From positions 1,302,001 through 1,366,000 of the forward strand of contig NEEC01000019.1 in NCBI GenBank assembly GCA_002189035.1: DNA of 64,000 nt, written 5' to 3'. The stretch comes from Utricularia gibba. Taxonomy: Eukaryota; Plantae; Magnoliophyta. The notes below the pieces were generated by a model. It was not told the origin of the DNA and did no database searches. It saw nothing but the letters and a program-made list of their open reading frames with translations. The translations under genes and the position numbers were made by a program. Positions 1 to 64,000 of this stretch are shown one piece after another; position 1 is the first letter of the stretch; every line of letters starts with the position of its first letter.

Positions 1-223
1 TCGGGAATAATTGAAGATTAGATTAAACAAGGGATGGAGATAAGAGGACAGTGAACAAGATGAGAATTATTGGGTGCGAGAATTAATCACTTGTAGCTGT
101 AAAAGATCGCAATAATCGAAGGAGAATTGCATTATTCTACCAACCGATCATTTAAACAGCTACATGAAGCGCGACCCACAAACCCAGAAGACGCACTCAA
201 TGCTTCTGGTTTTCTCCTTTTAC

Positions 224-311
224 CTGCAAATAATCCGATGGTTACCAGCAAGAGCAACGCCGCCGTGGATATCGCTCCTCGCCGCCGTGAGCAAAATGAG
301 CGGGAACCCAT
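224..311 (-). CDS. First coding exon of a gene running off the left edge; N-terminal signal/anchor peptide, product unknown
   Basis: ATG at 311 reads MGSRSFCSRRRGAISTAALLLLVTIGLFA (basic residues then a hydrophobic stretch), followed by a CAG|GTAAAA donor. A spliced leader is likely (donor AAG|GTACGT at 935, acceptor TTGCAG at 388). Confidence 0.45.
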
Positions 312-1979
312 GGTTGATTCAGTAAAAAAACAAGGCCAAGGTTACTGAAACTGAACTGGGGCTAACACATCGCCGCCATATATGGAACTGCAAGGATGGG
401 AAAACTGATTTTTAAGCTTGACCCAGAAGATAGGATTTGCCATTGACTAAGCCATTTGACATGACAGAAATGAAGCTACAGTGAAAAGGAGAAACATAAA
501 GGAAAACCGGATCTCGCTTTGACTTGAAGAGGGTTTTACATACAAAAAGCAATTGACGGAGGAGGAGAAGAGCAGAGGAAGAAGCACGAGGAAGGGAACG
601 ACCCCCGACACTGCTTTTAACACAACACCGAGAACAGAGCCCAGAGCCGAAATTTCACCACATTAATGCAGAGGAGACCCCAAAACCGGGAAAAAAAATC
701 TGGTTCGGGAAAAATGCTAAAAACATCTAAATCTATTTCCATGAATGAGATACAAGATAAGAGGGAACGCAGAGGCGCATTGAAAACTGAATGAATGTGT
801 GAAAGCCCAGAGAATTAGACAAAATAGATGCGCGGCGCCGCAGAACTGGGCATGTGCACATTACAATACAAATCAGTTTTAGGAGGCATCTCTGAATCTG
901 AATCTTATATCCTTTTGCCCATTTTTTCTACGTACCTTCAAAATGGGATGATCATCTCCGAGAAGCGTGCATGGCTTCCCTCCGCTTGGCTCCACTTGAA
1001 TGAAGAGAGAGACAAAAACGGCAGATTCCTTTTGGAGATGGGCGAACGAGGAAGACGAGTGATGGGAAGAAGAATAAAGGCAGCGGCGAACTAACTGCAC
1101 GTGGTGGCGATGCTGACCAATCTGGAACTCGTGCCAATTTTTCATACTTCAACCCCAACAAAACCTTTTTATTTACAATTAGAGGGGTCAAACTGCAATT
1201 ATCCAAAATATGTAACCCTATATAATATAGTTTTTATTTCACGAATTTAAATATACTTAAAATTAAGAAAGTTTGTTTCATTTCATGAAAAATGGATTTA
1301 TTCAAATCTTCATCGATTCCTTTATTTAACTCCTCATTTTTACTTATTAATTATATTTTACATAAAAAGTTAATTTATATATTAACTTGTGTTTTATCTT
1401 ATGTTGAAATTTTCTACAATTTCATATAATGAGACTGTTCTGTAATTTAAATTTGTGATTCAAATTATTTAAAATACATTCAGTTTTGAAATTATGTGAA
1501 TATAATCAATTTTGATATTGTAAAGATGTTTTGTGGTAATATATATGATAAATTATTACAAAATTTAATGTTATTATATATATTTTAGAGAAGATAAAAA
1601 AATATAATATAATTTTCCTAATTAATATCTTTATTTAGTTATTAAAATAAAGATTAAATAAATTCAATAATTTTTAAAATTAATAATAAAATCTGAGTTT
1701 TTGATTTTATTACTCAAACATTAAATATTAGAATCTTTAAAAATTAAATATAGTGAATTGAGTATATTATGTAAACAAAACATGCTCAATATAGGACGTT
1801 GAGTATAGATAATTAGGGTTGTTAAAAAACACATTAGACTGTTTTAATATATATATATATATATTAAATATTAATAAATTCAAAGGGAGATCAAAATTAT
1901 TTTGTTTTCAATAACACGGAAAACAGGTAACAAAACTCAATTTTGGAGCAGCTGCTCCGAAACGGACATTTGATTTCCG

Positions 1980-2258
1980 TCAATTGAGAGCGGCGGGAGG
2001 CAACCGGCAGGTGAAGCTGCTCAGCCGCGCGTGCTCGTCGTCGTTTTCCACATCGAAGCCTTCCTGGAAGTTGAGGGCGTAAGTCAAGGGAGTGTACCTA
2101 AAATCGTGATTCTTCTGTTTCCCTCCTCTGTGCTTGCCGCCGCCGAGTACGATCCCCAGGCAGGTGTCTCCAGACTCCGAGACGGAGGAGTCGAGGAGGC
2201 GGGGGAGAGCGCAGAGGCGGCGCTTGAGAGACGTGCTGTGGCTCTCCTTCTGGCCCAT
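1980..2258 (-). CDS. Small single-exon plant protein of the F-R/Q-Y-x-P-L-x-Y-A-L-N-F family (uncharacterised)
   Basis: ORF contains DFRYTPLTYALNFQEG and the C-terminal SFTCRLP motif typical of this family; GC-rich. Start at MGQKES (2258) or the upstream ATG (2318). Confidence 0.8.
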   Translation of the reverse strand: MGQKESHSTSLKRRLCALPRLLDSSVSESGDTCLGIVLGGGKHRGGKQKNHDFRYTPLTYALNFQEGFDVENDDEHARLSSFTCRLPPAALN

Positions 2259-2722
2259 TGGTCTCCGTCTTTCACTGTGAGGAAGCGAAGCGGGCGGGGA
2301 TTCATTGCTTTTATACATATGGATGGATTATTCATGCGCGGCGCGTGACAGGAGGAGGCAGGTCCGAGTGGATTCCGTGTGGCGCTTCCCTACCGCGTGT
2401 GATTCCCATACAAAGGCAAATCGAATGGGGCAAGTAGGTAGGGCCATCGCCCCCCGCCCCTCTCCCATTTTTTAGGTTTTTATTTTATTTTATCCCGTTA
2501 ATAAATATGATGTCAACATAAAAATGTTTATTTAAACAATATTTTTTTATTTTTTATTTTTAATAAGAATATTAAAAATAATAATATATATATATATATT
2601 TTTTATAAATCTGCAGCATAAGCGGTTGCAGTTATTGATTTTAGTTCTCCCTCCACACCCTTCTTTATATTCCATTTCACTTGCTGGGGTAAAAGATCCG
2701 TACGCCGTGTTATATTATATCC

Positions 2723-3003
2723 CACGTGCCGTGGCGCCCGAAAGAGGCGTGAGTGGGGGAGGGCGCACGTGCGGGCATCGAGCCAAATTTGGATTGGATT
2801 TGAAATAATTTATACTTTTTTAAAAAATAATATAAAGCATATTTTATTTTTAAAAGCTATAAATCCTTATTTTGTATTAAAATAAAAATAGATGAGGAAG
2901 CATAAAGGTGCCGCCGCCTCCCTGACCCTTCCTCCCCCTCTGGGTTATACAGGGAGACGCCTAGACGGGGTTGCGTGCCGACTCCAGGCCGCCCTTAGCC
3001 GAC
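2723..3003. promoter_or_regulatory. Two G-boxes (CACGTG) and two DRE/CRT cores (GCCGAC) between divergent genes
   Basis: CACGTG at 2723 and 2766; GCCGAC at 2977 and 2998, in GC-rich islands within an AT-rich spacer. Confidence 0.35.
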
Positions 3004-3512
3004 AAGGGATGGCCCACAAAAACTATACACTTGATATATAGTTAAGGACGCAGTTAAAATGTAATAAATGATTTTTTTGTTTTTTCTAAACAAAAAAAAA
3101 ACTTAGAAAGATCAAGCAAAAAAGTATCCTTTTGAAAATGGGTGATTATGACTTTATTTTTCACATATTACAATCAATTTTTTATATACAACATATCATT
3201 TTTCTAATACACTTAAAAAATAATATATATTTCTCAAAAGGCTTGGCTTCTACGAGAGAGACAAAGATAATCTTTTCAATTTTTTTTTTTTAAGTTTACC
3301 AAATTTTGTCATCCTCTAAAAAATTAGATTTTTGGGTTCAATCCCGCATTTTTTCGAATTTCGATATAAGCTAGTATTAATACCCAAAAATAAAATAAAA
3401 ATTGAAAGAAAGTTACCCTTGAACTACCGAGCTTGGCTTCAAACTAAAGCAAACCTTGATGGAACCAAACAAGAGGTAAGAAGATGGCTTCCCTTGTTGT
3501 GTTGGGCAAGCC

Positions 3513-4274
3513 ATGATGATGATGATGCCTTGGAAGAAGCAGGTGATTCTGCTTCTCCTCATTGTTGGGAGCATCTCCATGTTCAGGAGACTGGTGGAGA
3601 GCTACATGGTCAGAGTCACCAAATCTGTGCCTCTGCTTCACATTTCCCTACCCCTGCCCGCTTCCCATGGCAGTAACCTCCCATCCGCCATGAGTTCCAG
3701 AGAAATGCAGTTCCTACAAGAATTCTTCACCCCCAGAGTCCCCTGCAACCTGCTCATATTCGGGTCTGCTGATCAATATTCCACCATTGCATCATTGAAC
3801 TCCAGAGGCACCACCATTTTTCTTGAGGATGATTCCGCTGTATCGAATCTGCGAAACCGGTATCGAATCATGTACACGACCCGAGCAGCAGAGGCTTACC
3901 AGCTGCTCGGAGATGCAAGGGAGAGCCAGGATTGTTTCCAGATGCATAAGAATGTGTCTGGATGTAAGCTAGCACTGAGCAACCTTCCACCTGATGTGTA
4001 TGATACCCCTTGGGATGTGATAGTAGTCGATGGACCGAGAGGCGATTCTGCTGATTCGCCGGGGAGAATGGCATCCATCTACATGGCTGGCTTCCTGGCA
4101 AGAAGAGGGAAAGGGAGCCATGCCATAGTACATGACGTTGATAGGATGATCGAGAGGTGGTTCTCATGGGAGTTCTTGTGTGAGAGTAACTTGATATCCT
4201 CCAAGGGGAGATTCTGGCACTTCTACATACCAGCAGCAGCTAACGGAACGAAGAAGGGCTTTTGCATGTATTGA
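3513..4274 (+). CDS. DUF579 protein (glucuronoxylan/arabinogalactan O-methyltransferase, IRX15-like family), single exon
   Basis: N-terminal TM anchor; motifs PCNLLIFG, TIFLEDD, WDVIVVDGP, PGRMASIY, VHDVDRMIE and FLCESNL. Confidence 0.92.
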   Translation: MMMMMPWKKQVILLLLIVGSISMFRRLVESYMVRVTKSVPLLHISLPLPASHGSNLPSAMSSREMQFLQEFFTPRVPCNLLIFGSADQYSTIASLNSRGTTIFLEDDSAVSNLRNRYRIMYTTRAAEAYQLLGDARESQDCFQMHKNVSGCKLALSNLPPDVYDTPWDVIVVDGPRGDSADSPGRMASIYMAGFLARRGKGSHAIVHDVDRMIERWFSWEFLCESNLISSKGRFWHFYIPAAANGTKKGFCMY

Positions 4275-4534
4275 CATACGGCAATCAATTCAATCTCAAG
4301 GTAGATTTCACAGCTTAGAGTCAGACAGACACCTTTAATCATATATGAAAAACATACCTCATGAAAATGTGAATCCTTTTGAACAATCAAGCTGTAATGG
4401 ATGGGAACAAATTGTGTCTCCACTTCATGCAGTGGATAGGTTGATAGCAATGGTGTATTTTTCGTCATCATAACTTGAGTATCCAAACAGGAGAGGAGGA
4501 GGTGGGCGTTCAAGTTCCTTCGATGAAGAGAAGA

Positions 4535-7500
4535 TCAGTTGCCGGCTCGCCTCAGGAATGCTAGAACTCCCAAGCCAGCAACTAGTGCAGCTCCAGCCGC
4601 AACTGTATTATATGCTGAGGTCCATGCATCGTCTTGAGCATATGCCACTGAAACTTGTCCCTTCTTCTGAGCTGATGTTCTTGAGTAATCAAGATGCAAT
4701 CTCAATCCCTGGCACATGTTCCATTTTTGAATTATACAAGGTGGAAGCTTATTTTTTGAAACCTTACAAGATGCGAAGTTTTTATGAAAAGAAAGCCACA
4801 GATTTCTTCCATACAAAAACTATCGGATTATTTTCAACAATCTCATCAGACAAGGACTGCCCATACGAAAGGTAGCATCTTTAAAATACACTTGAATGAT
4901 TTGGAAGAGTCAGTTACCTTCCATCCAGCCTGTCTGGCATGGTCTACTGCTGCGTGAAGATCGCTGTCAGATGCGAGAACAACTTTGTCCTGATCTTCGT
5001 CTTCATACTGGAGAAATTAAAGCATGAGAAGTTGAAAAGGAAGAGCAGAAATCATATAGGTAAGATTAAAGCCGTCAACCAGAATCTGGGGCAGGTTATG
5101 ACGATCAATTTCATCTCCAACCCTCTGAATGATCGCTGTTATGAGATTGGTCAAACTCTGTGTATCTGATATGAAAGTTAAAGCATGTTATAAACGGTAA
5201 GAAAAAAACACGCAAGCACAACGGACAAACACAAGATGAAGTTGACCTAGTTCATTTTGTCAAATTCTAGGATGCTTTTGAGATTTCACATCGGAATGGT
5301 AAGGAAAGAAACACCCTTGAGGCCAAATTTATTTTCTCTATCAAAACTCATTAATGTTCTTCTTCCTTCAAATTTCACAGCAGAACCAACATACTTTAAG
5401 CACAAACCATGCAAAATGCCATATCCATATATATCCTACAAAAGTTTGTTTCCTAATAGAATAACTTAGAAAAAAATAGGAATAATAGACCAGGAAACGA
5501 GAAAATCAGTAGCTTGAGCAACAAAGAATGAATCATTGAAGTGACAGATAGGTAACTAACCACACAAGAATCTATGCATTCTTCCTTTCTTATCTTCAAT
5601 CTTGAAGGAAAAGGCAGTAGGTGCAATGGAAGAGGGATAAGCCATCGACAGACTACGGTCTCCTTCGGAATGCATCTTTGATGAGTTCTCACTGAACCGT
5701 CATTAGGAATCTCACAAACACTGTACCAAATAAAGAAAACTAAAACAATTAGAGTGAAATAAAAAAAAACCTCTTGGTCTCTTCGTCATCATCTGGAGCC
5801 AAATCCATAGCAGAATCCCAGAATTTCTGCATCATAGTATTTGAAGACTCATTACCAACTTCTGTTGAATTACCGACCTGCAAGATAAAGTTCAGTACGT
5901 AAAGGATCTGCACAGGCAACGGATGATGTAAAAACATGCATCAAACAAAGGTACTATCAATTTTATATTGAAAGTATTTTCTGAACAAGCTTACTGTTGC
6001 TACAGCCGCATGAGCTATATGAAGAACGTCAACAACGGCCATGACCATTCCATCTGAATCATTGCAAAAAGAGATCCGTTAAACGATCAAACTAGCGACT
6101 AACATATAGTTTCCAATAAGTTGGCTTTATATGTGTACCTTTATCAACAACAGGAAGGTGTAAAAATTTGCCATCGTGCATTGTATGAAGGGCATCAACA
6201 ATTGAAGTCTGGGCTGTTGCACATTCTGGATTAGGGGTCATTACCTAGCAAATCATTTGGAAAGATGGAAACATGTGGAGTTACTTTCCAAAACGCTACA
6301 TGATGCCAAACAAAAAAGTAATGATCAAAAGTACCCTTTCGACCAGAGTAGATTCTGGAGGAAGACCTTGGGCTATAACTCTCATCAGCATGTCTTTTGA
6401 ACTAAGAAATAAAGAACAAGTGATATTCAGTACAACGTTCTCTTGGAATCCTAAATCAAATAAACAGATTCAGAATAGACAGCTTACGTAAGTATGCCTC
6501 GCGGTTTGTTTTCTACCGTTACAATAGCACAGCTCGCTTTAAATTCAAGCATTTTCTTAGCAGCAACAAGCACAGTGTCACCTGGATCAACCGTAATAAC
6601 CCTAACAAGCATATGGTTAGTTAGACGATACATGATAATCGTATGGGCATGACATGATACATGCATAACATAAAGTAAAGATATTACCTACTTTGAATTC
6701 TCATTGATTATGGTTGACAATGAGGGTCTAAAGATTTGCTCTCGAAGTGTCTCAATAAAAGTGTTCGCACCTCCAAAACAACAACATGAAAACCTAGTTA
6801 CTTAGCAAAAACAAAAACAAAAAAAAACTACATTTGGCAGGAAATACTCCACTAACCAGAAGCTGCTGTTCCCCAATGTTTCTCCACACCTTCAACTGCA
6901 GCAGCAATTGCCTTTCCCTTTTCTGCTGCTCTCTCCATACGAGAAATAGCATCATAAAGACATTTTGTGATGTCAAGCAAAGCAATCACTTCCCCCGTTC
7001 GACAACAGGTAAATGTCTAAACTTCCCTGTGCAAATGTATCAAGTATACAAGGCAATATGAGTAACGCATGCACGTTGAGCAGGTAGATCAGGTTTTAAA
7101 CAGCATACACCTTGAACCATCTTCTGCAATGCTTCAACAGCAAGAGTATCTGATAATACAAACGTCGGGTTTCTTGTCATGACCTCAGAAACAGGAGTTT
7201 TCTCACGATCAATCTCCCGTGCAATAACCTTGATAGCTATGTCCTTTTACCAGATGAAAGAACATTAAGTGTATCGTCAGCAATATGAACGAAAAAGGTC
7301 ACAATTACGAAAATCATTTCATTTTCAACAACTCTTCCATCCATGAATCCAATTTCACCAATAACTATTCATCATGACTCCACACAACAATACATCATAA
7401 ATGGTCAAATTCAACCAATACCTTATCTGTCAAAATTCCACACAGCAATGCTTTTGAGTCAGTCAGTAGCAATGCATCGACCCTTTTGGCAGCCATCCGG

Positions 7501-8168
7501 TGACAGGCTTCATTGATGCTTGTAGATTCAGGCACTGTCAATGCTCTAGACAACCGCAATCGCTTAACTGTTCTTTCTGCTGTAAGTGTTCTGTTTCAAA
7601 TAAAAGAATCTGACTTGACATGGCTGAATAGCAACTTTCCCGGTGACTGTAAACTTAACTTCGCTTGCACTGGCCTACTCTGGATTTCACAGAAAATCAA
7701 CTTTCCCCATCTATGTTTATTTTACGCTTCATAGTACTACCACTGTGGGTTCTTCCTACTCCTATCTTACTCGCAGAGCTAAATGTAGTCCGATTATGTG
7801 GCACTATTAAAACAAAATAAGTGAAAAATAACCAAAAAATAAGAATATCCCTGGAAAAATCTACGTTGCAGCAACATAAATGCGCATTTCCTAGCATTTT
7901 TATATGTCCAACTATCTTGATGGAAAATACATCCACGTGAAGCTTCAGGTGAAAAGAAAATTCCAAAAAAAGAAGCCATACTATGAACGGACGATTAAAA
8001 CACAAGCCAAAACAAGGCGTACATGGAACGCGCAGCAGAAAACGATTTCCTATTGCCACCTTCACCGTTGACATTCTCAGAGGACTGTACTCTCCTCCTC
8101 CCCTGAGACGTTGAGCTTCCCAAATTCAAACTCCTCCTCGACGATGATTCGCGCAGATTAGTAGTCAT
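4535..8168 (-). CDS. CBS-CBS-PB1 domain protein (CBSCBSPB family), 14 exons; -1 frameshift in exon 4 as assembled
   Basis: Exons read ERTVKRLRLSRALTVP, GILTDKDIA, GKFRHLPVV, VMTPNPEC, PB1 YEDEDQDKVVLASDSDL and C-terminal TM SAYNTVAAGAALVAGLGVLAFLRR. GT-AG introns throughout. Confidence 0.93.
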
Positions 8169-8903
8169 CTGTAGCACAAAAAAGAATCCTTCATCTAATC
8201 ACCAAACCCAGCAAAAATCCACATCGCAAGTTTCATTTCAACAAGAATCGAAAAAAAAACTACGTACTTTTCCGATTCCGGTCAATCCAACGACAAATCA
8301 ATTCAACTCAATTGCTTGTCGTGAATTTGCGAGGGAGGAAGATTGAAAAACGGAAGAACGAACATCTCGTAGGTAACGTGCATAATATATTTAATTTGGT
8401 ACTAAAAAAATTCCTTTTTCGTTGGAATATGTGCTCGAGAACATACCAATGAGAAGCCTCCAAGTGGTTTAATCTGAGACGTAGACAGAGGATCTTAAAT
8501 TAAATCTTGCCGTTAGTCAACAGACACTCGGCCCCTACGCGCGTCAATTCATGTTTACAAATTTTAAAATTTAAATCGTATTTTAAATCGAATTTTTTTA
8601 TAATGATTTGAATCAAATTTCATTACTGTAAAAGTATTACAAAAAATTATCTAAATTTAATATTTCTAAAATTGTAAAACAATGCATTTAATTTTAAGCT
8701 TTGATGAATCTTCAAACTTTGAGAAGAGACGCAGGAAGGGAAAATTCATATTTCAAATTGAATCTAAATAATAAAATTTAATAAGTTTCAGAAATTTTAA
8801 AAAATTATTTTGAAGTAAAAAATTTATAATATGAATAAACGTTGATATAATATATTTTAAAAATCTAACATTTATTTGGAAGTTGTTTTTGTTTTGCCTG
8901 GTG

Positions 8904-9004
8904 TGGGCCCACGGGAATAGGCTCATTTGGGCCTCAATTTGATCTGGATGTCTGATATAGGCCTGAGTACCTATCTCGGCCCATGATTCTGATAGAGGCC
9001 CAAT
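8904..9004. promoter_or_regulatory. Site II (TGGGCY/GGCCCA, TCP-binding) cluster upstream of NOP53
   Basis: Several TGGGCC/GGCCCA copies within about 100 bp, 90-190 bp before the ATG of a ribosome-biogenesis gene. Confidence 0.55.
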
Positions 9005-9090
9005 AAGATGTAAAAGCGAACTCTAGAAGATAGATATGCCGTCTAGGTTCAGAGAGAAGCGGCTCTCATTCTCGGAACGACCAGGGAACG

Positions 9091-10019
9091 ATGGGGAAGA
9101 AATCTAAAGGCTCGTGTAAAGGCAAGAAGGCATGGAGAAAGAATATAAATACGGAGGACATTGAGGATTTTTTGGAAATCTCCATGGAGGATGTCCTTTC
9201 CGGCGGTTCTCAGAAAGAGCCATCTTTTTTCATTGACAAGTCTATAGGTAAATGGGTGTCTGTTGCTATGATTGCTGCCCTGTGGCGGATAAGTGTTTCA
9301 TGTGCTCTTTGATCTTGAAAACTTAAACTTAAACTGCGACTGGGTTGTGACATTTCTAGATATTTCTGCTAAGAAAAAGATTGATAAAAGCAGAGGACGA
9401 GTGTTGTGGTATGATAAGTTACTTCAGAAGAACCCCATGATTAAGGTAATTCCTTCGTCAACAAGGAAAATAAAAGCCAAGAAAATCACTACCGTTATCC
9501 AAGCAGGTGGAGATGAAGCTGCCCTGCAAGGGAGATTGAAGGTAATAGACCTTTTGGTTTTGTACGTGTTGATAATTGTGTGTAACGCAGATTATATGAC
9601 GTATTTGCTTGCTACTTCAGGATGAAAATGCACACGACTCCAGTATGACTGATTTATGGGAGGATGGTTTGTCTTTGAATATGTGGTTTTTCTTCCTCAT
9701 AATGATTGTTGCTTTTCTAACTTAATTTATTTTGTAGTTGATGGCAAAAATGATTCAAGAATTAAGAAGGTATACTTGTCAATTTGTTATTCGATAGTTG
9801 AAATATGGTCTCATTATGTTTCCTGTTACAGAATCATACAAAGGTTACTATTTTGTAAAATCTATTTATCATGGATGTATTGAGGATTTTCTTTCACGTC
9901 AAAAGTCAATTAATCTATCATTTATCATTGGCAGAAGTTACTGCCGTCTGTTATACCTGCCGTTGAGGTTGAACCTTCTGGATGCTCATTCAATCCTGAT
10001 GCTTTGAACCATCAGGTAG

Positions 10020-10062
<43 letters not shown>

Positions 10063-11400
10063 CGCTCGCTCGCTCGCTCTTTCTGTTATTCACATTTGAC
10101 TATTTATGCAGGATGCATTAGCTCGGGCGGTTGCGGATGAAATGCAAAAGATTTACCAACAGGAGCTCGGCCCTAAACCTGTTCCATCGATTGCTGCTGG
10201 GGAAGTCATTGATGACGAATTGGTTAGTATCATATCTTCTTCTTATCCCCATGGAGGATGAAATGATTTTTTGTTATATTGTTCTCTCACGTTTTTTTTC
10301 CTGTCATGCTCTGGAAGAAATATTTCCTTGAAGCGGATGATGAGTGTGATGATAATGGGGGGAATGAAATGCAGACTTCCAATCATGATGCAGAAATAGA
10401 GAAGAGGTCCAACTCCTTGGCATGAATTTTTACTTTAGCTATTCCCCGATTCACTTTATGATGCTATAATAACACAATGTAGTTGCACCGTTCCATTTGC
10501 TTTCCTGTTCAGTGATGTAGTTGTTAACTTTCAGTCTAATCATGTAGGGTGCCTAAGTGCAAAAGGGTAACTCGTGTTGAATTGAATCGGAGGGCAAAGA
10601 AGAAGGAACACTTGAAGATTGAAGCCAGAGCCAGAAGAGTTGACGAACTATCAAAATCCATAGATGAGTATGTTTCACATCGTTCTTGTGTCTTTGCATT
10701 CACATGCCTGTGTTCATATTCACATATGGTGGTTCATGTTTTTTTCAAATCAGTTTACCAGCCATACTACAATCAATAGAGAAAGAGGAAGAGGAAAAGC
10801 ATAATCGCCATATGCGGAGGATTGTTGCCAAATCAGAAAAACTGAAAGCTCATCCACCACGTTTGGGAAAGTACAAGTATGAATATGTTGCATTTTGAGA
10901 TTGATATGTATACTCTCCGTTTCTTTTGTGTATTCATTTCGGTTCTATCATTTAATAGTGCCAATGCTTGCTTGCTTATTCACTGGAAATGAATGAAGCT
11001 GTATGAAAAGCTTGTGATTTTTTTCATACGTGGCGCCAAGTTACCTTTTGAATGTGCTTGATTTACTGCAAGGCGTTCCTTAACAAGCAATTTCTGCACA
11101 TACTACGAACCTCAGCAAACCTTCCTGCCAAATTTGGATAAGTAACTGATGCTGTTGCTTTTGATGATCAGATACCAACCTGCGTCTCTTCAAGTGCTCC
11201 TGTCTGAAGAAAAAACTGGTTCACTCCGGAAGTTGAAGGTCATCATCCCTTCCTTTGCCTACTCTCAAAATTATAGTTTAGCAGCATTGATTAATTGGTG
11301 AATAACACTTCCTTGCTGCTATATATCTACCTATTCTTGATATTAGGCCAGTTGCACCCTTGTGAGGGATCGATTCAATAGCCTGGAAAAAAGGGATTAG
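9091..11400 (+). CDS. NOP53: Ribosome biogenesis protein NOP53 (GLTSCR2/SMO4-like); frameshift in the C-terminal exon as assembled
   Basis: MGKKSKGSCKGKKAWRKNI, IPAVEVEPSGCSFNP, KRVTRVELNRR, PPRLGKYK, GSLRKLK, RDRFNSLEKR. Eleven exons join in phase up to TAG at 11398-11400. Confidence 0.9.
10022..10080. repeat. Compound microsatellite (CT)n + (CGCT)n in a NOP53 intron
   Basis: Directly visible. Confidence 0.97.
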
Positions 11401-12198
11401 TTGTACCCTCAAGGAAGACTGGCAGGTCAGCTTCAATCATCCTCTACATCCCAAGGCAAAATTTGCATCAGTTAAAGCTCCTAACACATGTTGATGAGAC
11501 TTGCCCCCTCAATGACCTTTTCTTAACCATGCCATTGATGAAACTCATTCGGTGGTCTTGTAAAAACTGAAATGCTTTGGCGTAGCCTATGCTGCGACTG
11601 TGTCATCATTAAATTATTGGCATTGGCATTCCCATATGCAGGAAGGGGGCTTGCTTGAAACCTGAAGTGCTGGAATGATTCACCAGAGGGTCTCCAACGT
11701 TTGGCCGGCCATCTCATAACATGACCTGAGGCTGGTTTCGAAGTCTTCAATTATTCTGGGAGTGGTATCTCCGTTGTTCCAAACAACAGTATTTGTTGCA
11801 AGAAATGCCTGGAAGAGCAAATAGTAATGTGTGTCATATGGCAGGCCTGTTTTTTGGACTAAGTTAGCCTTGTGTTAAACCTGAAGAATTTCTAGCTCAT
11901 TTGTTTTTTTCAATGGCTGAAGTATTTCTAGCTCATGTAGTCCTTGGTGGGAATCAGATCTCTTATTTGAACAAGTGTTTAAAATAGTTGTTTCGCAAAT
12001 AAATTTAAAAGTTGCAGATAAAGTAAAATAAAACTGAAAATAGTCTTTTAAGTGAACACTTCATGATAATCTCAGGGCATTGGCACTTGATGAGAAATGT
12101 GTTATCACTGAGTCCAAATAGCCTATCCATATTAGTCCTACAAAGTATGGTATGCATGTCTTTGCCTTGTCCTGTGCATTGACAGGCGGGCTAGAAAA

Positions 12199-13700
12199 TC
12201 AGTTGCCACTGCACTTGACGATGAATGGCTTTACATAATCGATGAACTCAGAGGTTCTGATTCCCAGTTTCAGATCAACTTCGCCACCTCCTAGCCAGAA
12301 AAAATCAGGTTTCAGTGTCGTAATCGCCTCATCAAGGATCACCTAGAGAAAAGCAGAACAGAGGGCCATGTCGTAAGTATACTGAGCTATCAGGTCCAGG
12401 TTTACTCACATGAGAAACAGCAATTCATAAAGGTTGTCATAAGAGGAATCATTCAAATATTTCACTACTGCTATGCAACACATCTGTGTACATTGCATAT
12501 TTTAGTGCTCGCTTCTGCACCAGGGATCATCCTTGGACATGTAGATTCTAAGAATGTTATTAAAGTATGTCAAGTGCAGGTTAAGAGAGTTGAGGGATAT
12601 AGAGCATAAAGTACCGGAATATGTGTCTTCATTCCAATGCATGTTACTCCATTGTGCGTGTATCCAGTCAGTTTCGCGGAAATTTCTTCTGGAGCAAGGC
12701 GCACTGCATGATTTCAACAAAGACTCAACAGAAGAACAGGGAAAAGAATAGTCTTGAGATAGTGGGAAGTCACATGGTAAGATCCAAAACGGGTATGGTA
12801 TCGAACACATTTCAACGTGTGCAGAACATATGATTGGGGCCTCGGAAGCAGATGTAAATACAGATGGTGAGTTTTTGCACATAACAGAACTGCATTTAGA
12901 TACAGGAGGAGAACCAACAGGGTGTCCAAAATATAACATCAAATGATTAGGCATACTGTTTATTCTCTTCCTTGGTATCTTTCTCTCATTGATTGCGTAG
13001 ATATAGTTTTTGATTGCCTCCGCATTAAAGCGGGCAGCATACTGCAGAAAGATGCATGATCAGAACCTAAACATGTTTGCAAGAAAGTTTTACCTATCAG
13101 TGAGGAAAAATCCATCACCTGTACCACTACAACATAGTACTTGGAAAAGTTTCGGTCCTTGCAATCAGTCACATCTCCTGGGGCTTGAGTATTCACCTAT
13201 GCATGTGTTACAGAGAAGGCTTATCTGTTAGACAGGAACAACAGGAATCATTCTGCATGTGGTGAATGTTGTATAAAAATTCAGAAGACAGACTACCACT
13301 ACGATAAGAACAATAAGTACCAATGGGAAATCCATATTAACTGCAACAAAATCAAAACCCCAACTCCTAAATCCCCGAACCACTCAATAACAGGAAGAAA
13401 ACAAGGAATTTCTTGTACCAAAACAATGCTCTTGCAGAGATGGTTAACAGAGGCGGCACCCAGGACGTCGCGACGAGCTTCAAGGTCCCATTCATAGTAG
13501 TCAGAAGGTACTCGCTTAAACAAGAAGTCGACAACAGCACCGTCTCGGAGGATTGTGGAGAGGCGGCTTTCAGTGGCCGTTGATTGGTCGTCATCGGATT
13601 TAACTTCTACGGCGGAGATACAATCGGAGGAGCAGCTGGTGGAGACGGAAGGATCCCCCATCGCATCACAGTGTTTCTCCACCTCCGAACAACTGCCCAT
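12199..13700 (-). CDS. YbaK/aminoacyl-tRNA synthetase-associated (editing) domain protein, 5 exons
   Basis: YYEWDLEARRDVLGAASVNHLCKSIVL | VNTQAP..SKYYVVVVQ | YAARFNAEAIK | RLAPEEISAKLTGYTHNGVTCIGMKTHIP | VILDEAI..FFWLGGGEVDLKLG..SGN*. Confidence 0.92.
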
Positions 13701-13829
13701 TTAGTCTCCGGCTACGCGCTCGCGACGCCGACTACGGAAACTTTTGCTGGAGATCCGCGTAAAACATCAAACCTGGACAACTGCTAGCCCTTTCTCAGTG
13801 TTCTGTTCATTATTCAGGGCTCATTATCA

Positions 13830-13960
13830 GTTATTGGGCCTTGCCCATAATGTTGCCTTGGACAAAGGCCCATTATGAGTTATTGGGCTACGCCCGGAAT
13901 ACTTTCCTTGGGCTACGACCCTGCTATATTGGACTAATTGTTCATTCTGCTGGGCCGGTC
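13830..13960. promoter_or_regulatory. Site II-rich bidirectional promoter (YbaK / adenylosuccinate lyase)
   Basis: Multiple TGGGCY/GGCCCA; only 338 bp between the two divergent ATGs. Confidence 0.55.
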
Positions 13961-14038
13961 ATCACATAAGGTGTTAGATGATTTTTGTATGTGGTTTCGC
14001 TTTTTCTTTCCAAAACTAAGCGCGAGTCAGCATCGAGC

Positions 14039-17412
<3,374 letters not shown>

Positions 17413-18133
17413 ACACAGTTTGCTGCATTTTTGGGTAGGAGAAGCATGTAACTGGTCTCCAGAGTTGTCTTTAATCCATTCCTGGTATGTGCTATGAAAC
17501 ATATTCAGTTGTATATTCAATGACTATAACAATGTTTTTTGTAGCACTCAACATGATTAAGTCCATGGGTTGGTTCTCAACAAAGGGGCCATTGTCATTA
17601 CTTAGGTATTTTGATAAAAATGTATTAATATGTTTAAGTATAGTATATATTTAATTATATTTAATATGTAATATTTAAAAATATAAACTTGAGTATATAA
17701 GTGAGATATATATAACTAGTCTTCATTCTATTCATTTATATATATCATTTATTTTTTGAATATATGAATAATATAATTATACAAAATTAGTATACGTGTA
17801 CTAATTAATCAAACAATAATACATATGTATACTTGAGTATAAAAAAATAGTAATAAGGGAATTAAGTGATATATGTCCTCATATGTCTCATTCGAAAATA
17901 GTAATTATTTTTTATTTGGAAATATCAATTTAATCTATTTTAAGGAAAATAGTAATTATTTTATTATGTTAAAAATGATTATTAAAATTAAATAATTGGA
18001 AACGAGGAAAAGGTATCGAGGATCCAGCGGGCAGCATCCGAGTGTGTTACGGGTTAGCCCGACTCGAGATTCAAAACCGTGCCCACGTACACCCGCCACG
18101 CCAAAAGCTCTTTCTAGTTTATCTGACGGGGGA

Positions 18134-20678
18134 ATGGGGCAGGGACAATCATCTTCCACCTCCGACGAATCGCCGGAGCTGCAACGGCTGGAATCCCTAG
18201 CTGCATCCACCGGAGCTCTTTCCCTTCTGCAACAATCGTTTTCGCGTTTATCTGATCCACAAACTCACTCAATTCCAATCACGCTCCTTCAGGTATGCTC
18301 ATCATCTTCATTACACTCATCTGATAGCGAATATCTGATTCCTTTTTGGTTTGCTTTTTTTTTTTCAGGAACGCTTTGATTTGAGGTTCGAGGATGCGGA
18401 TTACGATCAAGGGCCGGTTGTTACAGAATTCCGTCGGCTGTTGAGTCACGCAGGATCTGCGACGATTGACTTGTTTTTTGTAGCTGGTAAAAATGGGGTG
18501 GATTGGGGCGAGTTCTTGAGGGGATATACGAAGTGCTGTTCCAGAACGGTTTCTTCAGCAATTTGCATCTATATGTTTCGTTTGTATTCAATGTTGTGTT
18601 CACACGCTAGCCTTCCACTTGATCTAAAATTTGAGTCTTGTGATGAAGATTTTAAGATTAGTGGCTCATTGTCTCCGAAAGATGCTTTATTTCTTTTATG
18701 GATTTCCTGGGTCTTCTCCTGGGATTGTAAAGCATTTAGTTTGAGTGTGGGGAAGGAAAAAAGTGCGTGTACACTTCCAGATGTCTCTCACTTGGTACTT
18801 TCTTGCATCGAATCTTGCATTGATGGTGATCAGAAGTTCGATTTTTGGGATTCGCCTGTGGCTGACATGGATTTTCAACTTCCTGCTGCAAAAGTTTATG
18901 CGTGGACCTTGAATGTGTTGCCCTATTTGTTTGAGTGCTTTGTACAGTTTTTCCACGGAAGACTCTGTTACGTCCCAACGAATGAGGCAGTATGGCTTCT
19001 TCTCCTCTATTTTATTTTTCGTCCTTTTTTATTTCCTTCAAATGAAAACTACTATTACAAACTTTGCTGTATGCGACTGTTATTCTTAGTGTGAAAGTTA
19101 CTTGACTCGTACTGCCTTATCTTTAGTGTGAATGCGAGATAAAAATTAGACACTCTTTTCATTTGTGCATTTGCGGCCATTTCTGTCTATTCTTCTTTCG
19201 CATTTTTTGTATAGTCGAGTACTATCTAATCTGTTTAATTGATTAACTCTATGGACGAACGAACTGGAGCAGTCACACCGTTCTCCTCAATTACTAGCAT
19301 CCCCTAGAAGTCAAACTGCGCTTTTCACTCCTGGACAGGCTTGGTCCATCTCACTTACTTTGAGAGGCCCTGTACGTGAGGAAATATCAAACGTTTGCTT
19401 TAGTGATAATCTGGATAAAATGAATGAGAACCTAATATATCGGTGAGTACATTCACTGCTTTCGCACTTGTTTTGATGTACTAAATTTTAGAAGACTTAG
19501 CTGATTCCCTAGGCCATGCGTAGTGCCTTTTTTTGTGTGTACTTCCATACTTTTTTCATTCATAAATCATGTTCTTGGATTTGAAACCTATGTTTCCTGA
19601 TACCATTTCTTCTCTTGAGTTTCCATTGAAGAAAAACAAGAGTGTTTCAGTACTCTGGTAACGTATTTGTTCTGTTGCAAATGAAATACAGGTCGTCAGT
19701 TCATGGAAAGGGCCTCAACAGGTTTTGGGCAAATGTTGTTGGCTACAATGGTCCATTGCTTCTAACTATATCTGCTTGTGTCGACAAAAGCAGCAAACAG
19801 AGTTGGATTATCGGTGCACTTACTAATCAGGGCTTCGAAAATAAGGACGCATTCTATGGATCTTCTGGACATCTTTATGCTCTGAGTCCTGTGTTTCATG
19901 CCATTTTACCCTCAGGTGTGCTACATACTCCACATAAACCCATTTCGGTTATCCATAAAACTATTTTTTCCCTTAGAGGGACTAAGTGAGCGTTTCTTTG
20001 CTCTGCAGGTAAAGAGAAAAACTTTGTCTACAGTCATTTGCATCCAACTGCTCGGTCATATGAGCCTCATCCTAAGCCAGTTGGAGTTGCCTTTGGTGGA
20101 TCCATTGGAAATGAAAGGATATTTCTGGACGAGGACTTCAATACAGTTACTGTACGACACCATTACATGGATAAAACATACCAACATGGAACCCTTTTTC
20201 CTAATCAGGTTGGATGTGCCATTTCAAATACATGTTGAAATCGGTGATGATTTCACCACGCTGATGAAATCTTAGTTTACGAGATATTGACTTTGAAAAA
20301 TGATATCGGTAGGGATTATTGGCCACCGAAGCCTGTGTTCAAGAAGTGGAAGTATGGGGTCTTGGGGGCAGAAAAGCTCAAGAAGTCCAAGCTAGTTATA
20401 AGAAGCGTGAGCAGCTTTTCACAGAGCAGAGACGAAAGGTAACCAATTATTGTCAGGACGTTGGAATTTTGATACCAAATTTTTGTTTCCTACATTGCAT
20501 GCATACTGCTGCATTTGCAATGCAGCCTTCCTTCATGTTAAAAAAGAATAACTTGGAGGAATTGTGTGCTTTCGGGCAGGTTGACTTGCGAACATTTGCT
20601 AGCTGGGAAGATTCACCTGAGAAGATGATGATGGACATGATGACTGATCCCAATGCAGTTCGAAGAGAAGATCGGTGA
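18134..20678 (+). CDS. TLDc-domain protein with N-terminal MG myristoylation motif
   Basis: MGQGQSSS..LESLAASTGAL, YRSSVHGKG, QGFENKDAFYG, KPVGVAFGG, EVWGLGG, C-terminal WEDSPEKMMMDMM..RREDR*. Confidence 0.9.
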
Positions 20679-21693
20679 CTCTATTTCCTTTACAGTATCC
20701 ATTAATGTAGTATCTCCATGGAATAGTTCACATGTCAACCTAGTCAGGGATTTATACTCAAATATCCCTGGACACAAGCACAATGGTGTATCTATAAATG
20801 CAAATGTTCATAAATGTTGAAGATGAAGGTCTGCCATGCTTCTTCGGATGGCTTCCCTCTTTGTACATTTTTGAGGGGAAGGTGCAGGATCATGGGATCA
20901 TTTCTAATCAATGAAAAGCCAAGCATAATAGAAGGCTGAATGGCCAGTTGAGGAAGGGGTATCTGCAAGTTGAAGTAAAAATTCATGGTTACCATAAAAG
21001 GACATCACCACTGTTAACATACAACATGGTTTCTTAAGATGATACCTGTAATCCATATTTTTTTTACTTCCAAGCTGAAGAGTTGTTGCTTAGAATTTGG
21101 ATCTGGATGTGATAACGAGGTTGACACCATCCTAAATATATTGCAGCACTTCAAGAATGAGCTCAAGATGTGAAACTGTCAACAGTGTACCACATCAAAG
21201 ATCCTCAACTCTCCAGGGCTAGACAAGGATCAAAATTTTTTAAACTTTGTTTTGAATCAAGGGAGGGGCCTTGCAGAAAAGTTGCAATTCTCTGGATCTC
21301 CCACAACTGAAAAGAATTGCCATTTGCAATTTCAAACACATAAAAGAACACCCATGGGCTAGGTCCAAGGTCCTTGTTGCAACACCAATGACAAGTAGTA
21401 TGGACCAAGCATGCAGCATCTCAACCAAGGCTGGTAGTGTACAGAAAAACTTTCGATTTCCCTTCCACCAGGAGGCCAATTGACAGAGTAACGCATACCT
21501 GTGAGTGACCTTGACGAGAAAGGTGCTGGGGAATAATCAGAAGCAGCAATGCCTACGGGTTTGGACTTGAGAAATGCTTTCGAGATCAAGTGTGTAACTT
21601 CTTCGGAACATGTTCCAATTAAAAGCAGAACACAGGCCCGCATAAAATGCCCCAGGCACTATAGTTGTTATCTCAGATGATGGGAAGGTGTCA

Positions 21694-23276
21694 TCAGCTC
21701 CCTACACTTCCCAGCAAAGCCATCTGAACCTCCAATTCCAACTGAGCATCGCTAACTATTTCCTTCAGATCCTTGAGATGGCAGCATGGTAGTCTTCTGA
21801 TGCCCTTCTTTTTCATTATATCCTTTGTTTGCACAACTTCTTCCCATTTTCCAGCTGCGGCAAAGATGTTAACCAGTAGATTATAATGGGAAAAATTCAA
21901 AGGGTCTCGCTCTATTAAACTTTTGGCAATTTTTTCTCCAGTAGTTGCATCCCAAGAAAACGAGAGGATGCAAACAATCCAACCAATAATGGATGCTCAG
22001 GAGACAAATTATCTTCTGCAGGAATATTTTTGAATAGGTCTAAAGCCTCTTGAATTAAGCCGAGATTAGCCATCAGATTAGCGATGCACCAATAATGTGC
22101 AAAGTTGGGTTTTATGTGAAACTCATCAATCATTTGGGAGAAATATGTTCCTGCTTCAGCCAACTTTTGCATTCTGGAACAAGCACATAAAACACCCACA
22201 AAAGTAATCTCATCCGGGAGAATCGGTTTAGTCTTATCTAGATCAACACCCTTATCAAAAGATCTAGCTGATTCTTCAGTTTTCCTACTTGTATCAACCA
22301 TTTCTGAGTACAAACTGAGTCCCACCAAAGGATCACCATGAATAGAGTGCCCTAAAATCATTGCATTCCAAGAAACTGTATTCTTTCTATGCATTCGACG
22401 GAAGATAACATGAGCTGTGTTTGCCTTTCCACACTTGCTATACATATCAATCAATGCAGTATTTATAAACAAACTCACAGTCAGAAAACACTTAATAAGA
22501 CACCCATGAACTGACCTCCCTTCCTTTAAACGGCCGGACCTCCCACACGCTGTGACCACACAGACCGCAGCTGTGTCATTACAACTGAAGCCCTGATGAA
22601 TCATTTCTCGGAACAACTTCAATGAGTTCCCAGGTTTACCGAAATTCAAGTACTCGGTCATCATAATGCTCCATGAAATCACACTCTTTTCAGACATCGA
22701 GTCGAAAAAGCTATGGGCCAATCCCATCTCACCTGCGTTTGCATAGCCACAAATCATGGTGTTCCAAGACACCGAGTCTTTGCCAGGCATTTCATCAAAT
22801 ATGTTGCTTGCGGCAACCATGACCCCGCAGGAAGCGTATAAATAAATCAAGGTATTCTGAACAGGCAAAATGTTGTCCACCCCAAATTTCACGGCGTGCC
22901 CGTGACACATCTGACCCAAACTCAGACAACCTAACTTAACGCAGGCACTAATCAGAGGAGGAAACGTAAAACAATTAGGGTAAAACCAATTCTCCCTGAG
23001 CATTTCAACATAAAAAATGACGGCTTTTTTGTTACAGTTGTTTTTAGAACACACCTTTATCACAGTGTTGACACAGAACGCATCAGGGAAGTGAATACAC
23101 CTAAAAACAGATAATGCATAGGAAAAGCCATTGTTTTTATCGGATGCAAGCTTCAAAAGGCGCCCAGAGAAAGACGGGTTCTGAAATAGACCAGAGGTGA
23201 GCAATTGGGCATGGATTTGCAGAATATGGTTAGAGTTTTTACAATGGTTGAGAAAGTAAAGGCACCGGCTTCTCAT
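21694..23276 (-). CDS. PLS-class PPR protein with E domain, intronless; -1 frameshift at 21951-21953 as assembled
   Basis: PLS repeats (DSVSWNTMICGY, NTALIDMYSKCG, VSWNAMILGHSIHG, PDEITFVGVLCACS). The E-domain continues in the adjacent frame (YNLLVNIFAAAGKWEEV..LKDLKEIV). Confidence 0.9.
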
Positions 23277-23486
23277 ATCAGCGGAGCTACATCGGCAAGT
23301 TCTGCGTCTACCCACACAAACCTACACTGTTACATCATGTTCAGAAACGTGACCTCTCTCGTCATTCCTGGATGATCAAGGCGCTCCGACCACTTCCAAC
23401 CTGAGGAAGAGGAGGGCAGCGATTGCCGCCATGGAAAGGAGCAGCAACAGCTGCAGTGAGGATTTTCTGCACAGATGACAAATCCT

Positions 23487-23585
23487 TTGGGCCACAGAAT
23501 GGGAAATCTATTTGGGCCACGATGGGATCATCGATATTTGGGCTTCCTACAAAAATGAGCCCCATCGCGCTAACGGGCCTACCCA
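23487..23585. promoter_or_regulatory. Site II cluster, including a short direct repeat (TTTGGGCCAC x2), upstream of the PPR gene
   Basis: TTTGGGCCAC twice about 25 bp apart, plus TTGGGCT and GAGCCCA. Confidence 0.45.
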
Positions 23586-23937
23586 ACACTTTTTTCTATA
23601 TTTATATTTAATATTTTTTTGTCCAATATTCATTTTCCAATAAATAAACAGATATTATTAAAAAAGGAAAAAAAAACAGAATCCACGTCAGTAAATGCCC
23701 GAGGCTTTGAAACAGAATAGAAGAATCAAAACTCATAAAGGTGAAATGCTGCTGAGGCATCATGGTACATGATTCCAGTGTCATTCTACCAATCTAAAGA
23801 ACTAACAGCAGCAGAGCACTTATGTTGGAGTTTCCATGTGAAAACAATGTTTACATCTCACTGGTTTTTTCGAAATAATCAGCTCGATCCGACGCATGGT
23901 TACGCATGAATGGACTTATGGTAAACAGCTCTTGGGA

Positions 23938-29469
<5,532 letters not shown>

Positions 29470-29689
29470 CATTGTCGCACTTCACCGAAAAACTCCAAGC
29501 ACTTAACACGTATAAGAAGCCAACATTGTGAGCCACAACCGGAAGAAACGATACGCTCCTTGTCGAGCAGAAGATGAAATGCTCACGAAAAATATCTTCA
29601 CAGCTTATCAACAAATGACAAAAACCAGGCGTTGGTCGGAGGAGCAAATAGCGATACTGGTGTTCCTACAAACGCGAGATTAACGATTC

Positions 29690-29812
29690 CGCATTGGGCT
29701 AGCCACGAAAGAAAGAGAAATTTTTAAATGGGCCGTGCATTGTTTGGGCTCAAAAGTTCGAAAACCTATGAAATTGGTCCGGCCCATTTTATATGGCATT
29801 GAGCCCAACTCG
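29690..29812. promoter_or_regulatory. Site II cluster upstream of RNJ
   Basis: TTGGGCT, ATGGGCC, GGCCCA and GAGCCCA within about 120 bp. Confidence 0.5.
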
Positions 29813-30745
29813 TACATCTCTTTCTTCTTCATCAATATCATCAATCTCTTCTTCCATCTCAATTATCACTTATTAAATTAAAAATTAATATATAATAAAA
29901 ATTAAAAATAATATATCTAAAGAAAATCCAATTTACAAAAAAATTGATTGTTTCTATCAAAAAGTGAGCGAAAATACGAATTATAGAAAAATGAATCGAA
30001 TCATATAGTGTCTCACAAATTAAAATTCCAAAGTAAAGACATACATATGTATGCAATAAAAGTAAAGTTCTATTTACTCTATATTTTTTTTTAAATATAT
30101 ATATATATATATAATTTTAATAAATTAAAAATTAGATCTTTATATTTTCTTAAAAATAAAAATTGATTTTAAATTTTTTATTTTTAAAAAATAGAAATCA
30201 TTCGTATTTAATACTAAAATAATTTTTAAACGCATTTTAAAATATGAAAATCTTGTGCAAGATATTTTGATAAAATATCAAATCCCCTAAAATCTCTCTT
30301 CTATTTGGTTGGATATATTTTTTAATATAGTTTTATTTTTATTGAGGAGCAAAATATGGAGTCAAAAACAGTAATATTCGTATGAAAATACATGTATTTG
30401 TAACGACTCGTATTCGCTGCGGCCCGTGGTTGTTCTTTCTTGGTCAGGTCTTTTGAGGTTTCTCCTCGTCTCCGATCATCGATCGTTCCCAGGCATGTTC
30501 TCGTGTTCGTTTAGATGAATTTTATGTACTATGTGTGCGTGCGTGTGCTCTTCCCTTTGATCTGATTGTTCGATTCGTTACGATTCTGATGGTGCGCGCT
30601 AGGGTTTTGAATGGTTGCGACTGATTTTCCTTTTTTTTTTTGGTCCTTTCGCCCCGTCTTGTGGTTTTTCTGTGGTTAAATGGAAATTGAAATTGTTAAA
30701 AGTTTGAATTGTGTAGCAGGTTGATAGCGTGTTTAGAGGATAAAG

Positions 30746-32942
30746 ATGTGGGCAGCTTCGTGTCTGGCTTCTTGTTGCGCGAGCTGCGCATGTAGTGCGT
30801 GCCGTGAGGCTGTTTCTGGGATCAGCCGCCGGTCGGCTCGTATTGCGTATTGTGGTGTTTTTGGGCTTTCTCTAATTGTTGCCTGGATCCTTCGAGAGGT
30901 TGCTGCTCCCCTTATGGAGAAGATACCCTGTAAGTCTTTTTAAACACTGGATTACTTATATATGCACATTTTTTTCATTAGATTATCTCTCTGTTTTTTG
31001 AATGGAAGCTGTTTGCTCTGAAAATGTGAGATGATTTAGGATGAGTGACTTACTCTATAGTGAGAGGTCGAGGATCCATAATTTTTGCACACCCTTTCAG
31101 TTCTATTGACATCCTTCTTCAAATTTTGAAGGGATCAATCATTTTCACCAAACTCCAGACAGAGAGTGGTTCCAAACAGATGCAGTGCTACGTGTGAGCT
31201 TGGGAAACTTCCTCTTTTTCACTATTCTGGCCGTGCTTATGGTTGGCGTAAAAAAACAGAGGGATCCACGTGATGCTGTGCACCATGGGGGTTGGATGGT
31301 GAAAATTTTCTGTTGGTTCGTGTTGGTAATACTGATGTTTTTTGTTCCTAATAGCATCGTCAGTTTTTATGGTAAGAATAAGAACACTTACTATATTTAA
31401 GATTTATTTTTTGATTAAGATCTAGTTTTCTATGAGCTTTATCTTGGAAACTGGAATGGCTACGCCTTTTTCCATTGATTTTATAAGAGATTTGGAACGA
31501 AAGGTTGAGATGTATCATGTTTCAGACAAAATTTGATGCACATCTTTTCTCTTGCTCATGGAGAAAAATATTAACATTTGAGTTGAATTTGGTTCTGATA
31601 TTCTTTGGATTTCATGGATTGGTTGCAATGTTTCCCGGGTCTATATATCTTTGGTTGCATTTTATTTGCTTCCATGTTCTTAACTGAAAATACTATAAAT
31701 GCAGAGACAATCTCAAAGTTCGGTTCAGGATTATTCCTTCTGGTTCAAGTAGTGCTGTTACTTGATTTTATTCATGGATGGAATGATAAATGGGTTGGCT
31801 ATGATGAGCAGTTCTGGTAATTATTTGATTCCTGTCAAAATAACCGTTAATTGGTCGTGATCTTGGAAATTTGATGTGTGTCAAAATGACCTTTATTTGA
31901 TATGTGCCAAAATGACCTTTATTTGATATGTGTCCTTCTGTGATACTGCAGGTTCGCTGCCCTGCTTATTGTTTCGGTTGTGTGCTACCTGACAACCTTC
32001 TTGTTCTCTGGCCTTCTCTTCCATCTCTTTTCCCCTTCTGGACATGAGTGCGGACTCAATACCTTTTTCATCGTGACATGTTTGATTCTTGCATTTGTGT
32101 TCACTGTTGTCACGCTGCATCCAGCTGTGAGTATCTTAATCTTTTGCACACAATTTCCTACTCATTTATCTCCAATCAACCTCTTTCATCCTAGATTGAC
32201 TGGGTTTATGAATACTATAATTTTTTCGGGTCTCTGTCGTAGAAGAACAATTGTTGATTTCCAAAATTAAGATGCCCCATAATGCAGGTCGGTGGAAGTG
32301 TTATGCCTGCTTCTGTTATGTCTCTGTACTGCATGTACCTTTGTTACTCTGGGCTCGCCAGTGAACCCAGAGACTATGAGTGCAATGGCCTTCACAACCA
32401 TTCAAAAGCAGTTAACAGCACCTCTCTTGCCTTGGGCCTGCTAACAACTGTACTATCTGTTGTTTACTCTGCTGTTCGTGCTGGATCATCCACTGCTTTG
32501 CTCTCTCCTCCGAGCTCACCCCGAGCAGGTTCCTTGTTTGCTATCTTGACTTTGATGCATCTCTTTTTGAATATTTTAACGCACAAAGATACTCCTATTA
32601 TTTTTACCCTCTGAATGACTGGGCAATATTTATTTTTCATTACGAGTGAGTTCAGGTAAACCTTTGTTACCGCTGGACAAGGCTGATGAGCACCCGGAGC
32701 ATGAAGAGAAGTCAAAGCCAGTTACATACTCGTATTCCTTCTTCCACATAATCTTCTCGCTTGCAAGCATGTATTCTGCAATGCTTCTCACCGGTTGGTC
32801 GACCTCCGTGGGGGAGAGTGGGAAACTGGTGGACGTGGGGTGGCCTTCCGTCTGGGTTCGTATTGTAACTTGTTGGGCAACGGCTGGATTGTTCATCTGG
32901 TCGCTGGTTGCGCCCATTCTCTTCCCTGATAGAGAGTTCTGA
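30746..32942 (+). CDS. Serine incorporator (Serinc/TMS membrane protein), 6 exons
   Basis: MWAASCLASCCASCAC, SARIAYCG, DAVLRVSLGNF, HHGGWMVK, GLFLLVQVVLLLDF, LASEPRDYECN, YSYSFFHIIFSLASMYSAMLLTGW, LFPDREF*. Confidence 0.96.
31882..31932. repeat. 26-bp tandem duplication in a Serinc intron
   Basis: CAAAATGACCTTTATTTGATATGTG occurs at 31882 and 31908. Confidence 0.95.
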
Positions 32943-33196
32943 CGTCCTGAAGACTGAATGCTGTCTCTGGTGTATCTTGAATAACTATGACAGACTTGGT
33001 GTGGTGTGTGCTTGGTGAAATGTAAATGAACGAAGATCTTTACCTTTTTATAAGTTATGTGCAACGCTATCAGTAATCTTCAGATTGTCGATGAGGGAAG
33101 ACCTTTTGTGGTTCAGAAAACTCCTATAAGTATCGAGGGTAAGGACCTGGTGTTCACGGTTCAGATCAAACTTGAAACAAGGTTTGTGCGCCGGTG

Positions 33197-35527
33197 ATGG
33201 CGGTGCAAGCGGCAGCCGGAGTTTGCCAGAACTTGCTCGCGCCAAGAGCCCTCAACTATTCACAGCTCTGCTCCATTTGTACTGTGAATACAATCAAAAG
33301 GAGAGGCGCGGCATCGCATTACCCCAATTTCAGTTTCTATGTTTGTGCAAAAATCCCTAATTCTAATTCACCATCTAACCCGAAGCTCGGTGTTGCTGTT
33401 TACAAGCCCAAATCGTACCAAGTTCTTGTATCGGATGCTGCCGCTTCGCTGTTTTATGCTCTACAGGATGGCAGGACTCGTGTCGAAATTGAGTTCCCGT
33501 GAGTTGAAGTTGTTTTCTTAGCATTCCCGAGCAGATTTGTTTCAGAGTGTCTACCGTGCAATTATTTCCTCGTTGGTTGGGTGTATGTGCCTTTATTCAT
33601 TTGAAGTTGCTATGATCGCTGAACTGCAACCAGGATTATGTATTTCATTCCTATTTGCTTTCTTCTTGTAGCTGTTTTTCAAGCATTTGTTTTGGTTTCT
33701 AGAAGCTTGTTTTCACTAATTTATTGTTGTGTTATCTGGTTTCTCACTGTTTTCTTCATTGCAATACCAGCGCATTGCCCAGCAACGTATCTTCTTACAA
33801 GGTGTCATTTCATGTCTCTTTAGTTTAATGCATTCTGGTTGTTTCTTATTCTGAAATTTAGGGTTCTTTGTTGAAATGTGAAGGGTTCATCTGATGAGTT
33901 TAGCGATGCCAACATCCAGCTCGTGTTAGCTGTTGTTAAAGAGCTACAAGTGAAGCAACCTACAAGAGCTTGCATAGTGAGCAACAAATTAATTGTTTTC
34001 ACCAAATTGTAGAGATTATTTATGATTTTTACTCTCAATGATGATTTGTATTGGGATTTTGTTCATCAGGTGTTCCCGGATAAGCCAGAAAAACGTAGAG
34101 CATCGGAACTTTTTAAAGCAGCTCTTGACTCGGTAATCTTGTCTCCTGTGAATCACTTTTTTGCACGTGTCTTGCTTGAGCTAGCAAGACATTGATTGAT
34201 CCTGCATCTTGGTCCCTGTTTTTGTTGGCAAATCCCAACACCCTTTATCATCATTCATTGAAAGCTTTTCTCCTTTGTATGTTGCTTTGCAGATAGATGG
34301 CATAACTATAGGAACCTTGGATGATGTTCCTACTGGCCCCATCAATGCATTCTTCAATTCTGTTAGAGACACTTTAGATTTTGACTTCGTGGATCAAAAT
34401 GAAGGTGAAGTTTGTTTCAGGTTCAGCAGTTGTTTTGCCCAAAGATTCACTTGCTTTTCTCTGATCAGTTGGTGATTTGGTCCACAACTCTCTTTTGTCC
34501 TAGATTTGTGCTCTCTAAGGAGTTTTCTTAATCGCAGGTCGTTGGCAATCTGATGAACCACCATCACTGTATATTTTCATCAATTGCAGTACCCGCGATC
34601 TGGCTACTATAGAGAAGTATGTGGTAGGTTCTAACCTTTTCATACTACTTACTCCCATTAAAAGACTATACTTCACTGTACTAAGCGGATGTCATCTTTG
34701 TGGATACCCAGGAAAAGTTTGCTCCTTCCACACCAACTGTTCTCTTCAATTTGGAACTGGACACCTTGAGGTAAAAGCGTTAAACTACTTCACTTCGCCT
34801 TTTTGACCTTGACATTGTAGTGGGTTCTTCGGTCTCAGGGCTGATCTCGGCCTTCTAGGATTTCCCGGAAAAGATCTGCACTACCGGTTTCTATCACAAT
34901 TCACCCCTGTCTTCTACATACGAACAAGGGAATACTCAAAGGTACATGTGTTCACAGTCACGCAACTGCCAAGTCATCAACTTACATCAGCTTGAATGAT
35001 TAGTGCTCCTATTTGTGAAAGACGGTTGCAGTTGCACCTTACATTGTAAACTACAGTGGTGCCCTGTTCCGGCAATACCCAGGTGAAACCACATCCATCA
35101 CGGCACACAATGCATGATTCATCATGGTCCGCAATTATTTTACTTGCTTTCTACAAGTATCAGGACCATGGCAAGTTATGCTGAAGCAAGCTGATGGTTC
35201 TTATGCCTGTGTTGCTGAAAGTGCAACCCGCTTCACCTTAGGCGAGGTAACACCCTAAGCTCATACCAGATCAGGTGACGGTTTGGGCTCATTTCTCTTC
35301 GTATGCAGACCAAGGAAGAGCTGCTGAGGGTGCTGGGATTGAGCGAGGAGCAAGGGAGCTCGCTTGAGTTTCTCAGACGGGGCTACAAGGTTAGTTCGCC
35401 TCAGTCCATATTCTGCATTTCTAGAAACTTCAGTCCACATGAGAATCTTCACTTTGGCTTGATCCAGAGCGCCACTTGGTGGGAACAAGAGCTGGATGCT
35501 GAGTTTTCTTCAGCTTGGCGAGCTTGA
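33197..35527 (+). CDS. DUF1995-family chloroplast protein with transit peptide, 12 short exons
   Basis: [26 protein letters not shown] | [10 protein letters not shown] | [13 protein letters not shown] | [11 protein letters not shown] | [14 protein letters not shown] | [14 protein letters not shown] | [11 protein letters not shown]; all junctions in phase. Confidence 0.9.
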
Positions 35528-35808
35528 GTGCAGCTCATCTCTTTTGGTTCATTTGAATGGCTCCGACCATACACTCAACAAATCCTTGTAATCCAAACCT
35601 TGATACATCTAAAAGCCTGTATCTTGACAGGAAGTCCAGATATGAGCATCTGTTGTGCTCTGAAGTTTACAAGTACATATTCCACTTTCATTCATCATTC
35701 ACCAGTAGATGGACGAGTATTCAAAAAAAAAGAACCAAGGACATGATTTTTGTACAAAAAGGCAGCAACAAAAAACTAGAAGGCGATCATATATCCATTG
35801 GCTATGGA

Positions 35809-37743
35809 TCACTTCTGGATGATAAATGAGCCCTCTATCCTTTTCTCGATGAACTGAGGAAAACTCAAGGCAGAAAATGGATCATTGTAGCTTGATGCCG
35901 GAGCCACCTTGAACTCATATGGGCCATCCTTCACGCCCCATATCTGAAATCGCAATTTCAACGAAACAAACACTTGATAGCCTGAAGGTTTGAAGATGCA
36001 AGACATGTTAAATTGATGGGACTCACTTGATTCCCGCCTTCATCATAGCCTCTGTCCCACGAGTGTATTTCACCATTCTTCATTATAGTGAGTTCTGAAG
36101 TACAATAAGATGCTCCATTCTGGCATGCACAAGGAAAGCACATAAGATGCAAGTGAGAAAAATGACCATCAGATTGAAGATCATGCCTGAGTGGGGAAAT
36201 AGGAGGGAGCATCAATGGCTGTTAGCATACCCACGTATTAGGAAAACCACCTGAGGGGGTTGAGCCTTCATATAGGCAGCGCTTTCCACGATCGCAGCAT
36301 TTGAGATATATTGTTGTCAAGTGCTCAGCAATGTCCTGCAATTAAATCTGGTGAATGCTACAGCGTGGGATGGTATAACTTTAGTAACATTTTTTCCCCC
36401 GATTTCCAAACATATAAGAATCGTGCATCAGAATCATTTGTGTGTGCAGCAACTGGGAGCCAAAAATGCCCATCAAGGAAAAGAACGATTACAGGAATAG
36501 TATTACACATGATACTCTTAGTTGCATACAGACAAGTGATTGACAGTTCATCACCAAGTCCATACAAACATATAAGGTATCACAAGATGCCATTAACATA
36601 AAGGCAGTATAGGCTGAATTTGTTTACTCGGAGTACATGATGATTCACAAATGTAAATCAAAAAAGGTGGGGCAGATAGACATCAAGCCAGTTTACAATT
36701 TTGAAAGTTCATACAAACTTACAGTGATAACTTCTTCAGGCTGTGGTCTTTGGTCCTTTAACCGATCACAGAAGTTCTTGTACTCCTCAGAGTCCCGAAT
36801 GGCAAATGTGCTAAGCTGCGCAGAAAAGTTATTTTATAAGCAATGAGAACAAGTAATAACCTGATTCCCCGTAATGTCATGTATATACAAAACTTACCTC
36901 CACATCACACTTCATCTCTTTTGCACAGGGTTTCACCATGAAAAATCTCTGTATCAGGAGTGCTATTAGAGTAAGCTACTAAAAACTCGGGTATATATAA
37001 CAAGGATTTCATCATTACCTGACGGAACGGTTTAACAGGAGTTCTCGAGAATCCCTGCTCCAAAAACATTAAAATGTGATAGTGTAGACTAGAATTAACA
37101 CAAGAAAATGCACATTCTAAGCTAGGAGTTTCACCTTCTCAAAGTACAGAACCCTTGAGCCATCCACGAGTTCGGCAGCAGGGCATGCATGCCATCTATA
37201 AAACAAAGTAGAAAAAGCTTCTGCTGAACATGAAAGGAAATACACAGTTTCTTTAAGTCATAACGTTCAGACACTAAGAACGAAAAAAACACTTGATTTT
37301 TGAGTAGCCAAAAAACCTCCCTCCAAAGAATGAAGAGGATTAATTTAAATTCTTCATACGAAATAAGCCTCTCCCATAAAAAATCAAATTACTTCCCAGA
37401 AAAATTCTAAGCATGCATGAACATGACGAATAAATACCTCAAATTAAAGTAATTATCGGGGTCCCTGGATGCTTGCTCCTTAGAAAACTGTCAATTCCAA
37501 CCAAAAACACAACAAATGAGAACCCCTGACAAACAATCAATCAATCCAACCGAGAGGAGGAAAACAAAAGCTAACCTTTTCTCCAACAAGAGCCTCAGTG
37601 ACGATGCGGGCGTGGTCCCAGCGAGTGGTGGACTTGGTGAAACGCTTAACCAACAACGCCCCTCCGATTAAAACCAGAGCCTTGAACACAACTCCCCGGG
37701 CTTTTTCCCACCCGTTTGATCCCGGGTCCGAGCCCGTGCACAT
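35809..37743 (-). CDS. CRL: CpcT/CpeT-like chromophore lyase CRUMPLED LEAF, 9 exons
   Basis: NGWEKARG..LVLIGGALLVKR..TTRWDHAR, EQASRDPDNYFN, CPAAELVDG, KPFRQRF, EEYKNFCDR, CCDRGKRCLYEGST, NGASYCTSEL, WDRGYD, GPYEFK. Confidence 0.96.
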
Positions 37744-38551
37744 GCTGCTGCTCGCGAGCTCAATCGACGCCGCCACTCATGAAAACAGTTCAAAAAAAGA
37801 GAATCTTGAATCCCAATCTTGAACCCAGGAGTTGAATATCCTTACGCCAAACCCAAGAACTGCGAAACCTGTGGTTGCGGCCGTCGTCCTCGTCCACGGC
37901 CCACGTGTATCAACCAAATTGCTCTTATTCACAATTTCTATAAGCTTACACTCTTCCTCTTCTTTATTCAAAGCCACCAATTTTGTCTCACCGAACCTAA
38001 CCCGGTCAATCCCCCGATTCTTGCCGAGGAGCAAAAAAAGAAATATTTTTTTATTTCACCATCAATTTAAATTGAAATTCTTATACTATATTGAATTAAA
38101 TAATATTTTTAATTGTATTTTAAAATATTTTTTACTAATAAATTTATTGTTTAAATGATAATAACTCTTTTTTCAGATTATTTATGCATTTGTGTTGAAT
38201 CTTATTTAAATAAAAAAAATCAACGATTTTAAAATGCTGTATATATCATTGAAAAATTTTGAAATTTTTGGAAACTGAGAAAATTACTAAAATAAATAAA
38301 CATTAATCGAGAATAGAAAACACTGAACTTGATGTAAAATGATGATTTAAATTTGGAGAAAACAGATTATTAACATAAAATAATTAATGTAAATAATACT
38401 GGGATTGGGTTTTAAGAATGCCCATGTACGTGATGAATGCATCAGATGAAAGGAATCCTGTTTGCTCTGGTACCAGTTTCGATCCAGACTGAGAACTGCT
38501 TATCAGGGAAAGCAACCAGCGTTCAATGGAACTGGGAATGCGGAAGGGGCA

Positions 38552-39252
38552 TTAAGTGAACATGGTGGACGGGTGGGGAAGGGGAAGGGGAAGAGACAGG
38601 GAAAGGAAGGGCTGTCGTGTTTGCGTCTGGCGACACGAAGAGCAGAGCTTGAGGCTGAGGTTGTCCTTGAGCTCCTGCAGTTCCCTGTGCAGCCGGCGGT
38701 TCTCCTCCCTCAGGGTCTCGTACAGTTTCTTCAACAGCTCGCAGTCCACCTCCGTCTGCTTCAGCTTCGACCTGCCGTCATTGGATTCGTTCTCTCCTCG
38801 TCTCATAATTCCAAAAAGAAAGGCAGAAACTCAAGTAGCAAGAAGAGGGCACCTTGCTCTTCTGTTCTGGAACCAGACTTCCACCTGCCGTGGTGTGAGC
38901 TTGAGCTCCCGCGCCAGCTGCTGCTTCTGCATCTGTCACAAGCAGGCAGACTCCCAGTTCCAAATGCAGCACATATGTATGATACGATACCATATTGCGG
39001 TGCAGGAATGTAATGTACCGAGGTGAGAGTGGTGTGTGAGTTGAAGGTCCGATCCAGGAGAGTGGACTGCGTTTTGCTCAGGCGGAGCTTCCTCTTCGGC
39101 GGCCGGGCTGCGTTCGAGAAGCAGGAAGTGGAAGAATCCATGTCTCCGGAGGTGGACGCCCGTACACTGGAGCACTCTCCTCCATACTCAACACCCTTAT
39201 CATCATCCCCCAGCGCCAGCGCCAGCCCCAAGACAACTCCCCTCGCCTCCAT
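38552..39252 (-). CDS. Class II homeodomain-leucine zipper transcription factor (HAT22/HAT9-like), 3 exons
   Basis: LGLALAL EAR-like motif; KLRLSKTQ..L | [23 protein letters not shown] | [26 protein letters not shown]. Exons 39252-39019, 38932-38853, 38771-38552. Confidence 0.92.
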
Positions 39253-40965
39253 CTCAAATCAAATCCAGCATTCCATCCTTCTTCTTCTTATGCTTCTTCT
39301 GGTAACAGCCCCCTGCTCCCAATTTATTCTTCTTCTTCTTTTACAACTGCTACTACTTGATACCTTCACATAAAACTTCACTTTTTCATTTTAAAGCTAC
39401 TTCATTATAATAATGAAATCAGTATCCGATGGGTCGGTAAGCGTACACACTTAAGCTTAAATACACAATAAATGTAGATATTAGGCTAAACTGATTATTA
39501 ATCATTTATAATTTCTTATATAATTGAATATTTAATTTTTATTTTTCGATATAGTATTGTGTATTCTAACAGAAATGAGTTTCAAAACATGATCGATTAT
39601 TGGAATATATATCAATATGTGAAAGATAAGAGATAGCTTCTGCTACGTAAAATATGTAAAGGGTGTGAATAATCAATTAGTAATACTTAATTTGGTTGAA
39701 ATAAGCAAGTGAAGATTTTTTAGAACCGTTCAAAATGCTGGTGCGATGTCAATCTACGTCCACAGTAGAATCAATACTAGATATAGATATGACCACAACA
39801 TTCTTACATGAAGAATATTATCTGAAAATCCTCAAGACTCAATCTTCATCGCATGATCAAACATTCATGAATCAATACAATTGATTTTGAACGAACTTTG
39901 AAACAATATGCTATGTGTAGTTAGAATAATCACAAACTTTTGTTAGATATCGCAACATTTCAATCATATTTATCACAAGTGGCATTTACCATTAAAATTA
40001 ACAAGTAATTTACTTATAAAAAAAATGTACATGTCAAATGATACTTCTAGACATTCAATGGGGGATTATTAACCAAAAGCATTACCCAAATACGAAGGAA
40101 TATAAACCAAGATTCAATGGTGTGTCACGCACATGCAACTTTGTAAGGCATTATTGCCATGGCACGAACATGTCCAATACAAATGATCCTTCTTGTTCCA
40201 TCAGATAATAATAAGGGAGAATATTTTGCACTTTTCTTTTGATTCCACCAAGATAAATAATATCAAGAATTTTATAGTGTGTATTAGCACGAAACAGACA
40301 TTGTCTTATCTTGAAACCAATCATACACATTCGAGATAAACCATGTCAACCCGATTCGCATCTCATACCCAAAAATCATACAATTTTTGAGCTGCTCTAA
40401 TTATCTAGAAATTTTTTTTTTTTTTTTTATGAAAAAAGGTTAAAGTAAAAAGGTTGGGTGAAGAACCAATTCCTTGCCGCATGATGTTTGTCATTGGGAA
40501 TCCAATGGGTTGACAATTTCATGTGTAAACATGTATTGTCATCTTTTGAACACAATTAGGATGTTCAAGTCTATGGTTATCTTTTACGATATTATTCGTT
40601 TTATACATTTTTTCATATAAGATTAACATGATTATTCTATTTAAATTCGTTTCCTCCTCTATCCGCACCAAAGATTGGATGTTCGCCATGCAATAAAAAA
40701 GTGGAAAGATTATAGAGATAAACTTTAGTTTTTATTCTTCAAAACATGCAAAAAGTATAGTATTCGATATGGTGTTGGAATTATTCCGTCTAGACATGTG
40801 AAGATAACGCCGCTTTATTTGTACTTATTCACAGCTTATCATCATCATCATCACACCATCGAATGTCAACATATTCCCTGGGCGCGCTCACTCGCTTTTC
40901 TCCACCGGATTTTCTGCTCTTTTCCGGCGACATGCCCGTCGGAAACAATGAAGATAGATCTATGA

Positions 40966-41196
40966 TTACGTCGATTCGTACGCAGTAGCAGTAGTTGGGG
41001 TTGTTGAGCTGAAGATTGTGTTACTGCCGTGAAACCTTGATAGATTCGGAATCAGAGATCTCAGATCGGCCAATAAACAATCCGCCGTCCTGAGAGACCC
41101 GTCGGTGGTTAGGGTTTGGGCCGGAACATCATTCAGATGAAGCCAAACTGGTGCCCGGATCCAAGTTATCTGTAGAAGGGCTACATCTACAATCAA
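40966..41196 (-). mobile_element. Decayed LINE ORF1/DUF4283-like fragment
   Basis: PVWLHLNDVPAQTLTTDGSLRTADCL followed, after a frame change, by IGRSEISDSES resembles the PVWV-LH-VP..T-DGLS-IAS-IG-P...D pattern of plant LINE ORF1. Recognised from memory, not searched. Confidence 0.4.
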
Positions 41197-41277
41197 CCAA
41201 ACTCATGAATACGATTTTCTTGGCACACGATAGACCTAAGCTAATGTATCAGAACAAGGGATTTATAATTAAAAAAG

Positions 41278-41561
41278 ATAAGAAATATACATTATATTAA
41301 AATACATAAGAAATATAACCAAACTCAAATACATAAGAAATATACATTATATTAAAAAAGATACATGTAAGCGATTACTATTGATTTATAATTTTTTTAT
41401 ATACTTAATCATTTCAATTTCATTTTTCAATATGAAATTACGTATTATAATACCATGAAGCATAAAATATAAATGTAAGCTATTATTATTGATTTGTAAT
41501 TTTTTTATATACCTAATCATTTCAATTTCATTTTATAGACTACCTACCATGAAGCATAAAA
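41278..41561. repeat. AT-rich imperfect tandem duplications
   Basis: ATAAGAAATATACATTATATTAAAA at 41278 and 41333; an approximately 60-bp unit (TGTAAGC..CAATTTCATTT) at 41366 and 41474; TACCATGAAGCATAAAA at 41451 and 41545. Confidence 0.85.
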
Positions 41562-43492
41562 ATGGTGGGCGATTTTTGGGGAAGACAAAAGGAAATCAAA
41601 TCGCGCAGCTGAAAAGTTTGCCAAGAAACGACACTGGGGAGAGGGATTAGTGGCGATGACGTTGAATGGAGTCAAAAGGTGGGCCCGGCGAGTGGACCAG
41701 AAGATTCAGACCAGTTTTCCTCATCATCATTACATGTCGTTGTCCTTTCACGTTGAAAACCCTCATCCTGCCCGCGAAGTCAAGTGATTGGAAATCCATT
41801 TTGTTTTACCCGGCTCATGTTTTTCCGAATGGATACACACTACGCCTTCATGTACTTATCAATATGCTCAAAAACTCCTCCAAGTCATTATCATTGTCCG
41901 CTCCCACCATTTCAAGTCAAACACGCATATGTCGAAATTATTAAAATAAATAATTTTAATAATAAATAATTATTAATTTTTTAAAAAATAATAAGAGATA
42001 CACTCTACTTAGACAATAAAAAATTAAATTGATTTATTACTTCACCATCATCTTTAATAATAATAAAAAAAATCTTAATCAAATTAAGTCCAATTCGACT
42101 TGATGGTAAATATTATTACAAATAATTTTACATCGAAAAATTAAAGTGATATAATCAAATATATAATAAATATTTTGAAAACAAAAAAAAAATTCAAACT
42201 CCTGCATTTCGGCCTCAGCCGGTCTTTATAATTAATGCATTCGTAGAAAAAAAAATTAGGGCATGCAATTTTAGTTCTCGAGTTCATATCATGTCGACAC
42301 ACGGGATTGTGAATGAGATCTTCGTGCTTAAATTTCATTGCGACTACGGCTTCTTGGACCGGAAAATTGTTCACATACATACATACGTATGTGTCAATCC
42401 CTTAAAATTATTGGGTTCTGAAGATTATTCTTTGGAAAAATCAATTAAATTATTAGTGAGAATTAATTATTATTTTTAATAAACTACACATCTTCAGTTT
42501 CTATATTATTAAAAAAAAATTCGAAAAATTCTTTTTTTAAAATTAAATAGATTTTTAATTTTGTATTTAAAAAAGAGTAATGCTGAACGCGAGCTTCTGT
42601 TGATGATTGACTCGAACCGGTTTCTGGAACCGGTCACGTCAAGAAAAAACACACATGCCTTAAAAATGATAAACACGAAATACAAAAGACATTTCATTCT
42701 CATATCATCAAAATCATTTTAACTCTACTTGAAACCTCAACCGGAAGCCTGGATTCGAACCGGTTTGAATCGGCTAAAGAAATTTCGACCGGTTTGCTAT
42801 GTTGAGATGATTGGATCTTCAAGACACTTCAAATTCTATAAAATATATGAGAATCTCTCTGTATCAGAAAAATATTGAAATTCAATTTTCATATTGGGAT
42901 AGAACTTGAGCTCAATATCCACCTTAGTTAGGTTCAAATTAGTGTACTTTTTTTTACTTATTTTTGAAAATAAAAGAGCTATAAATATATAGTTTTTAGT
43001 ATAAAATTGAAATGATATATATCTTATATAATTATTTAAAAATGGACAAACTGACAAGTTGTATCAATTTAAAACATGAAATACCTTGCCATCCTTCGTC
43101 CGTAGCCATTGTAGTTCATAAATGGTTCTACAACTTCAAAATAAAATAAAAAAATGAGGATCCATCATGTTGAAAAAAAAAACACTTCAAATTTTTTATT
43201 TTTTTAAAATATTTATTATTCATATTTAATTATTTTAAAAATGAATGTCTAACTTCACCTTCATTGGTATTAGCCAAGCCAGGTTTAGAACACTAATCGT
43301 GTTTAAATTTACTCGTTTGTAACCCACGTACCAAATATGAGTTTTTTTAATAAACCCATCTAAACCTGCGTACCAAATGTCTCCTAAATGTTAGGTTACG
43401 TATGCATGAGGTTCCATTTTGGGGGAGAAAACCTACGAAGAACGAGATCGTATAGTCACATGATCGAGTTGTATGAGCCATAAGAAAGTGAG

Positions 43493-43908
43493 TTGACAGT
43501 CAACGCACCACGCGGTTCACCTCAAAGTCAATGCCGAGTGGATCTTCTTCACCAAGTCAACCTATTTGAATAAATAAAATTCTAACTTTTTGATCATCAA
43601 AAAATAAATAAATCACTGCACTGAAATCTTAAATAAAAATATAAAAGCAGATTTTGTCGCTTTTTAATTTTCCAATTTCTTCTATAAAATACTCAAATTA
43701 TTGTGGCCGACATCTTGAATATGAGAATTGAATTCTTTTTCTCCATCACATGCCATCAACCGGGGGAGGTCCCCCCCCCCCCCCCCCCCAATTCTCGCCC
43801 CTGTATTTTTTTTTTTTTGCAATGATTTTTTAATCATTATTTTCTATGCTCAAATAATCCGATAATAATCCTGATTAAAATTGGAAACCCTAATTTGAAA
43901 AGTTGACC
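43493..43908 (+). promoter_or_regulatory. W-box cluster and telo-box upstream of the PSK gene
   Basis: TTGAC/GTCAA cores at 43493, 43499, 43526, 43555 and 43903; AAACCCTAA at 43885. Confidence 0.4.
43771..43789. repeat. C19 homopolymer
   Basis: Directly visible. Confidence 0.95.
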
Positions 43909-44082
43909 TTCTTGTGTAGCTGAAATCTACCTTATTAGTTGCGAATATATATAATAATCAATTGGGCTTAATTAATATAATTGTCGAATGCTTTTTTGCA
44001 ACAACCGAAATAAATATTATTAAATAAAGCATTTATTCCTTTTCAAAAAAGAAGAAATTCGGGGAGTACCGCATGCCCGGTC

Positions 44083-44090
44083 TATATAAA
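44083..44090 (+). promoter_or_regulatory. TATA box of the PSK gene
   Basis: CTATATAAA about 75 bp upstream of the ATG at 44163. Confidence 0.7.
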
Positions 44091-44162
44091 CCGCCCCGCA
44101 AGTTTCATTCCTCCGAACGCGCCGCACCGGTTCTCCATCCTTGGCTTCAGAAGAGCCCCGCC

Positions 44163-44514
44163 ATGCCACCGAAATCCTTAGCGTATTTGATAGTGGGTCT
44201 TCTGCTCCTCCACCTTTTGAGTCCCTCCGCCGCCGGCCGACACCTCCCAGCACAAGACTCCGCCGCCGAGGTCAGTCCAATTCCGCCCGATACAGAAAGA
44301 TAGCAGGATTCGGGTGCTTCACTAGTGTTACTGTTTTTCTTTCTTTCGGTTGAACTGAAAGTCTGTTTTTGTTGTGGGGATGAAGAAGCAGGCGGTCGCG
44401 GCGGCGGAAGACGACGGCGGGTGCCGGGGAATCAGCGAAGACGATTGCTTGATAAGACGAACCCTTGTCGCTCACCTCGATTACATCTACACGCAGTCAC
44501 GCCGCAAACCGTAG
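44163..44514 (+). CDS. PSK: Phytosulfokine precursor, 2 exons
   Basis: Exon 1 (44163-44270) encodes signal peptide MPPKSLAYLIVGLLLLHLLSPSAAGR, donor GAG|GTCAGT. Exon 2 (from 44386/44389/44392) encodes ..CRGISEDDCLIRRTLVAHLDYIYTQSRRKP*; YIYTQ at 44482-44496. Confidence 0.95.
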
Positions 44515-45501
44515 CTTAGGAAAAATTACAGAAGCATTTTATGTAATTTCTGTCTGTTTTTTTCAGTCAAATCCGTTCCCTTACTTTTTATCTCCTATTT
44601 TTTATTTAATATAAAAAAATAATTTTAATTTTAAAATAATAATTTTATTAATAAATAAAATTTGTGAACTATTTTATTTAATCACGATTATATCGAATTC
44701 ACGGAACAAAATATTTTACATACTGATTTAAGTAGTGTTTTGAAATATTTCTTCGGATTATTTCTACTTTTGAAATAACAAAAATAATTTATGCACGGAA
44801 CACAATCAATTTTTACTTTTAATTATAGTAAAAATACTTTTAAAACCAAGTTATATGAATAGTAAAAATCAAAAAGTAATAATATTATTACTTTTATAAA
44901 TTATTTATACTTCTACTTTATATTTTTCGAAAATTAGAAATAATCCGGATAAATATTCCGGAACACTAATTTAATTTTAGATTTTATTTACTACTCAATT
45001 TATTAAATTAGTAACATATACCAAATATGGCAAAAAAATTAGGGAGGCACACATGATAAATGAGAGGGCCCCATCCAACCATTTCCGCGTTCAAACTTCA
45101 GACTCGCTCTTGGGAGTTGGAGCGTTGTCTGAGGACACGGTCAGGACACGTTAGGTGTCAATGTGGTGGGCTTTATCCTATGTATTTTAAAATATACTTG
45201 TATTATTTAATATAATAATATATATTTATATTTCAAAAAATATATATCTATATATATTAAAAATTATACTTATTATATATACATGTTACTCAATGCATAC
45301 GAAATTCATGTATCAAATACAATTTGAGCTGTTAATAAATATAAGTAATCAACTTAAATTTATTAATCACATTGTGTGTATTAATTATTAAAAAAAGAAG
45401 TTAATTCATCTTGCCTGGATGCTGGGCTGGGCTGGGTAAAGCCCAATGATGCTGGAAGAGAATAATCCGCGTGCAGTCGTTGCTTCGACTGATTCGATTC
45501 G

Positions 45502-45975
45502 ATGTTTGGGCGGAGAAAATTTCTTTCTCTGCCGCTGGTCATCGGCGCCACCGTGTGAGCTCTAGCTCCTCCGCTCTCTTTTCTTTATATGGTGTTCGTA
45601 GATGAAACTGCGGCTGGCTGATTGCTTCATCCTATTCAAGGAAATGCTCCTTTTTGGTGTTAGGAAATGGAATCAAAACTTACCTTTTGATGGTTCTGGG
45701 GAAAACTGTTGAAGCTTTTATGTCTTCAATTGCAGAGTATTTGGAATGCTTTCGTTTGTGAATGTGCCATGAATCCGTTTTTGTGCATTGATTCATCCAC
45801 GTCATGAGAATAGGCGATAGCACTCTTTTTCTTGTTGTTTCACTGTGCTTTTGTTTGTTTCAGGATAGGAGTTGTCTCTGGGAAAGCCATATTTGGCCCC
45901 CCTCTTGAAGAGTATTGGAAGAACAAGAAGCTCCAAGAAGAACAAGAAGCAGCAGTGGATAAAAAACTGGAATGA
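45502..45975 (+). CDS. 54-aa single-TM microprotein, PIGBOS1-like, 2 exons
   Basis: Exon 1 45502-45554 (donor GT|GTGAGC) and exon 2 45864-45975 (acceptor TTTGTTTCAG) join in frame: MFGRRKFLSLPLVIGATVIGVVSGKAIFGPPLEEYWKNKKLQEEQEAAVDKKLE*. Confidence 0.8.
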
Positions 45976-46354
45976 TAGTTTCTTTTCTTTGAAATTATGA
46001 ATTAGATTCTGAGCTTCTTCGTTCTTTCAAGGCATGATTTCTAGAGCAGAGACAGTGAAAATGTCCTTGTTTACATAAATAACTGATCTTTGGCAGTTTC
46101 AGCTTTGTTGTATCTTGTTCTAAGTTGGAAAGACAGAAGTTACTCTCACCAGATCTCAGTTTCATTACCACAAGAAAGCATAAACAAATGTCAGTTGTTG
46201 GATATGATACACAAACAAGTTTCATATACGGCGGTTGCCGCCTGACCGCACCGGCTTAAGAGCAAGAATATGCAAATCAGATCAAATAAACACAACAATC
46301 CGTAGCAGAGGGCTATATAGCACACTAAATCAGAATCGAATTATGGCATTGGTT

Positions 46355-47869
46355 TCAGCTCTTGGACTTGGAATGCTTGACGAGCCAATCGATGACCTGA
46401 TCGATGTTGGTTGAGTTCTTGCAGGAGATCATGAAGCAGCAAACCTCCCGGTCTGTTATGGACTTCAAATCCCTGCATCATATGACACAGTAGCTTTGCA
46501 TCAGTCGGGTCTTCTGAGGCATCTTCTAGGACACAGATATTTTAAACTTACATTTGATCACTCAATGCTTGCTTAGATAGGGATTGGGGCTTGTCAATCT
46601 TGTTCCCAAGCACAAGTAGAGGAATGCCGCTTAGTGATGGCTTGCTCAACAGATCATGAAGTTCGCCTCTGGAGTTGGAGATATTGTCATGATCAGCAGC
46701 ATCAACCACATACCTGCATTTTTTATGATGTAGGAAGAAAACGGAATGTTGAGTGAATCATTTACTTGAAACCAGAGATAACAAATCATTAGCAGCAATG
46801 GCAAGGTACTGAGAGCAGGAAAAAGCACATACACAATTGCAGAAACTGCACGGCAGTATCGCTCCCACATACTCCGAAATCGGGGCTGGCCACCAAGATC
46901 CCATAATTTAATTGTGACATTCCCTTTAGTGACCTTCCGCATGTTGAACCCCACCTGAAGAATCAAACCAACTTTCATGAAAGGCTTCGAGGATGATACT
47001 AAATATGAGAAAATCCGGGCAAGAATTCAGCAAGAAACTTTACCGTAGGAATCATATCCTCACTATAACCACCAGTCTGCAGATGTAGAAAACAAAAAAC
47101 AGTAAGTTTTGATGATTTAAACAAACGGATTAAGCATGAAAGTCTTACTGAATTACACACTTACAGCAACAACATTTACAAGGGACGTTTTCCCTGCATT
47201 CTGAAGACCTATTAAAGATAGCTCCATCTCTTGCTTGAAGAAAAGGCTGTTTGTACAACCAAAAGACTTAGTCAAGCTTCAAACATTACACATCCGCTCG
47301 CATAATATAGTTTATGCTATCCACGCACACTTGAACCCAATTGTTAAATATAAAGGGGGAGCTAAAGATGGGGTAGAGACAAAAACTTGATCATAGATGA
47401 TCCAAGAAACAGACGCAATCTCATCGTATTCTGATATAATTATAATTGCTCTTGGCAGCTTGATTATTTGAATCATGCTTGTTGGATTTTAATGAAAATT
47501 AAGAAAAGATAGATGCTTCCAGTAGTTACAACACGATAAACAAACAGGGGTTCCAAAGATTACAAACACAACTAAAATCGAAACTTGATGAAAATTTATA
47601 GATTCAATCGTTAAGGTAAAGGCACAGAAAGCTTCGGTTCACAGCTTATATCTACTACACAACCCCAATTTCACGATTCACCTCCACACCGCATTCTGTA
47701 TCAACTCAAGGCAAATCGAGGAAAAAGACAGTTTTTCTGATAAATTTCCCATCCCATTAGAAACAAATTCAGCCTACAGATAAGGGAAACAGAAATTAAA
47801 GCCCAGAGAATCAATACGCCCGGTTAAAAACCTTCTAAGCCAATTGAGAAAAGCTTCCCAGAGACCCAT
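46355..47869 (-). CDS. ARL8: ADP-ribosylation factor-like GTPase 8, 6 exons
   Basis: [85 protein letters not shown]. Confidence 0.98.
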
Positions 47870-48183
47870 TGCTTCGAATTGGCGGGTTTTTAGGTCTACG
47901 AGAAACGGAAAATGGATCTCCTCTGCGTCTTCTCCGAATTCGCTCCACACGAATTGCCGCTCCTCCTCCTCCAGTCCCACACCAGAAAGTCTATATATGA
48001 ATAAACCTAATTGATAAATAAATAGTAATTAAATTTATTTTAAATTAATATCCCATTGAGATATTGTGGTTATTTAGGGTATGTTGCCTTCATGATGGTG
48101 TAGCTGGCACGTGCTACAGCAGATCCGATAAGCAGCCACGTGGATTTTAGAAAATATAATTACAATCATTATATGTAGTTATT

Positions 48184-51100
48184 ATGGAGTCGACCATCGA
48201 AAATCCAAATTCGCGATCGTCAATGGGGAAATTGAGGATCGGCGGCGCGTGGACTGGACAGTTAGAAGTCTCGCTGGATGAGTGGACGGTGGCGATGCTC
48301 AGGGAAGAGGTTGCCCGGCGATCCGGTAGTTGCGGGCCTGATTGCATAAACCTTATATCTGCTGGGAGATCGTTGAAGGACGGTGATGGAACGGAGAAGC
48401 TGATTAATTTGGGTGTCAAGGACAATGCCAAGATATTGGCGACAAGGGTTTCTGTTGATCGCGATGGCAAGCCCTTTAAGGAAAAGTTCATGGCGGAAGA
48501 GGAACGCTTCAAAAGGCTCTCCAGGCTTAGGTAATGTCTTATGTTAAATTGATTGTTGTTAGGGCTGTCGTGTTTGAAGGTACTTCGAGGTTGGTTTCTG
48601 TTGGGTGCTTTAATTCACTGTTAAGCTTATACGCTTATGATGTTTGTGGGAGTGTTTGAATTTTGAACAGCGCGAGCATTTTAAGTAGCGCACTTAAATT
48701 TAGTAGTCTCAAAAGCTCAAATATGTATTTTGTGTTATGATGCAAGACTTGATGATTTCAATGCCACAGCTTTGTAAGCATCGGTAGGCTGTCCAGAATC
48801 TGTTTGTGATACGAGTTTTGCATTAGTATTCTTTATTTGCATGCATCCTCCCATGGCATGTCAAGAAGCCGGATTTATGTGAATTACGCTTGAGTTAAGA
48901 CCGACGACTGTTCGCTTGCAATGTGAACATGCATTTTTTCTTTTGTGATCCATAATATAAAACAACTGGATTCACAGGGCAGCTGCTGATTCCTTGGTGT
49001 CAAGGCATGTTGATGGTGCACTTCCTATTGATAATTTCAATCTGGAGCTTGAAAATCAAAGTGGGCAAAAAGTGAATTTCGGATCCGAGACAGACCAGAG
49101 GTATGAAACTGGAGATTGATCAAGTTTGATTATTAGATACACCCTCCGTGTTTCCTACTAAAACTCGAATTTTCTTGCGTCAGAGCCATAATGATGGGGC
49201 TGGTGCTTCATAAAAATGCTAAAGCTCTATTAAGGAAGCAGCAGTATAGAGATGCTTTAGAAATACTTGCCATGGGTGAGGTGAGATCTTTGGAACCCCC
49301 ATGCTAGGAACTTTGGTCTGCCATCTTCTGTGATGAACTTTGGCTTGACGTTTTATTGTATCATATAACAGTAAAATTTAGCATGGAGTTGCATTGCCAA
49401 ATGCTTCTTCTTCGTCTTCACATAAACTGCTCCTCCCATGTTCCTAAAATCTTTCTTGGAAATTCCTAAAATCTTTCTTGGAAATTCCTAAAATCTAGAG
49501 GTATTTTTCAATAATTTTTACGTGATTGCATTCACATCAAGTTCAACCTCTTTCAGGAGGCTTTTTCACTGTGCGACCAAAAATTAATTGAGGTGAGGCA
49601 TAATTCATTCATTGATGTACATTTATATGGACGAACAAAATTATCCTCTTGACAACTTTCTTCCAACACTAGATGGTTGACAATGTATCGATTCTCCAAC
49701 TAGACATGGTCTGGTGCTATTTTATGCTCCGTGATATTGCTTGGCTGTCGGACGCAGGAGATCGTCTTGCAAAGGCAAGAAAAGGTATTGAGCATGCTCA
49801 TGGAAAGGAATCTACTCGCCTGAGAATCATCCAAGGAGGCCGTTACCCTGAGATAGCTCTGTAAGCCATTGATATATTTCTCGCCTCTTGGTTTTTTTTT
49901 TCCCTACGACAAAAGCTTCTGAAACTGTCCTCTTCGATATGTATTTCATATTTAAAGGCACTTAAGGATGGAACTATTGGAAGGAGTGGTAGCATATCAC
50001 AGTGGTCAGCTTAAAAAATCCAGGGAGGCTTTAGCCTCTGCTCAAGATAAATATGTACAGGTTATTTCATCTTATTATTTCTTTTTATGCTAGTAATTTA
50101 TATGTTTACGCACACTATCTCTTCTTTGTTATATTCAATGAAGTCAATGGTTTCATTCATTCTGAAGATGATCATTGCTTTAGCTGCTAGCGGATTCTGA
50201 CAATGATTAATTGCATGCATTCCTTATCCATGGCTAATCTTTTATTAGTGATAATTGCTGACTTGTTGGGCTCTCTGTTGTTTCAGCTTCAAGTCCCTGA
50301 TGAGGCATTATCCTTGTTAATGAACATGGGATATAAAGAACACCGAGCAAAGAGGGCTCTGCAGATCTGTAATTTGGATGTCGGAAGTGCAATCGATTTT
50401 CTTATTGAGGAGAAACTCATCAAGGCAAGAAAGATGGAGGAGAATCTTCAGCGAAAGAAAGAAATTATGTATGGTTTTCATTACGTGCACCCATACATGT
50501 TGAATTCCTTCTGATGGTATCTCGCTGTAGTAATGGTTAATACACCTGCAGGGAGCAAAAGCGATATGGAATGACTCCACTTAAGAAAGCATTAGATATA
50601 GAGAAGCTGAATTACTTATCCTCAATGGGGTAAGTAAGCTGAAGGGCTTGAACATTGAATGAGCTTTCTAGTTTTTTGCTGCATATGAACCTTTGGATGC
50701 AACCTCCTTTGTAATTGCTAGCTTTGAGAGAGATCTTGCGGCTGAAGCACTGCGAAGGAATGAAAATGACACCCAGAAGGCTCTGGATGATTTGACAGAC
50801 CCCACCATCAATTCTGCCTTGCAGGTAAGTTTTCCTGTAACTGAAAGAAGAATGTAGTCCAGAGTTTCAGTATTCTCTGGCTTCACACACAGATGGATCT
50901 TATGTCAAAGAAAAGGAAGAGAGCTCTCGCAAAAGTATCTGCTGTCCAAAATCCTCTCCCGGGTGAGCATGATGACCAGTGAGAGCGATGCAGGACATGC
51001 AATCCTGAGTTCCCGGAGTGCATTTCATTTCCTGTCATTTTCTTTTTTGCGCAGGTGAAACGGTTGTTCCCACAGTTGGAAGTGAAGAACATGCATTAGC

Positions 51101-51344
51101 ACATCAGAATGGTGGGGATGAAAATGACGGCATGAAGCCGGTGGAAGACGTCGAACTTGGCGGCGAAGATGCCGGTCCTTCGACGCCGTCAATCAAGCGA
51201 GACGAGGAGATGGAAGCCGAGCTCACGGAGGAGCTGCGAAACGGCGATGCTTACTCAGACTACGATATGGACGTCCAGAAAGAAGGTGAAGCCATTGCAG
51301 AGTATCTGGCCTTGCTCACGGCGGCCGAGAGCGCCGTGCCGTGA
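48184..51344 (+). CDS. NUB1: NEDD8 ultimate buster 1-like (UBL + UBA domains), 11 exons
   Basis: KLRIGGAWTG..UBL; LELENQSG; AIMMGLVLH; VDNVSILQLDMVWCYFML; LELLEGVVAYH; UBA LLMNMGYKEHRAKRAL and SMGFERDLAAEALRRNEND; C-terminal YDMDVQKEGEAIAEYL. Confidence 0.93.
49441..49496. repeat. 22-bp tandem repeat (2.5 copies) in a NUB1 intron
   Basis: TTCCTAAAATCTTTCTTGGAAA x2 plus TTCCTAAAATCT. Confidence 0.95.
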
Positions 51345-51733
51345 ACCGGACCGGTGCTCCTTGCACTTGTACGTAGATAATAATAATAATATTATTAATT
51401 ATTTAAATATGGTGAATATTACTCGATAAATTGTATTAATAATAAAAAAATATATATTTTAGGCGACGGTAAATATGCTATTTTTTTTTTAAATTTTATT
51501 TCCACACGCCTTGGTACAACAGTTGTGTGGGGGAAAGCCTGGTGCGGGTGAAGTGAGGAAGAAGGTGTAAGTTGGGAAGTGCATCTTGGGGTTGGGGAGT
51601 CAAACTTCCAGAAACAAACCCTAGAATTCATGTGCAACTGATCGGATATTGATACGCGAAGGGGGCTCGGCTCCTCCGCTCTCCACTGTGTCTAAATCTT
51701 CCGGCATCACGCGGTGATTTCTCACTTTTGTAC

Positions 51734-54700
51734 ATGGCGTCGGAGATCGAGGTGGTTGAGGAGGCGGAGGGTGATATCAATCATCAACAGCAGCAATATT
51801 CCAATAGTGGGAATGAGGCTTCTTTAGCTGAGGATGAGAGCTTGAGAAATGATGTGTATACCGCGGCGGCATATGGAGATATGGAGAAGCTGCAGCGATT
51901 GGTGGAGGATGAAGGGTGCTCTGTTTCGGAGCCCGATGCTCTGGGCTACTATGCTTTGCAGTGGGCTGCCCTTAATAATAGGACTGCTGCTGCTCAATAT
52001 ATTCTTGAGGTTTGTCGTCTGCTTGGGAATGCAATTGTAAATAAAGCTATCCTGTAAATTGTCTAGATTGCTTCAAAGAATTCACCTGTACATTTGTCGA
52101 CTTCCATTTGTTTCCACACAAATACATGCGGTAGTTCATCTTATATGTCAGCTGTGGTTGGCATCTTTTGTTTTGTTTGCGTAGCTTCTGTACTGTTGAT
52201 TGCTGTGCATGCTCTAATCTTGGATCAGATACCATTCACTTCCATAAAGTTGTCTAGTTCGTCTTCTAAATCTCTGTTTCTTTCATAATGTATGTCCATT
52301 ATTGTTTATTGTCTTTTATTAGTTCATCGATGGGAACCAGGATTTTAATGCAAAACCTTGTATTGTAGAAGTGAAATATTTCTTTCCTGGTTCCTTTCCT
52401 TTTCAAGTGTTTGGACTGTTATGCCCTCTGATTACGATTGGTACATTCTTAACAGCATGGAGGTGATATATGTGCGCGTGATCATACAGGCCAGATGGCA
52501 CTTCACTGGAGTGCTGTGAGAGGTTCAATACAAGTTGCTGAACTTCTCTTGCGAGAGGGCGCTATGGTCAGCGCAGCTGATTTTAATGGGTACCAGGTTT
52601 GGCTTATATATATTGTTCAGGTTTCAAGCTAACTACATATTAATCATTAGAGAGAATGATTACAAATGTGTAAATTTCACACCACATCACTTGAAGATTT
52701 TTTCGTTGGTGAGGTGTCTTTTGCTGTATATTGCTTTGGGTTGCCTCCTAGCACTATTTTTCCTCGATCAATATTTTATAGGAATTTATCACCTTGTTAT
52801 CGCATATCTATGTAATGCCGCCCTTTCTCAAAAAAAAAAAAAAAAAAAAAAAAACTGTTTCCTCAGGTTTGTAAGAGGAATAAGATAGAATAGGATTGTT
52901 ATTTGTGAAATAGACTGAAGTTATTGATAAACCCGCTTGGGAGCAATGTCAAAAAAAGCTCCTTATGCTTGTGCCCCATCTTCCAAATAACAGGGCTTAA
53001 TGATTTTTTTTGTCTGTTTCCTGATGGTATACGAGCCATTGCTTTTTTTTATTTTCGTGATCAACTGATTCATTGGCTGTCATAGTTATATGATCCATAT
53101 AAACAAGCTCACATATTAGGAGAAGAACCAGTGTTTCTGTTTTAAGTGAGGTGCATGACAATGAAAATCTGGTGATTTATGCATCGAAATAAATAAATAA
53201 AATGTAGTCTATATACATAATGCTCAAGGAATCATGCTGAAAGGCGCATTTATTTGTTTATTTTCACCTCATTTAGGTCCGGAATTTTGCTAGTCTTGAT
53301 ATTATGTTAACAACTGTGTTATTTTTATATCTTTTTTTACTTAGAAGTTAAGAAATTATTTTGATCACAGACAACACATGTTGCTGCACAATATGGACAA
53401 ACGAGTTTTCTTTATCATATTGTGACGAAGTGGAATGCTGATCCTGATGTTCCAGATAATGATGGAAGAAGCCCCTTGCACTGGTAATTGAGATCTGTAG
53501 CTGTAAACTGTTAAATCATTATTAGTTGGGCAAACTTGTTGTAGTGTTCTTAAGAATTTTGTACAGATTTTTTTTTTATTACACTTTTGCTAGGGGTAAA
53601 TAATTTTTTGCGTCACACACTTACTTTCTGTATAATACTCTAGAGTTCACTGCACTTTGATGTGTTGTTTATTGTCCATATGGCAGCTGTTAGTCTGGTC
53701 TGGTTGCTTGAATAGTGTAGTATCAAGTATATCCTATTCTCAATGATGATAACTATAGTCAGTTGTGTTGTGCCTACCTACCTGCAACACCACAAGCCCA
53801 TGTATACGGGTTGTTTCTTGAGCTGTTTTTTTTTTTTTTAATAACAATGGTTATATCATGTTCATAGGGCTGCATATAAGGGATATGCAGACTGCATACG
53901 GCTTTTGTTGTATCTAAATGCTTATAGAGGCCGGCAAGACAAAGAAGGTTATTTGAAATTACCTGTGCATGTCCTTTTGAAATGCGGTTCATCATCTTCA
54001 GAATCCCTGATATATATAAATCATGATTTAGGCTGCACTCCTCTTCATTGGGCTGCAATTAGGGGCAGTTTAGAAGCATGCACTGTCTTAGTGCAAGCTG
54101 GAAAGAAGGAAGACTTGATGGTAACTGATAATACTGGCATGACTCCAGCTCAACTTGCGGCTGACAAAAATCACAGACAAGTTGCATTTTTCCTCGTATG
54201 TGCTTCAAATAAAAAGTTTGTTTAATTATGTTCCTGTAAATTAATGTTTAATTTGCTCCATTTTTCACATGTCTTAGTCTTTTATGTTTTGAGTGATATT
54301 ACAGGGAAACTCCAGAAGGCTATTTGATAAGCGATGGGATAACAGCAGCTTATTTGGAAAAATGTCAAAACTTGGACTTGCCCCAATACTTTGGTGCATG
54401 ATCCTCATCCTTCTTGTGACATATGTACATTCAGTTGTTACTGGTAAGTGACATAAATTAGTCAATAAGTGCCCTTTTGCTTTGCGTTTCCATGGATTTA
54501 GTTAATAGTATCTGTATTTTGGTCCTGCAGCATCAAATTTCCCAAGATTAACAACTGGTTTGGGTGTTTTTGCGTGGTTGGGTGCAGTCCTGGCAACTGG
54601 TGGTCTAGTTTTGTTTTACAGATGTAGCAGGTAACGCCGGATACCAATTGTGTTTTATGAGATAGTACGTGTGTGTGCAAAGGCACTAACTCATTTTCTT

Positions 54701-56764
54701 AGTGTTTCATATTTTCATTGAAAATGATACGAGCATCTATGTTTCAAGTCTCAATTTTGTTCATCCTTTGTGTTGTTCGACTATACTGGTAATCTATATT
54801 TCCATGATGTCCACGTTATTGCACACATGCAGTGTTGATTTTTTTATTTTTTTCTGGGGGAAAACATTTTAATGCTGATTCCATCAGCCGACCTATTTGT
54901 AATACATTGTCAACCAATAAATTTTATTTTTCATCATTGGTAGGCCTAATCTAATCATCTTCTAATATGCAGCAAGGATCCTGGCTATATCAGGATGAAT
55001 ATTCATGACCCAAGGAATATGAAGGATGATGTAAGACTCGATTTCCTTTTTTTTTCTCATATTCTTAATTTCTCATATTTTTTCCAGTAAAGTTGCTCTT
55101 ATTCCATTATCTAGAACAAGTACCATAGCGATCTGCCCTTGCTTGTTTTAGATTTGTAATGTTTTTGAATCTTTCTTCTTGTAACTTTGTGGCTTATACA
55201 GGAGCCTTTACTGAGGATTGAAATAAATCATCCTGCTTTGCTTGCTGGAAACTGGTCTCAGCTTTGTGCGACATGCAAGGTAGGAACATTCTGTGATGGA
55301 CTGGTGATAATTATATGAGTATAATGAAGCTTCTTACATATGCTGAATATCGCAGTGTACTGCTTCTTAAGTCTTTTACTTTTGGTTTATCAGATTATCC
55401 GGCCTCTTCGTGCAAAGCACTGTTCCACTTGTGACCGTTGTGTTGAACAATTTGATCATCATTGCCCATGGGTGTCCAATTGTATTGGAAAGGTGCTGTT
55501 TCTTACTAGTGCTGATGCTGCTGTATAAATTTTTTATTCTTCTCTCGTTCAACTCTATGGTAACTGTTTTGAATCCAAAAGTTTTTTTCTAGTATTCTTT
55601 TACTTTTTTTATGGTTTGGTTAATGACTATCTAATTAAGTTAACGCTTGTGCATAAATATTACAAAAAGTTGATCTGGAATGCTTATAAGTCAAAAATTA
55701 ATTTATGTAGTAATCTTATTGACACTTTCTGTTCTCCCAAATGTAACGAGCAGAAAAACAAGCGGGATTTTTTCCTGTTCCTTGTTCTGGAAGTTCTGGC
55801 GATGCTGATTACAGGAACTGTTACTCTTGCAAGTGAGAGTTAAGAGTTTTTAATCCTTGCTGTTTGTAGCCAAGAAAATGCTGATAATTTATTATGATTA
55901 CAGGGATCTTGACTGATCCAGTGGCTCCGCATACTTTGGGTGCATGGTTTAGCTACGTTGGTAATGAGCACATTGGGGCTCTGGCATTTTTAGTCGTCGA
56001 CATTTTCCTTCTTTCTGGTGTTGGTGTTTTGACTTGTGTACAGGCGTCTCAGGTACACGTTTCTGACTCTTTAACTTATGTCACTGACTTTAAGATTCGC
56101 ATATTCATACTTCTTAGACCATTCAGGAGGAAGTGGCATTCTATGCAGCCACATCTACTATTTACTTCGTTGTTAGTTAAACTTCCCTAAACACTCCTAT
56201 CTCCAAGCAAACACGCTACTATTGGTATCTTGATCTTCCTTTGTGTGAAGCCAGTTCTCAGTCTTGATTTTTTATCATCATTAGGGTTCTTGTGTTTATT
56301 AGCATTATTGTTTTTTAATAAATGTTTCAAACTCTTCAACTTGACTGCAGATTTCCCGCAATATTACTACAAACGAGATGGCAAACGTGATGCGATACAG
56401 CTACCTGAGGGGACCAGGCGGCAGATTCCGCAATCCATATGACCATGGGATCAGGAAGAATTGCTCAGATTTCCTCATTAAGGGACAAAATGTAGACTCT
56501 GAATGCAATGACGAGCCAAGGGAATGTGAAGGGATCGGTATGTCACAATTGAGAAGGAATGCAAACATACCAAATGCAAGAAGCCATCATCATGCTCGCG
56601 GATCAAATGGTAGTGATAGTAGCAGTCACCTGTTGATTGACGTGGATAAAAGTGGGCACTCGCAGTGCAACCGGAATGTGAATCAAGGCAGTGGCGTCCC
56701 TCTTGGTCTGGGAATAGGCTTGGGAGGGAGAAACACAGCAGCCCTCCCTGCAGTTGTATCGTAG
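51734..56764 (+). CDS. PAT24: Ankyrin-repeat DHHC protein S-acyltransferase (PAT24/TIP1-like)
   Basis: [10 protein letters not shown], ankyrin repeats ([45 protein letters not shown]), [50 protein letters not shown]. Confidence 0.96.
52830..52854. repeat. A25 homopolymer in a PAT24 intron
   Basis: Directly visible. Confidence 0.95.
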
Positions 56765-56980
56765 CTATGGATTAATCATCTTCGCAACTCTCCTGTTTCA
56801 TGACTCCGGCCTTCTTCCCCTGTGCATTCATTTTATTGATACAGTTGTGATTCATCTGTAGTGGATGTTTTCGATTTGTATGTTCAAACAAAGAAAGGCT
56901 TTTCAGTTCCATGAAGAAGAACATAAACAACTCCCCCCTTCCATATACCATTGCTGATCCAGCTCCAAAGATTAAGAGTG

Positions 56981-57867
56981 TCAATTCAACAGATTCAGGT
57001 TGGAGTTCTCCCCATCATCGAAGGTTGTCCATGATTTGGTAAGCAAAGATCCTTCATTACCAATTTTGTCGTTTCCAGCAGCAGGCCTCTGTGGTGCAAG
57101 TGCTTCTTTTTTTTCATATTTCTGCAACTTGTGTTGTTTCTCCCTCTCCTCATCATTCCAGAAATTATTTTCTGTAGAACTTGTAACCTGCGGTTGAGGT
57201 GGAGGACAAGGCGAAGGCTGAGGAGGAAGAGGGGCTCCACTATTCTTACTCTGCTGCAAGTCTCTTTCCTCAAATATGACATCTCTAGGTCCAATCTCAG
57301 CCCCCTGATCTCTCAGCCTCTGCAACAAGGGCCTCTTGGTGGAATGATACTCTTCCTCAGATATGCATTTCATATACAACAGCTCCTGACAGAGAGTAGT
57401 AGCAGTTGCAGATCCAATAACTTAGCACCACAAATGTAACACACCACGCGAACAGGATAACCAACCTGCAAGAAGATGAGCTTATCCCTCAAGATCGCGG
57501 AGGCCTCAAGCTCAGGGGATGCGATCAAGTTGCGAAGAAGATCGGCTCTGAAGTCCGATAGCTGTTGCTGATCAACGATCCCTTCTTTCCGGAGAGCGAT
57601 CAAACGGAGGATCTGGTGGAATGATTCCTGCTGCCATTTCAGATTCTCCGACTGCTGTTTCGCGAGAAGCTCCTCCGCCGCCTCGATCGCCATCAGATTG
57701 CGCTTCCGCTTCTTCTTCCACGAAAAGGGGCCCAGAATAATGCTTCTGCAGATGGACGTGATGGCATCGTTCAACATTTCTGCAACTTCCCAAGAAGCGA
57801 GAGCTTCTGCAACCGTGACTGCGTGTACCGAATGCTGGGAATCGGCCACCGGAGAGTGTAGATTCAA
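56981..57867 (-). CDS. Uncharacterised plant-specific protein, 2 exons; start uncertain
   Basis: ENLKWQQESFHQILRL..LRDKLIFLQ|ELLYMKCISEEEYHSTKRPLLQRL joins in phase across a GT-AG intron (57465-57386). First in-frame ATG is at 57777; the frame is open to 57867. Confidence 0.8.
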
Positions 57868-58207
57868 ATTGAGAAACTAGCCGTTGCACAAAAATACAAA
57901 AATGGCATTTTCAAATAAAACCTTTTTCCCTCGTTTGAAATTCCTTTTCTCAAAGACTTTGTAGCATATTATACACACATCATTTTGACATAAGATATGC
58001 ATCTTTATTCTTCGCAAACTCACATTTTTTTTATGTGAGGAATTATATTTTAGTCATTTTACATGAGAAAATGAAAAAAAAAAACATCCAAAACTTCATT
58101 TATTCATATTTGGTATGAATGAAGGGATCACAGTAATGCAAAAGAACAAACAGCATCCATCAGTAAAATAAGTCACAGCAGCAGAGTGAGGAATCAGAAG
58201 CACAGCT

Positions 58208-59848
58208 TCATCTCCTAAGTCTCCTTGTGAGTTTTAACCTTTTGATTGCCATAGCAGTCACTGCTGCTGAGAGTGTGTACCTACAGTTTGCAGAAACTTA
58301 AGACAACGAGCAAACTCCGATTTGGGCGTGTTCATGTATGAATGTTGATTGAGAAAACAAACGAGAGGAAAGCAGGAGTACCAGGTCATTGTGTAGTTCA
58401 GATGGTCTTGAGGCATTACTGAGCTTCGAATTAGTGTGTTCATGTCCTTGGGGATGGGGTACGGCTTGCTTGCAGTAGCATCCTCATTTGTGTGTTCCAG
58501 ATACAAGGTTTCCTCGGTGAGCCCACGATCCCGAGCAATCGCCAGAACATCGACATAAAACCACTGGTAGGTGTTGGGATCATTTGCAGGAACAAATATT
58601 GAAGGCTTCTCACTACCGCGTACCACACCTATGACTTCTGTCACATTGCTTGCTGCCGGAGAGACCTCCTGAGGGCTTCAAATTAATGCTAAAACGATGC
58701 TAAAAAAATGGTAACAGCATGATATTCCAACCTTTTTTGCATCTTGGTTGCTGGTTCTGGTTGGCAGCAACTCATTAGATTTGAAAGAGGCGGTTGCCTT
58801 GTCCCTCCAACTACGAGGAACCCATCCTCTGTTGACTAAAATAGGGGAATGTGCACTGTAAAGAACATATCACTGGATGAATACCCACATGGTGTTTCTA
58901 TGGAAATCACTGAAGTATTCTCACCTTTGAGCATCACCTGCGATCGGCAGAAGCGGCGTTATGAGATAGTACCCATTTTCTGTAACTCCAGAGATGCTTC
59001 TAGAGCGTGGGCCTATGAATACTGAATTCTCTTCATCATACGTTCCCTTGATTTTTACTCTTCTGAACTCCAGAGCATCTAGCTTGCTGTTGAGAGTAGA
59101 AACTTCACCACCCTTAAGTGGCTCCATTGAAAGCCTGCTCTCTCGATGTTGAAGTAATTCAATCTATGCAGAAGAAGAAAAATCAGAGCAGAATATTAAA
59201 AGCAATCAAAACAAGAGAAATGCGCAGAGAACCAACAATACTGTTACAAGCCAAGACCAGTGAAATAAAGAAGAAAACCGATAATCCAGCAGCAGTGTGT
59301 GTTTAAAAGCACATAAAGGGAGAAAAAGTCAAATAAAAACCCATGAATCGAAGCATGAAAAACATCAACCTTTTCTTGCCTTCTGAAAATTTGCCAGGTA
59401 CCAAGGCCAAATGAGATTGCTCCAGGTACAAACAGCAATAACTTCGACCATGTATTTGAAGTGCCCTCTGGAATCCGCAACAAACATAAAATTATCCTTG
59501 TACGATTTGAAACAATGGCAATGAACTCACAATGGGTCACGAGGCAAAAAGCACATTATTAAATTCTAATGTGTTGCAATCGTAATAATAACAAAAAGGA
59601 CATTGAAATCCTCGAACACCAAATTATAACAAGGAAAGCGGTACTCAAAGATCAAAGAAAGAAAGGTCACACATGATGAATGAAGAAATCTACAAGAAAC
59701 GTAGTGGGCGTTAAGTATAAATACCAACATATGCGGGAGCTGACGTCGAAAATGGAGAGAAATGAGGAATCAGTTTGGTAGAGACCTTGGAAACACCTTG
59801 CAACTGAAGGTTCTTCACAGCGGTTCTAAAGATGTGAGATGCTGCCAT
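58208..59848 (-). CDS. SURF1: Surfeit locus protein 1 (cytochrome c oxidase assembly), 6 coding exons
   Basis: Presequence-like MAASHIFRTAVKNLQL; WSKLLLFVPGAISFGLGTWQIFRRQEK; LEFRRV; GPRSRSISG; ILVNRGWVP; NDPNTYQWFYVDV; HLNYTMTWYTLS..RRLRR*. Confidence 0.96.
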
Positions 59849-60498
59849 GGCTACACACAACACATTTCATCATGTTTTCAGAAACAAAACGTGAGAACTC
59901 ACAAAAACGCCCTTCCAAATACAAAGTTAATTCACTCCGGCCTCCAAAAATTCAAAAATGAAAACTTTACGGAAATTCAATCACCTGGGTTCTGAAAAAG
60001 ATAGCAACTTTGAACTTCTAGAAGATCCTGAGAACAGGGAAGAGCAAATTACCTCGAGTAAACTTAAATTTGGTTAGTTCCTCGACTTAAAGTGAAACCC
60101 TTTTTGCGTCATGGACCGGAAATGGTGGTGGGTCTTCGCCGTCGCTCCTGATCTTGGCGAAGAAAGGAAGAAAGCAGGTACTGTTGCTGCCGGAAATGGT
60201 GATGGGTTTTCGACGTCGCTTCTGAATCCGGATCGGAATTGAACCTGAAAACGCTCCAAAATTGCCCTAATTCCCATAGACCTCAAACCGGATGGAGGTC
60301 ACTGGCCTCGAGCCCTTAGCCCACCAAACTAGTTCTATTTATCTTTTAATAAAGTGAGGTAACTGGACAATTAACAAAAGAAAGGCACGTTGAAAATAGG
60401 GAATTGTTGCTGTTCTCCGAGGGGAGAAAGTGTACTACACAGCCAAAGCATGAAGGGCATGATGCTGCAGATGGAGCTTGGGAGTACAAAACAAGTAG

Positions 60499-62056
60499 TC
60501 ATCCTCTCAACCAAGTGTTCCGGTAAGAAGAGTTGTCCTTCAAGGACGCATCGTGAGGTTTGTATTCCATAACGTAGCTCACAGGAAGTTTCAGATGCCG
60601 TTTGATCGAATCCCTCAACGCCATTACTCCCTACGGTTCATTGCATCGTGTCAATGATGATGGCTTCGGAGATAGCAAACTAAAGATGGTGTTGAAGAGC
60701 AGAAGCCAGCGAACCAACCTGATGATCGGATGCGTTGCGGTTCCACACGCTTAATATATCCTCATTGAAGCGAACACTCAATACGGCTCCACAAACGTCG
60801 TCACCATAGTCAAGCTGATCTCCGATCAATGCTAAGACCTTCAGAAAATGAGACCAGTTAGAGTATCTTTAACATTTTTGTATCAATCTATATATCTATG
60901 CTACTATGTATATATTACAAGAAGAATGTGTGAACATTTTTAAGGCAACTGAATCAAGTCCTCCCGCCTCCTCATGATCAGAAGGAAAAAGGATATAAAG
61001 CCACTTAGCCGACTGCAACATACATGAGACACCAGAAAAAATAAATAAAAAAGAAAAGAACAGTAAAGCACATCAACAAGCACTTTCTACATACCAAGTC
61101 CTCCCAAAAACGGCCAGACACGACCTTCTTAAACCTGATTATCCATTTTCCACCAGTGCAGTTTGCAGCATCCTAGAGAAATAATAGACAGCTTATGACA
61201 GTCAGTGCGGAGCTAACACAGGCATACATGATACCGCTTTCTCAAATACGTAAAGGAATTACCTCCCAAAGTGGCCGGATACCATCCTTAAAAAGATGTA
61301 AATCAGTTGGGCTTGGTAACATTGCGGGACGTGCTAGGTGACAATAACAAGCCCAGAAGGCTTCAACCTGCAATCAGTCATTACTATAAGAACACCATAC
61401 ACATAAGCCACATCTAAGGACGTGAAACTCCCAAAATAATCAGTCAAATAAAATAGCAGAAAACCCACAGTGCTGAATTCAACAATCTTCTTTATATTAT
61501 CCTCATAAGATGTCTGAGTTCTGACACCAGGTGTTCGCCGAGTGTACCAAAATACAAACTTGTGCTGCAAGTTCATATATATTGAATAAATAAGATATAC
61601 AAAAACAAAGAACATTACAGTATCATTTACCAATACCTGAACTATAAACACCAAAATTGCATTCAAGATAACAAAAAAAAAAACAGTTCACACGAATCAA
61701 TTTTTAGCTTTCTTGAAAGGAAAAGGAAATATCATTTGCACCAGAATGATGCGTAGAACAAATAATTATTCTACAAACGCATCGTCTTCGTGCCTTGATT
61801 TCAGACCTTATTTTGTAAACTTCATCAAATTCCTCTTACCATAAACATGGCACATAAATATTCAATTTAAGAAATGAAGGAAGATATGAAGTATGGGCAA
61901 ATGCTGAAGAATAGCCAGGAGTCAAACTTTGAGGGGATGAAGACCGGCTTTGAGATCGAGGGCAACGCGGTCTTTATACCCGTCGGATTGAGACTGAGAC
62001 TGCGTGATGTCGCTGTTATCTTGGTCTTTCTTCTCGGTTTCCGATGCGAAGTCCAT
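60499..62056 (-). CDS. nCBP: Novel cap-binding protein (class II eIF4E), 6 exons
   Basis: HPLKHKFVFWYTRRTPGVR..YEDNIKKIVEFSTVEAFW, DLHLFKDGIRPLWED, GGKWI, RFWEDL, SVRFNEDILSVWNRNA, YKPHDASL..RNTWLRG*. Confidence 0.97.
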
Positions 62057-62164
62057 GGCTGCTCCGCCCGTTCCGGTGCCCTCGCTCGTCTTTGCTGTTG
62101 ATGACTGGTGTTTGAGTTCAACCGATGAAAAAACTGCATAAAATGAAACACGCCGGAAATTAAA

Positions 62165-62235
62165 ATTGGGCTTTAGGGATACCGAATCATCTCTCGGCCC
62201 ATATAAATTGGGCCCAATCAGCCCTTGGCCCAAGA
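62165..62235. promoter_or_regulatory. Site II-rich bidirectional promoter (nCBP / 5-FCL)
   Basis: TTGGGCT, GGCCCA x3 and TGGGCCCA within 70 bp; 362 bp between the divergent ATGs. Confidence 0.6.
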
Positions 62236-62418
62236 TGCAGTCCACTCCATTTTCTCACCCGTACGCTTGCCAATTTCTCGATTGCCGAAGGGGCAGAGGA
62301 ATCTTCCGGCCGGCGGCGGTGCGAGGTCCTAGGTAACCATCTATCCTTCCATCTTTTTCCTCTTTCTCGCGTATCGGGTAAGACCTTTCTTGATTGCGCC
62401 AAAATCTTTCAAGGCGAA

Positions 62419-63845
62419 ATGACAATAAGAGCCAGGCACTTCAATCGATTTGCAGGACGTATGCTCTTCCCATTCACCGTTTTTCCTTCTGCGACAAACC
62501 CCGTGTCCTCTGTGTCAAACTGCAGCGCCTTCTGTAACCTGAATCGTCGATCCTCCGGTTCCACCACCGTGATCGGTTCAACTTCTAGCATTGCTGGTAT
62601 GGAAGATATCTTCAAACAAAAAAAGGCCCTTAGATCAAAAATCAAGAAGGAGCTCAAGTCAATGGATCCAATTCTCAGATGCCGTGAAGGCAATGCAGCT
62701 TTTCGAAATACATCCTATCTATTTGCGTCATTATTAGGTTTTGAATCCATCTTCCCCCTTTTTCAGATGATGCGATACAAAATTTAGTATTGGAAGCTCC
62801 CTGGTTCAAGTCCTGCAGAAGGCTCTGCGCTTATATTAGTTGTGCTGCTTTGAGAGAAGTTGACACTTCCAAAGTGCTATCCCATATTTTGGAAGACAGT
62901 AGCCAAGGTTTTGGGTTTCATTGATTTCCTTATGAACAAATCTGTTTCCTTGAGTTCACAGTTTCACTGATTTTCAAAATTTATCCCCTTGATTTCTCTT
63001 TGATTAGGAGAAGCTCTAATTTTTCTGTGTTTCACAAGCTACTGATCCAGAGGCAAGAAAGAAGCTCTATGTTCCCAGAGTGGAAGACAAGAATAGTTTC
63101 ATGCGGATGCTAAACATCCGTAGAACAGATGATCTGATTGCAAACTCCATGAACATTTTGGAACCTGCTCCATATGACAGCGCTCGGAACGTACCAGAAG
63201 ACGGTAAATTCTTCCCTAGGCATGTATAATTTGAGCTACGTAGTTGTATCTGAATCTCAACCAATAAATATAAATGCAGTCATGTTCGCAAATGAGCCCG
63301 TTGATTTGATCCTCATACCAGGTAAGATCTACAATCTTCTCCAAGATCTCCCTTTCACATCATTAATGCTTGACGCTACTTTCCTCAAACAAGCATGCAT
63401 TTCCTTGGAATCATTGCAGGGGTTGCCTTTGACAAAACTGGAATGCGATTGGGCCGTGGAGGTGGGTAAGTACGGCCACTCATTTGTTGTCAATACAGTA
63501 TCCTACCCCAATCCCCTGACTTATGACACTGCTTTCATGAAGTTACTACGACGCCTTCCTTAAAAAGTACGCAGAGCTAGCAAAGGAGCGAAACTGGCGC
63601 AAGCCCCTTTTCGGTAAGCATGCTACAGACCTTCCCAGCTCGAAGAAAGTCCCGAATCAAACTTTTGTCAAATCAAGACATGAACTTTGATGGGTTTTCT
63701 TTGATTTTCAGTTGCACTTTCCTACTCCATTCAAATCGTTGATCCCGGTGTTATTCCAGCGACACCAAGTGATGTTCCTGTGGATGCTATAATCTCACCC
63801 TCTGGCATCATTCCCGTTGAAAACGCCGCATCCCCTCCCATCATG
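62419..63845 (+). CDS. 5FCL: 5-formyltetrahydrofolate cyclo-ligase with organellar presequence, 7 exons
   Basis: FKQKKALRSKIKKEL, PWFKSCRRLCAYISC, KLYVPRVEDKNS, NSMNILEP, PGVAFDKTGMRLGRGGGYYD, VALSYSIQ, DVPVDAIISPSG..*; first intron GC-AG. Confidence 0.96.
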
Positions 63846-64000
63846 AAGCAGCCGCCTCCATCAGGTTTATCACCGTTGGTTCCGGGCCAATAGGAGCGCG
63901 ACACGCATGATAATAATTAAAATTATATTATTATATATTGTATTTTGGATTTACGGGTGGATACACTATCCCATCCGATACGATAGACAGCTGCTGTATG

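What the first reader, a model, noticed from the sequence alone, without database searches (positions are those of the whole stretch)
45502..45975. Hidden two-exon 54-aa microprotein resembling animal mitochondrial PIGBOS1
Seen: an in-frame splice (GT|GTGAGC ... TTTCAG|G) gives MFGRRKFLSLPLVIGATVIGVVSGKAIFGPPLEEYWKNKKLQEEQEAAVDKKLE. It is absent from the ORF track because both exons are short. Established: human PIGBOS1 is a 54-aa outer-mitochondrial-membrane microprotein (recalled as [32 protein letters not shown]...) linked to ER-mitochondria contacts and the unfolded protein response via CLCC1. Inference: the plant peptide has the same length and layout (MF-RR N-terminus, one TM with G-x-x-x-G, aromatic-x-P, E-x-Y, charged K/E tail). 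It may be a cross-kingdom homolog whose plant function I am not aware of being described; annotation could easily truncate it or omit it.
Basis: partly seen in the sequence, partly recalled or inferred. Interest (0 to 1): 0.7.

Follow-up and report, generated by a model that had tools for sequence, protein, structure and literature searches.

The report
Plant PIGBOS1-family membrane microprotein gene
This is a real, expressed and strongly conserved two-exon plant gene for a 54-residue single-pass membrane protein of the family named after human mitochondrial PIGBOS1; public databases already list the family in plants, but nobody has tested what it does there.

Summary
There is an ATG at 45502. 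Exon 1 is 45502-45554, a 309-nt GT..AG intron is 45555-45863, and exon 2 is 45864-45975 (17 codons, one split codon, 36 codons, then the stop).

- **Expression:** the exact junction 45554>45864 stands in assembled contigs of three public runs from two studies.
- **Family:** exon 2 alone passes Pfam's threshold for PF23670 "PIGBOS1-like" (42.5 bits against a cutoff of 27).
- **Orthologs:** proteins of about 54 aa, including Arabidopsis At5g65880, are annotated across seed plants as "transmembrane" or "hypothetical" proteins.
- **Gene structure:** five angiosperms share the identical intron position (53 nt, phase 2). Three of them also share an upstream phytosulfokine gene, as the window does.
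- **Constraint:** synonymous sites are saturated while the core motif barely changes.
- **Range:** a plant-only profile reaches ferns and diatoms.

The link to animals rests on Pfam's curated model. I could obtain no animal sequence with a reference, so no direct plant-versus-animal comparison was run.

The likely mechanism is a signal-anchored mitochondrial membrane adaptor, by analogy with human PIGBOS. Its only known human partner, CLCC1, has no identifiable plant homolog. The family membership is not new; the plant function is open. The joined 54-mer was never sent to any tool.

The parts
45423..45445 (.). Cluster of three site-II-type motifs (TGGGCT, TGGGCT, AGCCCA) 57-79 nt upstream of the ATG; likely core promoter element
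   Evidence: Pairs of the same motif lie within 300 nt upstream of the ATG in the Aristolochia, Vitis and Arabidopsis orthologs, against a background of about 0.3 per 300 nt. A promoter role is inferred from general knowledge of plant site II/TCP elements and was not tested.
45491..45501 (+). Minimum 5' UTR (transcribed sequence upstream of the ATG); the true start lies further upstream
   Evidence: Spliced contigs of X6 and X7 begin at 45491 (table 8). Contigs cannot give a transcript start.
45502..45554 (+). Coding exon 1 (53 nt: 17 codons plus 2 nt of the split Val codon): a basic N-terminus (M-F-G-R-R-K) and the first half of the transmembrane helix
   Evidence: Exon 1 is also 53 nt in five angiosperm orthologs.
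45555..45863 (+). Intron, 309 nt, GT..AG, phase 2. It is 40% GC and its last 30 nt are 70% pyrimidine. If retained, the frame stops one codon after the split Val codon (18-residue product)
   Evidence: (joint in X1, X6, X7).
45864..45975 (+). Coding exon 2 (1 nt + 36 codons + TGA): the second half of the TM helix with G-x-x-x-G, the break F-G-P-P, the conserved L-E-E-Y-W motif and a charged K/E tail
   Evidence: (PF23670, E = 7.3e-11).
45976..46169 (+). 3' UTR; spliced contigs end at 46150-46169, overlapping the 3' end of the convergent minus-strand GTPase gene
   Evidence: table 8 (records 2, 6, 9) and the poly-T loose end at 46140.

Best explanation
**Shown.** Window 45502-45975 is the coding part of a genuine, transcribed and spliced nuclear gene. 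It is the ortholog of Arabidopsis At5g65880 and encodes a 54-codon member of Pfam family PF23670 (PIGBOS1-like).

**Layout (from sequence and a low-confidence ortholog model).**
- A short basic N-terminus (M-F-G-R-R-K).
- One moderately hydrophobic helix of about 22 residues with a G-x-x-x-G packing motif. The helix is split by the intron.
- A helix break at F-G-P-P.
- A second, charged helix that begins with the near-invariant P-L-E-E-Y-W motif.

**Inferred mechanism.** By analogy with human PIGBOS, the protein is most likely inserted as a signal-anchor into a mitochondrial membrane, most probably the outer one. The few N-terminal residues would be buried and the C-terminal helix would face the cytosol. 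It would probably self-associate through the small-residue face of the helix and act as a small adaptor. The juxtamembrane motif would hold a partner protein.

That motif falls on Pfam profile positions 30-32 (the E-E-Y of L-E-E-Y-W). A triple-alanine change at residues 30-32 abolishes CLCC1 binding and function in the human protein. This mapping assumes the 54-position profile follows human numbering.

Plants have no identifiable CLCC1/Brl1/Brr6. The plant partner must therefore be different or unrecognisably diverged.
For: **Gene model and expression.**
- The exact GT..AG joint 45554>45864 stands in contigs of three runs from two studies. A poly-A-derived loose end on the neighbouring gene shows that these runs hold RNA.
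- Between accessions of the same organism there is 1 substitution in 141 coding nt against 17 in 484 intron/UTR nt (one-sided Fisher p = 0.06).

**Family.**
- Exon 2 alone hits PF23670 at 42.5 bits against a cutoff of 27.
- All 46 relatives found with exon 2 carry PF23670, and most are 52-60 aa.
- Orthologs score 55-63 bits.

**Orthology.**
- The intron position is identical (53 nt, phase 2, in codon 18) in Aristolochia, Vitis, Arabidopsis, Spirodela and Persea.
- A phytosulfokine precursor gene lies directly upstream in Aristolochia, Vitis and Arabidopsis and in the window (PF06404, E = 1.5e-12).

**Constraint.**
- Exon-by-exon Nei-Gojobori counts give pS 0.47-0.90 against pN 0.09-0.25.
- In the 18-codon core, pN is 0-0.07 while pS is 0.62-0.92 in all pairs but one.

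**Depth of the family.**
- The plant-only profile finds 117 representative clusters at E <= 1e-3 among 1.84 billion. They include ferns and diatoms.
- Plant versus non-plant profiles align with hhalign probability 99.4%, E = 5e-21.

**Shape.**
- AlphaFold2 of the Aristolochia ortholog gives helix 6-27, a break at 28-31 and helix 32-51.
- The best 19-residue hydropathy window is residues 10-28, mean 2.1.

**Human properties used for the analogy.**
- TM at residues 7-29, cytosolic C-terminus, outer-membrane signal-anchor, homo-oligomer, and loss of CLCC1 binding in the 30-32 AAA mutant (PMC6814811).
- Plants lack identifiable CLCC1/Brl1/Brr6 (bioRxiv 10.1101/2025.07.21.665908).
Against: - No localisation, topology, interaction or phenotype data exist for any plant member. 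No paper in the library mentions At5g65880 or links PIGBOS to plants.
- The plant-only profile retrieved no recognisable animal protein at E <= 1e-3, and no direct plant-versus-animal comparison could be run. The animal link rests on Pfam's curated model and on Atlas cluster labels.
- The structure model has low confidence (mean pLDDT 69).
- In human cells a second data set places PIGBOS1 with HIGD2A and complexes III/IV, which are inner-membrane partners (PMC8664129). Even the animal mechanism is therefore unsettled.
- Translation of the plant mRNA was not shown, since no Ribo-seq or peptide data were available here.
- The runs are labelled RNA only as a guess, and contigs give neither strand nor transcript ends.
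Confidence: 0.65

Rival explanations
1. The gene and family are the same, but the protein works in the mitochondrial inner membrane as a small assembly or stabilising factor of respiratory complexes III/IV, together with HIG1-domain proteins. It would not be an outer-membrane adaptor facing the cytosol.
For: - Human PIGBOS1-FLAG co-purified HIGD2A, subunits of complexes III and IV, and metabolite carriers (PMC8664129).
- The family reaches plants, ferns and diatoms. These lineages have the respiratory chain, and plants at least lack identifiable CLCC1. A respiratory role would explain such deep conservation better.
- The nearest non-family look-alikes in the Atlas are small subunits of cytochrome c oxidase and similar mitochondrial single-pass proteins. 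Their scores are below 0.9, so these are leads only.
Against: - Protease protection and split-GFP in human cells place PIGBOS in the outer membrane with a cytosolic C-terminus (PMC6814811).
- A family profile found no relative among chains of solved structures, which include many mitochondrial complexes (best E = 0.9). It is therefore not a recognised stoichiometric subunit.
Confidence: 0.22
2. The hydrophobic N-terminal segment directs the protein into the ER or secretory pathway, as a signal-anchor or a cleaved signal peptide. The plant protein would then be an endomembrane or secreted micropeptide, unrelated in location to human PIGBOS.
For: - One source names the Quercus ortholog 'Secreted protein'.
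- The layout of a basic N-terminus followed by a hydrophobic stretch also resembles a signal sequence.
- The gene sits next to a secreted-peptide gene (PSK) in four angiosperms.
Against: - The most conserved part of the protein is the hydrophobic helix itself and the residues just after it. That is unusual for a cleaved signal peptide.
- The family model covers this helix in chordate and plant clusters alike.
- Being next to PSK is microsynteny, not evidence of a shared pathway.
- The 'Secreted' label is an automatic name.
Confidence: 0.1
3. The plant/diatom family and animal PIGBOS1 are not truly homologous. Two lineages of short single-pass proteins converged on a similar glycine-rich helix and aromatic-proline juxtamembrane stretch, and Pfam merged them.
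For: - The plant-only profile did not reach any recognisable animal sequence at E <= 1e-3 in 1.84 billion representatives.
- Transmembrane segments are compositionally biased and the proteins are very short.
- The human CDS lies in one exon (PMC6814811), whereas the plant CDS is split.
Against: - The curated Pfam model scores plants far above its cutoff and also marks 80% of a Chordata cluster.
- Profile positions line up without gaps from the helix through the E-x-Y motif.
- Length, charge layout and helix position are the same as reported for the human protein.
- Intron gain or loss over this distance is ordinary.
Confidence: 0.08

Closest known systems
Human PIGBOS1 (PIGB opposite strand 1), a 54-aa mitochondrial outer-membrane microprotein (Chu et al. 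2019, PMC6814811)
   Same: - Same Pfam family, PF23670.
- Same length of 54 residues.
- Same order of parts: a short basic N-terminus, a single helix at about residues 7-29, then a charged C-terminal region.
- The plant L-E-E-Y-W motif falls on profile positions that include 30-32, the stretch whose alanine replacement abolishes human function. This assumes the profile follows human numbering.
   Different: - The human partner CLCC1 has no identifiable plant homolog.
- The human CDS lies within one exon, whereas the plant CDS is split by a phase-2 intron.
- The C-terminal tails share only their charged character.
- Location and function in plants are untested.
- No direct sequence comparison was run here.
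Arabidopsis thaliana At5g65880 and its seed-plant orthologs ('Transmembrane protein' / 'hypothetical protein')
   Same: - The core from I-G-V-V-S-G-K through Y-W is identical or nearly so.
- The intron position is identical.
- The upstream PSK neighbour is the same.
- The Pfam hit is the same.
   Different: - The window's C-terminal tail has one extra Lys after Y-W-K-N and ends in a K/E-rich stretch instead of the usual acidic/Ser-rich end.
- No experimental data exist for any of them.
Other mitochondrial single-pass microproteins (for example SMIM20/MITRAC7, COX6C-like subunits, DUF4516 proteins)
   Same: They are similar in size, with a single helix and charged flanks. They appear as weaker look-alikes by language-model features.
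   Different: They belong to different Pfam families and scored below 0.9 in the Atlas. They lack the G-V-x-S-G-x-Y/A-I-F-x-x-P-L-x-x-Y-W motif. They are leads only, not relatives.

Membership tests
Pfam PF23670 PIGBOS1-like | Score against the family HMM above the curated gathering threshold (27 bits) | tested here: met
   Exon 2 alone (window:45865-45972:+) scores 42.5 bits, E = 7.3e-11, on profile positions 16-48 of 54. Orthologs score 55-63 bits over positions 2-53.
Pfam PF23670 PIGBOS1-like | Conserved core motif G-[VI]-[VI]-S-G-x-[YA]-I-F-x-x-P-L-x-x-Y-W at the end of the helix | tested here: met
   The motif is present in exon 2. These columns are invariant or nearly so in 21 plant sequences, in 29 mixed sequences and in 23 non-plant sequences.
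Pfam PF23670 PIGBOS1-like | Microprotein of about 50-60 residues with one N-proximal transmembrane helix and a charged C-terminal region | tested here: met
   17 + 1 + 36 codons make 54. In orthologs the hydropathy maximum is at residues 10-28, and the model shows helix 6-27 and helix 32-51. The human TM is at 7-29.
Animal PIGBOS1 (orthology or homology to the human protein itself) | Significant direct or profile-profile similarity to metazoan PIGBOS1 sequences | tested here: inconclusive
   The plant-only profile search listed no recognisable animal protein at E <= 1e-3. A retrieval attempt found nothing, and no animal sequence with a reference was available for hhalign. Indirect support: a Chordata cluster carries PF23670 in 80% of its members.
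Animal PIGBOS1 (function) | Mitochondrial outer-membrane location with a cytosolic C-terminus | not testable with these tools
   This is known only for the human and rat protein (PMC6814811). There are no plant data.
Animal PIGBOS1 (function) | Binding of the ER protein CLCC1 through the C-terminal region, modulating the unfolded protein response | not testable with these tools
   One study reports that plants lack clearly identifiable CLCC1/Brl1/Brr6 homologs. If that holds, this feature cannot carry over unchanged.
Angiosperm At5g65880 orthogroup | Phase-2 intron after nucleotide 53 of the CDS, and an upstream PSK precursor gene | tested here: met
   The intron position is identical in five species and in the window. 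PSK lies upstream in Aristolochia, Vitis, Arabidopsis and the window. It was not seen in the Spirodela or Persea loci.

The most novel reading that the evidence does not exclude
The PIGBOS1 family dates back to early eukaryotes, since it occurs in plants, ferns, diatoms and animals. Its conserved juxtamembrane P-L-x-x-Y-W motif would bind a partner older than CLCC1, which is confined to metazoans. The ancestral job of this microprotein would then not be the CLCC1/unfolded-protein-response link described in human cells. It would be a core mitochondrial task, such as HIG1-linked assembly of respiratory complexes III/IV or an outer-membrane contact function, and the plant gene (At5g65880 orthologs) offers a CLCC1-free system to find it.
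Probability: 0.35. Interest if true: 0.6.

Novelty: new member of a known kind. Interest (0 to 1): 0.38.

Why it matters
The paper that characterised human PIGBOS stated that it has no paralogs or homologs, and its function was worked out from scratch (PMC6814811). The evidence here shows a real, expressed and tightly constrained plant member of the same curated family, with relatives in ferns and diatoms. The only known human partner is not identifiable in plants.

This makes one question directly testable: is the CLCC1/ER-stress role ancestral or a metazoan add-on? Knockout, localisation and interaction tests are easy in plants.

It is also a practical warning for annotation. The gene escapes ORF-based tracks, and several public genomes carry truncated or mis-started models.

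The family assignment itself is already in public databases, so the finding is confirmation plus context rather than discovery.

Tried and rejected
- It was repeated with window:45853-45972, which adds four intron-encoded residues by reference.
- I tried to retrieve animal PIGBOS1 with the most animal-like hit (P0145, region 15-60). The first try failed on the E-value limit, and the second returned only the query. All three searches of that tool were then used, so no animal sequence with a reference was obtained. The plant-versus-animal hhalign was left out.
- a family profile against all PDB chains gave only noise (E about 0.9).
- cluster look-ups named only 4 of 20 distant hits (two ferns, one diatom, one unnamed JGI protein). 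The taxa of most non-plant relatives stay unknown.
- paper searches found nothing on plant PIGBOS or At5g65880.
- the Cryptomeria locus had no DNA available.
- **Chance ORF:** rejected because of the RNA junction, the conserved intron and the substitution pattern.
- **Joined model:** the joined 54-residue model was never built or sent anywhere. Searches and substitution counts were done exon by exon, by reference. The exact-sequence look-up of whether this protein is already in public collections was therefore left out.

Full report
**Observation.** The sequence has an ATG at 45502. The open frame runs to a donor CGT|GTGAGC after 45554, and an acceptor TTTGTTTCAG|G lies before 45864. The frame then continues to TGA at 45973-45975. 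Exon 1 gives 17 residues and exon 2 gives 36 residues. One Val codon (GT|G) spans the junction, so the product has 54 residues.

The mechanical ORF list misses exon 1, because its frame stops after 18 codons inside the intron. Exon 2 shows up only inside a 47-aa TTG-start ORF. Every search used the exons by reference, and substitution counts were summed exon by exon.

**Expression.** One search for sequencing runs found nine runs of one organism from three studies. Four were laid on window 45000-46500.
- The joint 45554>45864 (GT..AG, skips 309) stands in contigs of X1, X6 and X7, which belong to two studies. The contigs reach from at least 45491 to 46150-46169.
- Contigs that still hold the intron lie at lower depth (4.5 against 15.5 in X1).
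- A poly-T loose end at 46140 and a splice-like break at 46472 belong to the convergent neighbour. They show that these runs hold RNA, although their records label them RNA only as a guess.
- X5 holds only an unspliced contig, 45526-46420. This may be DNA, pre-mRNA or antisense read-through of the neighbour.
- X5, X6 and X7 differ from the window at 17 intron or 3'-UTR positions in 484 nt, but at one coding position in 141 nt. That position is 45946, Glu>Gln in the variable tail. One-sided Fisher p = 0.06.

**Family.** Exon 2 alone hits Pfam PF23670 "PIGBOS1-like" at 42.5 bits, E = 7.3e-11, against a cutoff of 27. It covers profile positions 16-48 of 54.

A word-based search with exon 2 found 46 proteins. 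All carry a precomputed PF23670 hit and most are 52-60 aa. Sources call them "hypothetical" or "Transmembrane protein". They come from Vitis, Citrus, Acorus, Spirodela, Persea, Aristolochia, Papaver and others. A broader profile added Arabidopsis At5g65880, legumes, poplar, sunflower and the gymnosperm Cryptomeria.

The full-length orthologs begin with the same M-F-x-R-R-x-F-L-S-x-P and read straight through the position of the window's splice junction. This independently confirms the exon join.

Several public models are visibly wrong. Some have intron-derived N-termini, as in Acorus gramineus P0022 compared with A. calamus P0037. One has a 74-aa C-terminal extension, and one is named "Endoglucanase".

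**Orthology and constraint.** In Aristolochia, Vitis, Arabidopsis, Spirodela and Persea the annotated CDS is split by a GT..AG intron after exactly 53 nt. This is phase 2, inside codon 18, as in the window. Intron lengths range from 311 to 3620 nt. The diatom Fragilaria has its intron elsewhere.

A phytosulfokine precursor gene lies directly upstream in Aristolochia, Vitis and Arabidopsis. The same is true in the window, where 44374-44511 carries the Y-I-Y-T-Q peptide and hits PF06404 at E = 1.5e-12.

Nei-Gojobori counts give proportions of synonymous differences of 0.47-0.90, mostly saturated. Non-synonymous proportions are 0.09-0.25. In the 18 core codons of exon 2, pN is 0-0.07, while pS is 0.62-0.92 in all pairs but one (Vitis-Persea, 0.15).

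**Depth of the family.** A profile of 21 plant proteins was searched against 1.84 billion representatives. It found 117 clusters at E <= 1e-3 and 61 at E <= 1e-10. Named members include the ferns Pteridium and Psilotum and the diatoms Seminavis, Fragilaria and Pseudictyota. Many others come from unnamed metagenome or transcriptome contigs.

All share G-[VI]-x-S-G-x-Y-I-F-x-x-P-L-x-x-Y-W. Plant and non-plant profiles align at hhalign probability 99.4%, E = 5e-21 over 53 columns.

I recognised no animal protein among the hits, and an attempt to fetch one failed. The link to animal PIGBOS1 therefore rests on three things:
- Pfam's curated model;
- the model's length of 54, which equals the human protein's;
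- Atlas clusters in which PF23670 marks 95-96% of Streptophyta members and 80% of a Chordata cluster.

A review lists Drosophila CG34210 as the fly counterpart (PMC13240139).

**Anatomy and likely mechanism.** AlphaFold2 of the Aristolochia ortholog, run with the plant alignment, gives helix 6-27, a break at 28-31 (F-G-P-P) and helix 32-51, at a modest mean pLDDT of 69. The most hydrophobic 19-residue window is residues 10-28.

This matches what Chu et al. report for human PIGBOS (PMC6814811):
- a TM helix at residues 7-29 and a C-terminal region at 30-54;
- outer-membrane signal-anchor topology with a cytosolic C-terminus;
- self-association;
- loss of CLCC1 binding and of function when residues 30-32 are changed to alanine.

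If the Pfam profile follows human numbering, the window's E-E-Y falls exactly on positions 30-32. This is inferred from the equal length and from my recollection of the human sequence. The paper confirms only residues 33-42 of that sequence.

My best reading is therefore a signal-anchored mitochondrial membrane adaptor whose juxtamembrane motif holds a partner. The partner cannot simply be CLCC1, because a phylogenetic survey found no clearly identifiable CLCC1/Brl1/Brr6 homolog in plants (bioRxiv 10.1101/2025.07.21.665908).

A second human data set ties PIGBOS1 to HIGD2A and complexes III/IV (PMC8664129). This is the main rival for function and would fit the wide eukaryotic distribution. The family profile matches no chain of any solved structure, so the protein is not a recognised subunit of a solved complex.

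**What is shown and what is inferred.**
- Shown: the gene model, transcription with the predicted splice, family membership by Pfam's criterion, orthology to At5g65880, purifying selection, and presence in ferns and diatoms.
- Inferred: translation, mitochondrial location, topology, partner binding through the conserved motif, and true common descent with the animal protein.

**Novelty.** No paper in the library mentions At5g65880 or a plant PIGBOS. Chu et al. wrote that PIGBOS has no homologs. Pfam and the public protein collections nevertheless already place the plant proteins in the PIGBOS1-like family. The finding is a new, possibly unannotated member of a catalogued family with an unstudied plant function. 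It is not a new kind of thing.

Noticed in passing
window 44374-44514 (+): This is the last exon of a phytosulfokine precursor gene. It carries the Y-I-Y-T-Q peptide and hits PF06404 at E = 1.5e-12. The PSK-then-PIGBOS1-like gene order is conserved in Arabidopsis (next to At5g65880), Vitis and Aristolochia, but was not seen in the Spirodela or Persea loci.
   Followed up: partly
window 46140-46978 and beyond (-): A convergent Arf-family (ARL8-like) small GTPase gene lies here (PF00025, E = 5.6e-12 and 4.7e-10 for two exons). A poly-T loose end puts its poly-A site at about 46140, and an exon boundary lies at 46472. Its 3' end overlaps the PIGBOS1-like transcript end (46150-46169) by about 10-30 nt, a possible natural antisense overlap.
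   Followed up: partly
window 45526-46420: Run X5 holds only one unspliced contig. It runs from inside exon 1 through the intron and the 3' UTR into the neighbouring GTPase gene. It may be genomic DNA, pre-mRNA or antisense read-through of the neighbour; contigs cannot tell which.
   Followed up: no
window 45555-45560: If the intron is retained, the frame stops one codon after the split Val codon (GTG TGA), giving an 18-residue product. Intron-containing contigs exist at about a third of the spliced depth in X1.
   Followed up: no
window 8904-9002, 13835-14067, 23488-23544, 29695-29807, 62167-62232: There are further tight clusters of site-II-type TGGGCY motifs. The window has 67 in all against 46 expected, and only 1 of 100 shuffles reaches 67. 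They probably mark other housekeeping-type promoters.
   Followed up: no
P0022, P0001, P0002, P0004, P0047, P0190 (public orthologs): These are mis-called public gene models of this family. Some have N-termini read from the intron instead of exon 1, one Vitis riparia model has a 20-residue C-terminal extension, and one Actinidia protein of 54 aa is named 'Endoglucanase'.
   Followed up: partly
L005 3001-3386 (Fragilaria crotonensis): The diatom member has its single intron after nucleotide 20 of the CDS, not at the plant position. It also carries an N-terminal extension before the F-R-R-T-G motif that many non-plant members share.
   Followed up: no
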